A stretch of DNA of 45,103 bases from a virus (Duplodnaviria; Heunggongvirae; Uroviricota; Caudoviricetes), in the IMG/VR virus record IMGVR_UViG_2734482790_000002; one strand, given 5' to 3'. Shown here piece by piece: positions 1-45,103 of the stretch. How positions within the stretch are numbered: the first letter of the stretch is position 1; each line of letters begins with the position of its first letter. The translations under genes were made by a program, and so were the position numbers. The notes under the pieces were generated by a model. That model saw nothing but the letters and a program-made list of their open reading frames with translations, was not told the DNA's origin and did not search any database.

Positions 1-468
1 ATGCCAGATCAAAAAGAAAGTGAGAACACCAAACTCACTTGTGAAGAACAAAAGGATAATGAACTGGTTTCTCGAGTAATCGAAAATCCAGAGGTTTTAA
101 ACAGGGTTTTGGATAGTCCGCAGGTGCGGGCTATTGTTTGCCAGCATTTTCAGGGGCCTGTTCCGCCACCTTCAATGCTTAAAAAGTATGATCAACTGGT
201 GCCTGGGCTTGCAAATCGACTTGTTGAGTTGACCGAAAAAGAGCAGGCTCATCGCCATAAAACAGTGGCTGATAGCATTGATATTGCCAGAGATGGTCAA
301 ACAAAGGCTTTTTGGTTGGCAATATTGATCATCTTAGCTGCCACTGTCTTTGGCGTCATGGGGGAGACAGTTCTTGCCGGAACTCTCGTTTCAATAGATC
401 TTGTTGCATTGGTTACGGCATTTATTGTTGGAAAACATTATTCTAAGCAGGAACCTGATCAAGATTAG
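1..468 (+). CDS. hypothetical protein with two C-terminal hydrophobic helices; prophage-border or host-flank gene; ORF begins at the window edge so the 5' end may be incomplete
   Basis: 155-aa ORF; hydrophobic segments AFWLAILIILAATVFGVMG and LAGTLVSIDLVALVTAFIVG; followed by an intrinsic terminator; no family recognised with certainty. Confidence 0.45.
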   Translation: MPDQKESENTKLTCEEQKDNELVSRVIENPEVLNRVLDSPQVRAIVCQHFQGPVPPPSMLKKYDQLVPGLANRLVELTEKEQAHRHKTVADSIDIARDGQTKAFWLAILIILAATVFGVMGETVLAGTLVSIDLVALVTAFIVGKHYSKQEPDQD

Positions 469-474
469 TCTCCG

Positions 475-499
475 AACCCCGGTTGATGCCGGGGTTTTT
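475..499 (+). terminator. Rho-independent terminator after the first ORF
   Basis: aaccccgg-ttgatg-ccggggtt hairpin (8-bp stem) followed by a T-run. Confidence 0.7.
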
Positions 500-544
500 A
501 CACTAGCAAAGCAATATCAACATTTTTCAGCTGTATTTATTTCG

Positions 545-1663
545 TCAAACAACCAATTTAACCCATTCCTGACCACGAGTATCGTTATAACGATCGGTGG
601 TTGCCTGGACTTTATGTCCCAGTAATGTTTTTGTATCAATACCCTGCGCGCGGTACAGTCGTTCTGACAGGGAGCGTTGTTCATGAAATGTTGGCGGAGT
701 TTTTCCTGCTGGTGGAGTTATCCCAGCCAGATCCCGTGCTTTGGCAAAGTAGTCGCTCAGGTTGTCTTTACTCATCGGCTTTGGTTGTTTCTGGTGCCGA
801 CTATGGATTAGATATGGACTTAATATTCTGTCTCGGCACCCATCAATAACTTCTTTTAACGTTATCCCAATGGCATCACAGCGTAGTGTAAGCGGTAACG
901 CCAGACGCATTCCGGTTTTTCCCTGGGTGATATGCAAGTGTTCGTTCCACACATCTGAAAAACGCATGTGGCAAATGTCATCACGGCGCTGACCAGTAAC
1001 AAGCGCAAGAAGCATTGCGTTACGGATAAAGTGTTTTTCAGGCGTTGCGTTGTAAATTTTTTGCCAGTCTTCCAGGGTGAGCCTGGCTCTAGTTACTTTA
1101 GGGATCGGTTTACGGGTAGCCTCCGGAGGATTCCATCCAGGAGGAACTTCCCCTGCATGCTGTGCTTCTTTATAAATATCAACCCATAATCCACGATTTA
1201 CTCTCGCTGTGCTGACCATGTCTTTATCCAGCCACTCATCCAGTATTAATGCAAAGTCTCTTACTTCCAGTTCTTTCAATGGGTGGTTTCCCAGACGGGA
1301 AACCAGGTATGCAGCCATTCGGGCTTTTTCTTTGTGAGTTGTAGCTGCAATATCTCCATTTTTCAGTCGCGTGTCCTGTATTTTCAGATATCGATCAACC
1401 CATGCCTTTAATCTGATACCCCGACGCTTTGTTGCTGACGGACTTTCATCAATTTTGCGCATGAAATATTCAGCCTCTGCTGCAGCTATTCGCTGATTGG
1501 CTGTGGAAGCGATTTTTTCTGCCTTACCTTTGTCTGTTCCGAGCCCGTGAAATTTTCCAGTCACAGGGTTTTTATACTGGTAGTAAACTCTGCCAGTTCT
1601 GCGATCAAATTTTTCGTAAAGTCCGGCTACGTCAGTGCTGTTTTTTCGTGGCCTCGGTGACAT
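545..1663 (-). CDS. int: phage integrase, tyrosine recombinase (lambda Int family)
   Basis: 372 aa; C-terminal catalytic region with HEQRS and LGHK...DRY motifs typical of lambda-type integrases; overlaps the upstream excisionase as in lambda. Confidence 0.9.
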   Translation of the reverse strand: MSPRPRKNSTDVAGLYEKFDRRTGRVYYQYKNPVTGKFHGLGTDKGKAEKIASTANQRIAAAEAEYFMRKIDESPSATKRRGIRLKAWVDRYLKIQDTRLKNGDIAATTHKEKARMAAYLVSRLGNHPLKELEVRDFALILDEWLDKDMVSTARVNRGLWVDIYKEAQHAGEVPPGWNPPEATRKPIPKVTRARLTLEDWQKIYNATPEKHFIRNAMLLALVTGQRRDDICHMRFSDVWNEHLHITQGKTGMRLALPLTLRCDAIGITLKEVIDGCRDRILSPYLIHSRHQKQPKPMSKDNLSDYFAKARDLAGITPPAGKTPPTFHEQRSLSERLYRAQGIDTKTLLGHKVQATTDRYNDTRGQEWVKLVV

Positions 1664-1910
1664 GAGTTAAAATCTCCTTCAGTGCATCATCATCGCCAGT
1701 ATGAATTTCCGGCGCAATTCCTGTTTCACCAGGTCCAACAAATACTGCTCGGCGATCTATCAGCCAACGCCCACGAATTTTTTGTGGTCTTGGAACGATG
1801 TATCCTAGTTTTCCGTATTTCACTAGGGTAGTGTTTGTTATTGGGAGACTGAACCGTTTTGGCTTCCACTCATCGAGCGTTATCAGGTACTGTTCGCTCA
1901 TGGCTATCAC
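1632..1910 (-). CDS. xis: excisionase-like protein (start may be the internal Met at 1901)
   Basis: small basic protein directly upstream of and overlapping int; ITLDEW motif resembles lambda Xis LTLQEW. Confidence 0.65.
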   Translation of the reverse strand: MIAMSEQYLITLDEWKPKRFSLPITNTTLVKYGKLGYIVPRPQKIRGRWLIDRRAVFVGPGETGIAPEIHTGDDDALKEILTHVTEATKKQH

Positions 1911-1962
1911 TCCGGAACGCGCCAGTTGCAGAATACCAACGACAACTGGCGACGGTTGAACA

Positions 1963-4434
1963 TTAAAAATCAGCCTGACTCGGGATCAGTTTTTGCCAGA
2001 TAGCTGAAACGTATTTTGCCTGGTAACGGGCGTCATCAAGTGCATTGTGGCGCTCACCTTCGAATGGAATATCCGTTCTGGCATCGAAGTCTATGGCTTT
2101 CCCCAGCTCAACGATTGTGCGTACATCGCGATCGTTGTAGTAACGCCACGGGCAGGGGATCCCCTGCCGTTCGTATGAACGGCGCAAAATCGTGTTGTCG
2201 AAGTTGGCTCCATTTCCCCAGACCTGAACAAAAAATTCACCGGAGTTTTCGTCGATAAATTCCCGCAATTGTAACAGTGCATCATCTAACGGGATTTCAT
2301 CGGTCATAATGGCAGATTGCGCTTCGCGTGATTGCTTAAGCCACCATTTAATGGTGTCCCGATCAATGACTCCGCCAGCAGTTTCCAGATCGATAGTCTT
2401 ACTAAATTCCGGTCCCATATCTCCGGTTTGCGGATCGAAAAATATTGCACCTATTGAGATAATCGGGGCATCAGGATTTTTTCCCATGGTTTCAAGGTCG
2501 ATCATTAGATGGTCACACGTCCTGCTGGTGGATGCGATAACGTGATGACCGTTCACCGTAATTAAGGGATCTGCCGTCTCGCCAGTTTCACTATCGCTGG
2601 CGTGATCCTGAGCGCTGCCAGCATTCTCCTTGTGTGGATGTTCAGCGCCTTCCATTTTCTCCGAATCGTCTTCCTGAACTTCAACCTGGTTCTTGTCATC
2701 GAATGTTTCCTGGTATGTTGCGTCGCCCATCACTGCACCACAATCAGGGCAGTTGCCGCCACCGCTTTGACCGCAGGCGGTGCAGATCTTTTCCGGTTCC
2801 TGTTGCACTACTGGTTCAGGTTGTTTCGTTTCTGGCTCGTTTTGTTGCGTATTTGGGCTGTTTTGTTCCGCTTTCTGGTCGTTCTGTTCCGTTTCTTGCT
2901 GGTTCTGGTTCACAGAATCGCGGGTTTCAATCCCCTTCACCCATTTCGGATCATTCGGATCGCTAATCCCTGCAACAAATTCACCACGTGATACTGCAAG
3001 CAGTTCATCGGCGTCAGGCTGGCTGATATTGGCTGCCTGCATAATTTTGTTTACTTCGTCAGCGGTAACTTTTACCGGCCCTGGTTGTGCGGTCGTGTCA
3101 GATGCACCAGTATTTTGTTGTGAACCTGAGTATGTACCGTTTTTGCGGGCGAAATATTCTTCTTTCGTGATTTCAGTAGCCCCGGCAGCCAGTGCCTTAT
3201 CCAGACCAGAAAGTTTGTTTGCGCGACCGTATTTTTCGCCATCCTTGTCGGTGAAGAGGAAGTAGAACGGCCCCTCACGCTCTACAGATGGTTCGACTTC
3301 CACTTTGCATTCGGTTTTTTCGTTGTCCGGAATTGCCGTTTCCACTGCATCAGTTTCTGGTACTGGCGACGAGAGAGTATCAGTTGCGCTCTGATTTCTT
3401 CCTTCATCTTCAAACACGCCCTTTGTAGTCAGGTATTCAGTAATGTATTTGTTCAGTGCTACTGGATCTTTGTGAATGTCGATCGGACGCTCACGGACAA
3501 GGCCAAAAATAGTCTGACGGTCGTAGCGAACGGCATCGGGTTGTTTGCGCATTGATGCGGAAATGCGCTTCCAGTCTTCGCGATCTTTGTCGATAACTTC
3601 ATTTTTTGCCCAGCGATGGATGCTGCCGTCAATGTTTCCGGCATTAATATCGCCAGGCCACAGAGCGTAGGCCAGTTCTTCATCCAGCGTTTTCCATGTC
3701 TGCTTGTATTCGCGATGAGTGGCAGCAATGACCGGGTTGATTTTTCCTGTTGAATTTTCAGTGTTCTGTTGATTGGCTCTGGCGCGGGCGAGATCAACAA
3801 CAGACGTGTATTTTCCGGTTTCCTTGCGTTCACCTTCGCGACGTTTTTTCCAGATGCGCATCTCTGCCTGAATTTCGGGCCATTTGGCACCAGGCTTACA
3901 TTTATGCTTAACCCACCCGATGGCATGCAGCTTAAGCTCCGGATACATGGCGTTAACTTCTGGCATTTTCATCAATGCTTCAACGATATGTCCGTCGAAT
4001 GTTGCCATGTCTTCCTGCAACAATTCCTGTGCGCTAATCACCATATCAACGGTGATGTTTTCACATGTGTCGAACTTAACCATGACAGCGTTCTGTACTT
4101 CAGGGGCCAGCTTGTCAAAAGTGACGTTCATCGGATCGGATTCAGTCTCAACCGGTACAAAGGAAGCAGACTCCTCATCCCAGCGGTTTTCCTGCATATA
4201 TTCAGCATCCCAGGAATCGAGGGCAGGGCGGGGTATACCGGGTTTATCCTCGCAAACAAGAAATTTATAAGCGCAGTCCTGAGCAGCCGGATAATGTTCC
4301 AGGAATTGCCAGTGAAATTTTGCGCGGGCGCGACGTTCATCACCGGCTTCAATGGCAGTGGCTACAGCGACTGCACCTTCTTCCTTTATTGCCTGTTCGT
4401 CCGGAATGGCGGCGCAAATAAAGACTTTACTCAT
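1963..4434 (-). CDS. large exonuclease with C-terminal DnaQ-like (DEDDh) 3'-5' exonuclease domain; exodeoxyribonuclease VIII-like prophage protein
   Basis: 823 aa; C-terminal MIDLETMG...NGANFD...HNALDDA motifs of DEDD exonucleases; acidic, low-complexity central region with a CTACGQSGGGNCPDCG zinc ribbon; sits at the exo position of the leftward early operon. Confidence 0.6.
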   Translation of the reverse strand: MSKVFICAAIPDEQAIKEEGAVAVATAIEAGDERRARAKFHWQFLEHYPAAQDCAYKFLVCEDKPGIPRPALDSWDAEYMQENRWDEESASFVPVETESDPMNVTFDKLAPEVQNAVMVKFDTCENITVDMVISAQELLQEDMATFDGHIVEALMKMPEVNAMYPELKLHAIGWVKHKCKPGAKWPEIQAEMRIWKKRREGERKETGKYTSVVDLARARANQQNTENSTGKINPVIAATHREYKQTWKTLDEELAYALWPGDINAGNIDGSIHRWAKNEVIDKDREDWKRISASMRKQPDAVRYDRQTIFGLVRERPIDIHKDPVALNKYITEYLTTKGVFEDEGRNQSATDTLSSPVPETDAVETAIPDNEKTECKVEVEPSVEREGPFYFLFTDKDGEKYGRANKLSGLDKALAAGATEITKEEYFARKNGTYSGSQQNTGASDTTAQPGPVKVTADEVNKIMQAANISQPDADELLAVSRGEFVAGISDPNDPKWVKGIETRDSVNQNQQETEQNDQKAEQNSPNTQQNEPETKQPEPVVQQEPEKICTACGQSGGGNCPDCGAVMGDATYQETFDDKNQVEVQEDDSEKMEGAEHPHKENAGSAQDHASDSETGETADPLITVNGHHVIASTSRTCDHLMIDLETMGKNPDAPIISIGAIFFDPQTGDMGPEFSKTIDLETAGGVIDRDTIKWWLKQSREAQSAIMTDEIPLDDALLQLREFIDENSGEFFVQVWGNGANFDNTILRRSYERQGIPCPWRYYNDRDVRTIVELGKAIDFDARTDIPFEGERHNALDDARYQAKYVSAIWQKLIPSQADF

Positions 4435-4526
4435 TTTGTTTTACCTCATTACAGATTTAAGGGTGAACAAATCCCTGCCATTGCTGGCATATAAAAATGA
4501 AACCGGATATTTATTACGGTGCTGGT

Positions 4527-4718
4527 TTAAAGCCCTGCCGGGACTTCGTTATTATCCATGCGAATAACTTTATCGACCGGATAACAGTTACCGGGAATTT
4601 TCTGTTCCGCTGCGGCAGCCATGCATTCTTTCATTGAGCCGTATACGCCAGTAACCATGTCAACCGGTTCACCGGAAACAAGAAAAACCGTCAGAACAAG
4701 TGCAAATGTGGTATTCAT
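4527..4718 (-). CDS. small secreted or membrane protein (63 aa from the internal Met)
   Basis: N-terminal signal-like segment MNTTFALVLTVFLVSG; its ATG overlaps the upstream stop as ATGA (translational coupling). Confidence 0.45.
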   Translation of the reverse strand: MNTTFALVLTVFLVSGEPVDMVTGVYGSMKECMAAAAEQKIPGNCYPVDKVIRMDNNEVPAGL

Positions 4719-4903
4719 TGCCAGTATCCTTTTTGAGTCGGACGTAAACGGGCCAGCATAGAAAGAATGCAAATTTGATTTAATAACTCCCGTTCGTGTT
4801 TTCTCTTATTAATGGCATCTTCAGTAAATACAGGGTTACTGATTCTGACACCAATTTCAAAACAACCTTCAGACGTATTAACGTTTGGTAATAACGTTTC
4901 CAT
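4715..4903 (-). CDS. small hypothetical protein (62 aa), first gene of the leftward early operon
   Basis: ORF coupled to the downstream small gene; central basic/amphipathic stretch KRKHERELLNQICILSML; function unknown. Confidence 0.4.
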   Translation of the reverse strand: METLLPNVNTSEGCFEIGVRISNPVFTEDAINKRKHERELLNQICILSMLARLRPTQKGYWQ

Positions 4904-4920
4904 TATCGCGTCCTCAACAA

Positions 4921-5080
4921 TGAATTTTGTGATGCGGTGCCTGGTGCCTCCAGGTGACGTTAACCAGTTAACAATTAACGCCGGATACAGGGAAACCCAT
5001 AAACACCCGATACGGGGGAACTAATCGCTTTTTAACTGTTCCGCGTGCGCTCAGCCGCATTCACCGCATCACAAAATTCA
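4921..5080. repeat. perfect 19-bp inverted repeat pair (tgaattttgtgatgcggtg / caccgcatcacaaaattca) flanking ~122 bp that carries three TTAAC motifs
   Basis: exact reverse complementarity between 4921-4939 and 5062-5080; internal gttaaccagttaacaattaacg. Confidence 0.8.
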
Positions 5081-5381
5081 CTTTAAAAAGGGCGGACATC
5101 AGCCAGCAATGAAACTGATGCCGCCAAAGGTACAAATCAACATGGAGTGTTGTAGCGGGGTTGTCACTCAGGCGTATGGTCAACCTGACAACCCGGTGCT
5201 ACCAGTGGGGGTAAGGATAACCCCGCCATACTTACCGCCGCGCCATTTCGCGGAGTGCCACAACCGGAAGCGCACGGTCGAAGATACCGGCGACACGCAA
5301 CAGAGGGAGAAATGACTTCGCCGTGCGCTTTCGTGTTGTGTGCCTGCTTTTAACCACGTCAGGCGAGGTGGTTCCTGTCAT

Positions 5382-5425
5382 TCCCCAACGACAAGAAATC
5401 TGTATAATCTGGATATCCCCAACGA
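5382..5425 (+). promoter_or_regulatory. candidate sigma70 promoter (perfect -10 TATAAT with TG just upstream) flanked by direct repeats tccccaacga
   Basis: tgTATAAT at about 5401-5408; 10-bp direct repeats at about 5382-5391 and 5416-5425; good SD (aaggaa) and ATG at 5440 follow; the -35 is weak. Confidence 0.5.
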
Positions 5426-5439
5426 TCCAAGGAAATCAT

Positions 5440-5586
5440 ATGACAGAGCAAAGAGCACAAGCAGGTGGTGGCAATTCGACACATAAAACAGTCTGGGATC
5501 ACATACCAGAGAAAAACATTCGACCAAAACCATCTCCAGCTCCTTCGGAGGAGAGGGGGAACAGCAACAACCAAACAAGCAGGTGA
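5440..5586 (+). CDS. small hypothetical protein (48 aa), first gene of a rightward cassette
   Basis: ATG preceded by aaggaa SD; its stop overlaps the SD of the next gene; no recognisable motif. Confidence 0.35.
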   Translation: MTEQRAQAGGGNSTHKTVWDHIPEKNIRPKPSPAPSEERGNSNNQTSR

Positions 5587-5592
5587 TGATGT

Positions 5593-6039
5593 ATGGACCG
5601 GGATGATATTCTTGACAGAATTTTATATGGCTATTTTCTTGAGCAACTATTTTCTGTAGCGACTGGTCGTCTCGATAAACTTCTCTCAGTGGTGAGTATT
5701 ATCCTCGGTTCATCTGTCATTGGCGGATTCATTCCGGAAATTTCTGGCGTTTTTATTGTTGTGATCGCAACCGTCCAAACGATTTATGGATTCGGACAAA
5801 AGTCAGGTAACGCCATGAGAAAATCCGCAGAATATTTGCAGCTTTTTGATGATGCAGAAAAATATTCTGATTCTGAATTGAAAATGCAGTTAAAAATTCT
5901 GGAAAAAACGGATGATCATATTTGGTCATCACTTAAAGATATTGCGATCTTAAAAACACAGATCAAAATAGGCGTTTCCATCGAACAACAAGAGAAGCTG
6001 CCCACAAAATCTAAATTGATGCGATTTCTTTGTGGTTAG
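5593..6039 (+). CDS. membrane protein with two adjacent TM helices and a ~80-aa C-terminal soluble tail; candidate superinfection-exclusion or abortive-infection effector
   Basis: 148 aa; SD aggtga 6 nt upstream; TM1 LLSVVSIILGSSVIGGFI and TM2 ISGVFIVVIATVQTIYGF; converges on the cI operon. Confidence 0.6.
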   Translation: MDRDDILDRILYGYFLEQLFSVATGRLDKLLSVVSIILGSSVIGGFIPEISGVFIVVIATVQTIYGFGQKSGNAMRKSAEYLQLFDDAEKYSDSELKMQLKILEKTDDHIWSSLKDIAILKTQIKIGVSIEQQEKLPTKSKLMRFLCG

Positions 6040-6092
6040 GAATATCCAGAATGTTAAAGAGCATGCCGGAGATTTATCCGTGTCCGGCGCAT

Positions 6093-6117
6093 GTTCTCCA
6101 CCTCACCCGTGGAGAAC
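6093..6117. terminator. hairpin between convergent genes (probable terminator of the rightward cassette)
   Basis: gttctccac-ctcaccc-gtggagaac, 9-bp stem; followed on the + strand by ttaatgattaatt (U-rich but interrupted). Confidence 0.5.
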
Positions 6118-6504
6118 TTAATGATTAATTGATATTTTATAGTTGGCTTCAACTTTCCCATCTGAAGTGGGATGCTTTAAATCACAGGAATTAATGTTGC
6201 ACTCAGTAAAATGGTTTTTAAGGGGTTCTATTCGAATCCCTTTCTTTTCCATCAACAAACCAAACCCCTTGTTAATGATATCCATTAATTCCAGGAAGTA
6301 TTTTTCAGAGGAATCATGCTTATCAGAGTGCTGCTTCTCTTCGTACAACCCGATAAAGGCACGGCGCACGTTACCGGATATATTATCTATGGTTTCTTTT
6401 TCTACGGTACTCAGGTCAAGAGTCGCCAATTGAGAACGAACTATATTCGCTGCCATTTCCTGGAAAGGTGTTGGTAAATCTTTAAATTCCATCGTTAATC
6501 TCAT
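6118..6504 (-). CDS. hypothetical protein (128 aa), second gene of the cassette downstream of cI (rexAB-equivalent position)
   Basis: ORF whose start overlaps the upstream stop by one base (TGATG); acidic, soluble, no TM segment and no motif I can name. Confidence 0.55.
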   Translation of the reverse strand: MRLTMEFKDLPTPFQEMAANIVRSQLATLDLSTVEKETIDNISGNVRRAFIGLYEEKQHSDKHDSSEKYFLELMDIINKGFGLLMEKKGIRIEPLKNHFTECNINSCDLKHPTSDGKVEANYKISINH

Positions 6505-6734
6505 CAGTCAGTATTTCTGGATAACCAGCGACGCGCGCCAGCTTCGGTTTTAAACGTTTTGCTTTTGGTATACGTCATCGCGGTGAACGTACCGTCCTGG
6601 TTGGGAAACACGCCACATACCAGAGATTCGCTGTTGCCAAGATCGATAGTATCCATGTTGACCTCATTTCCCCTTAACGCCGGGGTAGCGGAACAAAAAC
6701 CTGCTGCATAGTTAAAGTTGAACCCTGCCGTCAT
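6504..6734 (-). CDS. hypothetical small protein (76 aa; alternative start at 6656 gives 50 aa), first gene of the cassette downstream of cI
   Basis: ORF in the same orientation as cI; the internal Met at 6656 has a better SD (gagg); C-terminal KTFKTEAGARRWL resembles small antitoxin-like alpha/beta folds but I cannot verify this. Confidence 0.5.
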   Translation of the reverse strand: MTAGFNFNYAAGFCSATPALRGNEVNMDTIDLGNSESLVCGVFPNQDGTFTAMTYTKSKTFKTEAGARRWLSRNTD

Positions 6735-6832
6735 GTTCTTACGCCTCGGGCTGGCTACTTAACCCCTGACCACTGCCTGGTAACTCGAAGTATTGCCCTG
6801 CATTCTGTGGGGTGGGGTGAGGGAATGAATGA

Positions 6833-6861
6833 AGTTTAGAAAAATGAACTTTTCAGGTCAA
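6833..6861 (-). promoter_or_regulatory. candidate internal promoter for the cassette downstream of cI (by analogy with lambda pLIT)
   Basis: minus-strand TTGACC - 17 bp - TAAACT in the cI-to-cassette gap. Confidence 0.4.
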
Positions 6862-6945
6862 TGTTTTTTTATCAAAACATTTTAAGCAGGCAGCTGTTAA
6901 GCCATCACCACGATGGCATACAGTTAATCAAATAGATGAGGTTGG

Positions 6946-7584
6946 TTAAATATCTTGTTGAATTTTAAAGCATACGCCCAATATGCAAGATAGATCATCC
7001 AGCATAATTGAAGGGTAGCGAGGATTCGTGGGGACTAAAAGAATATCCGGCCCTTCTATCTCCAGTTTACGAATGACAGGTGTTGTGGTCCCTTTGGGTA
7101 AGGCAAGGACAATATTTCCTGGTTGTACGGTTCGATCGGGATCAACAAAAACTGTTGAACCATTTGGGATGGAAACTCCCCCACCAGATGTTGACATACT
7201 GTCACTCTCTAGAACAACTGCAAAGGTATTGGCCGGGATTTCTCCGACAAGCTGCACACAAGAGGTTATTGAGGAATTTTTCATATAATCACTCCAGCTT
7301 GCTGCCTGCTGAAGTGATAGTAGCGGAACCGTTTTTATCGGCGGTAAAGATAGATCAAGCGAATCACCTGTATTTAACTCTCCTCCATTAAGAAGCCAAT
7401 TTTCGTTTACTTTCAATATCTTTGCCAGTGAACTTATGTAACGCGAGGACGGCGCTCCTCCACCGTTCATCCATTGACTTACGGAGCCTTTTGATGCGCC
7501 AGTGGCATTGACAAGGTCTTTGCCTTTCAGGTTTAGCGCATGCATACGTTGGGTTATGCGTTCAGATATTGTTTGCTTGCTCAT
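6946..7584 (-). CDS. cI: CI-type prophage repressor (HTH-XRE N-terminal domain plus S24 LexA-like autopeptidase domain)
   Basis: 212 aa; N-terminal HTH (GASKGSVSQWMNG); C-terminal S24 domain with catalytic Ser (VLESDSM) and Lys (IRKLEIEG); divergent from cro. Confidence 0.9.
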   Translation of the reverse strand: MSKQTISERITQRMHALNLKGKDLVNATGASKGSVSQWMNGGGAPSSRYISSLAKILKVNENWLLNGGELNTGDSLDLSLPPIKTVPLLSLQQAASWSDYMKNSSITSCVQLVGEIPANTFAVVLESDSMSTSGGGVSIPNGSTVFVDPDRTVQPGNIVLALPKGTTTPVIRKLEIEGPDILLVPTNPRYPSIMLDDLSCILGVCFKIQQDI

Positions 7585-7646
7585 GTTTTGATTTTAAAAC
7601 ACAGATGGTTTTGTTTCTTGACTTTCTTTGGTTTTGATTATTAAAC
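7585..7646. promoter_or_regulatory. cI-cro intergenic operator/promoter region with two 16-bp direct repeats and a TTGACT -35-like hexamer
   Basis: gttttgattttaaaac (about 7585-7600) and gttttgattattaaac (about 7631-7646); TTGACT at about 7618-7623. Confidence 0.45.
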
Positions 7647-7675
7647 TTTTGGCGTTCAGTTTTATGGAGCGACTC

Positions 7676-7906
7676 ATGAAAAAATCAGAAGTATTAGGCT
7701 ATTTTGGCGGAGTTGTTAAAACAGCCGCAGCTCTAGGAACGTCAAAAACCACAGTCAGCATGTGGGGGGAAGAGGTTCCGTGGAAATGGGCGTTGCTAAT
7801 TCAGGCAGTCACTGCCGGGGCGCTCAAATATGAGTTACACATACCGACGGTTGTCATTCCCGGTTCTGATCATAATCCGCCTTCTAACCAAGGGGGGGAT
7901 TCATGA
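7676..7906 (+). CDS. cro: Cro-like small HTH regulator
   Basis: 76 aa from the Met with a ggag SD; HTH-like ALGTSKTTVSMWG; first gene of the rightward operon, divergent from cI. Confidence 0.7.
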   Translation: MKKSEVLGYFGGVVKTAAALGTSKTTVSMWGEEVPWKWALLIQAVTAGALKYELHIPTVVIPGSDHNPPSNQGGDS

Positions 7907-17135: not shown

Positions 17136-18182
17136 ATGGTTGATACTGTAAAAATATCCAGTTGTGAGTTAATCAACACCGATTGCCTGGAATTTATCCA
17201 GACCTTATCGGAAAACTCTGTCGATCTTATAGTCACAGACCCGCCATATTTTAAAGTGAAGCCCGAGGGCTGGGATAACCAGTGGAAGGGCGACGATGAT
17301 TACCTGAAATGGCTGGACCAGTGTCTGGCTCAGTTCTGGCGGGTACTGAAGCCTGCCGGAAGTCTTTACCTGTTTTGTGGTCATCGCCTGGCATCTGATA
17401 TCGAAATCATGATGCGTGAGCGCTTTAATGTGCTGAACCACATTATCTGGGCGAAGCCGTCCGGACGCTGGAACGGGTGCAACAAAGAAAGCCTGCGGGC
17501 GTATTTCCCGGCAACAGAGCGCATTCTGTTTGCCGAACATTATCAGGGGCCATACCAGCCAAAAAATGATGGCTATGCGGCAAAGGAGCGCGAGCTTAAA
17601 CAACACGTCATGGCCCCGCTGATTTCTTACTTCCGTGATGCGCGTGAATCACTGGGGATAACGTCCAAACAGATAGCGGAAGCCACCGGAAAGAAAAACA
17701 TGGTGTCGCACTGGTTTGGTACCTGTCAGTGGCAGTTACCGAACGAAGCTGATTACAGAAAACTGCAGGCGCTGTTCGCGTGTGTTGCAGAAGAAAAGCA
17801 CCAGCGTGGGGAGCTGGCAACGCCACACCAGCAACTGGTCAGCACATACAGTGAACTGAACCGGCAATATGCCAGTCTGCTTGAGGAATACAAATCTCTG
17901 CGGCGTTATTTTTCTGTATCGGCCGCCGTTCCTTATACGGACGTCTGGACGCATAAGCCCGTGCAGTATTATCCGGGTAAGCATCCCTGCGAAAAACCGG
18001 CGGATATGTTGCGTCAGATAATTTCTGCCAGCAGTCGTCCAGGCGATTTGGTCGCAGATTTTTTTATGGGGTCGGGGTCGACAATAAAAGCGGCACTGTC
18101 GCTGGGACGCAGGGCGATTGGCGTGGAACTGGAAGAGGAACGTTTTAATCAGACGGTCAGAGAAATAACGAAAGATTTTTAA
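17136..18182 (+). CDS. DNA methyltransferase (N6-adenine or N4-cytosine class), orphan
   Basis: 348 aa; motif IV DPPY near the N-terminus (SVDLIVTDPPY) and motif I (DFFMGSGST) near the C-terminus; no adjacent restriction endonuclease gene. Confidence 0.85.
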   Translation: MVDTVKISSCELINTDCLEFIQTLSENSVDLIVTDPPYFKVKPEGWDNQWKGDDDYLKWLDQCLAQFWRVLKPAGSLYLFCGHRLASDIEIMMRERFNVLNHIIWAKPSGRWNGCNKESLRAYFPATERILFAEHYQGPYQPKNDGYAAKERELKQHVMAPLISYFRDARESLGITSKQIAEATGKKNMVSHWFGTCQWQLPNEADYRKLQALFACVAEEKHQRGELATPHQQLVSTYSELNRQYASLLEEYKSLRRYFSVSAAVPYTDVWTHKPVQYYPGKHPCEKPADMLRQIISASSRPGDLVADFFMGSGSTIKAALSLGRRAIGVELEEERFNQTVREITKDF

Positions 18183-18399
18183 TTCAGTGATGATATAAGT
18201 TGTATATTTCTGATACAGATGTATACACATATTTAAAACTGAACACCAAATATATTTTTGATGTCTGAAAAACTGTCGTTAGTATTCTGACTGGTCCGGA
18301 AGACGGTTATTTTTGTGTTCACAGGGGCGTTACTATCGTCTGAAGGACCAGTGCTGGCTTTCCTGGTAATTCGTGTGATTCCGGAAGCCAGTACAGTAT

Positions 18400-18476
18400 G
18401 CGGGTATCGTATAATGGCCATTACCTCAGCTTTCCAGGCTGATGATGTGGGTTCGATTCCCGCCACCCGCTCTCCA
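18400..18476 (+). tRNA. tRNA-Gly(UCC)-like gene, possibly degenerate at the 3' end
   Basis: cloverleaf: acceptor gcgggta, D-arm gtat-aatggcca-ttac, anticodon arm tcagc-ttTCCag-gctga, T-arm gtggg-ttcgatt-cccgc; near-identical to E. coli glyT as I recall it; A7:C66 mismatch and 3' tail tCTCCA rather than CCA. Confidence 0.6.
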
Positions 18477-18908
18477 GTAAAACTGATGAGTCATAGCTTT
18501 ATTATCAGCACTGGCGAATTTTCGTGAAGAACAGACCTGGCAGGTGGATTTGTTGTTTTTCATTCTGTAGACCTGACCGCCTACAGTTTCAGTGCTTTTT
18601 TTTGTAGTCATCCCTGCATGTTGCAGGGATGAGGTGATACCAGAATGCGTCGTTGTCTGTTTCCGGGCCTACGATTTGCCAGTTTGCACAGCAGGCTGAC
18701 GGCGCATTCTTATAACATCTATACAAGTAAACTCTGTTTCATCATTACATTGCGTTAGCCCGCCTTATGTGTGGGCATTTTTTTTACCTATGCATATGGC
18801 TCGCTGCGGCGGGCCTTTTTCATATCCGCGCCACGCCTGGCGCACATCACATCAGATAGCGCCACACAAAAGGTATCTGCGGGTGCCTTTGACGGGGTGT
18901 TTTTTTAC

Positions 18909-18932
18909 GGGCCGACAGAGGCCCTTTTTTAT
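18909..18932 (+). terminator. Rho-independent terminator just upstream of the lysis cassette
   Basis: gggcc-gacaga-ggccc hairpin followed by a T-run. Confidence 0.6.
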
Positions 18933-18949
18933 TTACAGGAGAAAAACGT

Positions 18950-19339
18950 ATGTCTGAACCCTTGTCCGGTTCCGGCACGGCTGCGGCGCTCGGCGGGGCG
19001 ACGGTATTCGGGCTGTTTACCGGGACGGATTTCGGGATTGTGTTTGGCGCGTTTGCCGGGGCGTTGTTTGTGGCCACGATGCCACAGGTGATTTCTGTCT
19101 GGCGTGTGGCGGCGCATTTTCTGGTGTCGTTCATTGTTGGCGTGCTGGGGGCGGATGTCCTTGCGTCCTGGCTGGTCGAAAAATTGAATCTCCACAGCAC
19201 ATCTCTCGACGCGCTTTGTGCGGTACTGGTATCGGTGGTGTCGGTGAAGATTCTCTCATTCATCCACCAGCAGGATATCGCATCGCTGGTATCCGGGCTG
19301 TTCTCCCGTCTGCGGGGTGGAGGCGGTAATGTTAAGTAA
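18950..19339 (+). CDS. holin-like membrane protein
   Basis: 129 aa; SD aggag; multiple TM segments; first gene of the lysis cassette. Confidence 0.5.
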   Translation: MSEPLSGSGTAAALGGATVFGLFTGTDFGIVFGAFAGALFVATMPQVISVWRVAAHFLVSFIVGVLGADVLASWLVEKLNLHSTSLDALCAVLVSVVSVKILSFIHQQDIASLVSGLFSRLRGGGGNVK

Positions 19340-19607
19340 CCTTCCCGGATTACTGAATGTGGTGTTAAGCTCGGTTATCGTGCTGACGCTCTTTTTTTAT
19401 CGTCGCGGTGAGTCGAGATATAAACCGCTGATGTCGTGGCTGGCCTGGCTGTTGATGCTGCTTTATGCTTTTGCACCGCTTTGTTATCTGTGTGGTCGCT
19501 TCCCACCAGGTAACTGGCTGGTTGTCCTGATTAACTTGGTGTTCTGCGTGCTGGTGATACGAGCACGCGGGAACGTATCAAAAATCCTTGTATTACGAAG
19601 GCGCTGA
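19329..19607 (+). CDS. second holin-like or antiholin-like small membrane protein
   Basis: 92 aa from the Met with ggagg SD; 2-3 TM segments; directly upstream of the endolysin. Confidence 0.5.
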   Translation: MLSNLPGLLNVVLSSVIVLTLFFYRRGESRYKPLMSWLAWLLMLLYAFAPLCYLCGRFPPGNWLVVLINLVFCVLVIRARGNVSKILVLRRR

Positions 19608-19608
19608 T

Positions 19609-20154
19609 ATGAAGTCGAAAGATGAAATTTTTGACGAAATTCTGGGAAAAGAGGGCGGTTACATCAATCATCCGGATGATAAAGGTGGACCGACCAGATG
19701 GGGCATTACTGAAAAAGTTGCCCGCGCACACGGTTATCATGGCGATATGCGTGACCTGACGCGTGAGCAGGCGCTGGAAATACTCGAGGCGGACTACTGG
19801 TACGGACCACGATTCGACCTGGTTGCGAACCTGTCTCCGGATATTGCCTCAGAGTTGTGCGATACGGGCGTGAACATGGGGCCAACTGTGGCGTCCAGAA
19901 TGCTTCAACGCTGGCTGAACGTTTTCAACCTGCGCGGGAAACTCTATCCGGATATGGATGCTGATGGACGCATCGGGCCGCGTACTCTTAATGCATTACG
20001 GGCATATCTGAAAAATCGCAGCAGGGATGGTGAACTGGTACTGGTGAAAGCCCTGAACTGTACGCAGGGCGAGCGTTATCTGGAGCTGGCAGAGAAACGC
20101 GAGGCCAATGAGTCGTTTGTCTATGGCTGGATGAAAGAGCGCGTGGCTGTGTGA
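19609..20154 (+). CDS. endolysin, GH108-type muramidase with peptidoglycan-binding domain
   Basis: 181 aa; EGGYINHPDDKGGPTRWGIT motif typical of GH108; C-terminal region resembles a PG-binding domain. Confidence 0.75.
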   Translation: MKSKDEIFDEILGKEGGYINHPDDKGGPTRWGITEKVARAHGYHGDMRDLTREQALEILEADYWYGPRFDLVANLSPDIASELCDTGVNMGPTVASRMLQRWLNVFNLRGKLYPDMDADGRIGPRTLNALRAYLKNRSRDGELVLVKALNCTQGERYLELAEKREANESFVYGWMKERVAV

Positions 20155-20243
20155 TAGCATTTAAAAATGATCATTATCAATGAGTTAAGTGTATGTTGCG
20201 TTTAATTTCTCCTGGGCGTACGCAACCAAAAGGAGAAATACGT

Positions 20244-20450
20244 ATGAAGTACTATGTTCACACTCTTACAGATAATCAGAACGATCATGAGGTTCATACA
20301 GAAACATGTTTTCGACTTCCTGATGCAAACAATCGTAAAGAGCTTGGAGAGTTTAGCTCATGTGAGCCGGCAGTGAAGGCCGCAAAAAATCTGGGTTACA
20401 CGAGGGTGAATGGATGTTACTGGTGCTGCAGAGATTGCCATACATCCTGA
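20244..20450 (+). CDS. small Cys-rich hypothetical protein (69 aa)
   Basis: aaggag SD; NGCYWCCRDCH cluster; own terminator. Confidence 0.45.
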   Translation: MKYYVHTLTDNQNDHEVHTETCFRLPDANNRKELGEFSSCEPAVKAAKNLGYTRVNGCYWCCRDCHTS

Positions 20451-20474
20451 CATAAGGTGTGAATAATTCTGACA

Positions 20475-20498
20475 AAGGTCGCTTCGGCGGCCTTTTTT
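20475..20498 (+). terminator. Rho-independent terminator
   Basis: aaggtcgc-ttcg-gcggcctt hairpin followed by a T-run. Confidence 0.65.
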
Positions 20499-20529
20499 AT
20501 TACTCAAAAACGAAAGAACGGAGGTACGT

Positions 20530-20811
20530 ATGTACGCACTCAAGAAAATCACGGTAACAGAAGACGGTCGTCATGTTGAGGAAGTGCATGTCCTGGGGGA
20601 TATGTACCGCCTGGAGTTCTATCCGCGTAACACTCATCTTGCAGCGAAGATTGAGTATTGCCGGGACGGGAATATTCCGTGCATTCCTGTAGAAAAAGAG
20701 GATGAAGCCTACATCATCACACTGAACGGTGACACGGCGCGTTGTATCTGTCGTGGCGACAGTGAAGCCCGGAATGAAATAGCAAGATGTCGCGCCCATA
20801 CAGATAAATAA
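20530..20811 (+). CDS. hypothetical protein (93 aa)
   Basis: ggagg SD; own terminator. Confidence 0.5.
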   Translation: MYALKKITVTEDGRHVEEVHVLGDMYRLEFYPRNTHLAAKIEYCRDGNIPCIPVEKEDEAYIITLNGDTARCICRGDSEARNEIARCRAHTDK

Positions 20812-20816
20812 AAAGC

Positions 20817-20850
20817 AAAAACCCCGGCTGCGGGAACAGTTCGGGGTTTT
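20817..20850 (+). terminator. Rho-independent terminator
   Basis: aaaaccccg...cggggtttt hairpin followed by T-rich sequence. Confidence 0.6.
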
Positions 20851-20882
20851 CTGTTTCTGACCTTGAGTAAGCAAGGGAGAAC

Positions 20883-21065
20883 ATGGAGAAGTATAAACGA
20901 ATTCTGTTTAGGTTGACTATGAAAAACGGCCTTGAATTGAAAGCGCCTGTAACTGATGACATCAGCAGAGCGGTGGCTTTTGCCATTAAGTGGGTGGCTG
21001 TCGGTATCGCTGTGTCTCCGATTCTGTATGGGATGGCAAAATTGATCATTGCTGTGAAATCGTAA
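20883..21065 (+). CDS. small membrane protein (60 aa)
   Basis: agggag SD; C-terminal TM segment VAFAIKWVAVGIAVSPILYGMAKLIIAV. Confidence 0.45.
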   Translation: MEKYKRILFRLTMKNGLELKAPVTDDISRAVAFAIKWVAVGIAVSPILYGMAKLIIAVKS

Positions 21066-21082
21066 GTGGGGCAGGGGTAAAT

Positions 21083-21217
21083 ATGTCAGATAGCATTATA
21101 AAACTGGCGCGAATTCTCTGTGTGGCTGTTGGCCTTTCATTTTCAGCAATGTTGGTTGCCATTTTCATTTCCACCGCCTGGCGAGTATTGAGCTTATCCG
21201 GATTGATTGGTGGATAG
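21083..21217 (+). CDS. small membrane peptide (44 aa)
   Basis: internal Met with SD; TM segment LARILCVAVGLSFSAMLVAIFIS. Confidence 0.4.
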   Translation: MSDSIIKLARILCVAVGLSFSAMLVAIFISTAWRVLSLSGLIGG

Positions 21218-21221
21218 TGAG

Positions 21222-21404
21222 ATGAAGCGAAAACACTGGACACACAGAATGCCGCGAACGGCGGCGAAATGGGCACTGGTAGCGATACTGGTGCCTTTTT
21301 TCCTGGTGGGATGCGTCAGCCTGGATAAGGCGCGCCAGCTTTTCGATACGGCTTCTCAGGTCTGCGAAATTGTCGACGGTGTTCGACAGTGTCTGCAGAG
21401 CTGA
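21222..21404 (+). CDS. small lipoprotein (lipobox LVGC), mature part about 30 aa with three Cys
   Basis: signal peptide WALVAILVPFFLVGC; start at the internal Met. Confidence 0.45.
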   Translation: MKRKHWTHRMPRTAAKWALVAILVPFFLVGCVSLDKARQLFDTASQVCEIVDGVRQCLQS

Positions 21405-21577
21405 TCGCCCGTAAGAGCAGAATATTTCGCTGAAAAATGAAGGATGCGCCAGCGTCCAGAAAGCATGAAATTCTGCTGTGTGTGCCAATTTGTCTTATAC
21501 ATTCTGAATCTTGCCGCATCAGGATGAACTTTGAACAACAGCCCGGGCGGCAAGGGGCATTTTTATCCGGAGGGGAT

Positions 21578-21802
21578 ATGAAGAGATTACTGGTAACCGT
21601 AAAGCCCTTTAACGGAACGATTCCATTCAGGGTTTTGCAGCGTGGACGTGTTCTGGTTAAGGATATCTTCAGTGGTAAATGCACGGAATGTTATTCCCGG
21701 ACATATGAAGTGGATGCCACGGATGAAGAAATTTCTGTTGAATGTGATCTTAACGCGAATATGGCGGAGATTGTAACAGCCACGTTGTTACCTGTTTCAT
21801 GA
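21578..21802 (+). CDS. hypothetical protein (74 aa)
   Basis: internal Met with ggagggg SD. Confidence 0.4.
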   Translation: MKRLLVTVKPFNGTIPFRVLQRGRVLVKDIFSGKCTECYSRTYEVDATDEEISVECDLNANMAEIVTATLLPVS

Positions 21803-21842
21803 ATGACATAGAATGTCTCCGGGTACCCAAAAGGAGAAAACT

Positions 21843-22058
21843 ATGTTTGTAGAAAATAACCTGAAGGCCGATCCTGATAATCAGGGATGGGTTCTGGGTT
21901 GGGCTGTAGTACGTGACAAACCCTGGCATCTGGTCGGTATTTATGCAACGGAGGATGGCGCAAAGTCTAAACGCTCTGAATTGAATGGGGAGTATGAAGT
22001 TCGTTATGGTTCCCATCGTTTAGGTAGTGATGATTTTATGTCTGTCGGACTTAGCTAA
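21843..22058 (+). CDS. hypothetical protein (71 aa)
   Basis: aaggag SD; own terminator. Confidence 0.45.
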   Translation: MFVENNLKADPDNQGWVLGWAVVRDKPWHLVGIYATEDGAKSKRSELNGEYEVRYGSHRLGSDDFMSVGLS

Positions 22059-22080
22059 CTGGCTGTGATGCCTGTTTGTA

Positions 22081-22105
22081 GCCCCGCAAATGCGGGGCTT
22101 TTTTA
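22081..22105 (+). terminator. Rho-independent terminator
   Basis: gccccgca-aa-tgcggggc hairpin followed by T6. Confidence 0.7.
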
Positions 22106-22114
22106 TATCTGGAG

Positions 22115-22513
22115 ATGATGATGGAAAAAACAGAAAACAAACCTGTTGCAATTGGTGCTGATGCTGCTCCGTTTAAGTTTGAGTTGTCTCAACTGGTGGA
22201 GATGCGCATCAGTGATGAATGGGGTGAGGTTAAAGCCCGCGCGCAGTATGCGGATGGCGAAAACCAGTACTTGATCCACTACAAGGCTGCAGATGGTCGC
22301 GCCACGACGCAGTGGTTTGGTGAGTCAATGCTGGAAGCAACAGAAGATGATCGCCATCCGGGCTGTCCGGTATTTGCCGGTATGAAATTACCGGAAGGTG
22401 CAGTTGAACTGCAGCCGGGTGAGGTGTTCGTAATGTCAGAAGTCATTGATGGTAAACCGCAGTATTCGCGTATTGAAATGAATAGTAAGAGTGCTCGCCT
22501 GATTCGTGAGTAA
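22115..22513 (+). CDS. hypothetical soluble protein (132 aa)
   Basis: ggag SD; followed by a perfect 14-bp inverted-repeat hairpin. Confidence 0.5.
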   Translation: MMMEKTENKPVAIGADAAPFKFELSQLVEMRISDEWGEVKARAQYADGENQYLIHYKAADGRATTQWFGESMLEATEDDRHPGCPVFAGMKLPEGAVELQPGEVFVMSEVIDGKPQYSRIEMNSKSARLIRE

Positions 22514-22560
22514 CAGGCATTACAGCAGCCCTTCACTCTAAGGGGCTGCTGTAATGTGAG

Positions 22561-22593
22561 AAATAAAAAACCGGTCCAGCTACACAGAACCGG
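22561..22593 (-). terminator. candidate minus-strand intrinsic terminator (weak)
   Basis: on the minus strand, a ccggt...accgg hairpin is followed by ttttttattt. Confidence 0.35.
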
Positions 22594-22686
22594 CCGGCGA
22601 AGACCGCCAATACCACCCATGCATTGATGCAACATACTAATGACAATAGCCGCTATTGATGTAAATGCAATGTTATGCATCGACGA

Positions 22687-22728
22687 AAATAAAAAACCGG
22701 CAGGGGAAATCCATTGAAGACTTGCCGG
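22687..22728 (-). terminator. candidate minus-strand intrinsic terminator, second copy of the same tail motif
   Basis: on the minus strand, a ccggcaag...cctgccgg hairpin is followed by ttttttattt; shares aaataaaaaaccgg with the first copy. Confidence 0.4.
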
Positions 22729-22900
22729 TGGCAAAAGTTGCCAATGCTTTTATAACCGTAGTCACAGAGTTACGAAGTGCAACACCGAATGCTGCTGGTA
22801 TATGGATGAATGGCGTTTCAATGATTTTCATCAATTTATTCATCAGCAATGGTGATAATCACTCTCATTTGTGCGGGTCCTTCCGGTGGGGGGGCCTGCC

Positions 22901-22920
22901 ACGGGGCGGCAGCGGCGCGG
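22901..22920. other. cos site (cosN-like cohesive-end region)
   Basis: ACGGGGCGGCAGCGGCGCGG closely resembles the lambda cosN sequence as I recall it (ACGGGGCGGCGACCTCGCGGG); lies about 170 bp upstream of the Nu1-like terminase gene. Confidence 0.6.
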
Positions 22921-22938
22921 AAAACGGCTAGTTTTTGC

Positions 22939-23083
22939 ATTTTCATGGTGGCGGCAGCATGTGATGTAATTTATTGATAATTAAAAGCTATTTCCATTTT
23001 CACCTGTACAATATTTTTTTCTCCCTGTCATTAGACCAGTTTGCAATTCATTGAAATATATAAATAAACCTGATTTTCACCTG
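22939..23083. repeat. cosB-like repeated elements (candidate terminase small-subunit binding sites)
   Basis: attttcatggtg (about 22939-22950), attttcacctg (about 22996-23006) and attttcacctg (about 23073-23083). Confidence 0.45.
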
Positions 23084-23087
23084 CCAG

Positions 23088-23636
23088 ATGGAGTTGCTTA
23101 TGTCAAATGTGAGCGGGATCGGTGATGCTTATTACTGGAGTGTTTTTAAAATCGCCGAGGCCTTTGGGCTTCACCGGGACACAGTAAAAAAACGGCTCCT
23201 CGCGGCCAACACTCCTGTGGCTGCGACTGTCAGGGGGAACCCCGTTTACGCCCTGCAGCATGTCGGGCCTGCCCTGTTTAGTGTGAAGCATGAGGCAGCA
23301 GACTCTGTTCATGATCCATCCCGTATGGAGCCGAAAGAGAGAAAGGACTGGTACCAGTCTGAAAATGAAAGGATCAAGCTGGAAAAGGAGCAGCGAAAAC
23401 TCATCCCCGTTGATGAAGTAGTCATCGTCTATTCGTCCATGAGAAAGGCTGTCGTCCAGGTTCTGGAGACAATTCCGGATGTTCTTGAACGCGATTGCGC
23501 CCTGACTCCTCAGGCCGTCGGCGTTGTACAGCAGGCCATTGATGACCTGCGATACACTCTTCAGGAAAAATCCTACGAGGCTTGTGCTGCTGAATTAATT
23601 CCTGATGAGGAAGGAGAGAGTCTCCAGGAGGAATAA
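23088..23636 (+). CDS. terminase small subunit (Nu1-like, N-terminal HTH)
   Basis: 182 aa; immediately upstream of and overlapping the large subunit; preceded by the cos-like region. Confidence 0.7.
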   Translation: MELLMSNVSGIGDAYYWSVFKIAEAFGLHRDTVKKRLLAANTPVAATVRGNPVYALQHVGPALFSVKHEAADSVHDPSRMEPKERKDWYQSENERIKLEKEQRKLIPVDEVVIVYSSMRKAVVQVLETIPDVLERDCALTPQAVGVVQQAIDDLRYTLQEKSYEACAAELIPDEEGESLQEE

Positions 23637-25735
23637 TGGGTTTTTCATCAGCCCGAAATTTGGGAAGGGACATATCGGCAGGATTTTCCCCACCACGTCG
23701 CATGCCGATTTCGGAAGCTGTTAAAAAATTCATGCGTGTTCCCAAGGGGGCTGGTAACTCGGTGCCATGGGATCCTGAACTGACACCCTACATCATTGAG
23801 CCCATGAACTGCCTGGCATCGCGTGAATACGATGCGGTGATTTTTGTTGGTCCTGCGCGAACAGGGAAGACCATTGGTCTGATCGATGGATGGATTGTCT
23901 ATACCATCGTTTGCGATCCTTCGGACATGCTCGTTGTGCAGATGACCGAAGATAAGGCCCGCGAGCATTCTAAAAAGCGCCTCGACAGAACGTTCAGAAG
24001 CAGTGCGGCGGTAAAGAAAAGAATGAGTCCACGTCGTAACGACAATAATGTCCATGATAAGACGTTCAGGGATGGCTCGTTCCTTAAAATTGGTTGGCCC
24101 TCGGTCAACATTATGTCGTCGTCGGATTACCGGTTTGTCGCCTTAACCGATTACGACCGTTTTCCGGAGAATATCGACAGCGAGGGTGATGGTTTCTCCC
24201 TGGGCTCAAAACGTACCACCACATTTATGTCCGCCGGGATGACTCTGGTGGAGAGCTCGCCGGGACGTGACATCTGCGACAGCAAATGGCGACGTAAGTC
24301 GCCTCATGAAGCGCCACCGACGACTGGTATTCTTTCCCTTTACAATCGTGGTGACCGCCGCCGCTGGTACTGGCCATGTCCGCACTGCGGTGAATATTTT
24401 CAGCCAGCCATGGATGCCATGACCGGCTACCGTAATGAACCGGATCCCTTTAAAGCCAGTGAGGCGGCGTATCTACTTTGCCCGCACTGCAGCGGCATTA
24501 TCACTGCGGAGAAAAAGCGTGAGCTCAATAGTGCAGGAGTCTGGTTGCGTGAAGGTCAGGTCATTGATCGTAACGGCAACGTTTCCGGTGAACCGCGCCG
24601 CTCCCGTATCGCCAGTTTCTGGATGGAAGGGCCAGCTGCTGCGTATCAGACCTGGGCGCAACTGGTTTACAAATTACTGACTGCAGAACAGGAGTATGAA
24701 GCGACAGGAAGCGAAGAAACACTCAGGGCGGTTATCAACACCGACTGGGGATTGCCTTATCTTCCTCGTGCCAGCATGGAGCAACGAAAAAGTGAACTGC
24801 TTGAGCAGCGGGCAGAGCCAGTTCCTTCCCGCAGTGTGCCGGATGGCGTTAATTTCCTTGTGGCGACAGTGGATGTGCAGGCGGGACATCATCGCCGTTT
24901 TGTGGTTCAGGTAACGGGCTATGGCAGCCGTGGCGAACGCTGGATTATTGATCGTTACAACATCACGCAGTCATTGCGCGGTGACAGCGACGGGGAGAGC
25001 CAGCGAATTGATCCGGCCAGCTATCCGGAAGACTGGGATGTCCTGCTGACGGATGTTTTTCATAAAAGCTGGCCGCTGGCCTCCGACCCTTCTCAACAAA
25101 TGCGACTGATGGCAATGGCGGTGGACTCCGGCGGTGAAGACGGGGTCACTGATAATGCCTATAAATTCTGGCGTCGTTGCCGTCGTGATGGCCTTGGTAA
25201 ACGTATTTACCTGTTTAAGGGCGACAGCATCCGGCGCGCAAAACTGATCACCCGTACATTCCCTGATAACACCGGACGAACGGGCCGACGGGCGCAGGCT
25301 GCGGGTGATGTGCCTCTCTGGCTTCTTCAGACTGACGCTCTGAAAGACCGGGTTAATAACGCGTTATGGCGTGATTCTCCCGGTCCTGGCTATGTGCATT
25401 TTCCCGACTGGCTGGGGAGCTGGTTTTACGACGAACTGACGTATGAAGAGCGGAGCAGTGACGGGAAATGGAGTAAGCCGGGGCGCGGTGCGAACGAAGC
25501 CTTTGACCTGATGGTGTATGCCGAGGCGCTGGTCATTCTGCATGGGTACGAGAAAATTCAGTGGCCTGATGCGCCGGAGTGGGCGTGCCGGGAAACCTGG
25601 CTGGAGTGTGTCAGTGACAACGCGGAGCCACCTGTTCTGCCGGAGCCGGAACGTCCCCCGGCCAGAAAAAAGAAACGAAAAAAAATGGCACCCGATGAGG
25701 ATAACCCCTGGGTGACATCCGGAGGATGGTTATGA
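23636..25735 (+). CDS. terminase large subunit (lambda gpA family)
   Basis: 699 aa; gpA-like architecture including the WPCPHCGEYFQP zinc motif (lambda VACPHCGEEQYL). Confidence 0.85.
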   Translation: MGFSSARNLGRDISAGFSPPRRMPISEAVKKFMRVPKGAGNSVPWDPELTPYIIEPMNCLASREYDAVIFVGPARTGKTIGLIDGWIVYTIVCDPSDMLVVQMTEDKAREHSKKRLDRTFRSSAAVKKRMSPRRNDNNVHDKTFRDGSFLKIGWPSVNIMSSSDYRFVALTDYDRFPENIDSEGDGFSLGSKRTTTFMSAGMTLVESSPGRDICDSKWRRKSPHEAPPTTGILSLYNRGDRRRWYWPCPHCGEYFQPAMDAMTGYRNEPDPFKASEAAYLLCPHCSGIITAEKKRELNSAGVWLREGQVIDRNGNVSGEPRRSRIASFWMEGPAAAYQTWAQLVYKLLTAEQEYEATGSEETLRAVINTDWGLPYLPRASMEQRKSELLEQRAEPVPSRSVPDGVNFLVATVDVQAGHHRRFVVQVTGYGSRGERWIIDRYNITQSLRGDSDGESQRIDPASYPEDWDVLLTDVFHKSWPLASDPSQQMRLMAMAVDSGGEDGVTDNAYKFWRRCRRDGLGKRIYLFKGDSIRRAKLITRTFPDNTGRTGRRAQAAGDVPLWLLQTDALKDRVNNALWRDSPGPGYVHFPDWLGSWFYDELTYEERSSDGKWSKPGRGANEAFDLMVYAEALVILHGYEKIQWPDAPEWACRETWLECVSDNAEPPVLPEPERPPARKKKRKKMAPDEDNPWVTSGGWL

Positions 25736-25944
25736 ATCAGAATGATATTGAAGCCATGATCCAGCGTTATATTGATGCGGAAATGGCTGTGCTGGATGGA
25801 AAATCCGTCACCTTTAATGGTCAGCAGATGACCATGGAAAACCTGTCCGAGATCCGACAGGGGCGTCAGGAGTGGGAGCGGCGTCTTGCTGCCCTGACTG
25901 CGCGGCGACGGGGGAACCCGGGATATAAACTGGTGAGGTTCTGA
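25732..25944 (+). CDS. head-tail joining protein gpW family
   Basis: 70 aa; C-terminal RRRGNPGYKLV resembles lambda gpW RRRGPAGFYV; ATGA overlap with terminase. Confidence 0.7.
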   Translation: MNQNDIEAMIQRYIDAEMAVLDGKSVTFNGQQMTMENLSEIRQGRQEWERRLAALTARRRGNPGYKLVRF

Positions 25945-27449
25945 TGGCAATTCTGGATGATGTGATTGGTGTTTTTTCTCCAGGCTGGAAAGCGGCGAGG
26001 TTGCGCTCAAGAGCGTTAATCCGCGCTTATGAGGCCGTGAAACCCACACGCACACACAAAGCCCGACGGGAAAACCGTTCTGCCGACCAGCTCAGTAAGT
26101 ACGGGGCGGTTTCCCTGCGGGAGCAGGCCCGTTTTCTGGACATCAATCATGACCTGGTAATCGGTGTTTTCGACAAACTTGAGGAGCGGGTGATTGGTGC
26201 AAAGGGGATCATTGTTGAACCACAACCATTACTGAAAAATGGTGATATGGCTACAGAGCTGGCAATGATTATCCGTCGTTTGTGGGCGGAATGGTCTGTC
26301 AGTCCGGATGTGACCGGGCAGCATACGCGCCCCATGCTCGAACGTCTGCTGTTGCGTACCTGGTTACGTGATGGAGAAGTGTTTGCCCAGATGGTCAGAG
26401 GCGCAGGTGCCGGGCTGGCGCGGACTGCCGGTGTGCCTTTCTGGCTCGAGGCAATGGAGCCGGATTTTGTGCCCATGCTCAGTGATGAGTCTGCGGGAAT
26501 GAATCAGGGGGTTTTTCTGGATAAATGGGGCAGGCCGAAAAAATACCTGGTTTATAAAAATTATCCGGTTACCGGGCGACAGAGTGAAACCAAAGAGATC
26601 GCCGCTGAAAATATGGTGCATCTGAAGTTTACCCGCCGCCTTCATCAGACGCGTGGCACATCCATGTTGTCCGGTGTGCTGATGCGGATCAGTGCGCTTA
26701 AGGAATATGAAGATGCTGAGCTGGTAGCGGCGCGCGTTGCTGCGGCACTGGGGCTGTATATTCGTAAAGGAGACGGGCAGGATTATGAGGAACCTGTGAC
26801 GAATAAAGATAATGATCGGGAACTGCATATCACTCCCGGCATTATTTATGACGATCTGCGTAAGGGGGAAGATATTGGCATGGTCAAATCTGATCGGCCT
26901 AACCCTAATCTGGAAACTTTTCGTAATGGTCAGTTGCGGGCCATGGCGGCGGGCACTCGTCTGAGTTTTTCCAGTGCAGCACGTAACTATAACGGTACCT
27001 ACAGTTCCCAGCGACAGGAGCTGGTTGAGTCCACCGATGGCTATCTGATCCTGCAGGACTGTTTTATTGGTGCTGTAACCCGTCCGGTGTACCGGGCATG
27101 GCTGAATATGGTGGTTGCCGCGGGGTTGCTGAAAATTCCGTCGGATGTGGATATAAAAACATTATATAACGCAACATATTCTGGTCCGGTTATGCCGTGG
27201 ATTGATCCTGTCAAGGAAGCTGAAGCCTGGAAAATCCAGATTCGTGGTGGTGCGGCAACAGAATCAGACTGGGTGCGCGCCAGTGGTAGTAATCCGGATG
27301 ATGTTAAACGTCGGCGCAAGGCCGAAATTGATGAAAACCGCAGGCTGGATCTGGTGTTTGATACCGATCCTGCCTGCGATAAAGGAGGTGGTAATGCTGA
27401 AACAGAACGCGTGGTTTCGCGGCGAACCGAAGGCCAGTATGAAGAATAA
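25944..27449 (+). CDS. portal protein (lambda gpB family)
   Basis: 501 aa; follows gpW; lambda-like order. Confidence 0.8.
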   Translation: MAILDDVIGVFSPGWKAARLRSRALIRAYEAVKPTRTHKARRENRSADQLSKYGAVSLREQARFLDINHDLVIGVFDKLEERVIGAKGIIVEPQPLLKNGDMATELAMIIRRLWAEWSVSPDVTGQHTRPMLERLLLRTWLRDGEVFAQMVRGAGAGLARTAGVPFWLEAMEPDFVPMLSDESAGMNQGVFLDKWGRPKKYLVYKNYPVTGRQSETKEIAAENMVHLKFTRRLHQTRGTSMLSGVLMRISALKEYEDAELVAARVAAALGLYIRKGDGQDYEEPVTNKDNDRELHITPGIIYDDLRKGEDIGMVKSDRPNPNLETFRNGQLRAMAAGTRLSFSSAARNYNGTYSSQRQELVESTDGYLILQDCFIGAVTRPVYRAWLNMVVAAGLLKIPSDVDIKTLYNATYSGPVMPWIDPVKEAEAWKIQIRGGAATESDWVRASGSNPDDVKRRRKAEIDENRRLDLVFDTDPACDKGGGNAETERVVSRRTEGQYEE

Positions 27450-29457
27450 TTCCTGGTTCAGGATGAAGGCGGGTCATAAAAGTGACGCAGATATTTATAT
27501 CTATGACGAGATTGGTTTCTGGGGAGTTACGGCGAAGCAGTTTGTCAGCGATCTGAATGCGCTGGGTAATATCACCCACATTAATCTCCATATCAATTCA
27601 CCGGGTGGCGATGTCTTTGAAGGCATCGCCATTTTTAATGCGCTGAAAAATCATGGGGCGTCCATCACTGTTTATGTGGATGGTGTCGCGGCATCCATGG
27701 CATCGGTCATTGCAATGGTGGGTGATCCCGTCATCATGCCGGAAAACGCATTCATGATGATCCATAAACCATGGGGAGTGAGTGGTGGCGATGCGGATGA
27801 TATGCGTGATTATGCCGACCTGCTTGATAAAGTTGAGTCGGTCCTGTTGCCTGCTTATGCGCAGAAAACCGGGAAAACTACCGATGAAATTGCTGCCATG
27901 CTGGCGGATGAAACCTGGATGTCCGGTGCCGAATGTCTGGCACACGGATTTGCTGACCAGGTGACACCAGAAGTTAAGGCAATGGCATGTATTCAGTCAA
28001 AACGTACAGAGGAATTTAAAAAAATGCCGGAATCCATTCGAAATATGATTATTCCGCCACGCAACAGTGCAACGCGTGAACCTGAAAACAAAAATACTGC
28101 ATCTCAGACACAGGATAAGACTACTACGGCTCCGGTTGCCACAACCGCGACTACCACAAATGCACCTTCCGCAGATGAAAGCAGTATCCGTGCGCAGGTA
28201 CTGGCAGAGCAAAAAGCACGTGTGAGTGGTATTAATGAACTGTTTGGTATGTTTGGCGGGCGCTATCAGACATTGCAGGCCAGTTGTCTTTCCGATCCGG
28301 AGTGCTCGCTTGAGCAGGCCCGTGAAAAATTACTTAACGAAATGGGTAAGGAATTTTCACCATCAAATAAAAATACCCCGGCCCATATTTATGCCGGTAA
28401 CGGTAATTTTGTGGGGGACGGGATCCGCCAGGCGCTGATGGCGCGCGCCGGGTTTGAAAAAACCGAACGTGATAATGTCTACAACGGGATGACCCTGCGT
28501 GAATATGCCCGTATGTCACTGACTGAACGGGGTATTGGGGTTTCCGGTTATAACCCGATGCAGATGGTCGGTGCGGCGTTCACACACAGTACGTCTGACT
28601 TCGGTAATATTCTGCTGGATGTTGCGAACAAAGCCATTCTGCAGGGCTGGGAAGATGCCCCTGAAACCTATGAACAGTGGACGCGGAAAGGTCAGTTGTC
28701 TGATTTTAAAATTGCCCATCGTGTGGGTATGGGGGGCTTCAGTGCTCTGCGTCAGGTGCGTGAAGGGGCGGAATATAAATACGTCACCACCGGAGATAAA
28801 CAGGCCACTATTGCACTGGCGACCTATGGCGAGCTGTTCAGTATCACCCGTCAGGCCATTATCAATGATGATCTGAATATGCTGACCGATGTCCCGATGA
28901 AACTGGGCCGTGCGGCGAAATCCACTATTGCCGATCTGGTTTATGCCATTCTGACGTCTAACCCGAAAATATCCACAGATAATGTAAGTCTGTTCGATAA
29001 AGCGAAACATGCAAACGTACTGGAGAGCGCTGCAATGGACGTGGCATCGCTGGATAAAGCCCGCCAGTTGATGCGCGTACAGAAAGAGGGGGAGCGTCAT
29101 CTGAATATTCGTCCTGCGTTCGTACTGGTACCGACGGCGATGGAGTCTGTTGCTAACCAGGTCATTCGCTCCTCAAGTGTCAAGGGGGCTGACATTAACG
29201 CCGGTATTATTAACCCGGTGAAAGATTTTGCGACCGTTATTGCAGAGCCTCGTCTTGATGATAATAGCCAGACCACCTTCTACCTGGCTGCGTCAAAAGG
29301 CTCCGATACGATTGAAGTGGCTTATCTCAACGGTGTGGATACGCCATATATTGATCAGATGGAGGGCTTCAGTGTGGATGGCGTGACAACGAAAGTGCGT
29401 ATTGACGCTGGTGTCGCGCCAGTTGATCACCGCGGTCTGGTGAAATGTACGGCGTAA
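27394..29457 (+). CDS. head maturation protease (ClpP/S49-like) fused to HK97-fold major capsid protein
   Basis: 687 aa from the Met with aaggagg SD; N-terminal protease-like region (DEIGFWGV...INSPGGDV...ASMASVIAM); C-terminal capsid-like domain; followed by a terminator. Confidence 0.7.
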   Translation: MLKQNAWFRGEPKASMKNNSWFRMKAGHKSDADIYIYDEIGFWGVTAKQFVSDLNALGNITHINLHINSPGGDVFEGIAIFNALKNHGASITVYVDGVAASMASVIAMVGDPVIMPENAFMMIHKPWGVSGGDADDMRDYADLLDKVESVLLPAYAQKTGKTTDEIAAMLADETWMSGAECLAHGFADQVTPEVKAMACIQSKRTEEFKKMPESIRNMIIPPRNSATREPENKNTASQTQDKTTTAPVATTATTTNAPSADESSIRAQVLAEQKARVSGINELFGMFGGRYQTLQASCLSDPECSLEQAREKLLNEMGKEFSPSNKNTPAHIYAGNGNFVGDGIRQALMARAGFEKTERDNVYNGMTLREYARMSLTERGIGVSGYNPMQMVGAAFTHSTSDFGNILLDVANKAILQGWEDAPETYEQWTRKGQLSDFKIAHRVGMGGFSALRQVREGAEYKYVTTGDKQATIALATYGELFSITRQAIINDDLNMLTDVPMKLGRAAKSTIADLVYAILTSNPKISTDNVSLFDKAKHANVLESAAMDVASLDKARQLMRVQKEGERHLNIRPAFVLVPTAMESVANQVIRSSSVKGADINAGIINPVKDFATVIAEPRLDDNSQTTFYLAASKGSDTIEVAYLNGVDTPYIDQMEGFSVDGVTTKVRIDAGVAPVDHRGLVKCTA

Positions 29458-29480
29458 ACGTCGCAGATAACAACTCTGAT

Positions 29481-29500
29481 GGCCCGTAAGGGCTTTTTTT
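29481..29500 (+). terminator. short intrinsic terminator after the capsid gene
   Basis: gccc-gtaa-gggc hairpin followed by T7. Confidence 0.5.
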
Positions 29501-29543
29501 GTACCTGAAATCAGCCCCTGAACGGGGCTGTGCGGAGACAGTT

Positions 29544-29867
29544 ATGGCAAAGAATTTTGTAGAAGAAGGAAAAACGGTGGCGATTGTTGCCAGTGCAGCC
29601 ATCAGCAGCGGAGATCTGGTGCAGGTGGGTGATGTTTTTGCGGTGGCGCTGACCGATATTCCACAGGGTGAAACAGGCGACGGCCTGACCGAAGGTGTGT
29701 TTATGCTGCCTAAGCTGAAAACGGATGACATGAAAACGGGTAAGAAGGTTTATCTGAAGTCCGGAAAAGTTCAGCTGACTAACAGCGGCTCTGATCCGCT
29801 GGTCGGGGTTGTCTGGGCAGATGCCGGAACCAGTGCAGAAGAAGTGCCGGTAAAACTCAATGTCTGA
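29544..29867 (+). CDS. head-associated protein (DUF2190-like; possible decoration or head-completion protein)
   Basis: 107 aa from the internal Met with ggaga SD; position after the capsid gene. Confidence 0.5.
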   Translation: MAKNFVEEGKTVAIVASAAISSGDLVQVGDVFAVALTDIPQGETGDGLTEGVFMLPKLKTDDMKTGKKVYLKSGKVQLTNSGSDPLVGVVWADAGTSAEEVPVKLNV

Positions 29868-30135
29868 TCCCTTTTCCCGGCTGGCAGCGCGTATGGATGC
29901 GATCACGGTCAGAAAGATGGGAAAGACAGCCTCGATTAATGATGTCGATATGACAGTGATCCCGGGAGAAACACTGGCAGAGCTGAATGCTCTGTCCGGA
30001 CCTGCGGTCTCTCTGGTGGTGTTTTCTTCGGGATACCGCCCACGGCGCGGGGATCGCGTTGTTTATGACGGACAACAATGGACGGTCACACGGCATGAAC
30101 GCTTTAACGGTAAGCCAATGATCTTTATTGAGTAA
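29860..30135 (+). CDS. head-tail connector or head completion protein
   Basis: 91 aa; position between head and tail genes. Confidence 0.5.
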   Translation: MSDPFSRLAARMDAITVRKMGKTASINDVDMTVIPGETLAELNALSGPAVSLVVFSSGYRPRRGDRVVYDGQQWTVTRHERFNGKPMIFIE

Positions 30136-30146
30136 AGAGGTGTGGG

Positions 30147-30737
30147 ATGAAGGGGCTTGAGAATGCCATCCGCAATCTGAACAGCCTTGATACCCGTATG
30201 GTGCCACAGGCCAGCGCATGGGCGATAAACCGTGTGGCACAGAAAGCGGTCTCGGTTGCCACCCGGCAGGTTGCCGGGAATACCGTTGCGGGAGATAACC
30301 AGGTGAAAGGGATCCCCCTGAAACTGGTACGTCAGCGTGTCCGGGTGTTTAAAGCCAGTCCGTCAGGAAAAATGACGGCCAGGATCCGCGTTAACCGTGG
30401 CAACCTTCCCGCCATCAAACTGAACACAACGCGACGGCGTGCCGGTGACGGGCTGAGGGTGGGGAAATATTTTTTCCGTGGCGCGTTTATCCGGCAACTG
30501 GCGAATGGTCGCTGGCATGTTCTGAGACGTCTTCCTGAAGCGCGTTTCGCAACAGGGCGCGACCATCAGGGCAGACCGAAAAAAAATCGTCTACCTGTGG
30601 AGGTTGTGAAAATCCCGCTGGCCGGAGCGCTGACACAGGCATTTGAGGATGCCCGTAAAAGCGTCATTGATAACGAGATGCCGAAACAGCTGGGGTATGC
30701 CCTGAAACAACAACTGAGGTTATATCTGACCCGATGA
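30147..30737 (+). CDS. minor tail protein Z family
   Basis: 196 aa; position and size match lambda gpZ. Confidence 0.7.
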   Translation: MKGLENAIRNLNSLDTRMVPQASAWAINRVAQKAVSVATRQVAGNTVAGDNQVKGIPLKLVRQRVRVFKASPSGKMTARIRVNRGNLPAIKLNTTRRRAGDGLRVGKYFFRGAFIRQLANGRWHVLRRLPEARFATGRDHQGRPKKNRLPVEVVKIPLAGALTQAFEDARKSVIDNEMPKQLGYALKQQLRLYLTR

Positions 30738-31135
30738 ACCGACACACACAAATTCGTCAGGCCGTACTTTCGCGCCTGAAAACGACGTGCGGGGAGAAGA
30801 CCGTCCTGTTTGACGGCCTTCCTGCCTTTATTGATGCGCAGGAGCTGCCTGCCGTGGCGGTGTGGCTGAGTGATGCACAGTACACCGGAAAAATGACGGA
30901 TGAGGATGACTGGCTGGCAGTTCTGCATGTCGCCGTCTTTATCCGTGCACAGGCACCGGATTCTGATCTGGATACGTGGATGGACAACATTATTTACCCG
31001 GCACTGGAGGATATTCCGGCGCTTTACGGCCTTATCGATACCATGAGCCCACGGGGATTTAACTATCAGCGTGATAACGATATGGCAACATGGGCGATGG
31101 CGGAAATCACGTATCAAATCACATATACAAATTAA
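30734..31135 (+). CDS. minor tail protein U (tail terminator)
   Basis: 133 aa; position and size match lambda gpU. Confidence 0.7.
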   Translation: MNRHTQIRQAVLSRLKTTCGEKTVLFDGLPAFIDAQELPAVAVWLSDAQYTGKMTDEDDWLAVLHVAVFIRAQAPDSDLDTWMDNIIYPALEDIPALYGLIDTMSPRGFNYQRDNDMATWAMAEITYQITYTN

Positions 31136-31145
31136 GGGGTGGGAA

Positions 31146-31886
31146 ATGACGACACCGAATCCACTTGAAAAAATGAAAGGGGCGGGGACGACGTTCTGGA
31201 TGTATACCGGCAAGGGCGACGCATTTGCGAATCCTTTGTCAGATACGGACTGGTTGCGCCTCGCGATGGTGAAGGATCTGCAGCCGGGGGAAATGACTGC
31301 AGATGCGGAAGATGACGATTATCTCGATGATGAAAATGCTGACTGGAAAACGACAACTCAGGGGCAAAAATCTGTTGGTGATACATCCGCGACGCTGGCC
31401 TGGCGTCCGGGTGACAGCGGACAGAAAAAACTGATTCAGTTGTTTGATTCCGGTGAAGTTCGTGCATTCCGCATTAAATACCCTAACGGTACCGTTGATG
31501 TGTTCCGCGGCTGGCTGAGTTCGCTGGGTAAAACCATTACGTCAAAAGATGTGATGACCCGTACGGTTAAAATCAGCGGTGTGGGGCGTCCGTATCTGGC
31601 TGAGGAGGGGACTGAAATTGTGGGGGTGACCGGGCTGACAGTAATGCCGGTTTCCGCCAGTGTCAGAGTGGGGGCAACGACGACGCTGACATTCAGCACA
31701 GTACCGGAAGATGCTTCTGATAAAACGGTGAGTGTGGCGTCATCATCTCCTGATATCGCCACGGTTACGCTGAGTGGCATGGTGGCCACGGTGAAAGGTG
31801 TGAAAGCGGGCAGCACCTCGATTGTGGGGATGACTGCGGGTGGTGCGCAGGTTGCTGTGGCCGGTATTACCGTTAATGGTGATTAA
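31146..31886 (+). CDS. major tail protein V with C-terminal Ig-like domain
   Basis: 246 aa; SD aagggg; C-terminal Ig-like segment (SVRVGATTTLTFSTVPEDASDKTVSVASSSP...). Confidence 0.8.
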   Translation: MTTPNPLEKMKGAGTTFWMYTGKGDAFANPLSDTDWLRLAMVKDLQPGEMTADAEDDDYLDDENADWKTTTQGQKSVGDTSATLAWRPGDSGQKKLIQLFDSGEVRAFRIKYPNGTVDVFRGWLSSLGKTITSKDVMTRTVKISGVGRPYLAEEGTEIVGVTGLTVMPVSASVRVGATTTLTFSTVPEDASDKTVSVASSSPDIATVTLSGMVATVKGVKAGSTSIVGMTAGGAQVAVAGITVNGD

Positions 31887-31942
31887 CCTGGCAGTCTGTT
31901 TTTTACCCCGGTATGCCGGGGTTTTTTGTTTACGGAGGGGAC

Positions 31943-32332
31943 ATGTTTCTGAAACAGGACACATTTAACTACGGTAATCAGTCTGTGGTACTGACGGAAT
32001 TATCCGGACTTCAGCGGGTGGAGTATCTGGCGTTTGTCCAGAAACGGACAGCTGAGTTTGACGCCCTGGATGATGCCATGCCGGTGGCGGATCGTCAGAT
32101 TGAATTTCTGCGTATGGGGATGGATATCAATGCCTGGCTGGTTTCCAGGTCAATGTGGAATACGGACCCGTCACAGGATGTGGATGCGCTGAATGAGGAT
32201 GTAAAAAACACCTGGTCTTATGACGCGCTTGGCGACGGGGGCAGTCTGGTTTTATCCCTGAGTGGTATGCCGGTCTCCACCGGTGATGTTCAGAACGGTG
32301 AACAGGTTCCCCTGACACCGGAAAAGTCCTGA
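31943..32332 (+). CDS. tail assembly chaperone G
   Basis: 129 aa from the Met with ggagggg SD; MFLKQDTFNYGNQSVVLTELSGLQRVEYLAF resembles lambda gpG. Confidence 0.8.
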   Translation: MFLKQDTFNYGNQSVVLTELSGLQRVEYLAFVQKRTAEFDALDDAMPVADRQIEFLRMGMDINAWLVSRSMWNTDPSQDVDALNEDVKNTWSYDALGDGGSLVLSLSGMPVSTGDVQNGEQVPLTPEKS

Positions 32333-32340
32333 CGCGGGAG

Positions 32341-32655
32341 ATGCAGTTTGTGATGCAGCTTGCCCGTGAGTTCCGGCGGGCAGACTGGCGGCGGATGTTA
32401 TCAGAAATGTCAGCGTCAGAACTGGGCGAATGGGGGGATTTCTTCCGGAAGCAGAGTTTCGGGGATATCTGGCTGGATGCACAGATTTCCACACTGAAGT
32501 CGCTGATGGTTCAGATGGTGTCCGGTGAACGTATTCCGGCTGATGATTTCAGTCTGGTTACGGATGACAGGGTGATCCCTGAACGCACGGATGAAGAGCT
32601 GATGCATCTGGGGGAAGGTATATCGGGAGGAATGAGATTTGGACCAGATTGCTGA
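32341..32655 (+). CDS. T portion of the tail assembly chaperone G-T fusion (expressed by -1 programmed frameshift from G)
   Basis: ORF in the -1 frame relative to G and open across the G stop; slippery-like G GAA AAG just upstream of the G stop. Confidence 0.7.
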   Translation: MQFVMQLAREFRRADWRRMLSEMSASELGEWGDFFRKQSFGDIWLDAQISTLKSLMVQMVSGERIPADDFSLVTDDRVIPERTDEELMHLGEGISGGMRFGPDC

Positions 32656-35600
32656 CCTTGTCATTGATTTAAGCATTGATACCGCCGATTTTAAAGAGCA
32701 GCTTCCGCGTGTAAAAAATCTGCTGAATGGTACAGCAAGGGAGGCGGAGCGGGCCGAAGCCCGTATGAAACGGTTTGAGGAAAGTCAGAAACAGGCTGCC
32801 AGCGCGACGGTGATACAGACTCAGGCCGTGGTGAAGCATGCGCAGGGGCATGTTTCGCTGGCGGAAGATGTGGAAAGGGCGCGCCTGCGGATGGAGGCCC
32901 TGAGTCGTCAGATGCGGGAGGAGCAGGTTCAGGCGGCTGCGCTGGCTGCGGCGCAGGATAAGATGGCTGCCGCATTTTATCGTCAGATCGACAGCGTAAA
33001 ACAGGCCAGTGCGGGGCTGCAGGAGTTACAGCGTATTCAGCAGCAGATCCGACAGGCCAGAAACAGTGGCGGGATTGCTCAGCAGGATTATCTGGCCCTG
33101 ATTTCTGAGGTGACAGCGAAAACCCGCGTTCTGACACAGGCAGAGGAAACGGCCACCCGCCAGAAAACCGCATTTATTCGTCAGCTGAAAGAACAGACAA
33201 GTCGCCAGAAAATGACCACGACGGAACTGCTTCGGGCAAAGGCGGCACAACTTGGGTGCAGCAGTGCCGCGGAGGTGTACATCCGTAAAATGGAGAAAGC
33301 CGGAAACACCACACATTCGCTGGGACTGAAAAGTGCGGCAGCCCGTCGGGAGCTGGGGGTCATGATTGGTGAGCTGGCGCGAGGTAATTTCGGTGCGCTT
33401 CGTGGCTCCGGGATCACCCTGGCTAACCGTGCCGGCTGGATTGATAAATTAATGACTCCGAAAGGCCTGGCGGTGGGGGGAGTTATCGGAGGGATCACTG
33501 CTGCGGTTATTGGTCTGGGTAAAGCCTGGATGGAGGGGCAGGAAGAAGGCGAAGCCTTTAACCGGCAGCTTGAGCTCACCGGACACTATGCCGGTGTGAC
33601 AGCCGGGCAGTTGTGGGCGCTCAGTAAAAATCTTTCCGGTAATGGCATCACGCAACATGCCATGGCGGGGTCACTGGCGCAGGTAGTGGGGAGCGGTGCA
33701 TTTCACGGTAACGATATTGGTATGGTGGCGAAAGCTGCCGCACAGATGGAACGCTCGGTAGGGCAGTCTGTCAGTGACACCATCAGTCAGTTTAAACGGC
33801 TGAAGGATGATCCGGTCAGTGCTGCGAAGGCGCTGGATGATGAACTGCATTTTCTGACAGCCACCCAGCTTGAACAGATCCGTGTGCTCGGAGAGCAGGG
33901 GCGCACCAGTGACGCAGCCCGGATAGCCATGTCTGCACTGGCAGAGGAAACCGGTAAACGTACGTCGGATATTGATAATAACCTCAATGCGCTGGGCAGT
34001 ACGCTGCAAACCTTGTCTGACTGGTGGAAGCAGTTCTGGGATGCGGCCATGAACATTGGTCGGGAAGATTCCCTTGATGCGCAGATTGCGTCGCTGCAGG
34101 AAAAAATTCAGCGGGCGAAGAAATTTCCGTGGACTAAGGCGTCCACCACGGGGGAATACGATCAGCAACAACTGGATGCGCTGCAAGAGCGAAAACGCCA
34201 GCAGGATTTGCAGGATGCAAAAGAGCAGGCTGAGCGAAATTATCAGGAGCAGCAGAAACGCCGGAATGCTGAAAATGCCGCGCTGAACCGGATGAACGAA
34301 ACGGAAGCAGCACGACATCAGCGTGAAATTGCGCGTATTAATGCCATGCAGTACGCCGATCAGGCGGTCAGGGACGCAGCGATACAGCGTGAAAATGAAC
34401 GTTACGAAAAAGCCATTAAGAAAAAAACGCCTGCCACCCGTAATGATGAGGCCACCCGGCTATTACTGCAGTACAGCCAGCAACAGGCGCAGGTGGAGGG
34501 ACAGATTGCCGCCGCCAGACAGTCAGCGGGCATGGCTACTGAAAGGATGACAGAAGCGCATAAACAGCTTCTGGCCCTTCAGCAGCGTATCAGCGATTTA
34601 GCCGGTAAAAAACTGACAGCAGATGAAAAAAGTGTACTGGCTCACAAGGATGAGCTGATTCAGGCACTGACGCTGCTGGATGCAAAACAGCAGGAGCTGC
34701 AGAAGCAGACTGCCCTCAATGACCTGAAGAAAAAGACCATTCAGCTGACCAGTCAACTGGCTGAGGAAGAGCGCGCACAGCGTCAGCAACACGATCTGGA
34801 CGTTGCCATGGCAGGAATGGGCGATCAGCAACGGCAGCGGTACCAGTCGCAGTTGCGTCTACGACAGCAGTACCAGCAACAGCTGGAGCAACTTGAACGG
34901 GACAGTAAGCAGAAAGGCTCGTATGGTTCTGACGCATACCGGAAGGCTGAACAGACGCTGACAGACAGTCTGAACCGGAAACTGAATGAGAATCGCCGCT
35001 ACTGGCAACAGATGGATGCTGCGCAGGGGGAGTGGAGAAACGGTACAAAACGCGCGTTCATGAATTTTACTGCCGACGCGGATAATGCTGCCGGGACTGC
35101 AGAACAGATGTTTATGTCTGCTTTCAGTAGTATGGGAAATGGTCTGGCAACTTTTGTTACCACCGGCAAACTCAATTTCAAATCTTTCACCTCATCTGTG
35201 CTGTCAGATATGGCAAAAATTCTGGCGCAGGCAACCATGATGAAGGCTGTCAAAGGGATTGGCAGTGTGATGGGGTTTGATTTCGGTGATGTGAAAACCA
35301 ATGCAGAAGGTGGTGTTTATCAGTCTGCTGATTTGAGTCGCTACAGTGGCACGGTGGTTAACCGTCCGACGTTTTTTGCTTTTGCAAAAGGCGCGGGGGT
35401 GATGGGTGAAGCGGGGCCTGAGGCTATCCTGCCCTTGCGCAGGGGGGCTGACGGTAAGCTGGGTGTTGTGGCAGCGACCTGTGGTTCGGGGATGGTGATG
35501 TTTGCGCCGCAGTACAACATCGAGATCAATAATGATGGCCAGAACGGACAGATTGGGCCGGAAGTCATGCAGGCGGTTTACAACCTGGGGAAAAGGGCTG

Positions 35601-35662
35601 CAGAAGATTTTATGCAACAACAGTCCCGTGATGGCGGGCAGTTAAGCGGAGTATACCGGTGA
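32639..35662 (+). CDS. tail tape measure protein (lambda gpH family)
   Basis: 1007 aa; TTG start preceded by ggagg; N-terminal DLVIDLSIDTADFKEQL resembles lambda gpH DLVVDLSLDAARFDEQM; C-terminal NNDGQNGQIGPEVMQAVYNLGKRA also matches. Confidence 0.9.
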   Translation: MDQIADLVIDLSIDTADFKEQLPRVKNLLNGTAREAERAEARMKRFEESQKQAASATVIQTQAVVKHAQGHVSLAEDVERARLRMEALSRQMREEQVQAAALAAAQDKMAAAFYRQIDSVKQASAGLQELQRIQQQIRQARNSGGIAQQDYLALISEVTAKTRVLTQAEETATRQKTAFIRQLKEQTSRQKMTTTELLRAKAAQLGCSSAAEVYIRKMEKAGNTTHSLGLKSAAARRELGVMIGELARGNFGALRGSGITLANRAGWIDKLMTPKGLAVGGVIGGITAAVIGLGKAWMEGQEEGEAFNRQLELTGHYAGVTAGQLWALSKNLSGNGITQHAMAGSLAQVVGSGAFHGNDIGMVAKAAAQMERSVGQSVSDTISQFKRLKDDPVSAAKALDDELHFLTATQLEQIRVLGEQGRTSDAARIAMSALAEETGKRTSDIDNNLNALGSTLQTLSDWWKQFWDAAMNIGREDSLDAQIASLQEKIQRAKKFPWTKASTTGEYDQQQLDALQERKRQQDLQDAKEQAERNYQEQQKRRNAENAALNRMNETEAARHQREIARINAMQYADQAVRDAAIQRENERYEKAIKKKTPATRNDEATRLLLQYSQQQAQVEGQIAAARQSAGMATERMTEAHKQLLALQQRISDLAGKKLTADEKSVLAHKDELIQALTLLDAKQQELQKQTALNDLKKKTIQLTSQLAEEERAQRQQHDLDVAMAGMGDQQRQRYQSQLRLRQQYQQQLEQLERDSKQKGSYGSDAYRKAEQTLTDSLNRKLNENRRYWQQMDAAQGEWRNGTKRAFMNFTADADNAAGTAEQMFMSAFSSMGNGLATFVTTGKLNFKSFTSSVLSDMAKILAQATMMKAVKGIGSVMGFDFGDVKTNAEGGVYQSADLSRYSGTVVNRPTFFAFAKGAGVMGEAGPEAILPLRRGADGKLGVVAATCGSGMVMFAPQYNIEINNDGQNGQIGPEVMQAVYNLGKRAAEDFMQQQSRDGGQLSGVYR

Positions 35663-35991
35663 TGGAGATATTTAGCTGGAAAGTCCGTCCGGATATGAAG
35701 GTGGATTCAGAGCCCAAAGTGGTGACAGTTAAACTGGGTGATGGTTATGAACAGCGTCGTCCGGCGGGACTGAATCCTCTGTTGCCAACGTACAGTGTCA
35801 CGATCCGTGTCCGTAAAGGGGAGCATCAGGCGCTGGAAGCGTTTCTGGCCCGGCACGGTGGGGTCAGGGCGTTTCAGTGGACACCGCCTTATGGCTGGAC
35901 ACCTGTCCGGGTGGTCTGCCGTAAATGGTCGTCCAGTGTGGGGGCGCTGTGGGTCACGGTAACCGCAAATTTTGAACAGGTCGTGGTATGA
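35659..35991 (+). CDS. minor tail protein M
   Basis: 110 aa; position and size match lambda gpM. Confidence 0.8.
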   Translation: MMEIFSWKVRPDMKVDSEPKVVTVKLGDGYEQRRPAGLNPLLPTYSVTIRVRKGEHQALEAFLARHGGVRAFQWTPPYGWTPVRVVCRKWSSSVGALWVTVTANFEQVVV

Positions 35992-36000
35992 GGAGGACGG

Positions 36001-45103: not shown

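Follow-up and report, generated by a model that had tools for sequence, protein, structure and literature searches.

An intact ydfE-type prophage gene codes for a RecE-like protein with a predicted DexA-family 3'-5' exonuclease head and no annealase partner

The window analysed here, that is, the whole 45,103-nucleotide stretch of viral DNA, carries in its early leftward operon an exonuclease gene with no annealing partner. This gene is an intact version of ydfE, a Qin-type prophage gene common in E. coli lambdoid prophages, and its 823-aa product is not half of a two-component exonuclease/annealase recombinase: as compared with the viral systems Red and RecET, no annealase gene adjoins it and its head is of the DEDDh, not the PD-(D/E)XK, type. 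The arrangement is real but not new, because a "Tritos-type" nuclease-only recombination module was described in 2025 (Zheng, Casjens, Davidson, Amundsen & Smith, Genome Res 2025; PMC12315714), which presents Tritos as a nuclease-only, Chi-rich lambdoid Rec module without annealase or RecBCD inhibitor. The window is another member of this class, with an early-left nuclease lacking an annealase or SSB, abundant Chi sites on the top strand and homology to the prototype nuclease. The features on which the analysis rests are listed in Table 1.

Table 1. Positions of the exonuclease gene, its domains and the surrounding features in the window
Feature	Position	Strand	Evidence
Lambda-type integrase, end of leftward operon	545..1663	-	PF09003, PF00589
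Excisionase, directly downstream of exonuclease gene	1632..1910	-	PHROG 629, E 5e-26; Pfam Exc
RecE-like/DEDDh exonuclease gene, full-length form of K-12 ydfE pseudogene	1963..4434	-	ORF; PHROG 2082 "exonuclease" end to end, 823/823
Predicted DEDDh 3'-5' exonuclease head, aa 642-813 (Rv2179c-like/T4 DexA family)	1996..2511	-	PF16473, E 8e-68; dN/dS 0.13
Acidic low-complexity linker, aa 571-630	2545..2724	-	Net charge down to -9 per 30 aa; dN/dS 0.72, near neutral
RecE-like middle segment, aa 475-624, with DPNDPKWVKG motif	2563..3012	-	Alignment to RecE
Zinc ribbon CTAC-x7-CPDC (C551, C554, C562, C565)	2740..2784	-	Sequence; kept in RecE as CNACGQTGGDNCPDCG
Small beta-hairpin/helix domain, aa 388-432 (GPFYF...GRANK motif)	3139..3273	-	AF2 pLDDT about 80; dN/dS 0.04
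Conserved helical core, aa 245-340, inside the aa 215-380 segment common with RecE aa 237-384; probably Pfam YdfE_C	3415..3702	-	Profile match to RecE and 60 representatives; AF2 pLDDT about 88; dN/dS 0.07
N-terminal module, aa 1-204 (Pfam YdfE_N in close homologues): alpha/beta domain aa 1-100, helical domain aa 105-204	3823..4434	-	AF2 model m58d65ea11d05, pLDDT about 90; dN/dS 0.11
YdfD-like (DUF1482) small membrane/lysis-family protein	4527..4718	-	PF07358, E 8e-23; annotated DUF1482 family protein or lysis protein YdfD
dicB, cell-division inhibitor	4715..4903	-	PF05358, E 4e-36; NCBIfam NF049927, 126.6 bits (cut-off 100)
DicF-like sRNA upstream of dicB	5090..5138	-	Rfam RF00039, 38.7 bits (gathering score 48), E 3e-6
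cI	6946-7584		Other limit of leftward operon
Chi sites (GCTGGTGG), 10 in span 708..19271	708, 2524, 8163, 11365, 12432, 13787, 17013 (+); 14193, 14245, 19264 (-)	+/-	

The protein is a mosaic in which aa 1-256 match K-12 YdfE, two segments (about 215-380 and 475-626) match non-catalytic RecE, and the head resembles T4 DexA. An earlier note on this DNA had described a large DnaQ-type exonuclease of 823 aa with a C-terminal DEDDh domain, a zinc ribbon and a long acidic linker, and each of these parts is borne out, by the reading frame at 1963-4434 (-) with PF16473 at aa 642-813, by the four cysteines in a CxxC-x7-CxxC arrangement, and by the strong negative charge of aa 571-630. The two small coupled genes that it placed before the exonuclease are dicB, whose stop overlaps the start of the ydfD-like gene by 4 nt (4715-4718), and the ydfD-like gene itself, the product of which has a hydrophobic N-terminus. 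Their families, assigned with Pfam as DicB and YdfD-like lysis protein, answer in the negative the suggestion that one of them might bind ssDNA. The sRNA further upstream sits where dicF does in K-12 Qin and phage Tritos and is accepted, because of this synteny and a Rfam match below the gathering score, only as DicF-like.

Proteins 86-97% identical to aa 1-437 carry precomputed matches to YdfE_N (PF27430) and YdfE_C (PF27432); a homologue search with aa 1-437 gives near-identical E. coli fragments only, and a profile of distant members was used for diversity. The aa 388-432 domain is present in many family members and falls in a gap of the alignment to K-12 RecE, from which it is absent. For the N-terminal domains and the shared core, no solved structural relative was found. 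The folded domains are under purifying selection, with dN/dS of 0.04-0.13 as compared with 0.72-0.88 in the linkers, and this argues against the view that the gene is a decaying RecET-type remnant that lost recT, gained an unrelated nuclease and has no current function. One- or two-gene Rec modules are called "somewhat suspect" by Zheng et al. (PMC12315714), many database copies are fragmentary, and in K-12 ydfE is a pseudogene that IS2 interrupts. However, the catalytic residues are all intact, at least 80% of the query DNA occurs in 3481 of 5426 complete E. coli genomes, the gene is also found in viable, plaque-forming phages (mEp460, Tritos), and DEDDh heads are attached to two different N-terminal types, which implies repeated retention; decay is therefore considered extremely improbable.

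A closer inspection of the head showed that the PF16473 (Rv2179c-like DEDDh) match reaches 228 bits (cut-off 27; E 8e-68) and covers model positions 2 to 177 of 177. All five DEDDh catalytic residues are present, namely D646, E648, D746 and H796-x4-D801; those of DexA are D7/E9, D119, H186 and D191 (PMC12153337). The H-x4-D motif was read by eye directly from the sequence because the MAFFT alignment misplaced this last motif. The only sequence matches of the head in PDB are 8KEL and 8KEN (E 1.5e-6), the entries of the T4 DexA structure paper. As judged from its sequence, the head is a catalytically intact DEDDh exonuclease of the T4 DexA family, with a predicted 3'-5' polarity. Since PF16473 is named after an exoribonuclease ("3'-5' exoribonuclease Rv2179c-like"), an RNA substrate is possible, and the protein may act mainly as a 3'-5' exonuclease that processes or degrades transcripts, sRNAs such as DicF, with which it shares an operon, or RNA primers during lytic growth. 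Some RefSeq copies are also labelled "3'-5' exoribonuclease", and two RefSeq E. coli genomes with 100% identical DNA are annotated "3'-5' exonuclease". Exoribonuclease names, however, spread by homology, the only solved structures detectable by sequence are those of DexA, a DNA exonuclease, and the scaffold is common with DNA recombination enzymes, so that we regard a mainly RNA-directed role as improbable.

The 823-aa protein was also considered as a candidate for EcD of the HREX paper and rejected, because the EcD cloning primers encode a MIDTET... start and a ...TIPETYD end and thus a different protein.

An anti-phage defence or exclusion function, in which the nuclease would attack T-even phages by degrading their 5hmC-modified DNA, in the manner of the "HREX" protein EcD, or trim RNA-phage genomes in that of the DEDDh "TONDO" exonucleases, appears unlikely, if somewhat less so than an RNase role. 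In its favour, the E. coli DexA homologue EcD cuts 5hmC DNA and, with plasmid expression, gives protection from T4, Escherichia accounts for 38% of the "bacterial" homologues of DexA (PMC12153337), and prophage DEDDh exonucleases with auxiliary domains act against RNA phages (PMC13344964). But EcD is a stand-alone protein with other termini, and the HREX/EcD type is defined by a stand-alone domain that keeps W152 and D169, whereas the domain is here fused to 640 N-terminal residues and both 5hmC determinants are lost, W152 being replaced by Y766 and the D169 loop being absent. The TONDO set was taken from ISG20-like matches shorter than 500 aa (PMC13344964). The gene lies deep in a repressor-controlled pL operon beside xis and int, not in a moron position expressed in the lysogen, and defence leaves unexplained why one and the same scaffold bears this head in some proteins and the RecE nuclease or a Rad52-like annealase in others.

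No annealase was found among all plausible early ORFs by PHROG and Pfam scans, and no SSB family appears in any such scan of the window. When 830 ORFs of 30 aa or more, taken from all six frames, were scanned with three divergent RecT proteins, Bet, Erf, a Rad52-like profile, Gam, Abc1/2, NinB, lambda Exo and the RecE nuclease as seeds, none of these was detected (best E 0.18). The RecBCD inhibitors Gam, Abc1 and Abc2 are absent from the 45-kb window and no PHROG match points to an anti-RecBCD gene, GamL and MuGam lying outside the seed set. RecE aa 595-866 used as query gave nothing in the window, though relatives with that head were detected. The absence of a Bet/RecT/Erf-type protein and the departure from the exo-bet or recE-recT pairing, both put forward in the earlier note, thus hold, with xis in place of an annealase gene after the nuclease; neither of the two places where an annealing function might still have lain yielded one, as the modelled N-terminal 460 aa (AF2) contain no annealase fold and the six-frame scan of the window uncovered no annealing gene outside the ORFs first called.

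A partner could still have been missed, either as a novel fold among uncharacterised early genes or as a RecT or Bet acting in trans from the host or a co-resident prophage. No function is known for several early ORFs (PHROGs 630, 1621, 4659, 660, 6315 and 6937), and E. coli genomes contain a median of two copies of the region, often together with other prophages. Against this, none of the annealase families searched for occurs in the window, the uncharacterised ORFs match DUF1627, DUF977 or nothing and none adjoins the nuclease, and the leftward operon leaves no room between cI and int for an additional annealase-sized gene. In relatives with a RecE head the annealase is always the next gene, whereas here the excisionase gene occupies the slot held by recT in Rac. 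We consider a missed partner very improbable.

The link between head and partner is seen across 167 related loci, which were gathered with two narrow alignments. RecT was called with several seeds and a Pfam check, as the K-12 RecT seed alone misses divergent recT genes beside RecE-type heads. A recT gene lies directly downstream of the RecE-type nuclease head in 72/72 cases, and no RecT, Bet or Erf is detectable with the DEDDh head in 84/84, although these counts overstate the number of independent events because the loci are phylogenetically clustered. In this sample the presence of RecT can thus be predicted from the head type with no exception and regardless of the N-terminal module, so that the DEDDh proteins offer a clean natural example of a nuclease in the Rec slot that works without an annealase. 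Other enterobacteria carry a third head, modelled as a Rad52-fold annealase; its carriers may be the "RecE-2" proteins, to which Zheng et al. ascribe no nuclease domain and an unknown role (PMC12315714).

Chi sites number 10 in the window as compared with 1.8 +/- 1.5 in shuffled sequences, none of 100 shuffles reaching 10, but ten in 45 kb is near the average density of the E. coli chromosome, and the enrichment is therefore clear only against shuffles and lambda-type phages. None occurs from 19.3 to 45.1 kb, and the assignment to top and bottom strands, with the top-strand sites toward the right end of the packaged genome, presupposes that the order of genes in the window is lambda-like, as it appears to be. 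Taken together, the missing annealase, the lack of a detectable RecBCD inhibitor and the many Chi sites suggest that the phage most likely depends on host RecBCD-Chi-RecA recombination. The most likely function, which we hold with about even confidence, is that of a stand-alone exonuclease working on DNA 3' ends in support of the host's RecBCD/RecA-dependent recombination. The enzyme, which is produced from the early-leftward (pL) operon along with DicF, DicB, YdfD, Xis and Int, is modular, with YdfE_N and the RecE-shared helical core, disordered acidic linkers with the zinc ribbon, and the DEDDh head. It would need no partner to process DNA 3' ends, for example by trimming 3' tails or flaps, and the trimmed ends could become RecBCD substrates or usable primers; the RecE-like module might provide a scaffold or direct the enzyme to its target. 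Against this reading, Zheng et al. state that homologous recombination is usually inhibited by DnaQ-like 3'-5' nucleases (PMC12315714).

A bolder and rather doubtful extension is that the YdfE/RecE N-terminal module is a general adaptor bringing interchangeable DNA-end heads (a 5'-3' PD-(D/E)XK nuclease, a 3'-5' DEDDh nuclease, a Rad52-fold annealase and at least one other) to one target, for which DNA ends, RecBCD, SSB or the replisome are candidates. The DEDDh version would then condition ends for RecBCD-Chi, as a phage accessory to the host pathway and not its replacement. If true, this would at last assign a role to the N-terminal two thirds of RecE, a protein whose N-terminal region is described as "of unknown function" (PMC11611040). 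The strong constraint on the N-terminal domains and shared core bears in any case on the RecE N-terminus, which enhances linear-linear recombination. The value of the finding is mainly confirmatory, since it adds one more member to a described class; of possible interest for phage recombination and recombineering are the link between head type and RecT, the relatives with a Rad52-fold head and the constrained N-terminal domains. The module is present in 4789 of 5426 complete E. coli genomes, the gene thus being carried by most of them; no study of the 823-aa protein was found in the literature on RecE/DEDDh prophage, ydfE/dicB/ydfD or Rv2179c-like phage topics.

Among known systems, lambda Red (Exo/Bet/Gam) and other "SynExo" recombinases share the early-left operon position beside int and xis and a nuclease presumably acting on DNA ends, but here there is no annealase and no Gam, and the nuclease is a DEDDh enzyme of predicted 3'-5' polarity, not a PD-(D/E)XK 5'-3' toroid. 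RecE (exonuclease VIII) of Rac is alike in its helical core (RecE aa 237-384, by profile), its middle segment (RecE aa 455-590), which holds a zinc ribbon and an acidic linker, and its place before xis and int in the leftward operon. BLASTP aligns aa 279-626 with RecE 294-592 (E 3e-60), the identity being 39% over the aligned segment overall and about 80% by eye over aa 470-626, and the middle segment is the only stretch that resembles K-12 recE at the DNA level (75.8%). In contrast to RecE, the protein lacks the PF06630 N-terminus and the PD-(D/E)XK nuclease domain (PF12684-type), its head is of predicted opposite polarity and no recT follows; against the RecE equivalog NF007259 it scores 272.7 bits over aa 238-626 only, the cut-off being 1269 and K-12 RecE scoring 1830.

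T4 DexA and EcD belong to the same DEDDh subfamily (PF16473), and the five catalytic residues align, as does the DexA tetramer-interface residue D90 with D718. Both are stand-alone proteins of about 190-230 aa, whereas the domain is here the C-terminal head of a much longer chain; its identity to DexA is 33% (MAFFT), or about 28% over the first two thirds (tblastn), and several DexA loops, including the 5hmC-recognition loop, are missing. The K-12 Qin dicBF operon (dicF-dicB-ydfD-ydfE) has the same gene order as the window, and K-12 YdfE is 96% identical to aa 1-256; the K-12 gene, however, has lost everything after aa 256, including the nuclease, which the window gene retains. The closest counterpart is Tritos, for which Zheng et al. 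give the module without protein domain dissection or mechanism and Chi counts of 21/6 to 7/2 (top/bottom) for the type, against 7/3 in the window (PMC12315714). Tritos has the same int-xis-exonuclease-ydfD-dicB-DicF-...-cI order and DNA that is 91.4% identical over 100% of the query, and the two differ in their immunity and replication regions and otherwise in nothing essential.

The window holds a lambdoid prophage of E. coli, with the exonuclease gene in the pL operon beside xis and int. The earlier note described its 823-aa product as an exonuclease with a C-terminal DEDDh domain, a zinc ribbon and an acidic linker, and this description holds. The DEDDh domain (aa 642-813; Pfam PF16473 'Rv2179c-like', E 8e-68) has all five catalytic residues (D646, E648, D746 and H796-x4-D801), the zinc ribbon is of the form CxxC-x7-CxxC (C551/C554/C562/C565), and the low-complexity linkers are strongly acidic.

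Sequence comparison shows a mosaic protein. Its residues 1-256 share 96% identity with ydfE of the K-12 Qin prophage, a pseudogene cut by IS2. Residues 279-626 match aa 294-592 of Rac RecE, in its non-catalytic part (E 3e-60, 39% identity overall), with ~80% identity by eye over aa 470-626, zinc ribbon included. DNA-level similarity to recE is limited to aa 475-624 (75.8%), and the RecE equivalog model scores far below its cut-off (272.7 versus 1269 bits); unlike RecE, the protein contains neither the RecE N-terminal Pfam domain nor the PD-(D/E)XK nuclease. Among solved structures, the head matches by sequence only 8KEL/8KEN (E 1.5e-6), which come from the structural study of T4 DexA. The new Pfam families YdfE_N (PF27430) and YdfE_C (PF27432) are assigned in close homologues; the Pfam set searched for the window does not include them. 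A structure model of aa 1-460, built on 60 aligned sequences, has a mean pLDDT of 75 (~80-93 in the folded domains). It starts with an alpha/beta domain (aa 1-100), followed by two helical parts, a domain at aa 105-204 and a core at aa 245-340, and then by a small beta-hairpin/helix domain (aa 388-432).

Against 16 distinct 823-codon homologues, dN/dS is 0.04-0.13 across the folded domains (0.13 for the DEDDh head) and 0.72-0.88 in both linkers, the pattern expected of a maintained multidomain protein rather than a decaying remnant. That the gene is vestigial is contradicted by this pattern and is hardly credible. What these data show is a DEDDh head of the DexA family, intact in its catalytic residues, that has been maintained on a scaffold of RecE type.

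Features of the exonuclease locus and of other parts of the window
Feature	Coordinates	Strand	Remarks
DUF2335 membrane-protein gene	1-468	+	PHROG 3996, 'moron / host takeover'; outside int
int	545-1663	-	
xis	1632-1910	-	
Exonuclease ORF	1963-4434	-	823 codons
YdfD-like ORF	4527-4718/4772	-	63-81 codons; DUF1482/YdfD-like
dicB ORF	4715-4903	-	62 codons; PF05358 E 4e-36; NCBIfam 126.6 bits (cut-off 100)
STnc100 match	4871-5092	-	37 bits, sub-threshold; directly downstream of DicF-like sRNA
DicF-like sRNA	5090-5138	-	just upstream of dicB; 38.7 bits, below Rfam gathering score 48; E 3e-6
Terminator-like hairpin	5122-5095	-	at DicF-like sRNA
LexA-like CI repressor	6946-7584		
99-aa ORF	12590-12889	-	PHROG 5232 'toxin' (E 2e-43); within rightward nin region
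tRNA gene	18400-18471	+	between methyltransferase gene and lysis genes
Rfam RF02111 'IS009'	44865-45063	+	full-length, 223.7 bits; in or beside tail-fibre region, window end

The two small coupled genes reported upstream, one of them with a signal peptide, are dicB and a ydfD-like gene; they overlap by 4 nt, and the N-terminus of the YdfD-like protein is indeed hydrophobic. The DicF-like sRNA lies where DicF does in Qin and in phage Tritos, and the leftward operon agrees with the K-12 Qin order dicA-ydfA-ydfB-ydfC-dicF-dicB-ydfD-ydfE-intQ. Beyond CI, the plus strand carries cro, a cII/YdaT-like gene, replication genes, RusA and Q. The equivalent of the tRNA gene in an identical region of NZ_AP024126.1 is annotated as tRNA-Gly. 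The DUF2335 gene adjoins the potC-side junction in strain NS-NP030; it could be cargo that the prophage carries beyond its att site, or else belong to a separate islet.

The reported lack of a Bet/RecT/Erf-type annealing protein was confirmed by two kinds of search. Every plausible early ORF was scanned with PHROG and Pfam; the products recognised were the repressor, Cro, a CII-like protein, a replication initiator, DUF1627, a DUF977/Ren-like protein, two HNH nucleases (one DUF968), RusA, Q and a methyltransferase, with no annealase among them. A six-frame scan of the whole window (830 ORFs read from stop to stop, each 30 aa or longer), with three divergent RecT proteins, lambda Bet, P22 Erf, a Rad52-like head profile, Gam, Abc1, Abc2, NinB, lambda Exo and the RecE nuclease domain as queries, returned nothing better than E 0.18. 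A partner annealase that is present but escaped these searches is very unlikely.

Across the family, the N-terminal module is uncommon, matched by only 192 representatives (50% identity level) among 1.8 billion proteins; long representatives share a core (aa 215-380 here, aa 237-384 in RecE) joined to either of two N-termini, YdfE-type or RecE-type, and to several alternative C-terminal heads. Related loci (n = 167, of which 7 came from genomes representing their species and 160 from IMG/VR) were sorted by head type and searched for annealase genes. A RecT-family gene lies directly downstream in 72 of 72 loci with a RecE-type PD-(D/E)XK head, while RecT, Bet and Erf are absent from 84 of 84 DEDDh-head loci (up to 10 kb either side). 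The loci cluster phylogenetically, with 75 and 69 different protein sequences, and the counts are not those of independent events. RecT typically begins 4 nt past the stop of the scaffold gene, and three examples match Pfam RecT at E 2e-38 to 2e-41. Presence of RecT tracks the head, not the N-terminus: seven loci joining a RecE-type N-terminus to a DEDDh head lack RecT and run directly into xis and then int, and two joining a YdfE-type N-terminus to the RecE nuclease have it. Gam, Abc, lambda Exo and NinB were found in none of the 167 loci. The scaffold gene has a YdfD-like gene before it at 79 of 84 DEDDh-head and 68 of 72 RecE-head loci; DicB is present at 74 of 84 of the former but only 1 of 72 of the latter.

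A third head was found in homologues of 730-800 aa from Enterobacter, Kosakonia, Yersinia, Salmonella and Pectobacterium, most of which have a C-terminal region without Pfam match bearing the motif KKSLTDAIKKALSxLGFSADVWLGLYD. PHROG labels this region 'exonuclease', and sequence and profile searches against the PDB and P22 Erf gave no match. In Salmonella and Kosakonia the gene occupies the same slot, with a Sipho_Gp157 protein gene directly after it and no nuclease gene called nearby. One scaffold accordingly bears a 5'-3' nuclease, a predicted 3'-5' nuclease or a head modelled as a Rad52-fold annealase. The Enterobacter protein P0126 (702 aa) has a fourth head (C-terminal ~220 aa, PHROG 26058, no Pfam match). 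The most useful by-products of the analysis, in our view, are that head type and RecT are strictly linked and that a head modelled as Rad52-fold occurs on the same scaffold.

Ten Chi sites (GCTGGTGG; 7 on the plus/top strand, 3 on the minus) occur in the window, all within 708-19271, the int-to-lysis half that forms the right-end half of the packaged genome; the structural-gene half (19.3-45.1 kb) contains none. One (2524-2531, +) lies within the exonuclease gene on the opposite strand. Shuffled sequences gave 1.8 ± 1.5 sites, and 0 of 100 shuffles reached 10. Ten sites per 45 kb is about the E. coli chromosomal average, the density being above average only in the early region.

Neither an annealase nor Gam or Abc was found in the window. 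The reading we favour is that the exonuclease acts alone on 3' ends of DNA, while the phage grows lytically or is induced, and that the recombination which the phage needs goes through host RecBCD-Chi-RecA; we give this general statement an even chance. E. coli 3' ssDNA exonucleases help turn tailed ends into RecBCD substrates, and DexA has a role in T4 double-strand-break repair. These precedents suggest a specific version, in which 3' tails or flaps would be trimmed to give RecBCD entry sites or usable primers, with the N-terminal module as a targeting or assembly part; such an end-blunting step is more tentative. A defence or exclusion nuclease, like HREX or the TONDO exonucleases that act against RNA phages, is unlikely, given where the gene lies in the operon and given that the DexA 5hmC determinants are lost (Y766 replaces W152, and there is no D169 loop); moreover, EcD, the E. 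coli HREX protein and a DexA homologue, is a different protein that stands alone. Action as an RNA exonuclease is less likely still.

The 2941-bp region is matched in 4789 of 5426 complete E. coli genomes (about 88%), with at least 80% query coverage in 3481 of them and 100% identity in two cattle isolates. Given this frequency, the 'bacterial DexA homologues' of the HREX paper, 38% of which are from Escherichia (PMC12153337), may include prophage genes like this one; if so, their reading as host defence genes would weaken. RefSeq labels the products 'exonuclease' or '3'-5' exonuclease', DUF1482/YdfD and DicB. Sequenced phages that carry the region include mEp460 (94.9%), Tritos (91.4%), HannyBb, PhiR42_1 and the PPompW group. 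As annotated, mEp460 and Tritos share the int-xis-exonuclease-ydfD-dicB layout and have no recombinase.

The earlier note's interpretation of the locus as a departure from the exo-bet or recE-recT pairing is supported. The finding is not novel, since the arrangement is widespread, annotated and already described as a class. The survey of Rec modules in 325 lambdoid phages by Zheng, Casjens, Davidson, Amundsen and Smith (Genome Res 2025; PMC12315714) reports 'RecE-2' proteins without a nuclease domain and of unknown role, and phages lacking anti-RecBCD function that are Chi-rich, for which reliance on host RecBCD was proposed. It also makes Tritos the prototype of a functional type (4 phages, Chi counts 21/6 to 7/2) having a nuclease without annealase, SSB or anti-RecBCD gene, and it is with this Tritos class that the window agrees in having a nuclease, no match to an annealase, Gam or Abc, and many Chi sites.

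Follow-up and report, generated by a model that had tools for sequence, protein, structure and literature searches.

DicF, a small RNA encoded by prophages, is well known for blocking division of the host cell, and dicF of the Qin prophage of Escherichia coli K-12 is said to have been described by Faubladier et al. in 1990. Another relevant element, put of phage HK022, makes RNA polymerase terminator-resistant in cis and occurs as putL and putR, one behind each early promoter. It consists of two stem-loops and measures about 70 nt (PMC9378689).

The dicBF operon of the Qin cryptic prophage of E. coli K-12 was characterized by Ragunathan et al. in 2023 (PMC10448788). DicF is processed there from a polycistronic RNA initiated at dicBp, the operon showed no promoter of its own further inside, and Northern bands led to the inference of both terminated (ydfABC–dicF) and read-through (to ydfD) transcripts (PMC10448788). 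The 190-nt DicF requires RNase III and the 53-nt DicF requires RNase E (PMC10448788), while an alternative 72-nt DicF arises from RNase III cutting 3′ of DicF in the read-through RNA (PMC9438474, a review).

Here we analyze a structured region of a lambdoid prophage that lies at 5085–5345 of the window, by which we mean the whole 45,103-nucleotide stretch of DNA under study. A sequence-only reading had seen in it a possible put-like antitermination RNA, an unusual nut region, or a regulatory leader or small RNA. The last of these is supported by our data, which point to the dicF small RNA of a dicB operon, preceded by a conserved pseudoknotted domain.

Locus identity and operon context

The region is very probably the dicF locus of a Qin-type dicB operon, carried on the minus strand of an E. 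coli lambdoid prophage. The kilobase around it (4700–5700) has matches in 4733 of 5426 complete E. coli genomes, with dicB and a DUF1482 gene annotated under the match, and the narrower interval 5139–5400 has matches in 4642 of the 5426, at up to 9 places per genome, mostly at 80–90% identity and nearly always without annotation. The minus strand of 4890–5450 aligns with the K-12 Qin interval ydfC–dicF–dicB: near-identity to K-12 extends over both arms of a long hairpin, the stretch from them to dicF, the terminator and the dicB leader, whereas the DicF body differs. Position also identifies the small RNA, with dicB directly downstream and the K-12 interval aligning on both sides.

The Pfam matches in the locus are DicB, DUF1482 and DUF1391/ydfA. 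The gene for the cell-division inhibitor DicB (4715–4903, minus strand; Pfam DicB PF05358, E 3.9e-36; annotated by RefSeq as dicB in an identical locus) sits downstream of the DicF terminator, and beyond it come an exonuclease gene, xis and int. The window and K-12 Qin have in common the order DUF1391/ydfA-like gene, then long hairpin, 5′ domain, dicF with its terminator, structured leader, dicB and a ydfD-like gene; the hairpin arms, the 5′ domain and the dicB leader align directly, and the boundary of the 190-nt RNA falls in the same stem. The repressor differs, being of the S24 (LexA-like, cleavable) type here and DicA in K-12. Several points stand against the assignment: in place of ydfB and ydfC there are a phrog_6937 gene and, between the pL-like promoter and dicF, a convergent rightward two-gene cassette (5440–6039), the DicF match is below the Rfam gathering score (38.7 against 48), and seed and loop are unlike those of K-12.

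The only pL-like promoter found by a promoter scan (TTGACC-17-TAAACT; 6861–6833, minus strand) adjoins an S24/HTH repressor gene (6946–7584, minus strand), which is followed by a divergent P22_Cro-like gene (7628–7906, plus strand), both identified by family search. This promoter is probably the start of the leftward transcript that carries the region, and we infer that it drives dicF in this prophage. It lies about 1.5 kb upstream of the region, so that, contrary to the earlier proposal, the region does not head the leftward operon; likewise, the gene starting at 4903, taken earlier for the first leftward early gene, is dicB, and the DUF1391/ydfA-like and phrog_6937 genes are nearer to the promoter. 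These two genes and the inserted cassette occupy the space between promoter and region.

A structured region on the minus strand

GC content is 0.53–0.62 over 5100–5349, as compared with 0.33–0.49 in most of the flanking sequence. Folding of both strands, one of the checks suggested with the sequence-only reading, showed that 5080–5400 (321 nt) is more stable than its dinucleotide shuffles: the minus strand reaches −127.5 kcal/mol (z −4.0), a stability matched by 0 of 100 shuffles, and the plus strand has a z of −3.7, with 1 of 100 shuffles equally stable. Base composition, fold stability and the lack of a conserved open reading frame at 5085–5345 thus bear out the description of the region as GC-rich, structured and non-coding, and the relevant RNA is that of the minus strand.

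All four stems listed by the sequence-only reading are present. Three of them, ggttgtca with tgacaacc (5159–5166 and 5187–5194), ggggt with acccc (5208–5224) and ccgcg with cgcgg (5239–5254), are local. The fourth, a long-range pairing, exists at 5268–5284 with 5317–5333, as proposed, but was drawn too short, being part of a longer imperfect hairpin that pairs 5255–5283 with 5316–5344.

A pseudoknotted 5′ domain precedes DicF

Immediately upstream of the DicF linker, the minus strand encodes a conserved domain of about 120 nt (5149–5265), described by our covariance model R1, in which four helices are combined with a pseudoknot. The domain is closed by helix P1 (5265–5257 with 5156–5149; consensus GGUUGUGGC with GCUACAAC), followed by the P2 hairpin (5253–5238; consensus CCGCG-AAAUGG-CGCGG) and by the junction J2/3 (5237–5225; CGGUAAGUAUGGC). 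The variable hairpin P3 (5224–5208) carries a pyrimidine-rich loop on a stem that has at least 8 different sequences among the copies, and a variable junction ending in CACC connects it to P4 (5194–5186 with 5166–5158; consensus GGGUUGUCA with UGACAACCC), whose loop (5185–5167) is 19 nt long. The pseudoknot joins the junction GGUAAGUAUGG to the P4 loop through pairing of GUAUGG (5231–5226) with CCAUAC (5179–5174).

We collected copies of the domain from GTDB genomes, IMG/VR and metagenomes using patterns of conserved blocks, which yielded 141 true copies and 120 more. In a plain MAFFT alignment, 94.3% of the cells are paired and 12 pairs have changed on both sides, against 4.1 ± 1.3 in shuffles. 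Two further alignments, which were fitted to the model and therefore favor the structure, gave 95.9% paired and 14 both-side-changed pairs against 3.6 ± 1.3 (66 distinct rows), and 94.7% paired and 14 such pairs against 5.8 ± 1.6 (with divergent metagenome copies included). None of 500 shuffles reached the observed value in any of the three alignments, and slid controls were 33–57% paired. Covariation therefore strongly supports P1, P3, P4 and the pseudoknot, and the conserved structure in related prophages that the sequence-only reading had called for is found, with a fold that covaries across prophage and phage copies.

Individual lineages illustrate this constraint. The pseudoknot is 99–100% paired, and the same UA-to-CG compensatory change is seen in backgrounds that are unrelated to each other, the phage P1 lineage and the Qin-type copies L226 and L270. 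Four positions of P4 have changed in a compensatory manner in the Izhakiella copy. Helices P1 and P4 are wholly replaced in L220 and in L184, an AT-rich, phage-like metagenome contig; L184 also has no P2 and keeps the junction and the loop. The unpaired nucleotides of junction and loop are near-invariant from E. coli prophages to Erwinia, phage P1 and this AT-rich contig. Over 24 shared, representative loci, mean pairwise identity is 80% in the 5′ domain versus 33% in the linker and small-RNA part. The minimum-free-energy fold instead pairs the 5′ strand of P3 with the 3′ strand of P4 over 11 bp; this alternative was rejected because its partners do not covary in L041, L058 or phage P1, in contrast to those of P3 and of P4.

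The copy in the window (5142–5267, minus strand) receives 141.2 bits from model R1. With filters off, no second copy was detected in the 45-kb window, the vicinity of pR included, and R1 finds one copy per locus in 86 loci. The covariance-model search recommended earlier found no match in Rfam 15 for 5142–5267 at E up to 10, nor for homologous domains in 8 loci at the gathering score or in 3 loci at E up to 0.01; below-threshold matches to DicF and STnc100 appear in the adjoining sequence. At the gathering score, Rfam reports for the whole window just IS009 and one tRNA.

The upstream hairpin and its putative RNase III site

A long imperfect hairpin (5255–5344, minus strand), predicted by folding and visible as an inverted repeat, precedes and overlaps the domain. 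Its 5′ arm (5344–5316) and 3′ arm (5283–5255) are separated by a variable apex; both arms are kept in 42 distinct copies of the Qin type, for which alifold gives a common structure, and the apical 45 nt vary freely. In K-12, counting 190 nt back from the annotated dicF 3′ end leads to the boundary between cgaccgtgcg and CTTCCGGTTGTGG, in the 3′ arm of the hairpin and 5–6 nt before helix P1; the equivalent in the window is at about 5270–5280. Judged from sequence, the long-range pairing of the sequence-only reading is the homologue of the K-12 stem that holds the RNase III cut, because this count-back lands in its 3′ arm.

Because the 5′ strand of helix P1 (GGUUGUGG) is part of the 3′ arm, the upstream stem and helix P1 are mutually exclusive. 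The same overlap occurs in the Qin, cdtI and L209 types. Equivalent upstream stems of other sequence are formed by CAACGAUGAG with CUCAGCGUUG in the cdtI type and by CACAACGAAUAAAGCAC with GUGCUCUAUUCGUUGUG in L209; in the Erwinia type, GAGAGCAUUG pairs with CAGUGCUCUC and closes a multi-hairpin region.

The DicF variant and the dicB leader

Downstream of the domain, alignment with K-12 delineates a single-stranded, AU-rich linker (5126–5148, minus strand; ACUCCAUGUUGAUUUGUACCUUU), which by homology would hold the RNase E site that sets the 5′ end of short DicF, the exact cut position in this variant being placed by analogy. The linker is also likely to hold the DicF seed region. The long stem and the AU-rich linker, the substrate features for RNase processing of DicF, are thus both present here.

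The variant DicF with its intrinsic terminator (5085–5138, minus strand) was recognized by Rfam and by a terminator scan. RF00039 matches at 5090–5138 (minus strand) over its full length (model positions 1–52) with 38.7 bits and E 2.6e-6, below its gathering score of 48, and a GC-rich hairpin (5125–5091) followed by UUUUU (5089–5085) forms the intrinsic terminator and an Hfq-type 3′ end. As compared with K-12, the variant has another 5′ seed and another loop and is about 10 nt shorter. RNAduplex against ftsZ (−70 to +45) gave a z of −0.06 for the DicF of the window and just −0.9 for authentic K-12 DicF, and so does not discriminate.

The dicB leader (4904–5084, minus strand) contains a second long-range hairpin, built on a perfect 19-nt inverted repeat (5080–5062 with 4939–4921). 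In K-12 this stem is probably the RNase III site that would define the 3′ end of the 72-nt DicF. The leader weakly matches Rfam STnc100 (RF02076; 4871–5092, minus strand; 37 bits, gathering score 47), a module separate from the 5′ domain and located downstream of DicF; in Salmonella phage 118970_sal3, a match to the first ~20 nt of the leader heads another interior, which replaces the 5′ domain between the same P1 flanks.

Distribution and contexts of the 5′ domain

The 5′ domain is present in most E. coli genomes, including K-12, and we found no discussion of a conserved 5′ domain in the DicF literature that we searched. In phage cdtI and related Escherichia, Citrobacter and Salmonella phages, as well as in Erwinia, Izhakiella and Trabulsiella genomes, the repressor gene is followed by a long leader that is not translated and that contains the domain; a DicF-like terminator hairpin comes next, before the early-left genes begin. 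Of the 141 copies of the first two scans, all but a few have a GC hairpin and at least 5 consecutive U about 40–125 nt past the domain, those without it being truncated, decayed or endowed with a run of 4 U.

The domain also accounts for part of the "dicF-like region" of phage P1 (ban leader; misc_feature 68791–68892 of NC_005856), which it overlaps in part. This copy is the same pseudoknotted domain (R1, 93 bits), in which P3, P4 and the pseudoknot (here GCAUGG with CCAUGC) have changed in a compensatory manner, and, as in the window, it has a terminator downstream. It differs from the copy in the window in following straight after the C1-controlled promoters P1ban and P2ban (about 35 nt), in having no upstream hairpin and in its closing helix P1, which is of another sequence. 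A simple terminator (CCCAUCUUCGGGUGGG and a U-run) and tRNA genes come next, and neither dicB nor a DicF-like hairpin is present there. Behind the domain of L184 lies a tRNA-like element.

The Rfam tRNA model detects weak tRNA-like elements adjoining the domain in L184 and L220, and ARAGORN finds no tRNA near the domain in the lambdoid loci.

A working model and alternative functions of the 5′ domain

By comparison with K-12, the leftward early transcript from the repressor-controlled pL-like promoter would cross the region, and RNase III would cut the long hairpin (5344–5255) to create the 5′ end of a pre-DicF of ~180–190 nt. This precursor would comprise the compact 5′ domain (5265–5149), the AU-rich linker and the terminator hairpin with its U-tail (5125–5085). 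Since helix P1 has its 5′ strand within the 3′ arm of the RNase III stem, the domain could not close until cleavage or melting of the stem had freed helix P1. RNase E cleavage of the linker would then release a DicF-family small RNA of ~50 nt, which with Hfq could act as an antisense regulator of host mRNAs, while read-through past the DicF terminator would allow expression of dicB and of the downstream exonuclease, xis and int. In our working model, the 5′ domain may serve as a conserved scaffold of the long RNA that sets the processing boundaries and stabilizes the 190-nt form, and the linker and terminator would form a fast-evolving targeting part. This scaffold role has to accommodate copies that no DicF-like RNA follows, as in phage P1 (simple terminator) and L184 (tRNA-like element); such copies speak for an independent function of the domain.

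Such a function is the essence of the reading in which the 5′ domain works autonomously, for instance by binding a protein of the host or the phage or by acting as its decoy, and merely shares a transcript with DicF. We consider this unlikely, though far from negligible; it could hold together with the main explanation, since neither excludes the other. The conserved entity would then be an RNA of 150–190 nt, extending from the processing site or transcription start to the terminator. The domain is indeed far better conserved than DicF (80% versus 33%), its unpaired junction and loop are near-invariant while its helices covary, the phage P1 copy starts ~35 nt after P1ban/P2ban and ends at a terminator, and the 190-nt form accumulates in K-12 (PMC10448788); on the other side, the sequence identifies no ligand or protein. 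Taken further, the ~120-nt domain might be a distinct, mobile class of phage structured RNA with a molecular activity of its own rather than a passive leader, a suggestion that we put forward only tentatively. Cis action on RNA polymerase or termination, ligand sensing and host-factor binding would be the candidate activities. The hosts of the domain include the pL leaders of lambdoid phages without N in Escherichia, Citrobacter, Salmonella, Erwinia, Izhakiella and Trabulsiella.

A cis-acting antitermination RNA, similar to HK022 put or to the Bacillus EAR element, that would allow read-through of the DicF terminator and Rho resistance in phages devoid of N, appears improbable. The observation that raised it holds: the earlier reading had found no Arg-rich N-type protein, and no plausible one emerged near pL or pR from an ARM scan of all open reading frames, or from Pfam and PHROG searches of the early genes, nor was an N-like protein found around the domain in seven related loci. 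In every case, moreover, the domain sits in an early leader that is not translated, and nearly all of the enterobacterial and P1-type copies sampled have an intrinsic terminator downstream of it, beyond which lie dicB, exonuclease, xis and int here, ban in phage P1 and the early-left genes in the cdtI type; read-through transcripts exist in K-12 (PMC10448788).

The put of HK022 is likewise a structured RNA of the early transcript, upstream of terminators, in a lambdoid phage without N-dependent antitermination, yet the proposed membership in this family fails on similarity, size and architecture, copy number and distance from the promoter. A blastn comparison of the region with the whole HK022 genome returned chance matches only, and R1 with filters off had no match there at E up to 1. 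The architecture of put (two stem-loops, ~70 nt; PMC9378689) contrasts with the four helices and pseudoknot of the ~120-nt domain, and put is present in two copies, one per early promoter, as opposed to the single copy found per locus, which in the window is 1.5 kb from the promoter and has no counterpart on the pR side. Past the DicF terminator no other minus-strand terminator stands out, the number of terminator-like sites not exceeding chance, and the boxA-like motif that other lineages show 5′ of the domain is more readily accounted for by the upstream stem, whose 3′ arm it forms. Finally, in most lineages the 5′ domain is bounded on its 5′ side by a long stem, which in K-12 holds the RNase III site, an arrangement suited to a processed stand-alone RNA. 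A cis effect of the domain on the following terminator is conceivable, but bounding by a processing stem or transcription start and by a terminator fits a discrete RNA better.

The layout of the domain is reminiscent of an aptamer: a helix closes a multi-helix junction, the nucleotides of junction and loop are invariant, and there are a pseudoknot and a single variable hairpin. This conserved core with covarying helices is followed by an intrinsic terminator in enterobacterial and P1-type copies. A riboswitch-type sensor controlling that terminator is nevertheless very unlikely: the copies differ widely in the length and sequence of the spacer that separates the domain from the terminator, inspection revealed no shared alternative pairing that could act as an expression platform, and L184 has a tRNA-like element and no evident terminator within the 170 nt examined. 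The neighboring genes suggest no ligand, and no known Rfam riboswitch class was matched.

We give still less credence to the proposal of an unusual nut site used by an N-like protein encoded elsewhere. The region shares with lambda nut its place in the early leftward transcript and a small hairpin, P2, which in some lineages adjoins a pyrimidine-rich segment loosely resembling boxA. It departs from the lambda definition in having no N protein (no Arg-rich N-like open reading frame occurs in the early region of the window or in related loci) and no boxB-type hairpin, the P2 loop being the 6-nt AAAUGG instead of a pentaloop and P2 being absent in L184. The boxA-like segment is degenerate here (GUGCGCUUCC) and base-paired with the upstream arm in every lineage. 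A related idea, involving boxA and Nus factors, had been considered for the sequence GUGCUCU(N)UUCG just 5′ of the domain in non-Qin lineages; it was downgraded because in every lineage this motif is the 3′ arm of the upstream stem and has a covarying partner.

Last, that the region is protein-coding can be dismissed almost entirely, since the 68-aa plus-strand open reading frame that exists here, and that the NCBI pipeline called in one strain (RefSeq hypothetical protein at 5109–5315 in the identical locus of NS-NP030, best regarded as a spurious annotation), has no Pfam match and a marginal PHROG match of 19 residues, most homologous loci are without annotation under the match, and substitutions compensate for RNA pairing. 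Apart from it, the region contains minus-strand frames of 49 and 40 aa. No open reading frame is conserved over the module on either strand among 111 homologous copies (longest 0–84 aa, and 12 aa in K-12), and the length differences between copies are non-multiples of 3, in keeping with the earlier statement that the region holds no convincing open reading frame.

Discussion

The locus is best understood as a further example of the classic dicF/dicB locus for division inhibition, in which the small RNA is a variant, and it reveals no new antitermination system. DicF variants like that of the window fall below the Rfam threshold and go unannotated, and in NS-NP030 a spurious protein is annotated on the opposite strand. 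The comparison also indicates that the 190-nt DicF precursor, itself long known, has as its 5′ part a pseudoknotted domain under strong constraint, which has no Rfam model and is shared with phage P1 and other phages. If this domain has an activity of its own, the view of the long DicF form would change, and the domain would constitute a widespread phage RNA module that could be tested in K-12.

Putative genes flanking and opposing the DicF precursor

The RefSeq annotation places a gene for a 68-aa hypothetical protein (WP_157898028.1, from NZ_AP024126.1) at 5109-5315 on the plus strand, antisense to the DicF precursor. This open reading frame lacks conservation among the homologous copies, and WP_157898028.1 is therefore probably a false gene call.

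A convergent two-gene cassette lies on the plus strand at 5440-6039, encoding products of 48 aa and 148 aa (phrog_6315) and preceded by a promoter-like TATAAT of its own (5403-5408). The corresponding position in the Qin prophage of E. coli K-12 is instead taken by ydfB and ydfC. PADLOC gives the larger product, of 148 aa, a weak match (E 0.002) with an effector of the SLATT type linked to DRT systems; its gene is possibly a moron or a defence gene.

tRNA genes and other RNA families

The pseudoknotted domain upstream of DicF is often adjoined by tRNA genes or tRNA-like elements. These neighbours lie upstream of the domain in loci L038, L041 and L085, and downstream in L003 and L214; weak Rfam tRNA matches were obtained, both on the minus strand, at 1319-1405 of the AT-rich phage-like contig L184 and at 1867-1991 of locus L220. 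P1-type loci carry true tRNAs downstream of the domain, and Erwinia-type leaders contain hairpins resembling a T-arm; the homologous stretch of Salmonella phage SPC32H is annotated as tRNA-Arg.

The window carries two further RNA matches on its plus strand, a tRNA-Gly (anticodon TCC) at 18400-18472 in mid-prophage and an IS009 family match of 223.7 bits near the right end (44865-45063). Adjoining matches to the C4 antisense RNA and isrK families were detected in the rightward region of phage cdtI (locus L004, 40-228, minus strand).

The P3 loop and the sequence downstream of the domain

The loop of the P3 hairpin (hairpin at 5208-5224 in the window) is pyrimidine-rich in every case (UUAUCCUU, UUCCUCCAUUG and CUUCCUU among the window and its homologues) and resembles an anti-Shine-Dalgarno sequence; it could pair with purine-rich sites.

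Further features lie 3' of the domain (2597-2797 in phage cdtI; also in L038, L041, L085 and L209). The terminator hairpin is enlarged in Erwinia-type copies, its loop holding a Shine-Dalgarno sequence and an AUG. Conservation of the next stretch extends from E. coli phage cdtI as far as Erwinia. This stretch reads as peptide-like (..F(T)xQxRASPxDGLITQS..), also folds as a long hairpin, ACAAAACAGAGAAGA with UCUUCUCUGUUUUGU, and may be either a small ORF or an RNA element.

Deletion derivatives and possible module exchange

Two loci, L023 (Shigella flexneri) and L092, derive by deletion. In both, the RNase III stem has lost its 3' arm, together with the P1 5' strand, and its 5' arm (GGCACACAAC) is joined directly to P2. 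The DicF terminator has decayed as well in the Shigella flexneri locus.

In Salmonella phage 118970_sal3 (L163, 3000-3283), the interior of the domain has been swapped for a different sequence, which opens with a segment resembling the start of the dicB leader (AAUGCGGCUCAGCGCACGCGG), while the flanks, including both P1 strands, are unchanged. This combination of the same flanks with a replaced interior suggests that RNA modules are interchangeable between fixed flanks.

Follow-up and report, generated by a model that had tools for sequence, protein, structure and literature searches.

A two-gene operon of a Qin-like Escherichia coli prophage that probably stands in place of sieB behind a P_sieB/sas-homologous module

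What are two small rightward genes, apparently with a promoter of their own, doing inside the leftward early operon of a prophage? The window analysed here, that is, the whole 45,103-nucleotide stretch of viral DNA recorded as IMGVR_UViG_2734482790_000002, is a lambdoid, Qin-like E. coli prophage, and the tested stretch of it is identical to E. coli 1303, in which the cassette region corresponds to NZ_CP009166 1323715-1324615. The cassette lies between the gene of a 128-aa protein and DicF, on the opposite strand to the leftward operon (Table 1), which continues beyond DicF with dicB, a DUF1482 gene and a large exonuclease. A preliminary description had proposed a self-contained rightward cassette lying antisense inside the early operon, and the sequence together with the list of open reading frames (ORFs) bears this out. 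Both ORFs, the TATAAT hexamer, the two copies of TCCCCAACGA and the overlap between the stop codon of the small ORF and the Shine-Dalgarno (SD) sequence of the next gene were all found where they had been placed, and they were seen again in over 14 independent phage contexts. Less precise was the statement that the cassette converges on the cI cassette: it faces the two minus-strand genes at 6118-6504 and 6504-6734, and cI lies beyond the putative pL.

Table 1. Features of the cassette and its surroundings (window coordinates; SD, Shine-Dalgarno sequence; TM, transmembrane).
Feature	Positions	Strand	Remarks
DicF sRNA	5090-5138		Rfam 38.7 bits, below the gathering score of 48
Predicted sas-like antisense RNA	5325-5444	-	complement of the module, from the small-ORF start codon to just past the hairpin
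Leader element	5342-5373		GCCTG 5342-5346; hairpin AACCAC 5352-5357 / GTGGTT 5368-5373; invariant loop motif TCAGGC
Direct repeat, copy 1, TCCCCAACGA	5382-5391	+	-35 region of the predicted promoter
-10 hexamer TATAAT	5403-5408	+	P_sieB-type promoter
Direct repeat, copy 2, TCCCCAACGA	5416-5425	+	nucleotides 1-10 of the predicted mRNA
Small ORF	5440-5586	+	ATG 5440, TGA 5584-5586, 48 aa; SD AAGGA 5429-5433
Membrane ORF	5593-6039	+	148 aa; inner-membrane; N-terminal cytoplasmic helix, 2-TM hairpin, C-terminal helical bundle
Double stem-loop	6065-6117		GCCGGA...TCCGGC 6065-6088 and GTTCTCCAC...GTGGAGAAC 6093-6117; right boundary of the slot
128-aa gene	6118-6504	-	one of the first two genes of the leftward pL operon
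DUF1391/ydfA-like gene	6504-6734	-	one of the first two genes of the leftward pL operon
Putative pL	~6833-6861		start of the leftward early operon (promoter scan)
cI, LexA-type	6946-7584	-	cro and the replication genes also lie to the right of the cassette

The site is variably occupied. Phage Tritos has the same flanks without the cassette, with about 40 nt in place of the about 720 nt found here, and the breakpoints could be mapped. In phage mEp460 the left flank is common up to window position ~5372, after which a different rightward ORF of 66 aa follows behind the same leader. At least 80% of window positions 5300-6200 was present in 68 of 5426 complete E. coli genomes, and the cassette adjoins differing immunity regions, those with a LexA-like cI and those with DicA/DicC. 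The locus thus shows what defines a moron: presence/absence polymorphism, a fixed site between conserved phage genes and an own promoter. From these sequence comparisons we regard the region as probably a "sieB-slot" moron, a two-gene operon in place of sieB behind a module homologous to P_sieB/sas. The double stem-loop at its right boundary (z = -4.5 on the plus strand and -2.9 on the minus strand) is possibly the 3' end of the cassette transcript or a terminator; the terminator scan made no call there because a U-tract is absent. The structure is also present in the cassette-less Tritos, adjoining the ydfC stop codon, and it recurs downstream of other cargos, while in locus L050 it stands upstream of the small ORF.

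The nature of the promoter became apparent from comparison with phage P22. The curated P22 record BK000583 annotates a "sieB promoter" at 29690-29720 and a "sieB RNA start site" at 29727, and window positions 5339-5437 are identical to the P22 sas/P_sieB region at 78 of 107 positions (73%), the -10 element, both repeats, the hairpin and GCCTG all aligning. Repeat copy 1 aligns with P22 ACCCCTACAG (locus L184, 1244-1253) inside the annotated sieB promoter; TATAAT, which overlaps TAATCT, the form retained in other cassettes, aligns with TAAACT, the -10 of the annotated promoter. A -10-like element stands at the matching position in every cassette variant. The P22 start site (L184 1278) is base 1 of the second repeat and matches window position 5416, and the spacing of the repeats is 34 nt in the window and P22 alike. 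By this alignment transcription is predicted to start at ~5415-5416, which puts repeat 1 at about -34 to -25 and makes repeat 2 the stretch from +1 to +10. The claim of an own promoter therefore holds as far as homology to the mapped P22 P_sieB goes, from which we infer that the promoter is active at the window locus, whereas a consensus sigma-70 scan did not call it because its -35 element is poor (TTCCCC, 16-nt spacer).

In lambda, a matching layout was found immediately upstream of sieB, with the repeat ACCCCTACAG in lambda and P22. Taken by itself the pair of 10-mers is unremarkable, as four repeat families occur within 900 nt; the two copies are the only exact occurrences of TCCCCAACGA within the 45-kb window. 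Both repeats, the intervening -10-like element, the small ORF and the two-TM (2-TM) ORF recur together in divergent cassettes, and the two repeat copies change jointly between lineages (CCCCAACGA, CCCCAACAAC, ACCACAACG, CCCCTACAG). A pattern scan of IMG/VR, evaluated with scripts, showed that at least seven first genes in prophages, unrelated to one another, are preceded by the shared arrangement (GCCTG, hairpin with loop TCAGGC, TTCCCCAACAAC, TAATCT or TATAAT, ATCCCCAACAAC, SD, start codon); the degenerate DNA pattern gave mostly chance matches, and only those with both repeats were used. With so many unrelated cargos behind it, the module appears to be a portable expression unit.

By alignment the leader element is homologous to the region of P22 sas that contains the 3' stem-loop. 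Variants of its hairpin stem still pair, as CCTCA/TGAGG in a Providencia phage, CTAC/GTAG in L004 and TCCAC/GTGGA in L136, and the stem AACTAC/GTGGTT of L133 contains a G.U pair on the plus strand. Thermodynamically the hairpin is unremarkable (z = -0.46 and -0.35), and Rfam holds no family for the promoter/leader module. An explanation of the 5' UTR and small-ORF region by RNA structure was unsupported (z = -0.44 and +0.60). Several other ideas found no support in conservation and were dropped: integron attC-like cores, a Pho box (CTGTCAT), a DnaA box within the hairpin, and the reading of CCCCAAC/TCTGA as a promoter of sigma-32 or sigma-E type.

For the antisense RNA sas of P22, a 2026 RNA-seq paper (PMC13397905) prints the sequence. 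This matches the minus strand of L184 exactly at 1187-1313: beginning at the sieB start codon, it passes the two repeats, present in it as complements, and then the hairpin, and ends just beyond GCCTG. By comparison with P22 the window is predicted to specify a sas-like RNA, which would end between ~5347 and ~5325 if it follows the 105- and 127-nt forms of P22 sas; its expression at the window locus is expected by analogy with P22. Within the cassette, the promoter scan found no consensus minus-strand promoter. As P22 has the same layout and the complement of the module is sas, the direct repeats are better understood as parts of a promoter/antisense switch, and the regulator binding site suggested for them in the preliminary description is an unneeded, if conceivable, assumption. 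Homology to sas would also account for the conservation upstream of the -35 element, the compensatory changes in the hairpin and the co-changing repeats. According to the accounts in PMC12197685 and PMC7067206, sas shifts translation from SieB to Esc, and SieB aborts lytic growth.

The small ORF, which is omitted in the PGAP annotation, encodes a hydrophilic, proline-rich product with the conserved core HIPEKNIRPxPxP. Within the nine codons of the HIPEKNIRP motif, members of the enterobacterial subfamily show 42 synonymous codon differences against 15 mostly conservative non-synonymous ones; judged by these codon differences, the ORF is under purifying selection as a peptide. In every context examined, the 2-TM gene is preceded at a distance of 3-18 nt by the end of a hydrophilic ORF of 27-52 aa with a proline content of 9-28%; beyond the window, such a proline-rich upstream ORF was seen in 14 contexts, with 2-TM proteins of as little as 20% identity. 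Across the subfamilies a looser motif is retained, consisting of H-[IV]-P, a few residues, and then [RK]-P-x-P-x-P. In five IMG/VR loci, two 14-nt repeats (at window positions 5457-5470 and 5575-5588) have recombined and so deleted 118 bp of the small ORF, while the module and the 148-aa ORF (97-99% identical) are intact. Persistence of the gene, at least, therefore does not depend on the peptide, and these loci argue against the small ORF as an indispensable antitoxin, with the caveat that a residual out-of-frame ORF overlaps the 2-TM start in them and may alter or lower translation of the 2-TM protein. The E. coli match H48 was considered as a further deletion variant and rejected, since it carries an alternative small-ORF allele. 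Our literature search found no description of either the small ORF or the 148-aa protein.

The SD of the second gene (AGGTGA, 5581-5586) includes the stop codon of the small ORF, leaving a gap of 6 nt to the next ATG. The 148-aa product contains adjacent hydrophobic helices at residues ~29-47 and 48-67 (Kyte-Doolittle), connected by a loop of ~3 residues, with 4 lysines or arginines before TM1 and 14 after TM2. This charge pattern fits an N-in/C-in protein with nearly nothing in the periplasm, about 110 of the 148 residues being predicted as cytoplasmic. Hydropathy, charge distribution and an AF2 model agree on the two adjacent TM helices and the soluble tail that the preliminary description had read from the sequence.

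That description had recognised no family, which was correct for named families: the protein has no Pfam match at E≤1 and no NCBIfam family, and Pfam, NCBIfam and PDB sequence searches with it and 83 relatives gave nothing meaningful. It does, however, belong to PHROG 6315 (function unassigned; E = 1.4e-23) and to a family without a name, for which a profile search of 1.84 billion representatives found about 145 clusters (50% identity), besides a remote resemblance to SLATT proteins considered below. Full-length members are stand-alone proteins of ~140-190 aa, the shorter matches being fragments. No relative was found in a scan of GTDB representative genomes, and among all contexts seen the family is restricted to phages and prophages. 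The synteny is mostly kept, with the gene antisense in the early-left operon near the repressor of lambdoid and P2-like prophages from E. coli, Salmonella, Citrobacter, Providencia, Polynucleobacter and metagenomes; the distant members (20-30% identity) come from Citrobacter, Providencia, Polynucleobacter and metagenomic prophages. Two exceptions were seen. In phage EKP1 the family member lies between Q and holin, and in L059 the cassette precedes baseplate genes and is co-directional with its neighbours, so that antisense embedding is not universal.

With an alignment of 18 sequences AF2 produced a model of pLDDT 87.8 and pTM 0.79; with 7 close sequences the model was too poor for use (pLDDT 57.7). 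The former places helices at residues 3-44, 48-65, 67-86, 93-105, 113-126 and 138-147, so that a long N-terminal helix runs into TM1 and, after a 3-residue turn, TM2 leads into a C-terminal helical bundle. In a Foldseek search of viral predicted structures (BFVD), 9 of the 18 named top matches were annotated as SLATT, with probabilities of ~1 and TM-scores of 0.55-0.68. The PADLOC model RTasSLATT matched the 148-aa protein (E = 0.002) and 3 of the 83 relatives (best 2.7e-4), all marginally; a second RTasSLATT model matched one of the 83, and one relative matched the CBASS "2TM effector" model. The Pfam SLATT models, in contrast, matched neither the query at E≤1 nor any of the 83 relatives at E≤0.01, for which reason we call the fold SLATT-like only. 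In about 20 contexts no cyclase, SMODS, SLOG, RT or other sensor gene adjoined a family member. The structure search advised in the preliminary description thus points to SLATT through Foldseek, with marginal support from SLATT profile models, and by its modelled structure the membrane protein resembles the 2-TM defence effectors of the SLATT class. SLATT proteins are described as effectors of DRT10 defence (bioRxiv 10.64898/2026.04.29.721553).

Homology of the regulatory module, position and fold form the basis of our main reading, namely that the region is a prophage-expressed exclusion or abortive-infection cassette that is silenced by antisense RNA during the lytic growth of its own phage. 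We give this reading a probability of roughly 0.55, and any single step of the mechanism proposed here is less certain than the whole. In the lysogen, with the leftward early operon repressed, transcription would start at ~5415-5416 and yield the short proline-rich peptide and then, 6 nt further on, the inner-membrane protein. The N- and C-terminal helices of the latter would form a cytoplasmic bundle on the 2-TM hairpin, and the protein might act as the effector, perturbing the membrane upon a cytoplasmic cue from an infecting phage; this step is modelled on the action proposed for SLATT effectors and on SieB function. The proline-rich ORF may set or gate the effector, either as a partner peptide or through control of translation. 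During the phage's own lytic growth, leftward transcription would produce the sas-like RNA complementary to the module, covering the 5' end of the mRNA, the SD and the start codon of the small ORF, so that the cassette would be switched off or re-programmed. In this proposal shutting the cassette lets the phage escape its own weapon. By analogy with SieB/Esc, where sas blocks the upstream start and the downstream one continues, the peptide could be a component required for activity.

A bolder form of this proposal, which we hold only tentatively, would make the cassette an undescribed two-component abortive-infection system with a SieB/Esc-like switch, and the module a plug-and-play unit for the cargo of the slot. 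Here the sas-type RNA of a cognate phage would block the upstream ORF only, and the system would be disarmed because the membrane protein is inactive without the short-lived peptide. The P_sieB/sas module would then give any toxic cargo lysogen-specific expression and built-in self-immunity.

Different functions of the membrane protein have to be weighed against exclusion or abortive infection. The cassette could serve lysogenic conversion, with a benign 2-TM factor acting in host physiology (envelope stress, biofilm, fitness) from a sieB-type promoter. The same slot and module also carry a BssS-family protein, a biofilm regulator, and several soluble proteins of unassigned function; as such cargo is not obviously defensive, the position in the slot is no proof of defence. 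No PADLOC model matches any of the other cargos, and the evidence for SLATT is remote. On the other hand, only one gene of the slot has been characterised, and it acts in abortive infection; proteins of the matching fold class are known solely as effectors of conflict systems, and the family is limited to phages and prophages in all contexts seen, which makes a role in host physiology unlikely in our view. The preliminary description also had superinfection exclusion in mind, and an inner-membrane protein expressed from a prophage might indeed block DNA entry at the inner membrane, as P22 SieA, T4 Imm and HK97 gp15 do, its TM hairpin touching the injection machinery or a host channel. However, with a periplasmic loop of ~3 residues and most of the chain in the cytoplasm nothing is placed to meet an incoming phage, and the relatives by fold are effectors triggered from the cytoplasm; we consider an entry block improbable. 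Even more so is a toxin-antitoxin or addiction pair, in which the 2-TM protein would be constitutively toxic and the proline-rich peptide a labile antitoxin. The tight linkage with the small gene first, the probable disorder of the small protein and the frequency of membrane toxins in prophages would suit such a pair, but in the five loci where most of the small ORF is gone the 148-aa ORF and the module are intact, even if translation of the 2-TM protein is possibly lowered there.

A further alternative concerns the role of the small ORF alone and is compatible with the main reading. The small ORF might be only a translational leader, whose proline stretch slows ribosomes or termination beside the 2-TM start site and so sets translation of the effector or, by way of the antisense RNA, switches it, an option that deserves attention though we would not favour it. 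The end of the ORF is always 3-18 nt from the 2-TM start, the proline-rich motif lies 0-5 codons from the stop codon in most subfamilies, PP or longer runs occur in all subfamilies but that of the window, and a sas-type RNA would cover exactly the ribosome-binding site of the small ORF. In the version of the window, however, no two prolines are adjacent and the motif is followed by 17 codons, and the SD of the 2-TM gene is unsequestered by mRNA structure (z = -0.44). The H-[IV]-P...[RK]-P-x-P pattern common to distant subfamilies would also fit a binding peptide.

The regulatory half of the cassette is already known from P22 sieB/sas; the cargo half is new and uncharacterised. Our literature search found no paper on the sieB/sas module as a shared holder for many cargos. 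The sieB promoter/sas module, known from one P22 case of 1993, appears here as a widely shared holder of cassettes with at least seven unrelated cargos in enterobacterial prophages, and its importance is independent of what the cargo does. Being so widely shared, it could be a search handle for accessory genes expressed from prophages and could model the ways in which phages stay safe from the weapons they carry. Should the cassette prove to be an exclusion system, the known prophage defences would gain a stand-alone effector of SLATT-like fold, partnered by a micro-protein, and with it a minimal two-gene setting for studying how SLATT effectors are triggered.

Among known systems, the arrest or leader peptides SecM, TnaC and SpeFL are encoded by short ORFs just upstream of the regulated gene and have conserved residues with a proline-rich end. 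The small ORF resembles them in placement and in its proline-rich end. It differs in its motif and in that no RNA structure follows downstream, and a role in arrest is putative only.

SLATT proteins, as characterised in work of 2015 (cited in bioRxiv 10.64898/2026.04.29.721553), have ~150-180 aa and a central 2-TM hairpin with flanking cytoplasmic helices, as has the protein described here. Unlike typical SLATT systems, the cassette has no Pfam SLATT match and no cyclase, SLOG, RT or ncRNA partner next to it; a proline-rich ORF of 27-52 aa is its constant partner instead, and its place is in the early regions of phages.

The closest parallel is the sieB-esc-sas locus of P22 and lambda (Ranade and Poteete 1993, cited in PMC12197685 and PMC7067206), likewise a rightward gene antisense in the leftward early operon: lambda sieB is a plus-strand gene inside the leftward pL operon, as is P22 sieB. 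P22 sieB and the window share a homologous promoter and leader, the same hairpin, repeats 34 nt apart and a second repeat at the RNA start, and the 148-aa product resembles SieB in lying in the inner membrane with two TM helices and in having a cytoplasmic part. The repeat sequence differs, CCCCAACGA as against CCCCTACAG at the sieB locus, and the cassette has two separate ORFs where sieB has a nested SieB/Esc pair. The 148-aa protein itself was rejected as a SieB: PF14163 matches P22 SieB (4e-29) and lambda SieB (1e-29) but never the 148-aa protein, and hhalign of the family profiles A3 and A4 against lambda SieB gave a probability of 0.2%. The sole candidate for an Esc-like internal start after the TM hairpin, Met75, is unconserved among homologues.

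With the morons of lambdoid phages (Juhala et al. 2000; Cumby et al. 2012, cited in PMC7067206) the cassette shares the character of a self-promoted, variably present insert, and by analogy with them a gene pair antisense to lytic genes would be expected to be expressed in the lysogen. Unlike that of usual morons, its promoter is a shared conserved module that also encodes, on the other strand, a predicted antisense RNA.

Behind the P_sieB/sas module, a promoter-leader whose complement in P22 is the sas antisense RNA, at least seven unrelated cargos were found in the window, in IMG/VR loci L067-L142, in lambda and in P22. The sieB slot, the site in the leftward early operon that here holds the small ORF and the 2-TM gene, therefore appears to serve generally as a place where genes expressed from the prophage are exchanged for one another. 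The cargos include a 144-aa protein with the N-terminus MSGNIYTLYK..., a family of coiled-coil plus zinc-ribbon proteins of 151-173 aa, a two-protein pair (78 aa and 317 aa), and a BssS-family protein; PADLOC gave no match for any of these or the other module cargos besides the 2-TM cassette.

The right boundary of the slot is marked by a double stem-loop, which folds strongly (z -4.5 for the + strand and -2.9 for the - strand) and has no U-tract. It was also observed in the cassette-less phage Tritos, immediately past ydfC, 3' of other cargos, and 5' of the small ORF in the Citrobacter locus L050. The structure may define a transcript's 3' end or act as a terminator; it may also be a site of RNA processing or influence leftward transcription.

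Positions of the module, the slot boundary and neighbouring features (window coordinates unless a locus is named)
Feature	Position	Strand	Remark
P_sieB/sas module, window	5330-5445		
P_sieB/sas module, lambda (L011)	1391-1492		
P_sieB/sas module, P22 (L184)	1187-1313		
Double stem-loop	6065-6117		
14-nt direct repeats	5457-5470 and 5575-5588		ACAAGCAGGTG(G/A)TG, either side of small-ORF body
DicF-to-module stretch	5140-5335		
DicF sRNA match	5090-5138	-	38.7 bits, under Rfam gathering score of 48
STnc100-like match	4871-5092	-	adjoins DicF match, 5' of dicB
823-aa early-left protein	1963-4434		C-terminal 3'-5' exonuclease domain
Gene in cII position	7903-8328		'toxin YdaT family protein' in identical E. 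coli 1303 record

The stretch that separates the DicF match from the module shows high conservation across dicB operons but contains no convincing ORF, and so presumably represents DicF precursor RNA. Further along the early-left region, the N-terminal part of the 823-aa protein is long, acidic and of low complexity.

Within the cassette, six IMG/VR loci (L018-L020, L026, L027, and L049) showed a 118-bp deletion between the 14-nt repeats. The 148-aa 2-TM ORF was intact in five of them; in L049 it was additionally cut to 119 aa. Another cassette variant, L030, carries a 9-bp tandem duplication (AATCTGTAT) in the region aligned to window 5395-5410, by which the -10 region is doubled and the spacing between the two 10-nt repeats is lengthened. 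In L090, a second proline-rich mini-ORF (MNAFIYTWKEDHIPLKPRPSPPEPKPKSR) was located 3' of the 2-TM gene, in the region +461 to +792 downstream of this locus's module, and may be what is left of another such cassette.

The cassettes of the distant homologues L053, L059, and L060 lack a sieB-type module. Some 35-70 nt 5' of the small ORF, all have the extended -10 sequence TGnTAAGAT; in the 5' UTR of L060, a GCCTG...CAGGC hairpin was observed 3' of the -10. Immediately 5' of the SD, all three carry a C/A-rich stretch (CCCCAC... or AACAACCACC) reminiscent of repeat 2 of the sieB-type module.

What the first reader, a model, noticed from the sequence alone, without database searches (positions are those of the whole stretch)
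20244..22556. Seven small genes, several with their own terminators, between endolysin and cos; no recognisable spanin
After the endolysin, where lambda has Rz/Rz1 and bor, there are seven small ORFs (44-132 aa) with individual ribosome-binding sites, four intrinsic terminators and a strong terminal hairpin. They include a Cys-rich 69-aa protein, two tiny membrane peptides and a 3-Cys lipoprotein with lipobox LVGC. None looks like a canonical i-spanin (TM plus periplasmic coiled coil of about 150 aa). Either lysis uses a non-canonical spanin (the lipoprotein plus a small TM protein) or this is a stack of independently acquired morons (toxins, anti-defence or exclusion factors).
Basis: partly seen in the sequence, partly recalled or inferred. 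Interest (0 to 1): 0.6.

Follow-up and report, generated by a model that had tools for sequence, protein, structure and literature searches.

The report
Lone lysis lipoprotein among shuffling genes
Behind the cell-wall-degrading enzyme of this E. coli prophage sit eight small genes, and only one of them, a tiny outer-membrane lipoprotein, is always kept there and has no inner-membrane partner, so it may be a new, simpler way for a phage to break the outer membrane, while the other seven are interchangeable cargo of unknown function.

Summary
The + strand carries eight small ORFs, not seven, each with a Shine-Dalgarno-like motif. Terminators follow O1, O2 and O7, a 17-bp hairpin follows O8, and none of the ORFs matches a spanin family.

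Comparison of about 160 related loci splits the region in two.

1. The 60-aa lipoprotein O5 (21222-21404) is the only constant gene after the endolysin. It is present in 156 of 156 viral loci, and none of them has an i-spanin. It keeps this position behind three holin and three endolysin combinations, and it directly abuts the endolysin in 28 of 75 loci. It is under purifying selection, and it is decayed only where a canonical Rz is present. A 2018 census listed its phiP27 homologue as an "o-spanin", but the paired "i-spanin" is a doubtful antisense ORF that is absent here. I read O5 as a partner-less outer-membrane disruptor that may work like a colicin lysis protein. This is untested.

2. 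O1-O4 and O6-O8 come and go as independent modules, giving at least 45 architectures. Their functions remain unknown.

An unexpected extra is a terminator-like hairpin inside O5's signal-peptide codons, conserved nearly base for base.

The parts
18950..19339 (+). holin 1 (Phage_holin_8, phrog_198)
   Evidence: Pfam E 3.5e-22; PHROG holin
19329..19607 (+). holin 2 (3-TM, Phage_holin_3_7)
   Evidence: Pfam E 8.5e-21
19609..20154 (+). endolysin (Glyco_hydro_108 + PG_binding_3)
   Evidence: Pfam. An M15 peptidase or an NlpC/P60-like hydrolase replaces it in relatives
20244..20450 (+). O1: 68-aa Cys/His-rich protein, a mobile module that sits before O2 here and after O5 in other phages
   Evidence: phrog_4298, unknown function. 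AF2 pLDDT 82.5 with no fold match. Position varies
20474..20503 (+). intrinsic terminator after O1
   Evidence: -14.7 kcal/mol, z -2.8
20530..20811 (+). O2: 93-aa protein, optional module
   Evidence: phrog_33497, unknown function. pN/pS 0.19. Present in 18 of 156 loci
20813..20856 (+). terminator after O2. A terminator-like site also reads on the minus strand
   Evidence: -20.7 kcal/mol, z -2.9
20883..21065 (+). O3: 60-aa tail-anchored membrane protein, an optional lysis-cassette resident
   Evidence: phrog_1115. TM scan. Also lies between R and Rz in PhiR12_3 and GER2
21083..21217 (+). O4: 44-aa membrane peptide that travels with O3
   Evidence: phrog_4906. pN/pS 0.19. Present in 25 of 156 loci
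21222..21404 (+). O5: 60-aa prolipoprotein (lipobox LVGC, Val at +2, mature 30 aa with Cys1/Cys18/Cys27). It is the conserved fourth gene of the lysis cassette
   Evidence: phrog_7528. The phiP27 homologue is listed as an o-spanin in PMC6139136
21271..21301 (+). terminator-like hairpin (11 bp, GCGA loop) plus T6 inside the signal-peptide codons of O5
   Evidence: -21.6 kcal/mol, z -4.0. Conserved in 35 sequence variants and in the pseudogenes
21405..21577 (+). 174-nt spacer that stays with O5 whenever O6 or O8 follows
   Evidence: Its fold is not better than shuffles
21578..21802 (+). O6: 74-aa protein, moves together with O7
   Evidence: phrog_2571, partial match. pN/pS 0.03. O6-O7-O8 block
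21843..22058 (+). O7: 71-aa protein with a promoter-like site upstream (21785-21814) and its own terminator
22080..22105 (+). intrinsic terminator after O7
22121..22513 (+). O8: 130-aa protein with a conserved ~95-aa core and a variable C-terminus. It is the commonest neighbour downstream of O5
   Evidence: phrog_1935.. The AF2 model is unusable
22517..22557 (+). 17-bp terminal hairpin without a U-tract
   Evidence: -29.2 kcal/mol, z -6.3
22673..22831 (-). small minus-strand gene (52 aa) with its own terminator at 22571-22593, just before cos
   Evidence: PGAP call.

Best explanation
The stretch is the tail end of the Q-dependent late-operon lysis cassette of a phiP27-like lambdoid prophage. 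It holds two kinds of gene.

(1) O5 is the conserved fourth lysis gene. It is made as a 60-aa prolipoprotein, lipidated at Cys31 and sorted to the outer membrane, because residue +2 is Val/Ala and not Asp. The mature part is a 30-residue amphipathic helix with two further conserved cysteines. I infer that it destabilises the outer membrane after holin and endolysin have acted. It would take the place of Rz/Rz1 without an inner-membrane partner and so without a periplasm-spanning fusion complex. The nearest working model is a colicin lysis protein: a roughly 28-aa mature outer-membrane lipoprotein whose signal peptide is itself active. O5's unusually conserved signal peptide may likewise contribute. 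The conserved hairpin plus T6 inside its 5' codons would act as a terminator that limits O5 expression to Q-modified late transcription.

(2) O1, O2, O3-O4, O6-O7 and O8 are separately exchangeable accessory modules. Several are bracketed by terminators. Their function is unknown. O3-O4 are small inner-membrane proteins that live in lysis cassettes of two unrelated types and may tune lysis.

What is shown: anatomy, conservation, synteny, the lack of a partner gene, and the nucleotide-level conservation of the hairpin.

What is inferred: outer-membrane localisation, a role in lysis, the mechanism, and the terminator function.

Sub-confidences: O5 belongs to the lysis cassette 0.85; O5 disrupts the outer membrane 0.5; the mechanism is like a colicin lysis protein 0.25.
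For: Constancy of O5.
- O5 is present in 156 of 156 IMG/VR loci, and Rz-type or mEp390-type i-spanins are found in 0 of 156.
- De novo ORF clustering of 64 loci finds only holin 1, holin 2, an endolysin (M15 in 37, GH108 in 27) and O5 as conserved + strand genes.
- O5 follows the endolysin directly in 28 of 75 loci, among at least 45 different architectures.

Position independent of the cassette type.
- An exhaustive profile search of 1.84 billion clusters finds only 23 clusters.
- The divergent members again sit immediately after the endolysin, behind other holins (phrog_126, or phrog_198 plus phrog_217) and other endolysins (M15, GH108, NlpC/P60-like), with no membrane-protein gene beside them.
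- In distant holin 1/holin 2 cassettes (mEp390, HK639), the same slot holds a small i-spanin/o-spanin pair.

Selection.
- pN/pS is 0.19 over 54 distinct sequences with no stops.
- The mature length is fixed at 30 aa, and Cys1/18/27 and the lipobox are near-invariant.
- Synonymous codons at Arg3 show that the 60-aa form is the one translated.

Relation to Rz.
- The only co-occurrence with a canonical Rz is a frameshifted, stop-containing O5 remnant (GER2 and O104:H4-type prophages, 43 E. coli genomes).

Abundance.
- O5 is in 354 and the holin pair in 403 of 5426 complete E. coli genomes.

No partner elsewhere.
- No i-spanin-like ORF exists anywhere in the window.

Hairpin.
- It is stable and kept in all 35 variants.
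- Third-codon-position identity between subfamilies is 0.53-0.82 across the hairpin codons against 0.04-0.33 in the mature part.

Colicin lysis protein properties come from PMC2896534.
Against: - There is no experimental evidence for O5 anywhere. PHROG lists the family as unknown function.
- O5 has no sequence similarity to colicin lysis proteins: Pfam gives no hit at all.
- The mature peptide is not cationic. Its net charge ranges from -4 to +3 across the family, so it is unlike the phiKT disruptin.
- Thirty residues cannot span the periplasm, so if membrane fusion is required, a partner must exist that I did not recognise.
- The loci were retrieved by searching for O5. 'Always present' is therefore a statement about its neighbours, not about all such cassettes. 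Rac-SA53 has the same holins and endolysin but carries LT-IIa toxin genes in place of O5.
- Covariation in the hairpin is minimal because it is almost invariant. Constraint on the signal peptide at the protein level cannot be fully separated from constraint at the RNA level.
Confidence: 0.5

Rival explanations
1. O5 is the o-spanin of a true two-component spanin. Its inner-membrane partner is unrecognised: O4 or O3 where present, the 3-TM holin 2, the uncleaved prolipoprotein itself, or a host protein.
For: - Kongari et al. catalogued the phiP27 homologue as a separated o-spanin.
- It has an OM-type lipobox and two periplasmic Cys, as in Rz1.
- O4 ends 4 nt before O5 in this window.
- O5 occupies the spanin slot.
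Against: - The phiP27 'i-spanin' is a TTG ORF antisense to a PHROG-supported gene, has no PHROG match, and is absent from this window and most loci.
- O3 and O4 are missing from most O5 loci and co-occur with Rz elsewhere.
- O4 has only about 11 residues beyond its TM segment, and O3 has two.
- The divergent O5 genes follow a different holin family, so holin 2 is not a constant partner.
- Holin 2's loop cysteines are not conserved in the Salmonella homologue.
Confidence: 0.12
2. O5 is not the outer-membrane-breaking effector. It is a late-expressed lipoprotein with another job: lysis timing or inhibition, protection of progeny from adsorbing to debris, superinfection exclusion, or a lysogenic-conversion factor such as Bor, Cor or Llp.
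For: - Small phage lipoproteins with disulfides often serve exclusion, for example T5 Llp and phi80 Cor (general knowledge).
- No functional data exist for O5.
- Spanin-less lysis is tolerated in shaken cultures (PMC6139136 background).
Against: - O5 is linked to the lysis module, not to tail or receptor-binding genes. It occurs with at least two unrelated packaging modules (HNH/P27-type and GpA-type terminases).
- It has no room for a promoter of its own where it abuts the endolysin (15-nt gap), and the terminator inside its 5' end argues against expression in the lysogen.
- It decays where Rz is present.
- It has no similarity to Bor, Cor or Llp families in Pfam, NCBIfam or PHROG.
Confidence: 0.2
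3. The whole stretch, O5 included, is a pile of unrelated morons, and these phages simply lack an outer-membrane step.
For: - Every ORF is 'hypothetical'.
- Terminators sit between the genes.
- The region is extremely mosaic.
- About 13-15% of phages have no identifiable spanin (PMC6139136; bioRxiv 10.1101/515445).
Against: - O5 does not behave like the others. It is invariant in presence and position across at least 45 architectures and three cassette types.
Confidence: 0.1
4. The conserved object is the terminator hairpin, and the O5 reading frame around it is incidental.
For: - The hairpin plus T-run is the best-conserved part and survives in the pseudogenes.
Against: - The mature part has saturated synonymous sites, yet it keeps its 30-aa length, its three Cys and its amphipathic pattern. 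pN/pS is 0.19.
- The start codon and lipobox are invariant.
Confidence: 0.03

Closest known systems
Two-component spanin o-subunit (lambda Rz1). Specifically the 'PhiP27 separated o-spanin' singleton of Kongari et al. 2018 (PMC6139136)
   Same: O5 is a small outer-membrane prolipoprotein encoded at the end of the lysis cassette, with periplasmic cysteines. The phiP27 entry (record 20706-20861) is a 95%-identical homologue of O5.
   Different: - There is no i-spanin gene embedded in it, overlapping it or beside it.
- The mature part is 30 aa, helical and free of proline, whereas Rz1 is Pro-rich.
- It has no sequence relation to any named spanin family.
- Synonymous codon evidence places the true start 9 codons upstream of the census call.
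Colicin lysis proteins / bacteriocin release proteins (Pfam Lysis_col; e.g. ColE7 Cel, PMC2896534)
   Same: - The precursor is a prolipoprotein and the mature lipopeptide is about 28-33 aa.
- Both are sorted to the outer membrane by Lol and act without an inner-membrane partner.
- Both are lethal if over-expressed, and the signal peptide is itself bioactive.
- A transcription terminator is placed at the start of the lysis gene to limit expression.
   Different: - No sequence similarity (no Pfam hit).
- O5 is encoded in a phage late operon, not an SOS colicin operon.
- O5 has two extra conserved Cys and a 30-aa signal peptide with a long basic n-region.
- Dependence on PldA is untested.
phiKT gp28 'disruptin' (bioRxiv 10.1101/515445)
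   Same: It is a single small amphipathic-helical peptide that replaces spanins for outer-membrane disruption in a spanin-less phage.
   Different: gp28 is cationic and has no signal peptide or lipid anchor. O5 is a lipoprotein with net charge about -1.
Unimolecular spanin (T1 gp11)
   Same: A single gene with an N-terminal lipoprotein signal.
   Different: O5 has no C-terminal transmembrane domain and is far too short (60 aa against about 130 aa).
LambdaSo Lcc6 (bioRxiv 10.1101/2024.01.23.576932), as an analogue for O3/O4
   Same: A transmembrane protein of about 65 aa encoded in a lysis region and needed at the holin step.
   Different: O3 and O4 are optional in these cassettes.

Membership tests
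Two-component spanin (o-spanin) | Outer-membrane lipoprotein signal: lipobox with Cys, and no Asp at +2 | tested here: met
   LVGC with Val/Ala at +2 in all homologues
Two-component spanin (o-spanin) | Cognate i-spanin gene (N-in/C-out TM plus periplasmic coiled coil) that is embedding, overlapping or adjacent | tested here: not met
   No such ORF in the window or in the related loci. Known i-spanin families are found in 0 of 156 loci. The PHROG positive control worked.
Two-component spanin (o-spanin) | Combined periplasmic domains long enough to bridge the inner and outer membranes | tested here: not met
   The mature part of O5 is 30 aa and has no partner. The census value of 62 aa for phiP27 was already the shortest of all phages.
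Two-component spanin (o-spanin) | Periplasmic Cys available for intermolecular disulfides | tested here: inconclusive
   Cys18 and Cys27 are near-invariant. Whether they bond within or between molecules is unknown.
Two-component spanin (o-spanin) | Sequence membership of a described spanin family | tested here: not met
   O5 hits only phrog_7528, 'unknown function'. It is a singleton in PMC6139136.
Two-component spanin (o-spanin) | Complements the lambda Rz/Rz1 lysis defect | not testable with these tools
   Requires an experiment
Unimolecular spanin (T1 gp11 type) | N-terminal lipobox and C-terminal transmembrane domain in one chain | tested here: not met
   There is no hydrophobic segment after the lipobox
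Colicin lysis protein / BRP (Pfam Lysis_col) | Sequence match to the family | tested here: not met
   No Pfam hit at E <= 0.1
Colicin lysis protein / BRP (Pfam Lysis_col) | Small prolipoprotein with a mature peptide of about 28-33 aa, outer-membrane targeted and partner-less | tested here: met
   Family properties are taken from PMC2896534.
Colicin lysis protein / BRP (Pfam Lysis_col) | Acts through the outer-membrane phospholipase A, and has a stable toxic signal peptide | not testable with these tools
   The only hint is the unusual conservation of the signal peptide
Disruptin (phiKT gp28) | Cationic amphipathic peptide without an export signal | tested here: not met
   Net charge is -1, with a family range of -4 to +3. 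O5 has a signal peptide and a lipobox. The amphipathic moment of 0.53 was reached by 77 of 2000 shuffles.
Moron (O1, O2, O7 and the other optional ORFs) | Variable presence between otherwise related phages | tested here: met
   At least 45 architectures. O1 is in 18, O2 in 18, O6 in 17, O7 in 13 and O8 in 63 of 156 loci.
Moron (O1, O2, O7 and the other optional ORFs) | Own terminator | tested here: met
   Met for O1, O2 and O7. O8 has only a hairpin without a U-tract.
Moron (O1, O2, O7 and the other optional ORFs) | Own promoter, with expression from the prophage | tested here: inconclusive
   Only one + strand sigma-70-like site, 21785-21814, lies before O7. Promoter-like sites are not above chance: 3 found against 6.6 expected. 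No expression data are available.
Exclusion or conversion lipoproteins (Bor, Cor, Llp) | Sequence match, or linkage to tail or receptor-binding genes | tested here: not met
   No family hits. O5 is linked to the lysis module across different virion modules.

The most novel reading that the evidence does not exclude
O5 defines a third class of phage outer-membrane disruptor, alongside spanins and disruptins. It would be a single 30-residue outer-membrane lipopeptide, possibly acting together with its conserved and perhaps stable signal peptide. It would work like a colicin lysis protein, need no inner-membrane partner, and be gated to Q-antiterminated late transcription by a terminator embedded in its own signal-peptide codons.
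Probability: 0.35. Interest if true: 0.8.

Novelty: new variant of a known kind. Interest (0 to 1): 0.6.

Why it matters
How the roughly 13-15% of Gram-negative phages without recognisable spanins breach the outer membrane is an open question. Only one alternative, the phiKT disruptin, is known.

This cassette offers a candidate second alternative in the most tractable host. It sits in about 6.5% of complete E. coli genomes, including the Stx2e and Stx2k converting phages phiP27 and phiSTEC1575. A standard lambda Rz/Rz1 complementation assay can test it directly.

The work also has a practical consequence for annotation. It corrects a census entry, because the phiP27 'i-spanin' is probably not a gene. 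It also gives a name to a gene that annotation pipelines often skip or truncate.

If the intragenic terminator is functional, it would be an unusual example of a regulatory RNA structure written into signal-peptide codons.

Tried and rejected
Family and structure searches that found nothing.
- Pfam, NCBIfam and PADLOC gave no hit for O1-O8 or for the minus-strand ORF.
- PDB sequence searches with O8, O1 and O2 gave nothing below E = 0.8.
- Rfam over 18.1-23.2 kb found only the tRNA above threshold.
- The AF2 model of O8, built from a 26-sequence alignment, was unusable (pLDDT 44), so no fold search was run on it.
- The afdb50 library was unavailable.

Searches with thin returns.
- The genome-contig scan with O5 returned a single Salmonella locus.
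- The viral-contig scan with the distant member P0341 returned nothing.
- Source names for all nine proteins are 'hypothetical'.

Ideas considered and dropped.
- The 174-nt spacer after O5 as a structured RNA: its fold is not better than shuffles (z -0.6).
- O3 or O4 as i-spanin: their topology and optional presence rule it out.
- An i-spanin elsewhere in the window, as in T4: the only N-terminal-TM ORFs of 60-200 aa lie in the early and immunity regions.
- Holin 2's loop cysteines as a disulfide partner: they are not conserved in the Salmonella homologue.
- O5 as a plasmid or colicin-operon gene: there are only 4 plasmid hits, and those whose neighbouring features were examined sit in phage-type context.
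- A first regex attempt to collect hairpin variants failed and was replaced by a blastn-short search.


Full report
WHAT IS THERE

The window is an E. coli lambdoid prophage. It is related in parts to phiP27, phiSTEC1575-Stx2k and cdtI. Its lysis cassette has three recognisable genes.
- A Phage_holin_8 holin at 18950-19339.
- A 3-TM Phage_holin_3_7 holin at 19329-19607.
- A GH108 + PG_binding_3 endolysin at 19609-20154.

Eight + strand ORFs lie between the endolysin and cos, not seven. cos is near 22904, where the Tritos and cdtI records begin.
- O1 20244-20450, 68 aa, six Cys.
- O2 20530-20811, 93 aa.
- O3 20883-21065, 60 aa, C-terminal TM segment.
- O4 21083-21217, 44 aa, TM segment.
- O5 21222-21404, 60 aa, lipobox LVGC.
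- O6 21578-21802, 74 aa.
- O7 21843-22058, 71 aa.
- O8 22121-22513, 130 aa.

PGAP calls O2-O8 and a 52-aa minus-strand ORF (22673-22831), but not O1. Each ORF has a Shine-Dalgarno-like motif.

Hairpins with U-runs follow O1, O2 and O7. A 17-bp hairpin without a U-run follows O8. A fourth terminator-like hairpin lies inside O5. All eight ORFs are under purifying selection in relatives, with pN/pS between 0.03 and 0.49; O1 rests on only two sequence variants. The observation therefore stands with two corrections: the ORF count, and the position of the fourth terminator.

NO KNOWN FAMILY

Pfam, NCBIfam and PADLOC give nothing for O1-O8. Every ORF falls into a PHROG of unknown function. Every public copy is named 'hypothetical'. 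The mEp390 i-spanin scored 4e-35 against the PHROG 'Rz-like spanin' family in the same kind of search, so a spanin would have been detected.

THE LIPOPROTEIN IS DIFFERENT FROM THE REST

I fetched 80 viral-contig loci encoding close O5 homologues and mapped the neighbours.
- The 75 loci that reach the endolysin show at least 45 different gene orders between the endolysin and the terminase.
- O1 sits before O2, after O5, or between O2 and O5.
- O2 and O3 are each optional. O4 occurs only with O3.
- O6 and O7 travel together.
- O8 is often the only downstream gene.
- O5 is always present, and in 28 of 75 loci it follows the endolysin directly. In E. coli GPEC79 the gap is 15 nt.

De novo clustering of all ORFs in 64 loci with full flanks gave only four conserved + strand genes: holin 1 (62 loci), holin 2 (62), an endolysin (M15 in 37, GH108 in 27) and O5 (64).

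Across 156 viral loci, none has a lambda/Stx-type Rz or an mEp390-type i-spanin. Some of these loci overlap between the two searches.

In complete E. coli genomes, O5 is found in 354 of 5426 and the holin pair in 403 of 5426.

O5 has pN/pS 0.19 over 54 distinct sequences with no stops. Its mature part is fixed at 30 residues. Cys1, Cys18 and Cys27 are near-invariant, there is no proline, and residue +2 is Val or Ala, which predicts outer-membrane sorting.

THE SLOT, NOT THE HOLIN, IS WHAT IS CONSERVED

An exhaustive profile search of 1.84 billion cluster representatives found only 23 clusters. They include a divergent subfamily that keeps the three Cys. Its genes again lie immediately after the endolysin. 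The cassettes differ, however.
- Some use a different holin (phrog_126).
- Others use a phrog_198 plus phrog_217 pair.
- The endolysin is an M15, GH108 or NlpC/P60-like enzyme.
- No membrane-protein gene lies beside any of them.

In distantly related holin 1/holin 2 cassettes (mEp390, HK639), the same slot is filled by a 91-aa i-spanin and a roughly 50-aa o-spanin.

The only places where an O5 sequence coexists with a canonical Rz are Stx-type prophages: GER2 and the O104:H4 type, in 43 genomes. There O5 carries a frameshift and two in-frame stops.

O5 is also independent of the virion module. It occurs with the HNH/P27-type and with the GpA-type terminases. That argues against a receptor-blocking role.

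PRIOR KNOWLEDGE

Kongari et al. 2018 (PMC6139136) listed phiP27 as having a 'separated' spanin pair with the shortest periplasmic length of all 677 phages, 62 residues. Both subunits were singletons.

Their supplement places the o-spanin at 20706-20861. This is the O5 homologue, started nine codons late. It places the i-spanin at 20348-20542.

That i-spanin is doubtful for three reasons.
- It is a TTG ORF antisense to a 90-aa gene that matches phrog_36812.
- It has no PHROG match of its own.
- It is absent from this window and from most O5 loci.

Synonymous variation at Arg3 (CGA, AGA, CGG, CGT) shows that the 60-aa form is the one translated.

Pinto et al. 2021 (PMC8136144) found Rz in 277 of 279 Stx phages. 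The two exceptions were the Stx2e (P27-type) phages. I found no experimental work on O5.

MECHANISM

What is shown:
- O5 is a partner-less small prolipoprotein.
- It is fixed in the spanin position of several cassette types.
- It is selected as a protein.
- It is dispensable where Rz exists.

What is inferred: O5 performs the outer-membrane step.

A 30-residue peptide cannot bridge the periplasm, so the spanin fusion model does not apply as such. The nearest working analogue is a colicin lysis protein. These are prolipoproteins with a mature peptide of about 28 aa. They are sorted by Lol to the outer membrane, activate phospholipase A, are lethal when over-expressed, and have a toxic signal peptide. 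A terminator sits at the start of the gene (PMC2896534). O5 is not a sequence member of that family.

The phiKT disruptin (bioRxiv 10.1101/515445) shows that a single peptide can replace spanins. That peptide is cationic and has no lipid anchor, whereas O5 has net charge about -1.

AN UNEXPECTED ELEMENT

The signal-peptide half of O5 is more conserved than the mature half. It contains a stable hairpin at 21271-21296: 11 bp, a GCGA loop, -21.6 kcal/mol, z -4.0. A T6 run follows it.
- All 35 sequence variants in hand keep it.
- Between subfamilies, third-codon-position identity is 0.53-0.82 across these codons. It is 0.04-0.33 in the mature part and about 0.23 in the 60 nt upstream.
- The hairpin and T-run survive in the pseudogenised copies.

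This points to a nucleic-acid-level function. The most plausible one is an intrinsic terminator that lets O5 be made only from Q-modified transcripts. Protein-level constraint on the signal peptide cannot be excluded.

THE OTHER ORFS

- O3 and O4 are small inner-membrane proteins. They also lie between R and Rz in PhiR12_3 and GER2. They are therefore lysis-cassette residents but not spanin subunits. LambdaSo Lcc6 is a possible analogue.
- O1 folds confidently into a small alpha/beta domain with conserved Cys and His, but has no structural relatives.
- O8 has a conserved core of about 95 aa and a variable tail. Its AF2 model failed.
- O2, O6 and O7 remain blank.
- Only O7 has a promoter-like site upstream, and promoter-like sites are not above chance. 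'Moron' is therefore supported by variable presence and by terminators, not by promoters.

VERDICT

The notable item is O5. It is a candidate partner-less outer-membrane lysis lipoprotein with an embedded terminator. It is common in E. coli prophages, was mislabelled in the one census that noticed it, and can be tested directly by lambda Rz/Rz1 complementation.

Noticed in passing
window 21271-21301 (inside O5): A terminator-like hairpin plus T6 lies in the signal-peptide codons. It is conserved nearly base for base, synonymous sites included, across subfamilies whose mature domains have diverged to saturation. It is also retained in pseudogenised copies.
   Followed up: partly
window 22673-22831 (minus strand); terminator 22571-22593: A small minus-strand gene (52 aa, no family match) with its own terminator lies just before cos. 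It is present in many related loci (pN/pS 0.30) and is transcribed against the late operon.
   Followed up: partly
L090 3501-3668 (phage GER2); L169 3500-3684 (E. coli FDAARGOS_403, same remnant as in O104:H4 2011C-3493): Stx2-type prophages with S/R/Rz carry a decayed O5 copy downstream of Rz and a minus-strand phosphatase-like gene. The copy has a 1-nt insertion and two in-frame stops, and is found in 43 complete E. coli genomes.
   Followed up: yes
L001 4240-4434 (phiP27 record 20348-20542): The ORF listed as the phiP27 i-spanin in the 2018 spanin census is antisense to a 90-aa gene that matches phrog_36812. It has no family match of its own and is probably not a gene.
   Followed up: yes
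L089 (Rac-SA53) 4416-5556; L001 (phiP27) 1394-2629: Toxin operons flank this cassette type. The LT-IIa genes occupy the post-endolysin slot where O5 normally sits, and stx2e lies just upstream of holin 1.
   Followed up: no
window 18400-18471 and 18758-18924: A tRNA-Gly gene is followed by three consecutive terminator-like hairpins immediately upstream of holin 1.
   Followed up: no
window 21405-21577: This 174-nt non-coding spacer stays attached to O5 whenever O6 or O8 follows, so the next gene always starts 357 nt after the O5 start. It is missing when an HNH gene or the 62-aa gene follows. Its predicted fold is no better than shuffles.
   Followed up: partly
phage record PP818812.1 (Actinobacillus phage vB_Apl-pPE4), 18.2-20.6 kb: A phage attributed to Actinobacillus pleuropneumoniae carries an E. 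coli-type copy of this cassette, with O5 93% identical. That is odd for the stated host.
   Followed up: no
window 20244-20450 (O1): O1 gives a confident AF2 model (beta-beta-beta-alpha-beta) with invariant Cys22, Cys40, Cys58, Cys61 and Cys65 and conserved His residues (invariant His18; near-invariant His15 and His66), which suggests a metal site. It has no relatives among solved or viral predicted structures.
   Followed up: partly
window 20883-21217 (O3-O4); L003 3579-3871: The O3-O4 pair of small membrane proteins occupies the same place, between the endolysin and the outer-membrane-step gene, in two unrelated lysis cassette types: S/R/Rz and holin 1/holin 2/endolysin/O5.
   Followed up: partly

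Follow-up and report, generated by a model that had tools for sequence, protein, structure and literature searches.

Results

Organisation of the region left of cos

The window (the whole stretch of viral DNA analysed here, 45,103 nucleotides, IMG/VR record IMGVR_UViG_2734482790_000002) comes from a lambdoid prophage of E. coli, and its positions 22500-22910 show 100% identity with E. coli strain R1 (NZ_CP031706, 1851613-1852023); E. coli SE11 is a further carrier of the locus. The base at 22904 is the first of both the Tritos and the cdtI phage record, which places the cosN cohesive-end site at this position, where a sequence-only reading of the region had assumed cos to be; the cos of the window is directly comparable with the lambda-type cos of DLP12 (Table 1). 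Right of cos lie the gene for a DUF1441/Nu1-type small terminase (23088-23636) and then the large terminase gene; left of the region, downstream of the lysis cassette, are small plus-strand accessory genes, including the upstream neighbour (22115-22513), whose stop codon stands just before a plus-strand hairpin, H0. The final 340 bp before cos are the extreme right end of the packaged linear chromosome (the cdtI record finishes with this segment), and contain two leftward hairpins with U-rich tails, TA and TB. Across an A/T tract, H0, as a structured 3' element of the late transcript, and the two leftward terminators point towards each other.

About 150 related loci were compared, taken from viral contigs, E. 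coli genomes, phage records and metagenomes. None of the inspected genome and phage records annotates an RNA feature for the cassettes described below, and annotators disagree on the region, calling small plus-strand ORFs, a minus-strand ORF, or nothing.

Table 1 Features of the region left of cos (window coordinates).
Feature	Coordinates	Strand	Description
H0	22517..22557	+	Stem of 17 bp, loop of 7 nt; follows closely on the upstream gene's stop codon
Direct repeat, copy 1	22561..22574	-	AAATAAAAAACCGG; stem base CCGG of TA and tail UUUUUUAUUU
Putative RNA-A	22563..22637	-	Placed from the promoter-like element and TA
TA terminator hairpin	22571..22597	-	Reads CCGGCCGGUUCUGUGUAGCUGGACCGG, U-tract directly 3'
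Module A	22575..22700	-	Optional 126-bp cassette flanked by the 14-bp direct repeat; absent from cdtI-type phages
Small hairpin of module A	22596..22608	-	GGCGGUCUUCGCC; immediately 5' of TA, forms with it a double-hairpin 3' module
Promoter-like element, module A	22643..22670	-	-35 TTGCAT (22670-22665), N16, -10 TATTGT (22648-22643)
52-aa CDS, probably spurious	22673..22831	-	PGAP WP_157777103.1 (MKIIETPF...), annotated in E. coli R1
Direct repeat, copy 2	22687..22700	-	Stem base of TB and U-tail
Module B	22688..22870	-	Non-coding segment tied to the left half of cos
TB terminator hairpin	22697..22728	-	Two-tier stem, 7 + 5 bp, then UUUUUUAUUU
Small hairpin of module B	22729..22743	-	UGGCAACUUUUGCCA; immediately 5' of TB, layout as in module A
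Weak promoter-like element, module B	22755..22782	-	-35 TTGCAC (22782-22777), N16, -10 TACGGT (22760-22755)
cosQ-like motif and cosN start	22875..22915	+	GGGTCCT (22875-22881), cosN start 22904; from phage record starts and comparison with the DLP12 cos

H0, a structured element of the late transcript

The fold of H0 reaches −29.1 kcal/mol (z −6.3). Across 17 haplotypes, 92.6% of the base-pair cells are paired and four pairs show compensatory double changes, values reached by 0-1 of 500 shuffles. Its G·U pairs are valid on the plus strand only, and folding on that strand is favoured by 1-7 kcal/mol in all haplotypes; no U-tract follows the hairpin. H0 is a structured element of the late (plus-strand) transcript and, with real covariation, the best-supported structured RNA element of the region. 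It marks the left boundary of a cos-proximal non-coding mosaic, at whose left edge differing upstream genes are joined. A search of 22500-22900 against all 4227 Rfam families (a set not known to include AsxR, AgvB or Pas models) gave no match at the gathering score, and at E ≤ 10 only chance-level matches to Twister-P5 and mir-2756, over H0.

Two probable leftward terminators

The 14-mer AAATAAAAAACCGG occurs exactly twice in the window, the copies being 126 bp apart (the chance expectation with two or fewer mismatches is 0.44 matches), and each copy supplies the stem base and the tail of a minus-strand hairpin, as the sequence-only reading had described. Both strands of the whole window were scanned with a d'Aubenton-Carafa-type score of hairpin and tail, which gave d = 23.0 for TA, second among the minus-strand sites of the 45 kb, and d = 12.7 for TB. 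In four dinucleotide shuffles of the window, again over both strands, the number of sites reaching d ≥ 12.7 was 0, 0, 0 and 1, and d ≥ 23 was never reached. A pair of such sites on a single strand, in gene-free sequence and with a spacing of 126 bp, is not due to chance, in agreement with the earlier description of both as terminator-like. In both, a stable G+C-rich hairpin stands 0-2 nt before a U-rich tract, the arrangement that defines an intrinsic terminator.

The hairpins had been called modest, with stems of 5-8 bp and long loops, a description that had to be revised: the stem of TA has 8-9 bp and ends directly at the U-tract, and that of TB is built in two tiers (7 + 5 bp). TA together with the small hairpin upstream of it folds at −16.9 kcal/mol over 46 nt (z −2.75) and TB at −13.5 kcal/mol (z −2.4); the energies range from −13 to −17 kcal/mol for TA and from −11 to −13.5 kcal/mol for TB, each hairpin being followed by U6AU3. 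In 20 of 20 haplotypes TA folds more stably on the minus strand than on the plus strand, by 2-8.5 kcal/mol (−16.9 versus −9 kcal/mol in the window); the TB region folds slightly better on the plus strand (−15.5 versus −13.5 kcal/mol).

Conservation of the motif in related prophages, which had been proposed as a check, was examined for both hairpins. TB is nearly invariant in 132 loci, its variants being loop changes or replacements of G·U by A-U. In TA the stem base and the tail are conserved across 20 haplotypes and the loop carries indels of 8 and 5 nt; the substitutions exchange G·U with A-U or U-A with U·G, and keep pairing on the minus strand only. The commonest TA haplotype (22 loci) has one stem-breaking G to C change, and an alternative hairpin still abuts the U-tract. 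Most pair-preserving changes in TA and TB are one-sided (G·U/A-U), accompanied by loop indels, and two-sided changes number zero. A divergent TB in PhiR5_1, which immediately follows the stop codon of Rz at a distance of about 300 bp from cosQ, retains the two tiers of the stem (by manual pairing of the sequence, not by a computed fold). Taken as a whole, TA and TB are probably genuine terminators, and their orientation is that of the minus strand.

The TB loop is itself invariant, for which terminator function gives no explanation; that TB hardly varies even in its loop could be due to recent common ancestry at a recombination junction instead of to selection. A long-range pairing between the TB loop and the block 22817-22829 was considered and rejected, the variants of the TB loop being without compensation.

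A mosaic of independently assorting modules

H0, module A, module B and cosB assort independently. In phage cdtI and many prophages, H0 plus GTGAGGAATAAAAAACCGG is fused straight to module B and module A is absent. Module A is thus present or absent between identical flanks, the alternative states meeting at the 14-bp repeat, which is therefore the junction of an insertion or a deletion; the repeat is a common terminator tail as well as a recombination junction. Of 5426 complete E. coli genomes, 126 carry module A, without exception at full length and with 88-100% identity. A scan of genome contigs detected no module A in species representatives other than E. coli, and a metagenome scan returned only the known haplotypes, with zero new module A variants.

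Module B is present in 305 of the 5426 E. coli genomes. The distribution of these sequences is confined to E. coli (2-6% of complete genomes), no other species representative carrying them. Module B haplotypes differ by indels of 1-2 nt, the distance between TB and cosQ is fixed at 139-141 bp, and beyond cosN, to the right, this one module is combined with at least five unrelated cosB/terminase types. The module consists of two variable blocks (22738-22812 and 22825-22862) and two invariant ones (TB and 22810-22826), and RNAalifold detected no covarying structure in it outside TB. Between flanks that are 25-45% divergent, the block 22810-22826 shows no variation, another observation that terminator function does not explain. 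An inverted repeat flanking cos, TCATTGAAA, was discarded as a general feature: it occurs twice in the window, and the right copy accompanies only this cosB type.

Coding potential

The sequence-only reading saw no convincing minus-strand gene here, a judgement borne out by the comparison of haplotypes, in which no frame is conserved on either strand. It had taken 22279-22734 for the only reverse ORF, and so missed a second one (22673-22849), from which PGAP calls the 52-aa CDS of E. coli R1. This CDS is not annotated in three other inspected E. coli records, no Shine-Dalgarno sequence was seen upstream of it, and it reads through TB and its U-tract. The in-frame ATG and the IIETPF motif occur in nearly all of 49 haplotypes (three lack the exact anchor); the ORF remains in frame for about 28 codons and then passes through TB in three different frames, with one haplotype stopping at codon 26. 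Over the variable blocks of module B, pN/pS lies between 0.55 and 1.4 in all six frames, so that no frame is under gene-like purifying selection. Pfam and PHROG scans of the ORFs of both strands returned only PHROGs of automatically called ORFs that span cos, and a search of the minus-strand ORF for Pfam DUF3950 returned no family. In module A no ORF ends before TA, and the variants shift the frame. The region is non-coding on both strands; the 52-aa CDS, like the small plus-strand ORFs called here in phage records, is probably spurious.

Putative promoters

The promoter search proposed for the minus strand had a divided outcome. A simple consensus scan (threshold 9/12) found zero minus-strand promoters in the region; weak conserved elements, with 7/12 and 6/12 consensus matches, were found in modules A and B, respectively. 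The module A element has a PWM score of 8.5 (top 0.14% of window positions), and its hexamers are invariant or nearly so in 32 haplotypes, except for position 3 of the -10, with variation at spacer positions 12, 14 and 15. The module B element scores 5.5-8.4 (about the top 1%), which by itself is not significant; within module B it is the sole element at a constant position in nearly all haplotypes, its -10 being TAAGGT in most of them and its general form TTG(C/A)AC-N16-TA(A/C)(G/A)GT, with TTG-AC and TA--GT invariant and 9 of the 16 spacer columns variable. The chance of finding such PWM scores within 100 bp is p ~0.13 for 8.5 and ~0.5 for ~6.

The best leftward PWM site (TGGAAA-N17-TAAATT, 22996-22968, score 10.0) lies right of cos, in an AT-rich cosB segment that is swapped among at least five unrelated types beside the same module B. 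This site was therefore rejected as a conserved promoter for TB, and the earlier proposal that transcripts start near cos is not supported: the conserved promoter-like elements are found only inside the modules, 75-110 bp upstream of each terminator.

Predicted RNAs

We infer a start for RNA-A 6-8 nt after the -10 element and an end at the TA tail, which gives a predicted length of about 74 nt in the window and about 82 nt in the majority haplotype. The RNA-A model comprises three hairpins and 16 pairs, with 93.3% of the base-pair cells paired over 28 haplotypes; in the hairpin GGCGGUCUUCGCC, which RNAalifold also predicts, the figure is 99.3% over the same number of haplotypes. The changes in RNA-A exchange G·U with A-U, U·G with C-G and U-A with U·G, and maintain pairing in the minus-strand RNA alone, many of the G·U pairs being A·C on the plus strand. 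One pair varies as A-U, G·U and G-C, the sole two-sided change, among haplotypes that are few and related; with so few independent events, the support that these changes give to the minus strand is modest.

RNA-B would be about 60 nt long (22748 to 22689) and consist of the small hairpin plus TB. Both units have a double hairpin (the small hairpin and a CCGG-based terminator) followed by U6AU3, and the RNA-A covariance model aligns weakly to 22765-22687 (15.9 bits, E = 0.08). Upstream of the tail, the similarity of RNA-A and RNA-B in a global alignment is not above that of shuffles (p ~0.2), and common descent of the two units is therefore not shown. Tested against all start regions in the window, neither RNA-A nor RNA-B gave better duplex energies than shuffled RNAs.

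Comparison with known systems

TA and TB resemble the intrinsic terminators of E. coli and its phages in having a G+C-rich stem that ends at the six U of UUUUUUAUUU, and their scores are within the range of the plus-strand late-operon terminators of the window (e.g. 22080-22106). They are unlike them in pointing against the only neighbouring genes; moreover, where 3-8 nt is usual, the loop is long or two-tiered in TB and in most TA haplotypes.

Leftward genes are found immediately left of cos, opposite to the terminase strand, in the K-12 prophages DLP12 (ylcI) and Qin (ynfO), both encoding DUF3950 proteins; given the same site and orientation, this position is a recurrent accessory insertion slot. 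These genes encode proteins of 64-77 aa, presumably ribbon-helix-helix-like (as judged by eye), whereas module B has neither similarity to them nor a conserved ORF. Lambda OOP RNA, 77 nt long, is made in lysogens from a promoter of its own up to an intrinsic terminator. Over its full length it is antisense to a longer phage transcript; it covers the 3' end of cII and causes a coding mRNA to be cut by RNase III. For the predicted RNA-A and RNA-B, unlike OOP, the antisense partner would be only an untranslated stretch of the late transcript.

As cited in PMC4104026, the term moron denotes additional DNA, equipped with a promoter and a terminator, that separates sequences adjoining each other in related phages (Juhala et al. 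2000). Module A is extra DNA of this kind, with a terminator and a promoter-like element; it contains no protein-coding gene and, unlike morons, being 126 bp long without an ORF, could encode RNA only. AsxR and AgvB, the anti-sRNAs of EHEC, are 51-60 nt RNAs encoded in lambdoid prophages convergently with the late transcript (Tree et al. 2014, PMC4104026), with about 42 nt of high conservation at the 3' side and variable sequence at the 5' side (PMC4104026). The predicted RNA-B, with a conserved 3' part of about 50 nt and variable sequence upstream, is similar to them. Theirs is a moron site just downstream of PR' and not beside cos (PMC4104026), and identity of the present locus with AsxR/AgvB was rejected on this account. 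The Pas sRNAs of EPEC are prophage-encoded, Escherichia-restricted, patchily distributed and multi-variant, and end in a stem-loop and poly-U (Pearl Mizrahi et al. 2021; Zhu, Shabalina and Storz 2026; PMC8550237; bioRxiv 10.64898/2026.05.13.724894), all of which are traits that they share with the cassettes. PasA, PasC and PasD, however, are near the Q, holin and lysozyme genes and PasB maps between the tail genes I and J in E2348/69; none is at cos, and the locus was not assigned to the Pas sRNAs. In working principle, the closest analogues of the predicted RNAs would be lambda OOP and the anti-sRNAs.

Discussion

The reading that we favour, tentatively and with less than even confidence, is that TA and TB end two short non-coding RNAs from internal weak promoters. 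The 340 bp left of cos would then be two tandem, independently assorting leftward non-coding units, 'RNA morons' set against the rightward late operon. Each unit would begin with a weak promoter of the sigma-70 type (TTGCA[T/C]-N16-TA..GT), continue with a short body and close with a 3' module in which the small hairpin, the CCGG-based terminator hairpin and UUUUUUAUUU follow one another. The predicted product of module A, with its end at TA, would measure about 74-82 nt, and that of module B, with its end at TB, about 60 nt. At the 14-bp tail common to both, module A would have recombined in or been lost. One or two leftward small RNAs had already been suggested by the sequence-only reading, and this part of it is still the best account of the terminators and of the non-coding region; the start near cos did not stand. 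The likeliest function would be that of a short antisense or Hfq-type regulatory RNA in the lysogen, which may act in cis on the late transcript, as OOP does, or in trans, as do the prophage anti-sRNAs.

The main rival, possible but in our opinion rather doubtful, is that the terminators are genuine but orphaned, without a dedicated RNA: either relics of decayed leftward morons (ylcI, ynfO or bor-like), or insulators, which would keep stray antisense transcription out of the lysis and late-control region. The high divergence of module B, its frameshifting indels and its pN/pS near 1 are as expected in decay, the ATG-led ORF with its conserved start could be a relic, the promoters are weak and the commonest TA haplotype is weakened, and intact leftward genes occupy the same site in DLP12 and Qin. 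Nevertheless, TB and the promoter-like hexamers are conserved within variable sequence, module A is uniformly full length and closely similar in its 126 genomes, substitutions keep minus-strand pairing, and no homologous intact gene was found for module A or module B. A minus-strand small protein (22673-22831), with TB inside the 3' end of its gene, is highly unlikely: the PGAP call, the ATG and IIETPF present in nearly all haplotypes, and a pN/pS of 0.55 in its frame over 22753-22824 speak for it, but a plus-strand frame has an equal pN/pS, a strong terminator with its U-tract lies within an ORF with no Shine-Dalgarno sequence seen, the reading frame disperses after about 28 codons or stops at codon 26, and it has neither a Pfam or PHROG family nor an annotation in the three other inspected E. 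coli records.

We also consider improbable a role at the DNA level or on the plus strand, as a recombination boundary, a cos/packaging accessory site, or an element of late-mRNA processing or stability together with H0. Such a role would agree with the fixed distance between TB and cosQ, with the invariance of the block 22810-22826 and of the TB loop beyond terminator function, with the position of the 14-bp repeat exactly at the module A junction, with the clear plus-strand character of H0, and with the slightly better plus-strand fold of the TB region (−15.5 versus −13.5 kcal/mol). On the other hand, Tritos, DLP12 and PhiR5_1, which have the same kind of cos, lack module B or have TB about 300 bp from cosQ, the inverted pair TCATTGAAA surrounds cosN only with the cosB type of the window, and the complementarity of the TB loop and the invariant block is uncompensated in loop variants. 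A perfect U6AU3 after each hairpin, twice, is likewise unexpected for a DNA site, and TA is much weaker on the plus strand (−9 versus −16.9 kcal/mol).

Within the reading of two short RNAs, a more specific version, which is speculative and which we judge improbable, would make A and B unrelated but similarly built sRNA genes, swapped between lambdoid phages via their CCGG-U6AU3 tails, as cassettes that run from promoter to terminator, and acting, when expressed from the prophage, like OOP or the anti-sRNAs. Pairing with the untranslated late segment between H0 and cos would lead to processing that uncouples the lysis mRNA from the terminase/head mRNA; alternatively, RNA-A and RNA-B may sponge host sRNAs. 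If this were true, lambdoid prophages would have a second conserved sRNA insertion site, beside the PR' site.

Prophage sRNAs (AsxR, AgvB, Pas, DicF and others) rewire host regulation, and to our knowledge have so far been found at only a few fixed lambdoid positions. Judged from its sequence, the locus left of cos is a candidate for a further sRNA site of prophages and a neat junction within the mosaic, not surprising in kind. Should the terminators be relics, the result would still be useful for annotation, the 52-aa CDS and the small plus-strand ORFs being probably spurious. Should the cos-adjacent antisense RNA cassettes be real, they would add a new position to those of the prophage sRNAs, and a non-coding 'moron' whose terminator tail doubles as a recombination junction.

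An apparent recombination break at the cohesive-end site

Module B, the non-coding segment that ends in the minus-strand terminator hairpin TB, forms with the cosQ-like site the left half of cos. Across cosN, this one left half is followed by cosB/small-terminase segments of at least five unrelated types (window 22904-23090 against the compared loci). The window and E. coli R1 are identical left of cosN and different just right of it. The packaging site (cosN) looks like the place of a sharp recombination break. The cosB of the window carries direct repeats containing ATTTTCA, which are probably R-like binding sites for the small terminase in this cos type; an extra copy, TGATTTTCA (22822-22830), lies left of cosN and is present only in the block-4 haplotype of the window.

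Features in the window and in two K-12 prophages (L141, DLP12; L142, Qin; coordinates of the respective locus).
Feature	Position	Strand	Remarks
Terminator, GCCCCGCAAATGCGGGGC then T-run	22080-22106	+	intrinsic; d=49.7
H0, 17-bp hairpin	22517-22557	+	3' of stop codon of gene 22115-22513
Invariant block TGGCGTTTCAATGAT	22810-22826		within module B; haplotype comparison
cosB direct repeats	22934-23083	+	contain ATTTTCA
Copy TTTGCATTTTCA	22934	+	
Copy TTTCCATTTTCA	22991	+	
Copies ATTTTCACCTG	22996 and 23073	+	
tRNA-Gly (anticodon TCC)	18400-18472	+	phage-borne; upstream of lysis region
IS009 (Rfam)	44865-45063	+	full-length; 223.7 bits, gathering score 117
ylcI (DUF3950)	L141 4252-4446	opposite terminase genes	immediately left of cos
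ynfO (DUF3950)	L142 4757-4990	opposite terminase genes	immediately left of cos

Module B and the genes in its slot in K-12

The block TGGCGTTTCAATGAT was unchanged in all 49 module-B haplotypes (49/49), whereas the flanking blocks diverge by 25-45%. Read on the minus strand, the block has an in-frame ATG ahead of it in every case. Two explanations for it, pairing with the TB loop and a cos-flanking repeat, failed when tested. In K-12, ylcI and ynfO occupy a slot and an orientation identical to those of module B; the proteins encoded, YlcI and YnfO, look ribbon-helix-helix-like.

Other RNA elements and the late operon

The IS009 match is located close to the right-hand end of the window and overlaps the ORF 44522-45103; its identity with PasB, the prophage sRNA of E2348/69, was rejected because the PasB region of that strain has no Rfam match. 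The left boundary of the cos-proximal non-coding mosaic is marked by the hairpin H0, in which the haplotype comparison revealed four compensatory base-pair changes and G·U pairs that work on the plus strand only; no U-tract follows it on the 3' side, and H0 probably serves in the processing or the stability of the late transcript. No intrinsic terminator anywhere in the window is stronger than the one at 22080-22106, which lies within the late operon, shortly before gene 22115-22513. The Rfam sRNA matches there (GcvB, OmrA-B) were weak and sub-threshold, and appear to reflect the terminator only. Given such a strong terminator inside the operon, the late transcript would extend into the terminase genes only with antitermination, which is presumably Q-mediated.

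Follow-up and report, generated by a model that had tools for sequence, protein, structure and literature searches.

A probable lambda-like cos site ahead of a DUF1441 small terminase gene in a lambdoid prophage of the cdtI/Tritos type

The best described counterpart of the locus studied here is the cos site of phage lambda, in which cosQ serves as the signal for termination of packaging. The cosN of lambda has a two-fold symmetry of 10/16 bp, and in its cosB the R3 site lies at bp 50-65 and the R2 site is inverted (PMC9026076). Among lambda-like cos phages, which include Gifsy-1, natural variation in cosN is found mainly in bp 7-12, while cosQ, the left half of cosN and the CG flanks are conserved; Feiss and colleagues noted departures of Gifsy-1 from lambda in bp 8, 9, and 11 (PMC4669245). 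PMC12315714 and PMC9303873 both cite a dedicated survey of this natural variation (Vahanian et al. 2017). Large terminases of the GpA family are taken to make 5'-extended cohesive ends, and the 12-nt 5' overhang of phage LLS was deduced from a comparison with mEp213, in an analysis credited to M. Feiss (PMC12315714). The LLS paper was the sole find of a literal literature search for the overhang strings considered below. Our search of the literature found no experimental dissection of a cosB that accompanies a DUF1441-type small terminase.

We analyzed a stretch of viral DNA of 45,103 nucleotides (hereafter, the window) in which an initial annotation had placed a lambda-like cos site upstream of the terminase genes. 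Our analysis indicates, with a probability of about 0.85, that positions 22875-23099 are the cos site of a lambdoid prophage of the cdtI/Tritos type. Elements of this kind are known, and public phage records already contain the site implicitly.

cosQ, cosN and the predicted nicks

The elements of the region and the two genes that follow are listed here, with bp numbers counted from the predicted left end (bp 1 is position 22904).

22875-22881, + strand: cosQ heptamer GGGTCCT, identical to lambda 48473-48479
22902-22917, no strand assigned: predicted cosN, CG-GGGCGGCAGCGG-CG, from the flanks and spacing of lambda and Gifsy-1, symmetry and record ends
22916-22936 (bp 13-33), + strand: conserved cosN-proximal element CGCGGAAAACGGCTAGTTTTT, from conservation; holds an AAAAC/GTTTT dyad
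22934-22950 (bp 31-47), + strand: repeat copy 1, TTTGCATTTTCATGGTG; its ATTTTCA at bp 36 is kept in relatives
22950-22966 (bp 47-63), - strand: element b, GGCGGCAGCATGTGATG, second R3 candidate, located where lambda has R3
22967-22979, - strand: perfect match to the IHF-binding consensus, TATCAATAAATTA (WATCAANNNNTTR), candidate analogue of lambda I1
22991-23007 (bp 88-104), + strand: repeat copy 2, TTTCCATTTTCACCTGT, with the exact 11-mer ATTTTCACCTG; candidate R2 equivalent
23069-23085 (bp 166-182), + strand: repeat copy 3, CCTGATTTTCACCTGCC, with the exact 11-mer; candidate R1 equivalent
23100-23636, + strand: small terminase (TerS), 178 aa, DUF1441 (PF07278, E 1.7e-44; phrog_141, E 4e-65)
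23636-25735, + strand: large terminase (TerL), 699 aa, GpA family, ATPase and endonuclease (PF05876, E 9e-80; PF20454, E 2e-86)

The assignment starts from the resemblance to lambda. As the initial annotation had stated, ACGGGGCGGCAGCGGCGCGG is present at 22901-22920 with aaaacggctagtttttgcattttcatgg directly after it, and the lambda sequence it had given for comparison is correct, being that of the joined ends of NC_001416. The alignment it had proposed as a check, run here between 22875-22948 and lambda from cosQ to bp 45, gave 46 identities in 75 positions and a score of 15, when 2000 shuffles of the lambda sequence scored -18.8 +/- 4.9 with a maximum of -2 (z about 7). This homology reaches 30 bp farther left than the span originally marked, 22901-23083, which covers cosN and the repeats but misses cosQ, a part of the site. 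Most matches in Escherichia coli genomes start at 22870-22875, the 5' edge of cosQ. The broader claim of a lambda-like site is borne out, with cosQ, cosN, an IHF site, repeats and the genes of TerS and TerL following one another in the lambda order and at approximately the lambda distances.

Taking the features by which cosN sites are recognized in PMC4669245 and PMC9026076, we found identity to lambda, CG at both nick positions, partial symmetry and an intact cosQ. The flanks ACG and CGCGG at the two nick positions and the left half GGGCGG are the same in the window, lambda, and Gifsy-1, and the 12 bp between the conserved ACG and CGCGG are free of indels relative to either phage. The two-fold symmetry is 10/16 bp, as in lambda. 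On these grounds we predict a nick after 22903 on the top strand, 22 bp from the end of cosQ (23 bp in lambda), and one after 22915 on the bottom strand, which would leave a 12-nt 5' overhang, GGGCGGCAGCGG, at 22904-22915. The predicted overhang is identical to that of lambda, GGGCGGCGACCT, at 8 of 12 positions. Several differences from lambda had been claimed, and they are found at bp 8, 9, 11, and 12, all of them within bp 8-12 and hence in the half whose natural variability is described in PMC4669245. Within the 45-kb window, the pattern CGGGGCGG-N6-CGCG is matched exactly at a single place.

The ends of public phage records are consistent with these positions. When 22600-23700 was compared by BLAST with phage sequences, the records of cdtI (AB285204) and Tritos (OV696610) were seen to start at the equivalent of 22904, that is, at bp 1; the cdtI record ends in ...GGGTCCTTCCGGTGGGGTGGCCTGCCACG. 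The Hafnia phage yong2 shares the conserved right flank and has a TerS of the DUF1441 family; its linear record starts with CGCGGGAAACGG (bp 13, the equivalent of 22916) and ends at bp 12. Its last 12 nt follow ...ACCGAG, so the break in this record coincides with the nick predicted for the bottom strand. In the LLS record, the first 12 nt, which are homologous in position, are labeled as a 5' cohesive site. We regard the agreement of the cdtI, Tritos, and yong2 record ends with the predicted nicks as supportive, not as proof.

One record deviates: that of mEp460_4F5 (LR595868) starts 5 nt before the predicted nick and is short of 2 nt of cosN (within positions 1-30, GGGCGGGAGCG-CGG versus GGGCGGGAGCGTCGCGG). 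Both oddities probably arose during assembly, as an artefact of the cohesive ends.

The record boundaries of cdtI, Tritos, and yong2 bear on the possibility that the site is a cos site with nicks that are not 12 nt apart or not at 22903 and 22915, so that the overhang would have another length or register. PMC9303873, citing Vahanian et al. 2017, gives 7 to 12 nt for the overhangs of lambda-like cosN sites, and the related lambda-like phage Cr-LKS3 has a 9-nt overhang (PMC9303873). The right flank of VT1-Sakai is GCGG instead of CGCGG, and Gifsy-2 has 14 bp, GGTGGCTTCGGGCT, between the conserved ACG and CGCGG flanks (positions 395-420 of its locus), a spacing from which its overhang length may differ. 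In the window, however, the interval from ACG to CGCGG shows no indel relative to lambda or Gifsy-1, and the cdtI, Tritos, and yong2 records have their boundaries at bp 1 and bp 12/13. Hence, a different length or register seems very unlikely, and the homology with lambda makes cutting by terminase into 12-base sticky ends the most likely outcome.

Repeats and the IHF site between cosN and the small terminase gene

Three repeats of the form ATTTTCA(C/T)(C/G)TG had been reported between cosN and the small terminase gene. Two of them are exact: the pattern occurs twice in the 45-kb window (expected 0.18), at 22996-23006 and 23073-23083, each time as ATTTTCACCTG. The first copy, at 22939-22950, reads ATTTTCATGGTG; it contains ATTTTCA but departs from the pattern by one extra base. 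In their left arms (TTTGCATTTTCA and TTTCCATTTTCA), copies 1 and 2 agree in 11 of 12 letters. The three copies are direct repeats, each on the + strand. The heptamer ATTTTCA occurs 27 times in the window, of which 5 are within the 543 bp from 22824 to 23366. Two of these five are additional copies, one at 22824-22830 (+), 80 bp upstream of cosN, and one at 23360-23366 (-), inside the TerS gene, which is reminiscent of the accessory rR2 of N15.

The positions of the repeats are kept in relatives. Copy 2, at about bp 94, has the same place in cdtI and in a lineage whose TerS is 74% identical; copy 3, which lies 17 nt ahead of the TerS start codon, is kept at about bp 171 in that same lineage. 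The 11-mers themselves span bp 93-103 and 170-180, to be compared with about 105-120 and 152-167 for R2 and R1 of lambda. The IHF consensus at 22967-22979, one of three perfect matches in the 45 kb, falls between copies 1 and 2. A same-strand match of 9/9 or 8/9 at bp 62-64 was found in 10 of the 15 DUF1441-type lineages scored, the window included, and some of these have a TerS only about 40% identical. The region has repeats and a perfect IHF consensus at lambda-like positions, with copies that are all direct, unlike those of lambda, and with two candidates for the R3 equivalent.

Closest to cosN, CGCGGAAAACGGCTAGTTTTT is nearly invariant over DUF1441-type cos sites of any subfamily, with TerS only 40-100% identical, and lambda has it in part (CGCGG..GCTA.TT). 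We infer that this element is probably a portion of the zone where terminase interacts with cosN. Copy 1 may be either the R3 equivalent or a part of this conserved cosN-proximal region.

The second option leaves the cos assignment intact but takes copy 1 (22939-22950) out of the set of TerS sites and makes element b the R3 site, inverted relative to R2, so that the IHF bend would be flanked, as in lambda, by an inverted pair of R3 (element b) and R2. We consider this a real possibility, at somewhat less than even odds. Element b covers bp 47-63 where lambda R3 covers bp 50-65, and contains CATGTGA, which agrees at 6 of 7 positions with the inverted repeat core TCACCTG. Yet the best inverted match across the IHF site of the window reaches 6 of 10 (p about 1), whereas the direct match between copies 1 and 2 is significant (9 of 10, p about 0.02), and element b of the majority allele matches only poorly in inverted orientation. 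Comparison with other lineages is similarly divided. The VT1-like, phi458-like, Trabulsiella, and P0028 lineages have an element at bp 45-60 with an inverted partner at bp 95-101, these partners being weak (7-8 of 10 matches, individually not significant). Lambda and Gifsy-1 have ATTTTC at bp 36-42 as well, although their R sites are unrelated, and copy 1 is common to mEp460 and phi458, whose TerS differs. By contrast, ATTTTCA is found at bp 36 (+), 83 (-), and 170 (+) in the lineage whose TerS is 74% identical, so that copy 1 counts there as a true repeat.

The repeat orientations in that 74% lineage follow the R3/R2/R1 pattern of lambda, and those in the window are all direct. A search for a lambda-style inverted R3/R2 pair recovered it in the lambda control and in one relative, not in the window.

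These features raise the question of whether the DUF1441-type cosB is a packaging-specificity class that has escaped study, with a nucleoprotein geometry unlike that of lambda. The suggestion draws on the direct ATTTTCA repeats, on the invariant IHF site at bp 62-76 from cosN, on the conserved CGCGG(A/G)AAACGGCTAGTTTTT by cosN, which is independent of TerS specificity, and on the modular exchange of cosQ-cosN and cosB-TerS described below. We offer it tentatively and think it rather doubtful. When the TerS recognition helix was compared with the repeat sequence across lineages, no clear covariation rule emerged.

Terminase genes, conservation and exchange of modules

The small terminase had been described as Nu1-like. 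This is right in the sense of remote homology and wrong as to its Pfam family, which is DUF1441 and not Nu1. The profile phrog_141 is annotated as 'terminase small subunit'; the protein cross-matches the PHROG of lambda Nu1 (phrog_57, E 1e-9), and lambda Nu1 in turn matches phrog_141 (E 6e-8). An AlphaFold (AF2) model of the protein (mean pLDDT 81) shows long helices after an N-terminal domain of beta-alpha-alpha-wing-alpha topology. The best Foldseek matches of this model were MerR-type winged helix-turn-helix proteins (RacA, BldC, excisionases) and 7lwr_A, a 54-residue chain of a viral DNA-packaging entry; none was significant, the best E value being 0.16. A profile search of TerS against PDB sequences gave nothing significant. 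The reciprocal PHROG matches and the predicted fold thus point to a Nu1-type small terminase with an N-terminal winged helix-turn-helix. We prefer the start codon at 23100 over that at 23088 because of the GGAG at 23090-23093; with the predicted left end as bp 1, this ATG falls at bp 197, and lambda Nu1 has its own at bp 191.

The neighborhood of the gene is that of a lambdoid packaging module. The GpA-family large terminase follows just downstream of cos, then an ORF of 72 aa in the position of lambda gene W, then a portal of the lambda family (PF05136). The structural half of the window is about 87% identical to cdtI, Tritos, and mEp460. Upstream, the last ORF before cos (22115-22513, 132 aa) has no Pfam match. 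Between it and cos there are hairpin or terminator-like structures at 22520-22556, 22576-22606 (-), and 22727-22743 (+); four terminator-like sites were found when 1.1 were expected. Small ORFs at 22665-22931 (+), 22849-22977 (+), and 22673-22849 (-) overlap or abut cos, and their equivalents are annotated as hypothetical proteins in some phage records. The two on the + strand, which run through cosQ and cosN, are probably spurious.

By homology with lambda, the winged helix-turn-helix of the small terminase would bind the cosB repeats with the help of host IHF, which may bend the DNA at 22967-22979. This assembly would place two subunits of the GpA-type large terminase on cosN, with its partial symmetry, where they would make the staggered nicks, 12 bp apart, after 22903 on top and after 22915 on the bottom. 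Separation of the strands would expose the overhang. Packaging would then proceed rightward, with the terminase genes first, until the cosQ-cosN of the next concatemer unit is met and cut.

The terminase type also speaks to a wholly different account, that there is no packaging site here, the likeness to cosN being a chance product of G+C-rich sequence, the repeats regulating the late operon, and the phage packaging by headful. Short G+C-rich motifs do recur by chance, and allowing one mismatch in the cosN pattern yields one further match, at 26102. Chance would have to account for the extended lambda homology, which includes cosQ, and for the conservation footprint described below, next to a large terminase of the family of lambda gpA and in accord with three phage records that end at the predicted nicks. 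Instead of a pac-type terminase without fixed ends, we found a TerL of the GpA cos type and a complete cosQ-cosN-cosB. A search for sigma-70 or promoter-like sites in 22400-23200 found none, which rules out the repeats as promoter elements. We give this account next to no weight.

To describe the conservation of the site, we used 60 unique cos sequences, drawn from 80 IMG/VR loci with TerS at least 99% identical, the window, cdtI, Tritos, and one locus from a scan of genome contigs with TerS, which gave two loci. In these relatives, cosQ, the GGGCGG of bp 1-6, and the IHF core are invariant, and there is almost no variation in the CCACG ahead of the predicted top-strand nick. In copy 3, the 10-mer TTTTCACCTG is unchanged in 58 of the 60, and copy 2 varies in close relatives (TTTTCAGCTG, TTTTTACCTG). 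The spacer between cosQ and cosN and everything upstream of cosQ vary freely. Sites like this one are common across public phage and E. coli genomes: 932 of 5,426 complete E. coli genomes have a match to 22700-23300, mostly from cosQ into TerS, although only 47 of the matches cover at least 80% of that query.

This footprint also helps to judge whether the site is a relic in a defective prophage, out of use. The element appears integrated, with cos in the middle of the window and an integrase-bearing region at its left. Nevertheless, the ORFs of TerS, TerL, and the portal are full length, all cos subsites of the window fit the conserved consensus of the 60 relatives, and a near-identical system is active in Tritos. 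With a TerS that is 99.4% identical and with the same cosB, this phage makes plaques and virions, which shows the system to be functional in at least one relative. We therefore find a relic unlikely, and favor none of the three alternatives (another overhang length, a relic, or the absence of a packaging role) over a cos site with 12-nt ends.

The cosN allele of the window is a minority one in its TerS group: GGGCGGCAGCGG is found in 2 of the 60 unique sequences, and the majority has GGGCGGGAGCGT. The changes that set the window allele apart form a patch at bp 7, 12, 21, 40, 46, and 60-62. Over bp 13-43 this patch resembles a locus with 83% TerS identity, which suggests patch recombination.

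The exact 20-mer at cosN, ACGGGGCGGCAGCGGCGCGG, was found in 69 IMG/VR contigs, where it adjoins at least five types of cosB and TerS (true Nu1-like, VT1-Sakai-like, phi458-like, mEp043-like, and P0017-like). Since the same 20-mer stands beside so many TerS types, cosQ-cosN and cosB-TerS are exchanged as separate modules. A similar arrangement is seen in mEp460 and phi458, which share cosQ-cosN-copy 1 (22874-22946) with the window and have a different cosB and a TerS only 42% identical. mEp460 also shares TerL from about codon 33 (23732 onward). This pattern of sharing points to a cassette swap bounded inside the N-terminus of TerL.

Two further loci show other arrangements. Upstream of a TerS with 87% identity from a soil metagenome (L094, positions 470-800), cosN is not recognizable and only an R1-like ATCACCTGCCAGG is left. 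The cosB of Trabulsiella guamensis has, upstream of TerS, a 78-bp tandem duplication with the unit TTTTCATGGGACACC...-IHF-like site-...TTTGAGGTGGG.

Comparison with described cos systems

The finding is an ordinary one, and its value lies first in annotation: the site would set the genome ends and the direction of packaging for this prophage and many relatives in E. coli, and it identifies the DUF1441 protein as the small terminase. It adds one instance to the known natural variation of cosN, concentrated in bp 7-12, and illustrates the modular exchange of cosQ-cosN versus cosB-TerS.

Compared with lambda, the window has the same order of subsites, cosQ, nick flanks, left half of the overhang, 12-bp nick spacing and 10/16 symmetry. 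Each has an IHF site, in the window a predicted one, after the first repeat and before the second, and a GpA terminase and a portal of the lambda family come next; the 11-mers and the IHF consensus of the window stand where lambda has R2, R1, and I1. The differences concern four positions of the overhang (given above) and, above all, cosB. The lambda repeats, CGTTTCC(T/G)TTCT, are unrelated to ATTTTCACCTG, and lambda R2 is inverted whereas the copies in the window are all direct. The cosB of the window begins about 14 bp closer to cosN, with copy 1 at a place where lambda has no R site, and cosQ is 1 bp closer to cosN. The DUF1441 TerS is only remotely related to Nu1.

The cosN of the Salmonella phage Gifsy-1, GGGCGGCAGCGT, is closer: of its 12 overhang positions, 11 agree with the window, the exception being position 12 (T in Gifsy-1, G in the window). 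Gifsy-1 also has the cosQ and the left flank ACG of the window. However, Gifsy-1 has a true TerS of the Nu1/phage 21 type and a lambda-like cosB, which rules it out as a member of the same TerS family and leaves only cosN as close. The simple cosB phage N15 has, like the window, a lambda-like cosN that varies in bp 7-12.

LLS, mEp213, and mEp043 combine, as the window does, a DUF1441 TerS with a GpA TerL. Their putative cos, GGGCGGCGCGCT, has the same cosQ, the same flanks and the conserved CGCGGGAAACGGCTAGTTTTT element. Their TerS is only about 41% identical to that of the window, and their shorter cosB puts the ATG of TerS at bp 130 and has repeats of the (CAT)n type. The nearest systems are those of cdtI, Tritos, and hundreds of E. 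coli prophages, in which TerS is 99.4% identical and cosB, the IHF site, R2, and R1 are the same; they differ from the window at bp 7 and 12 of the overhang and at further positions between bp 21 and 62.
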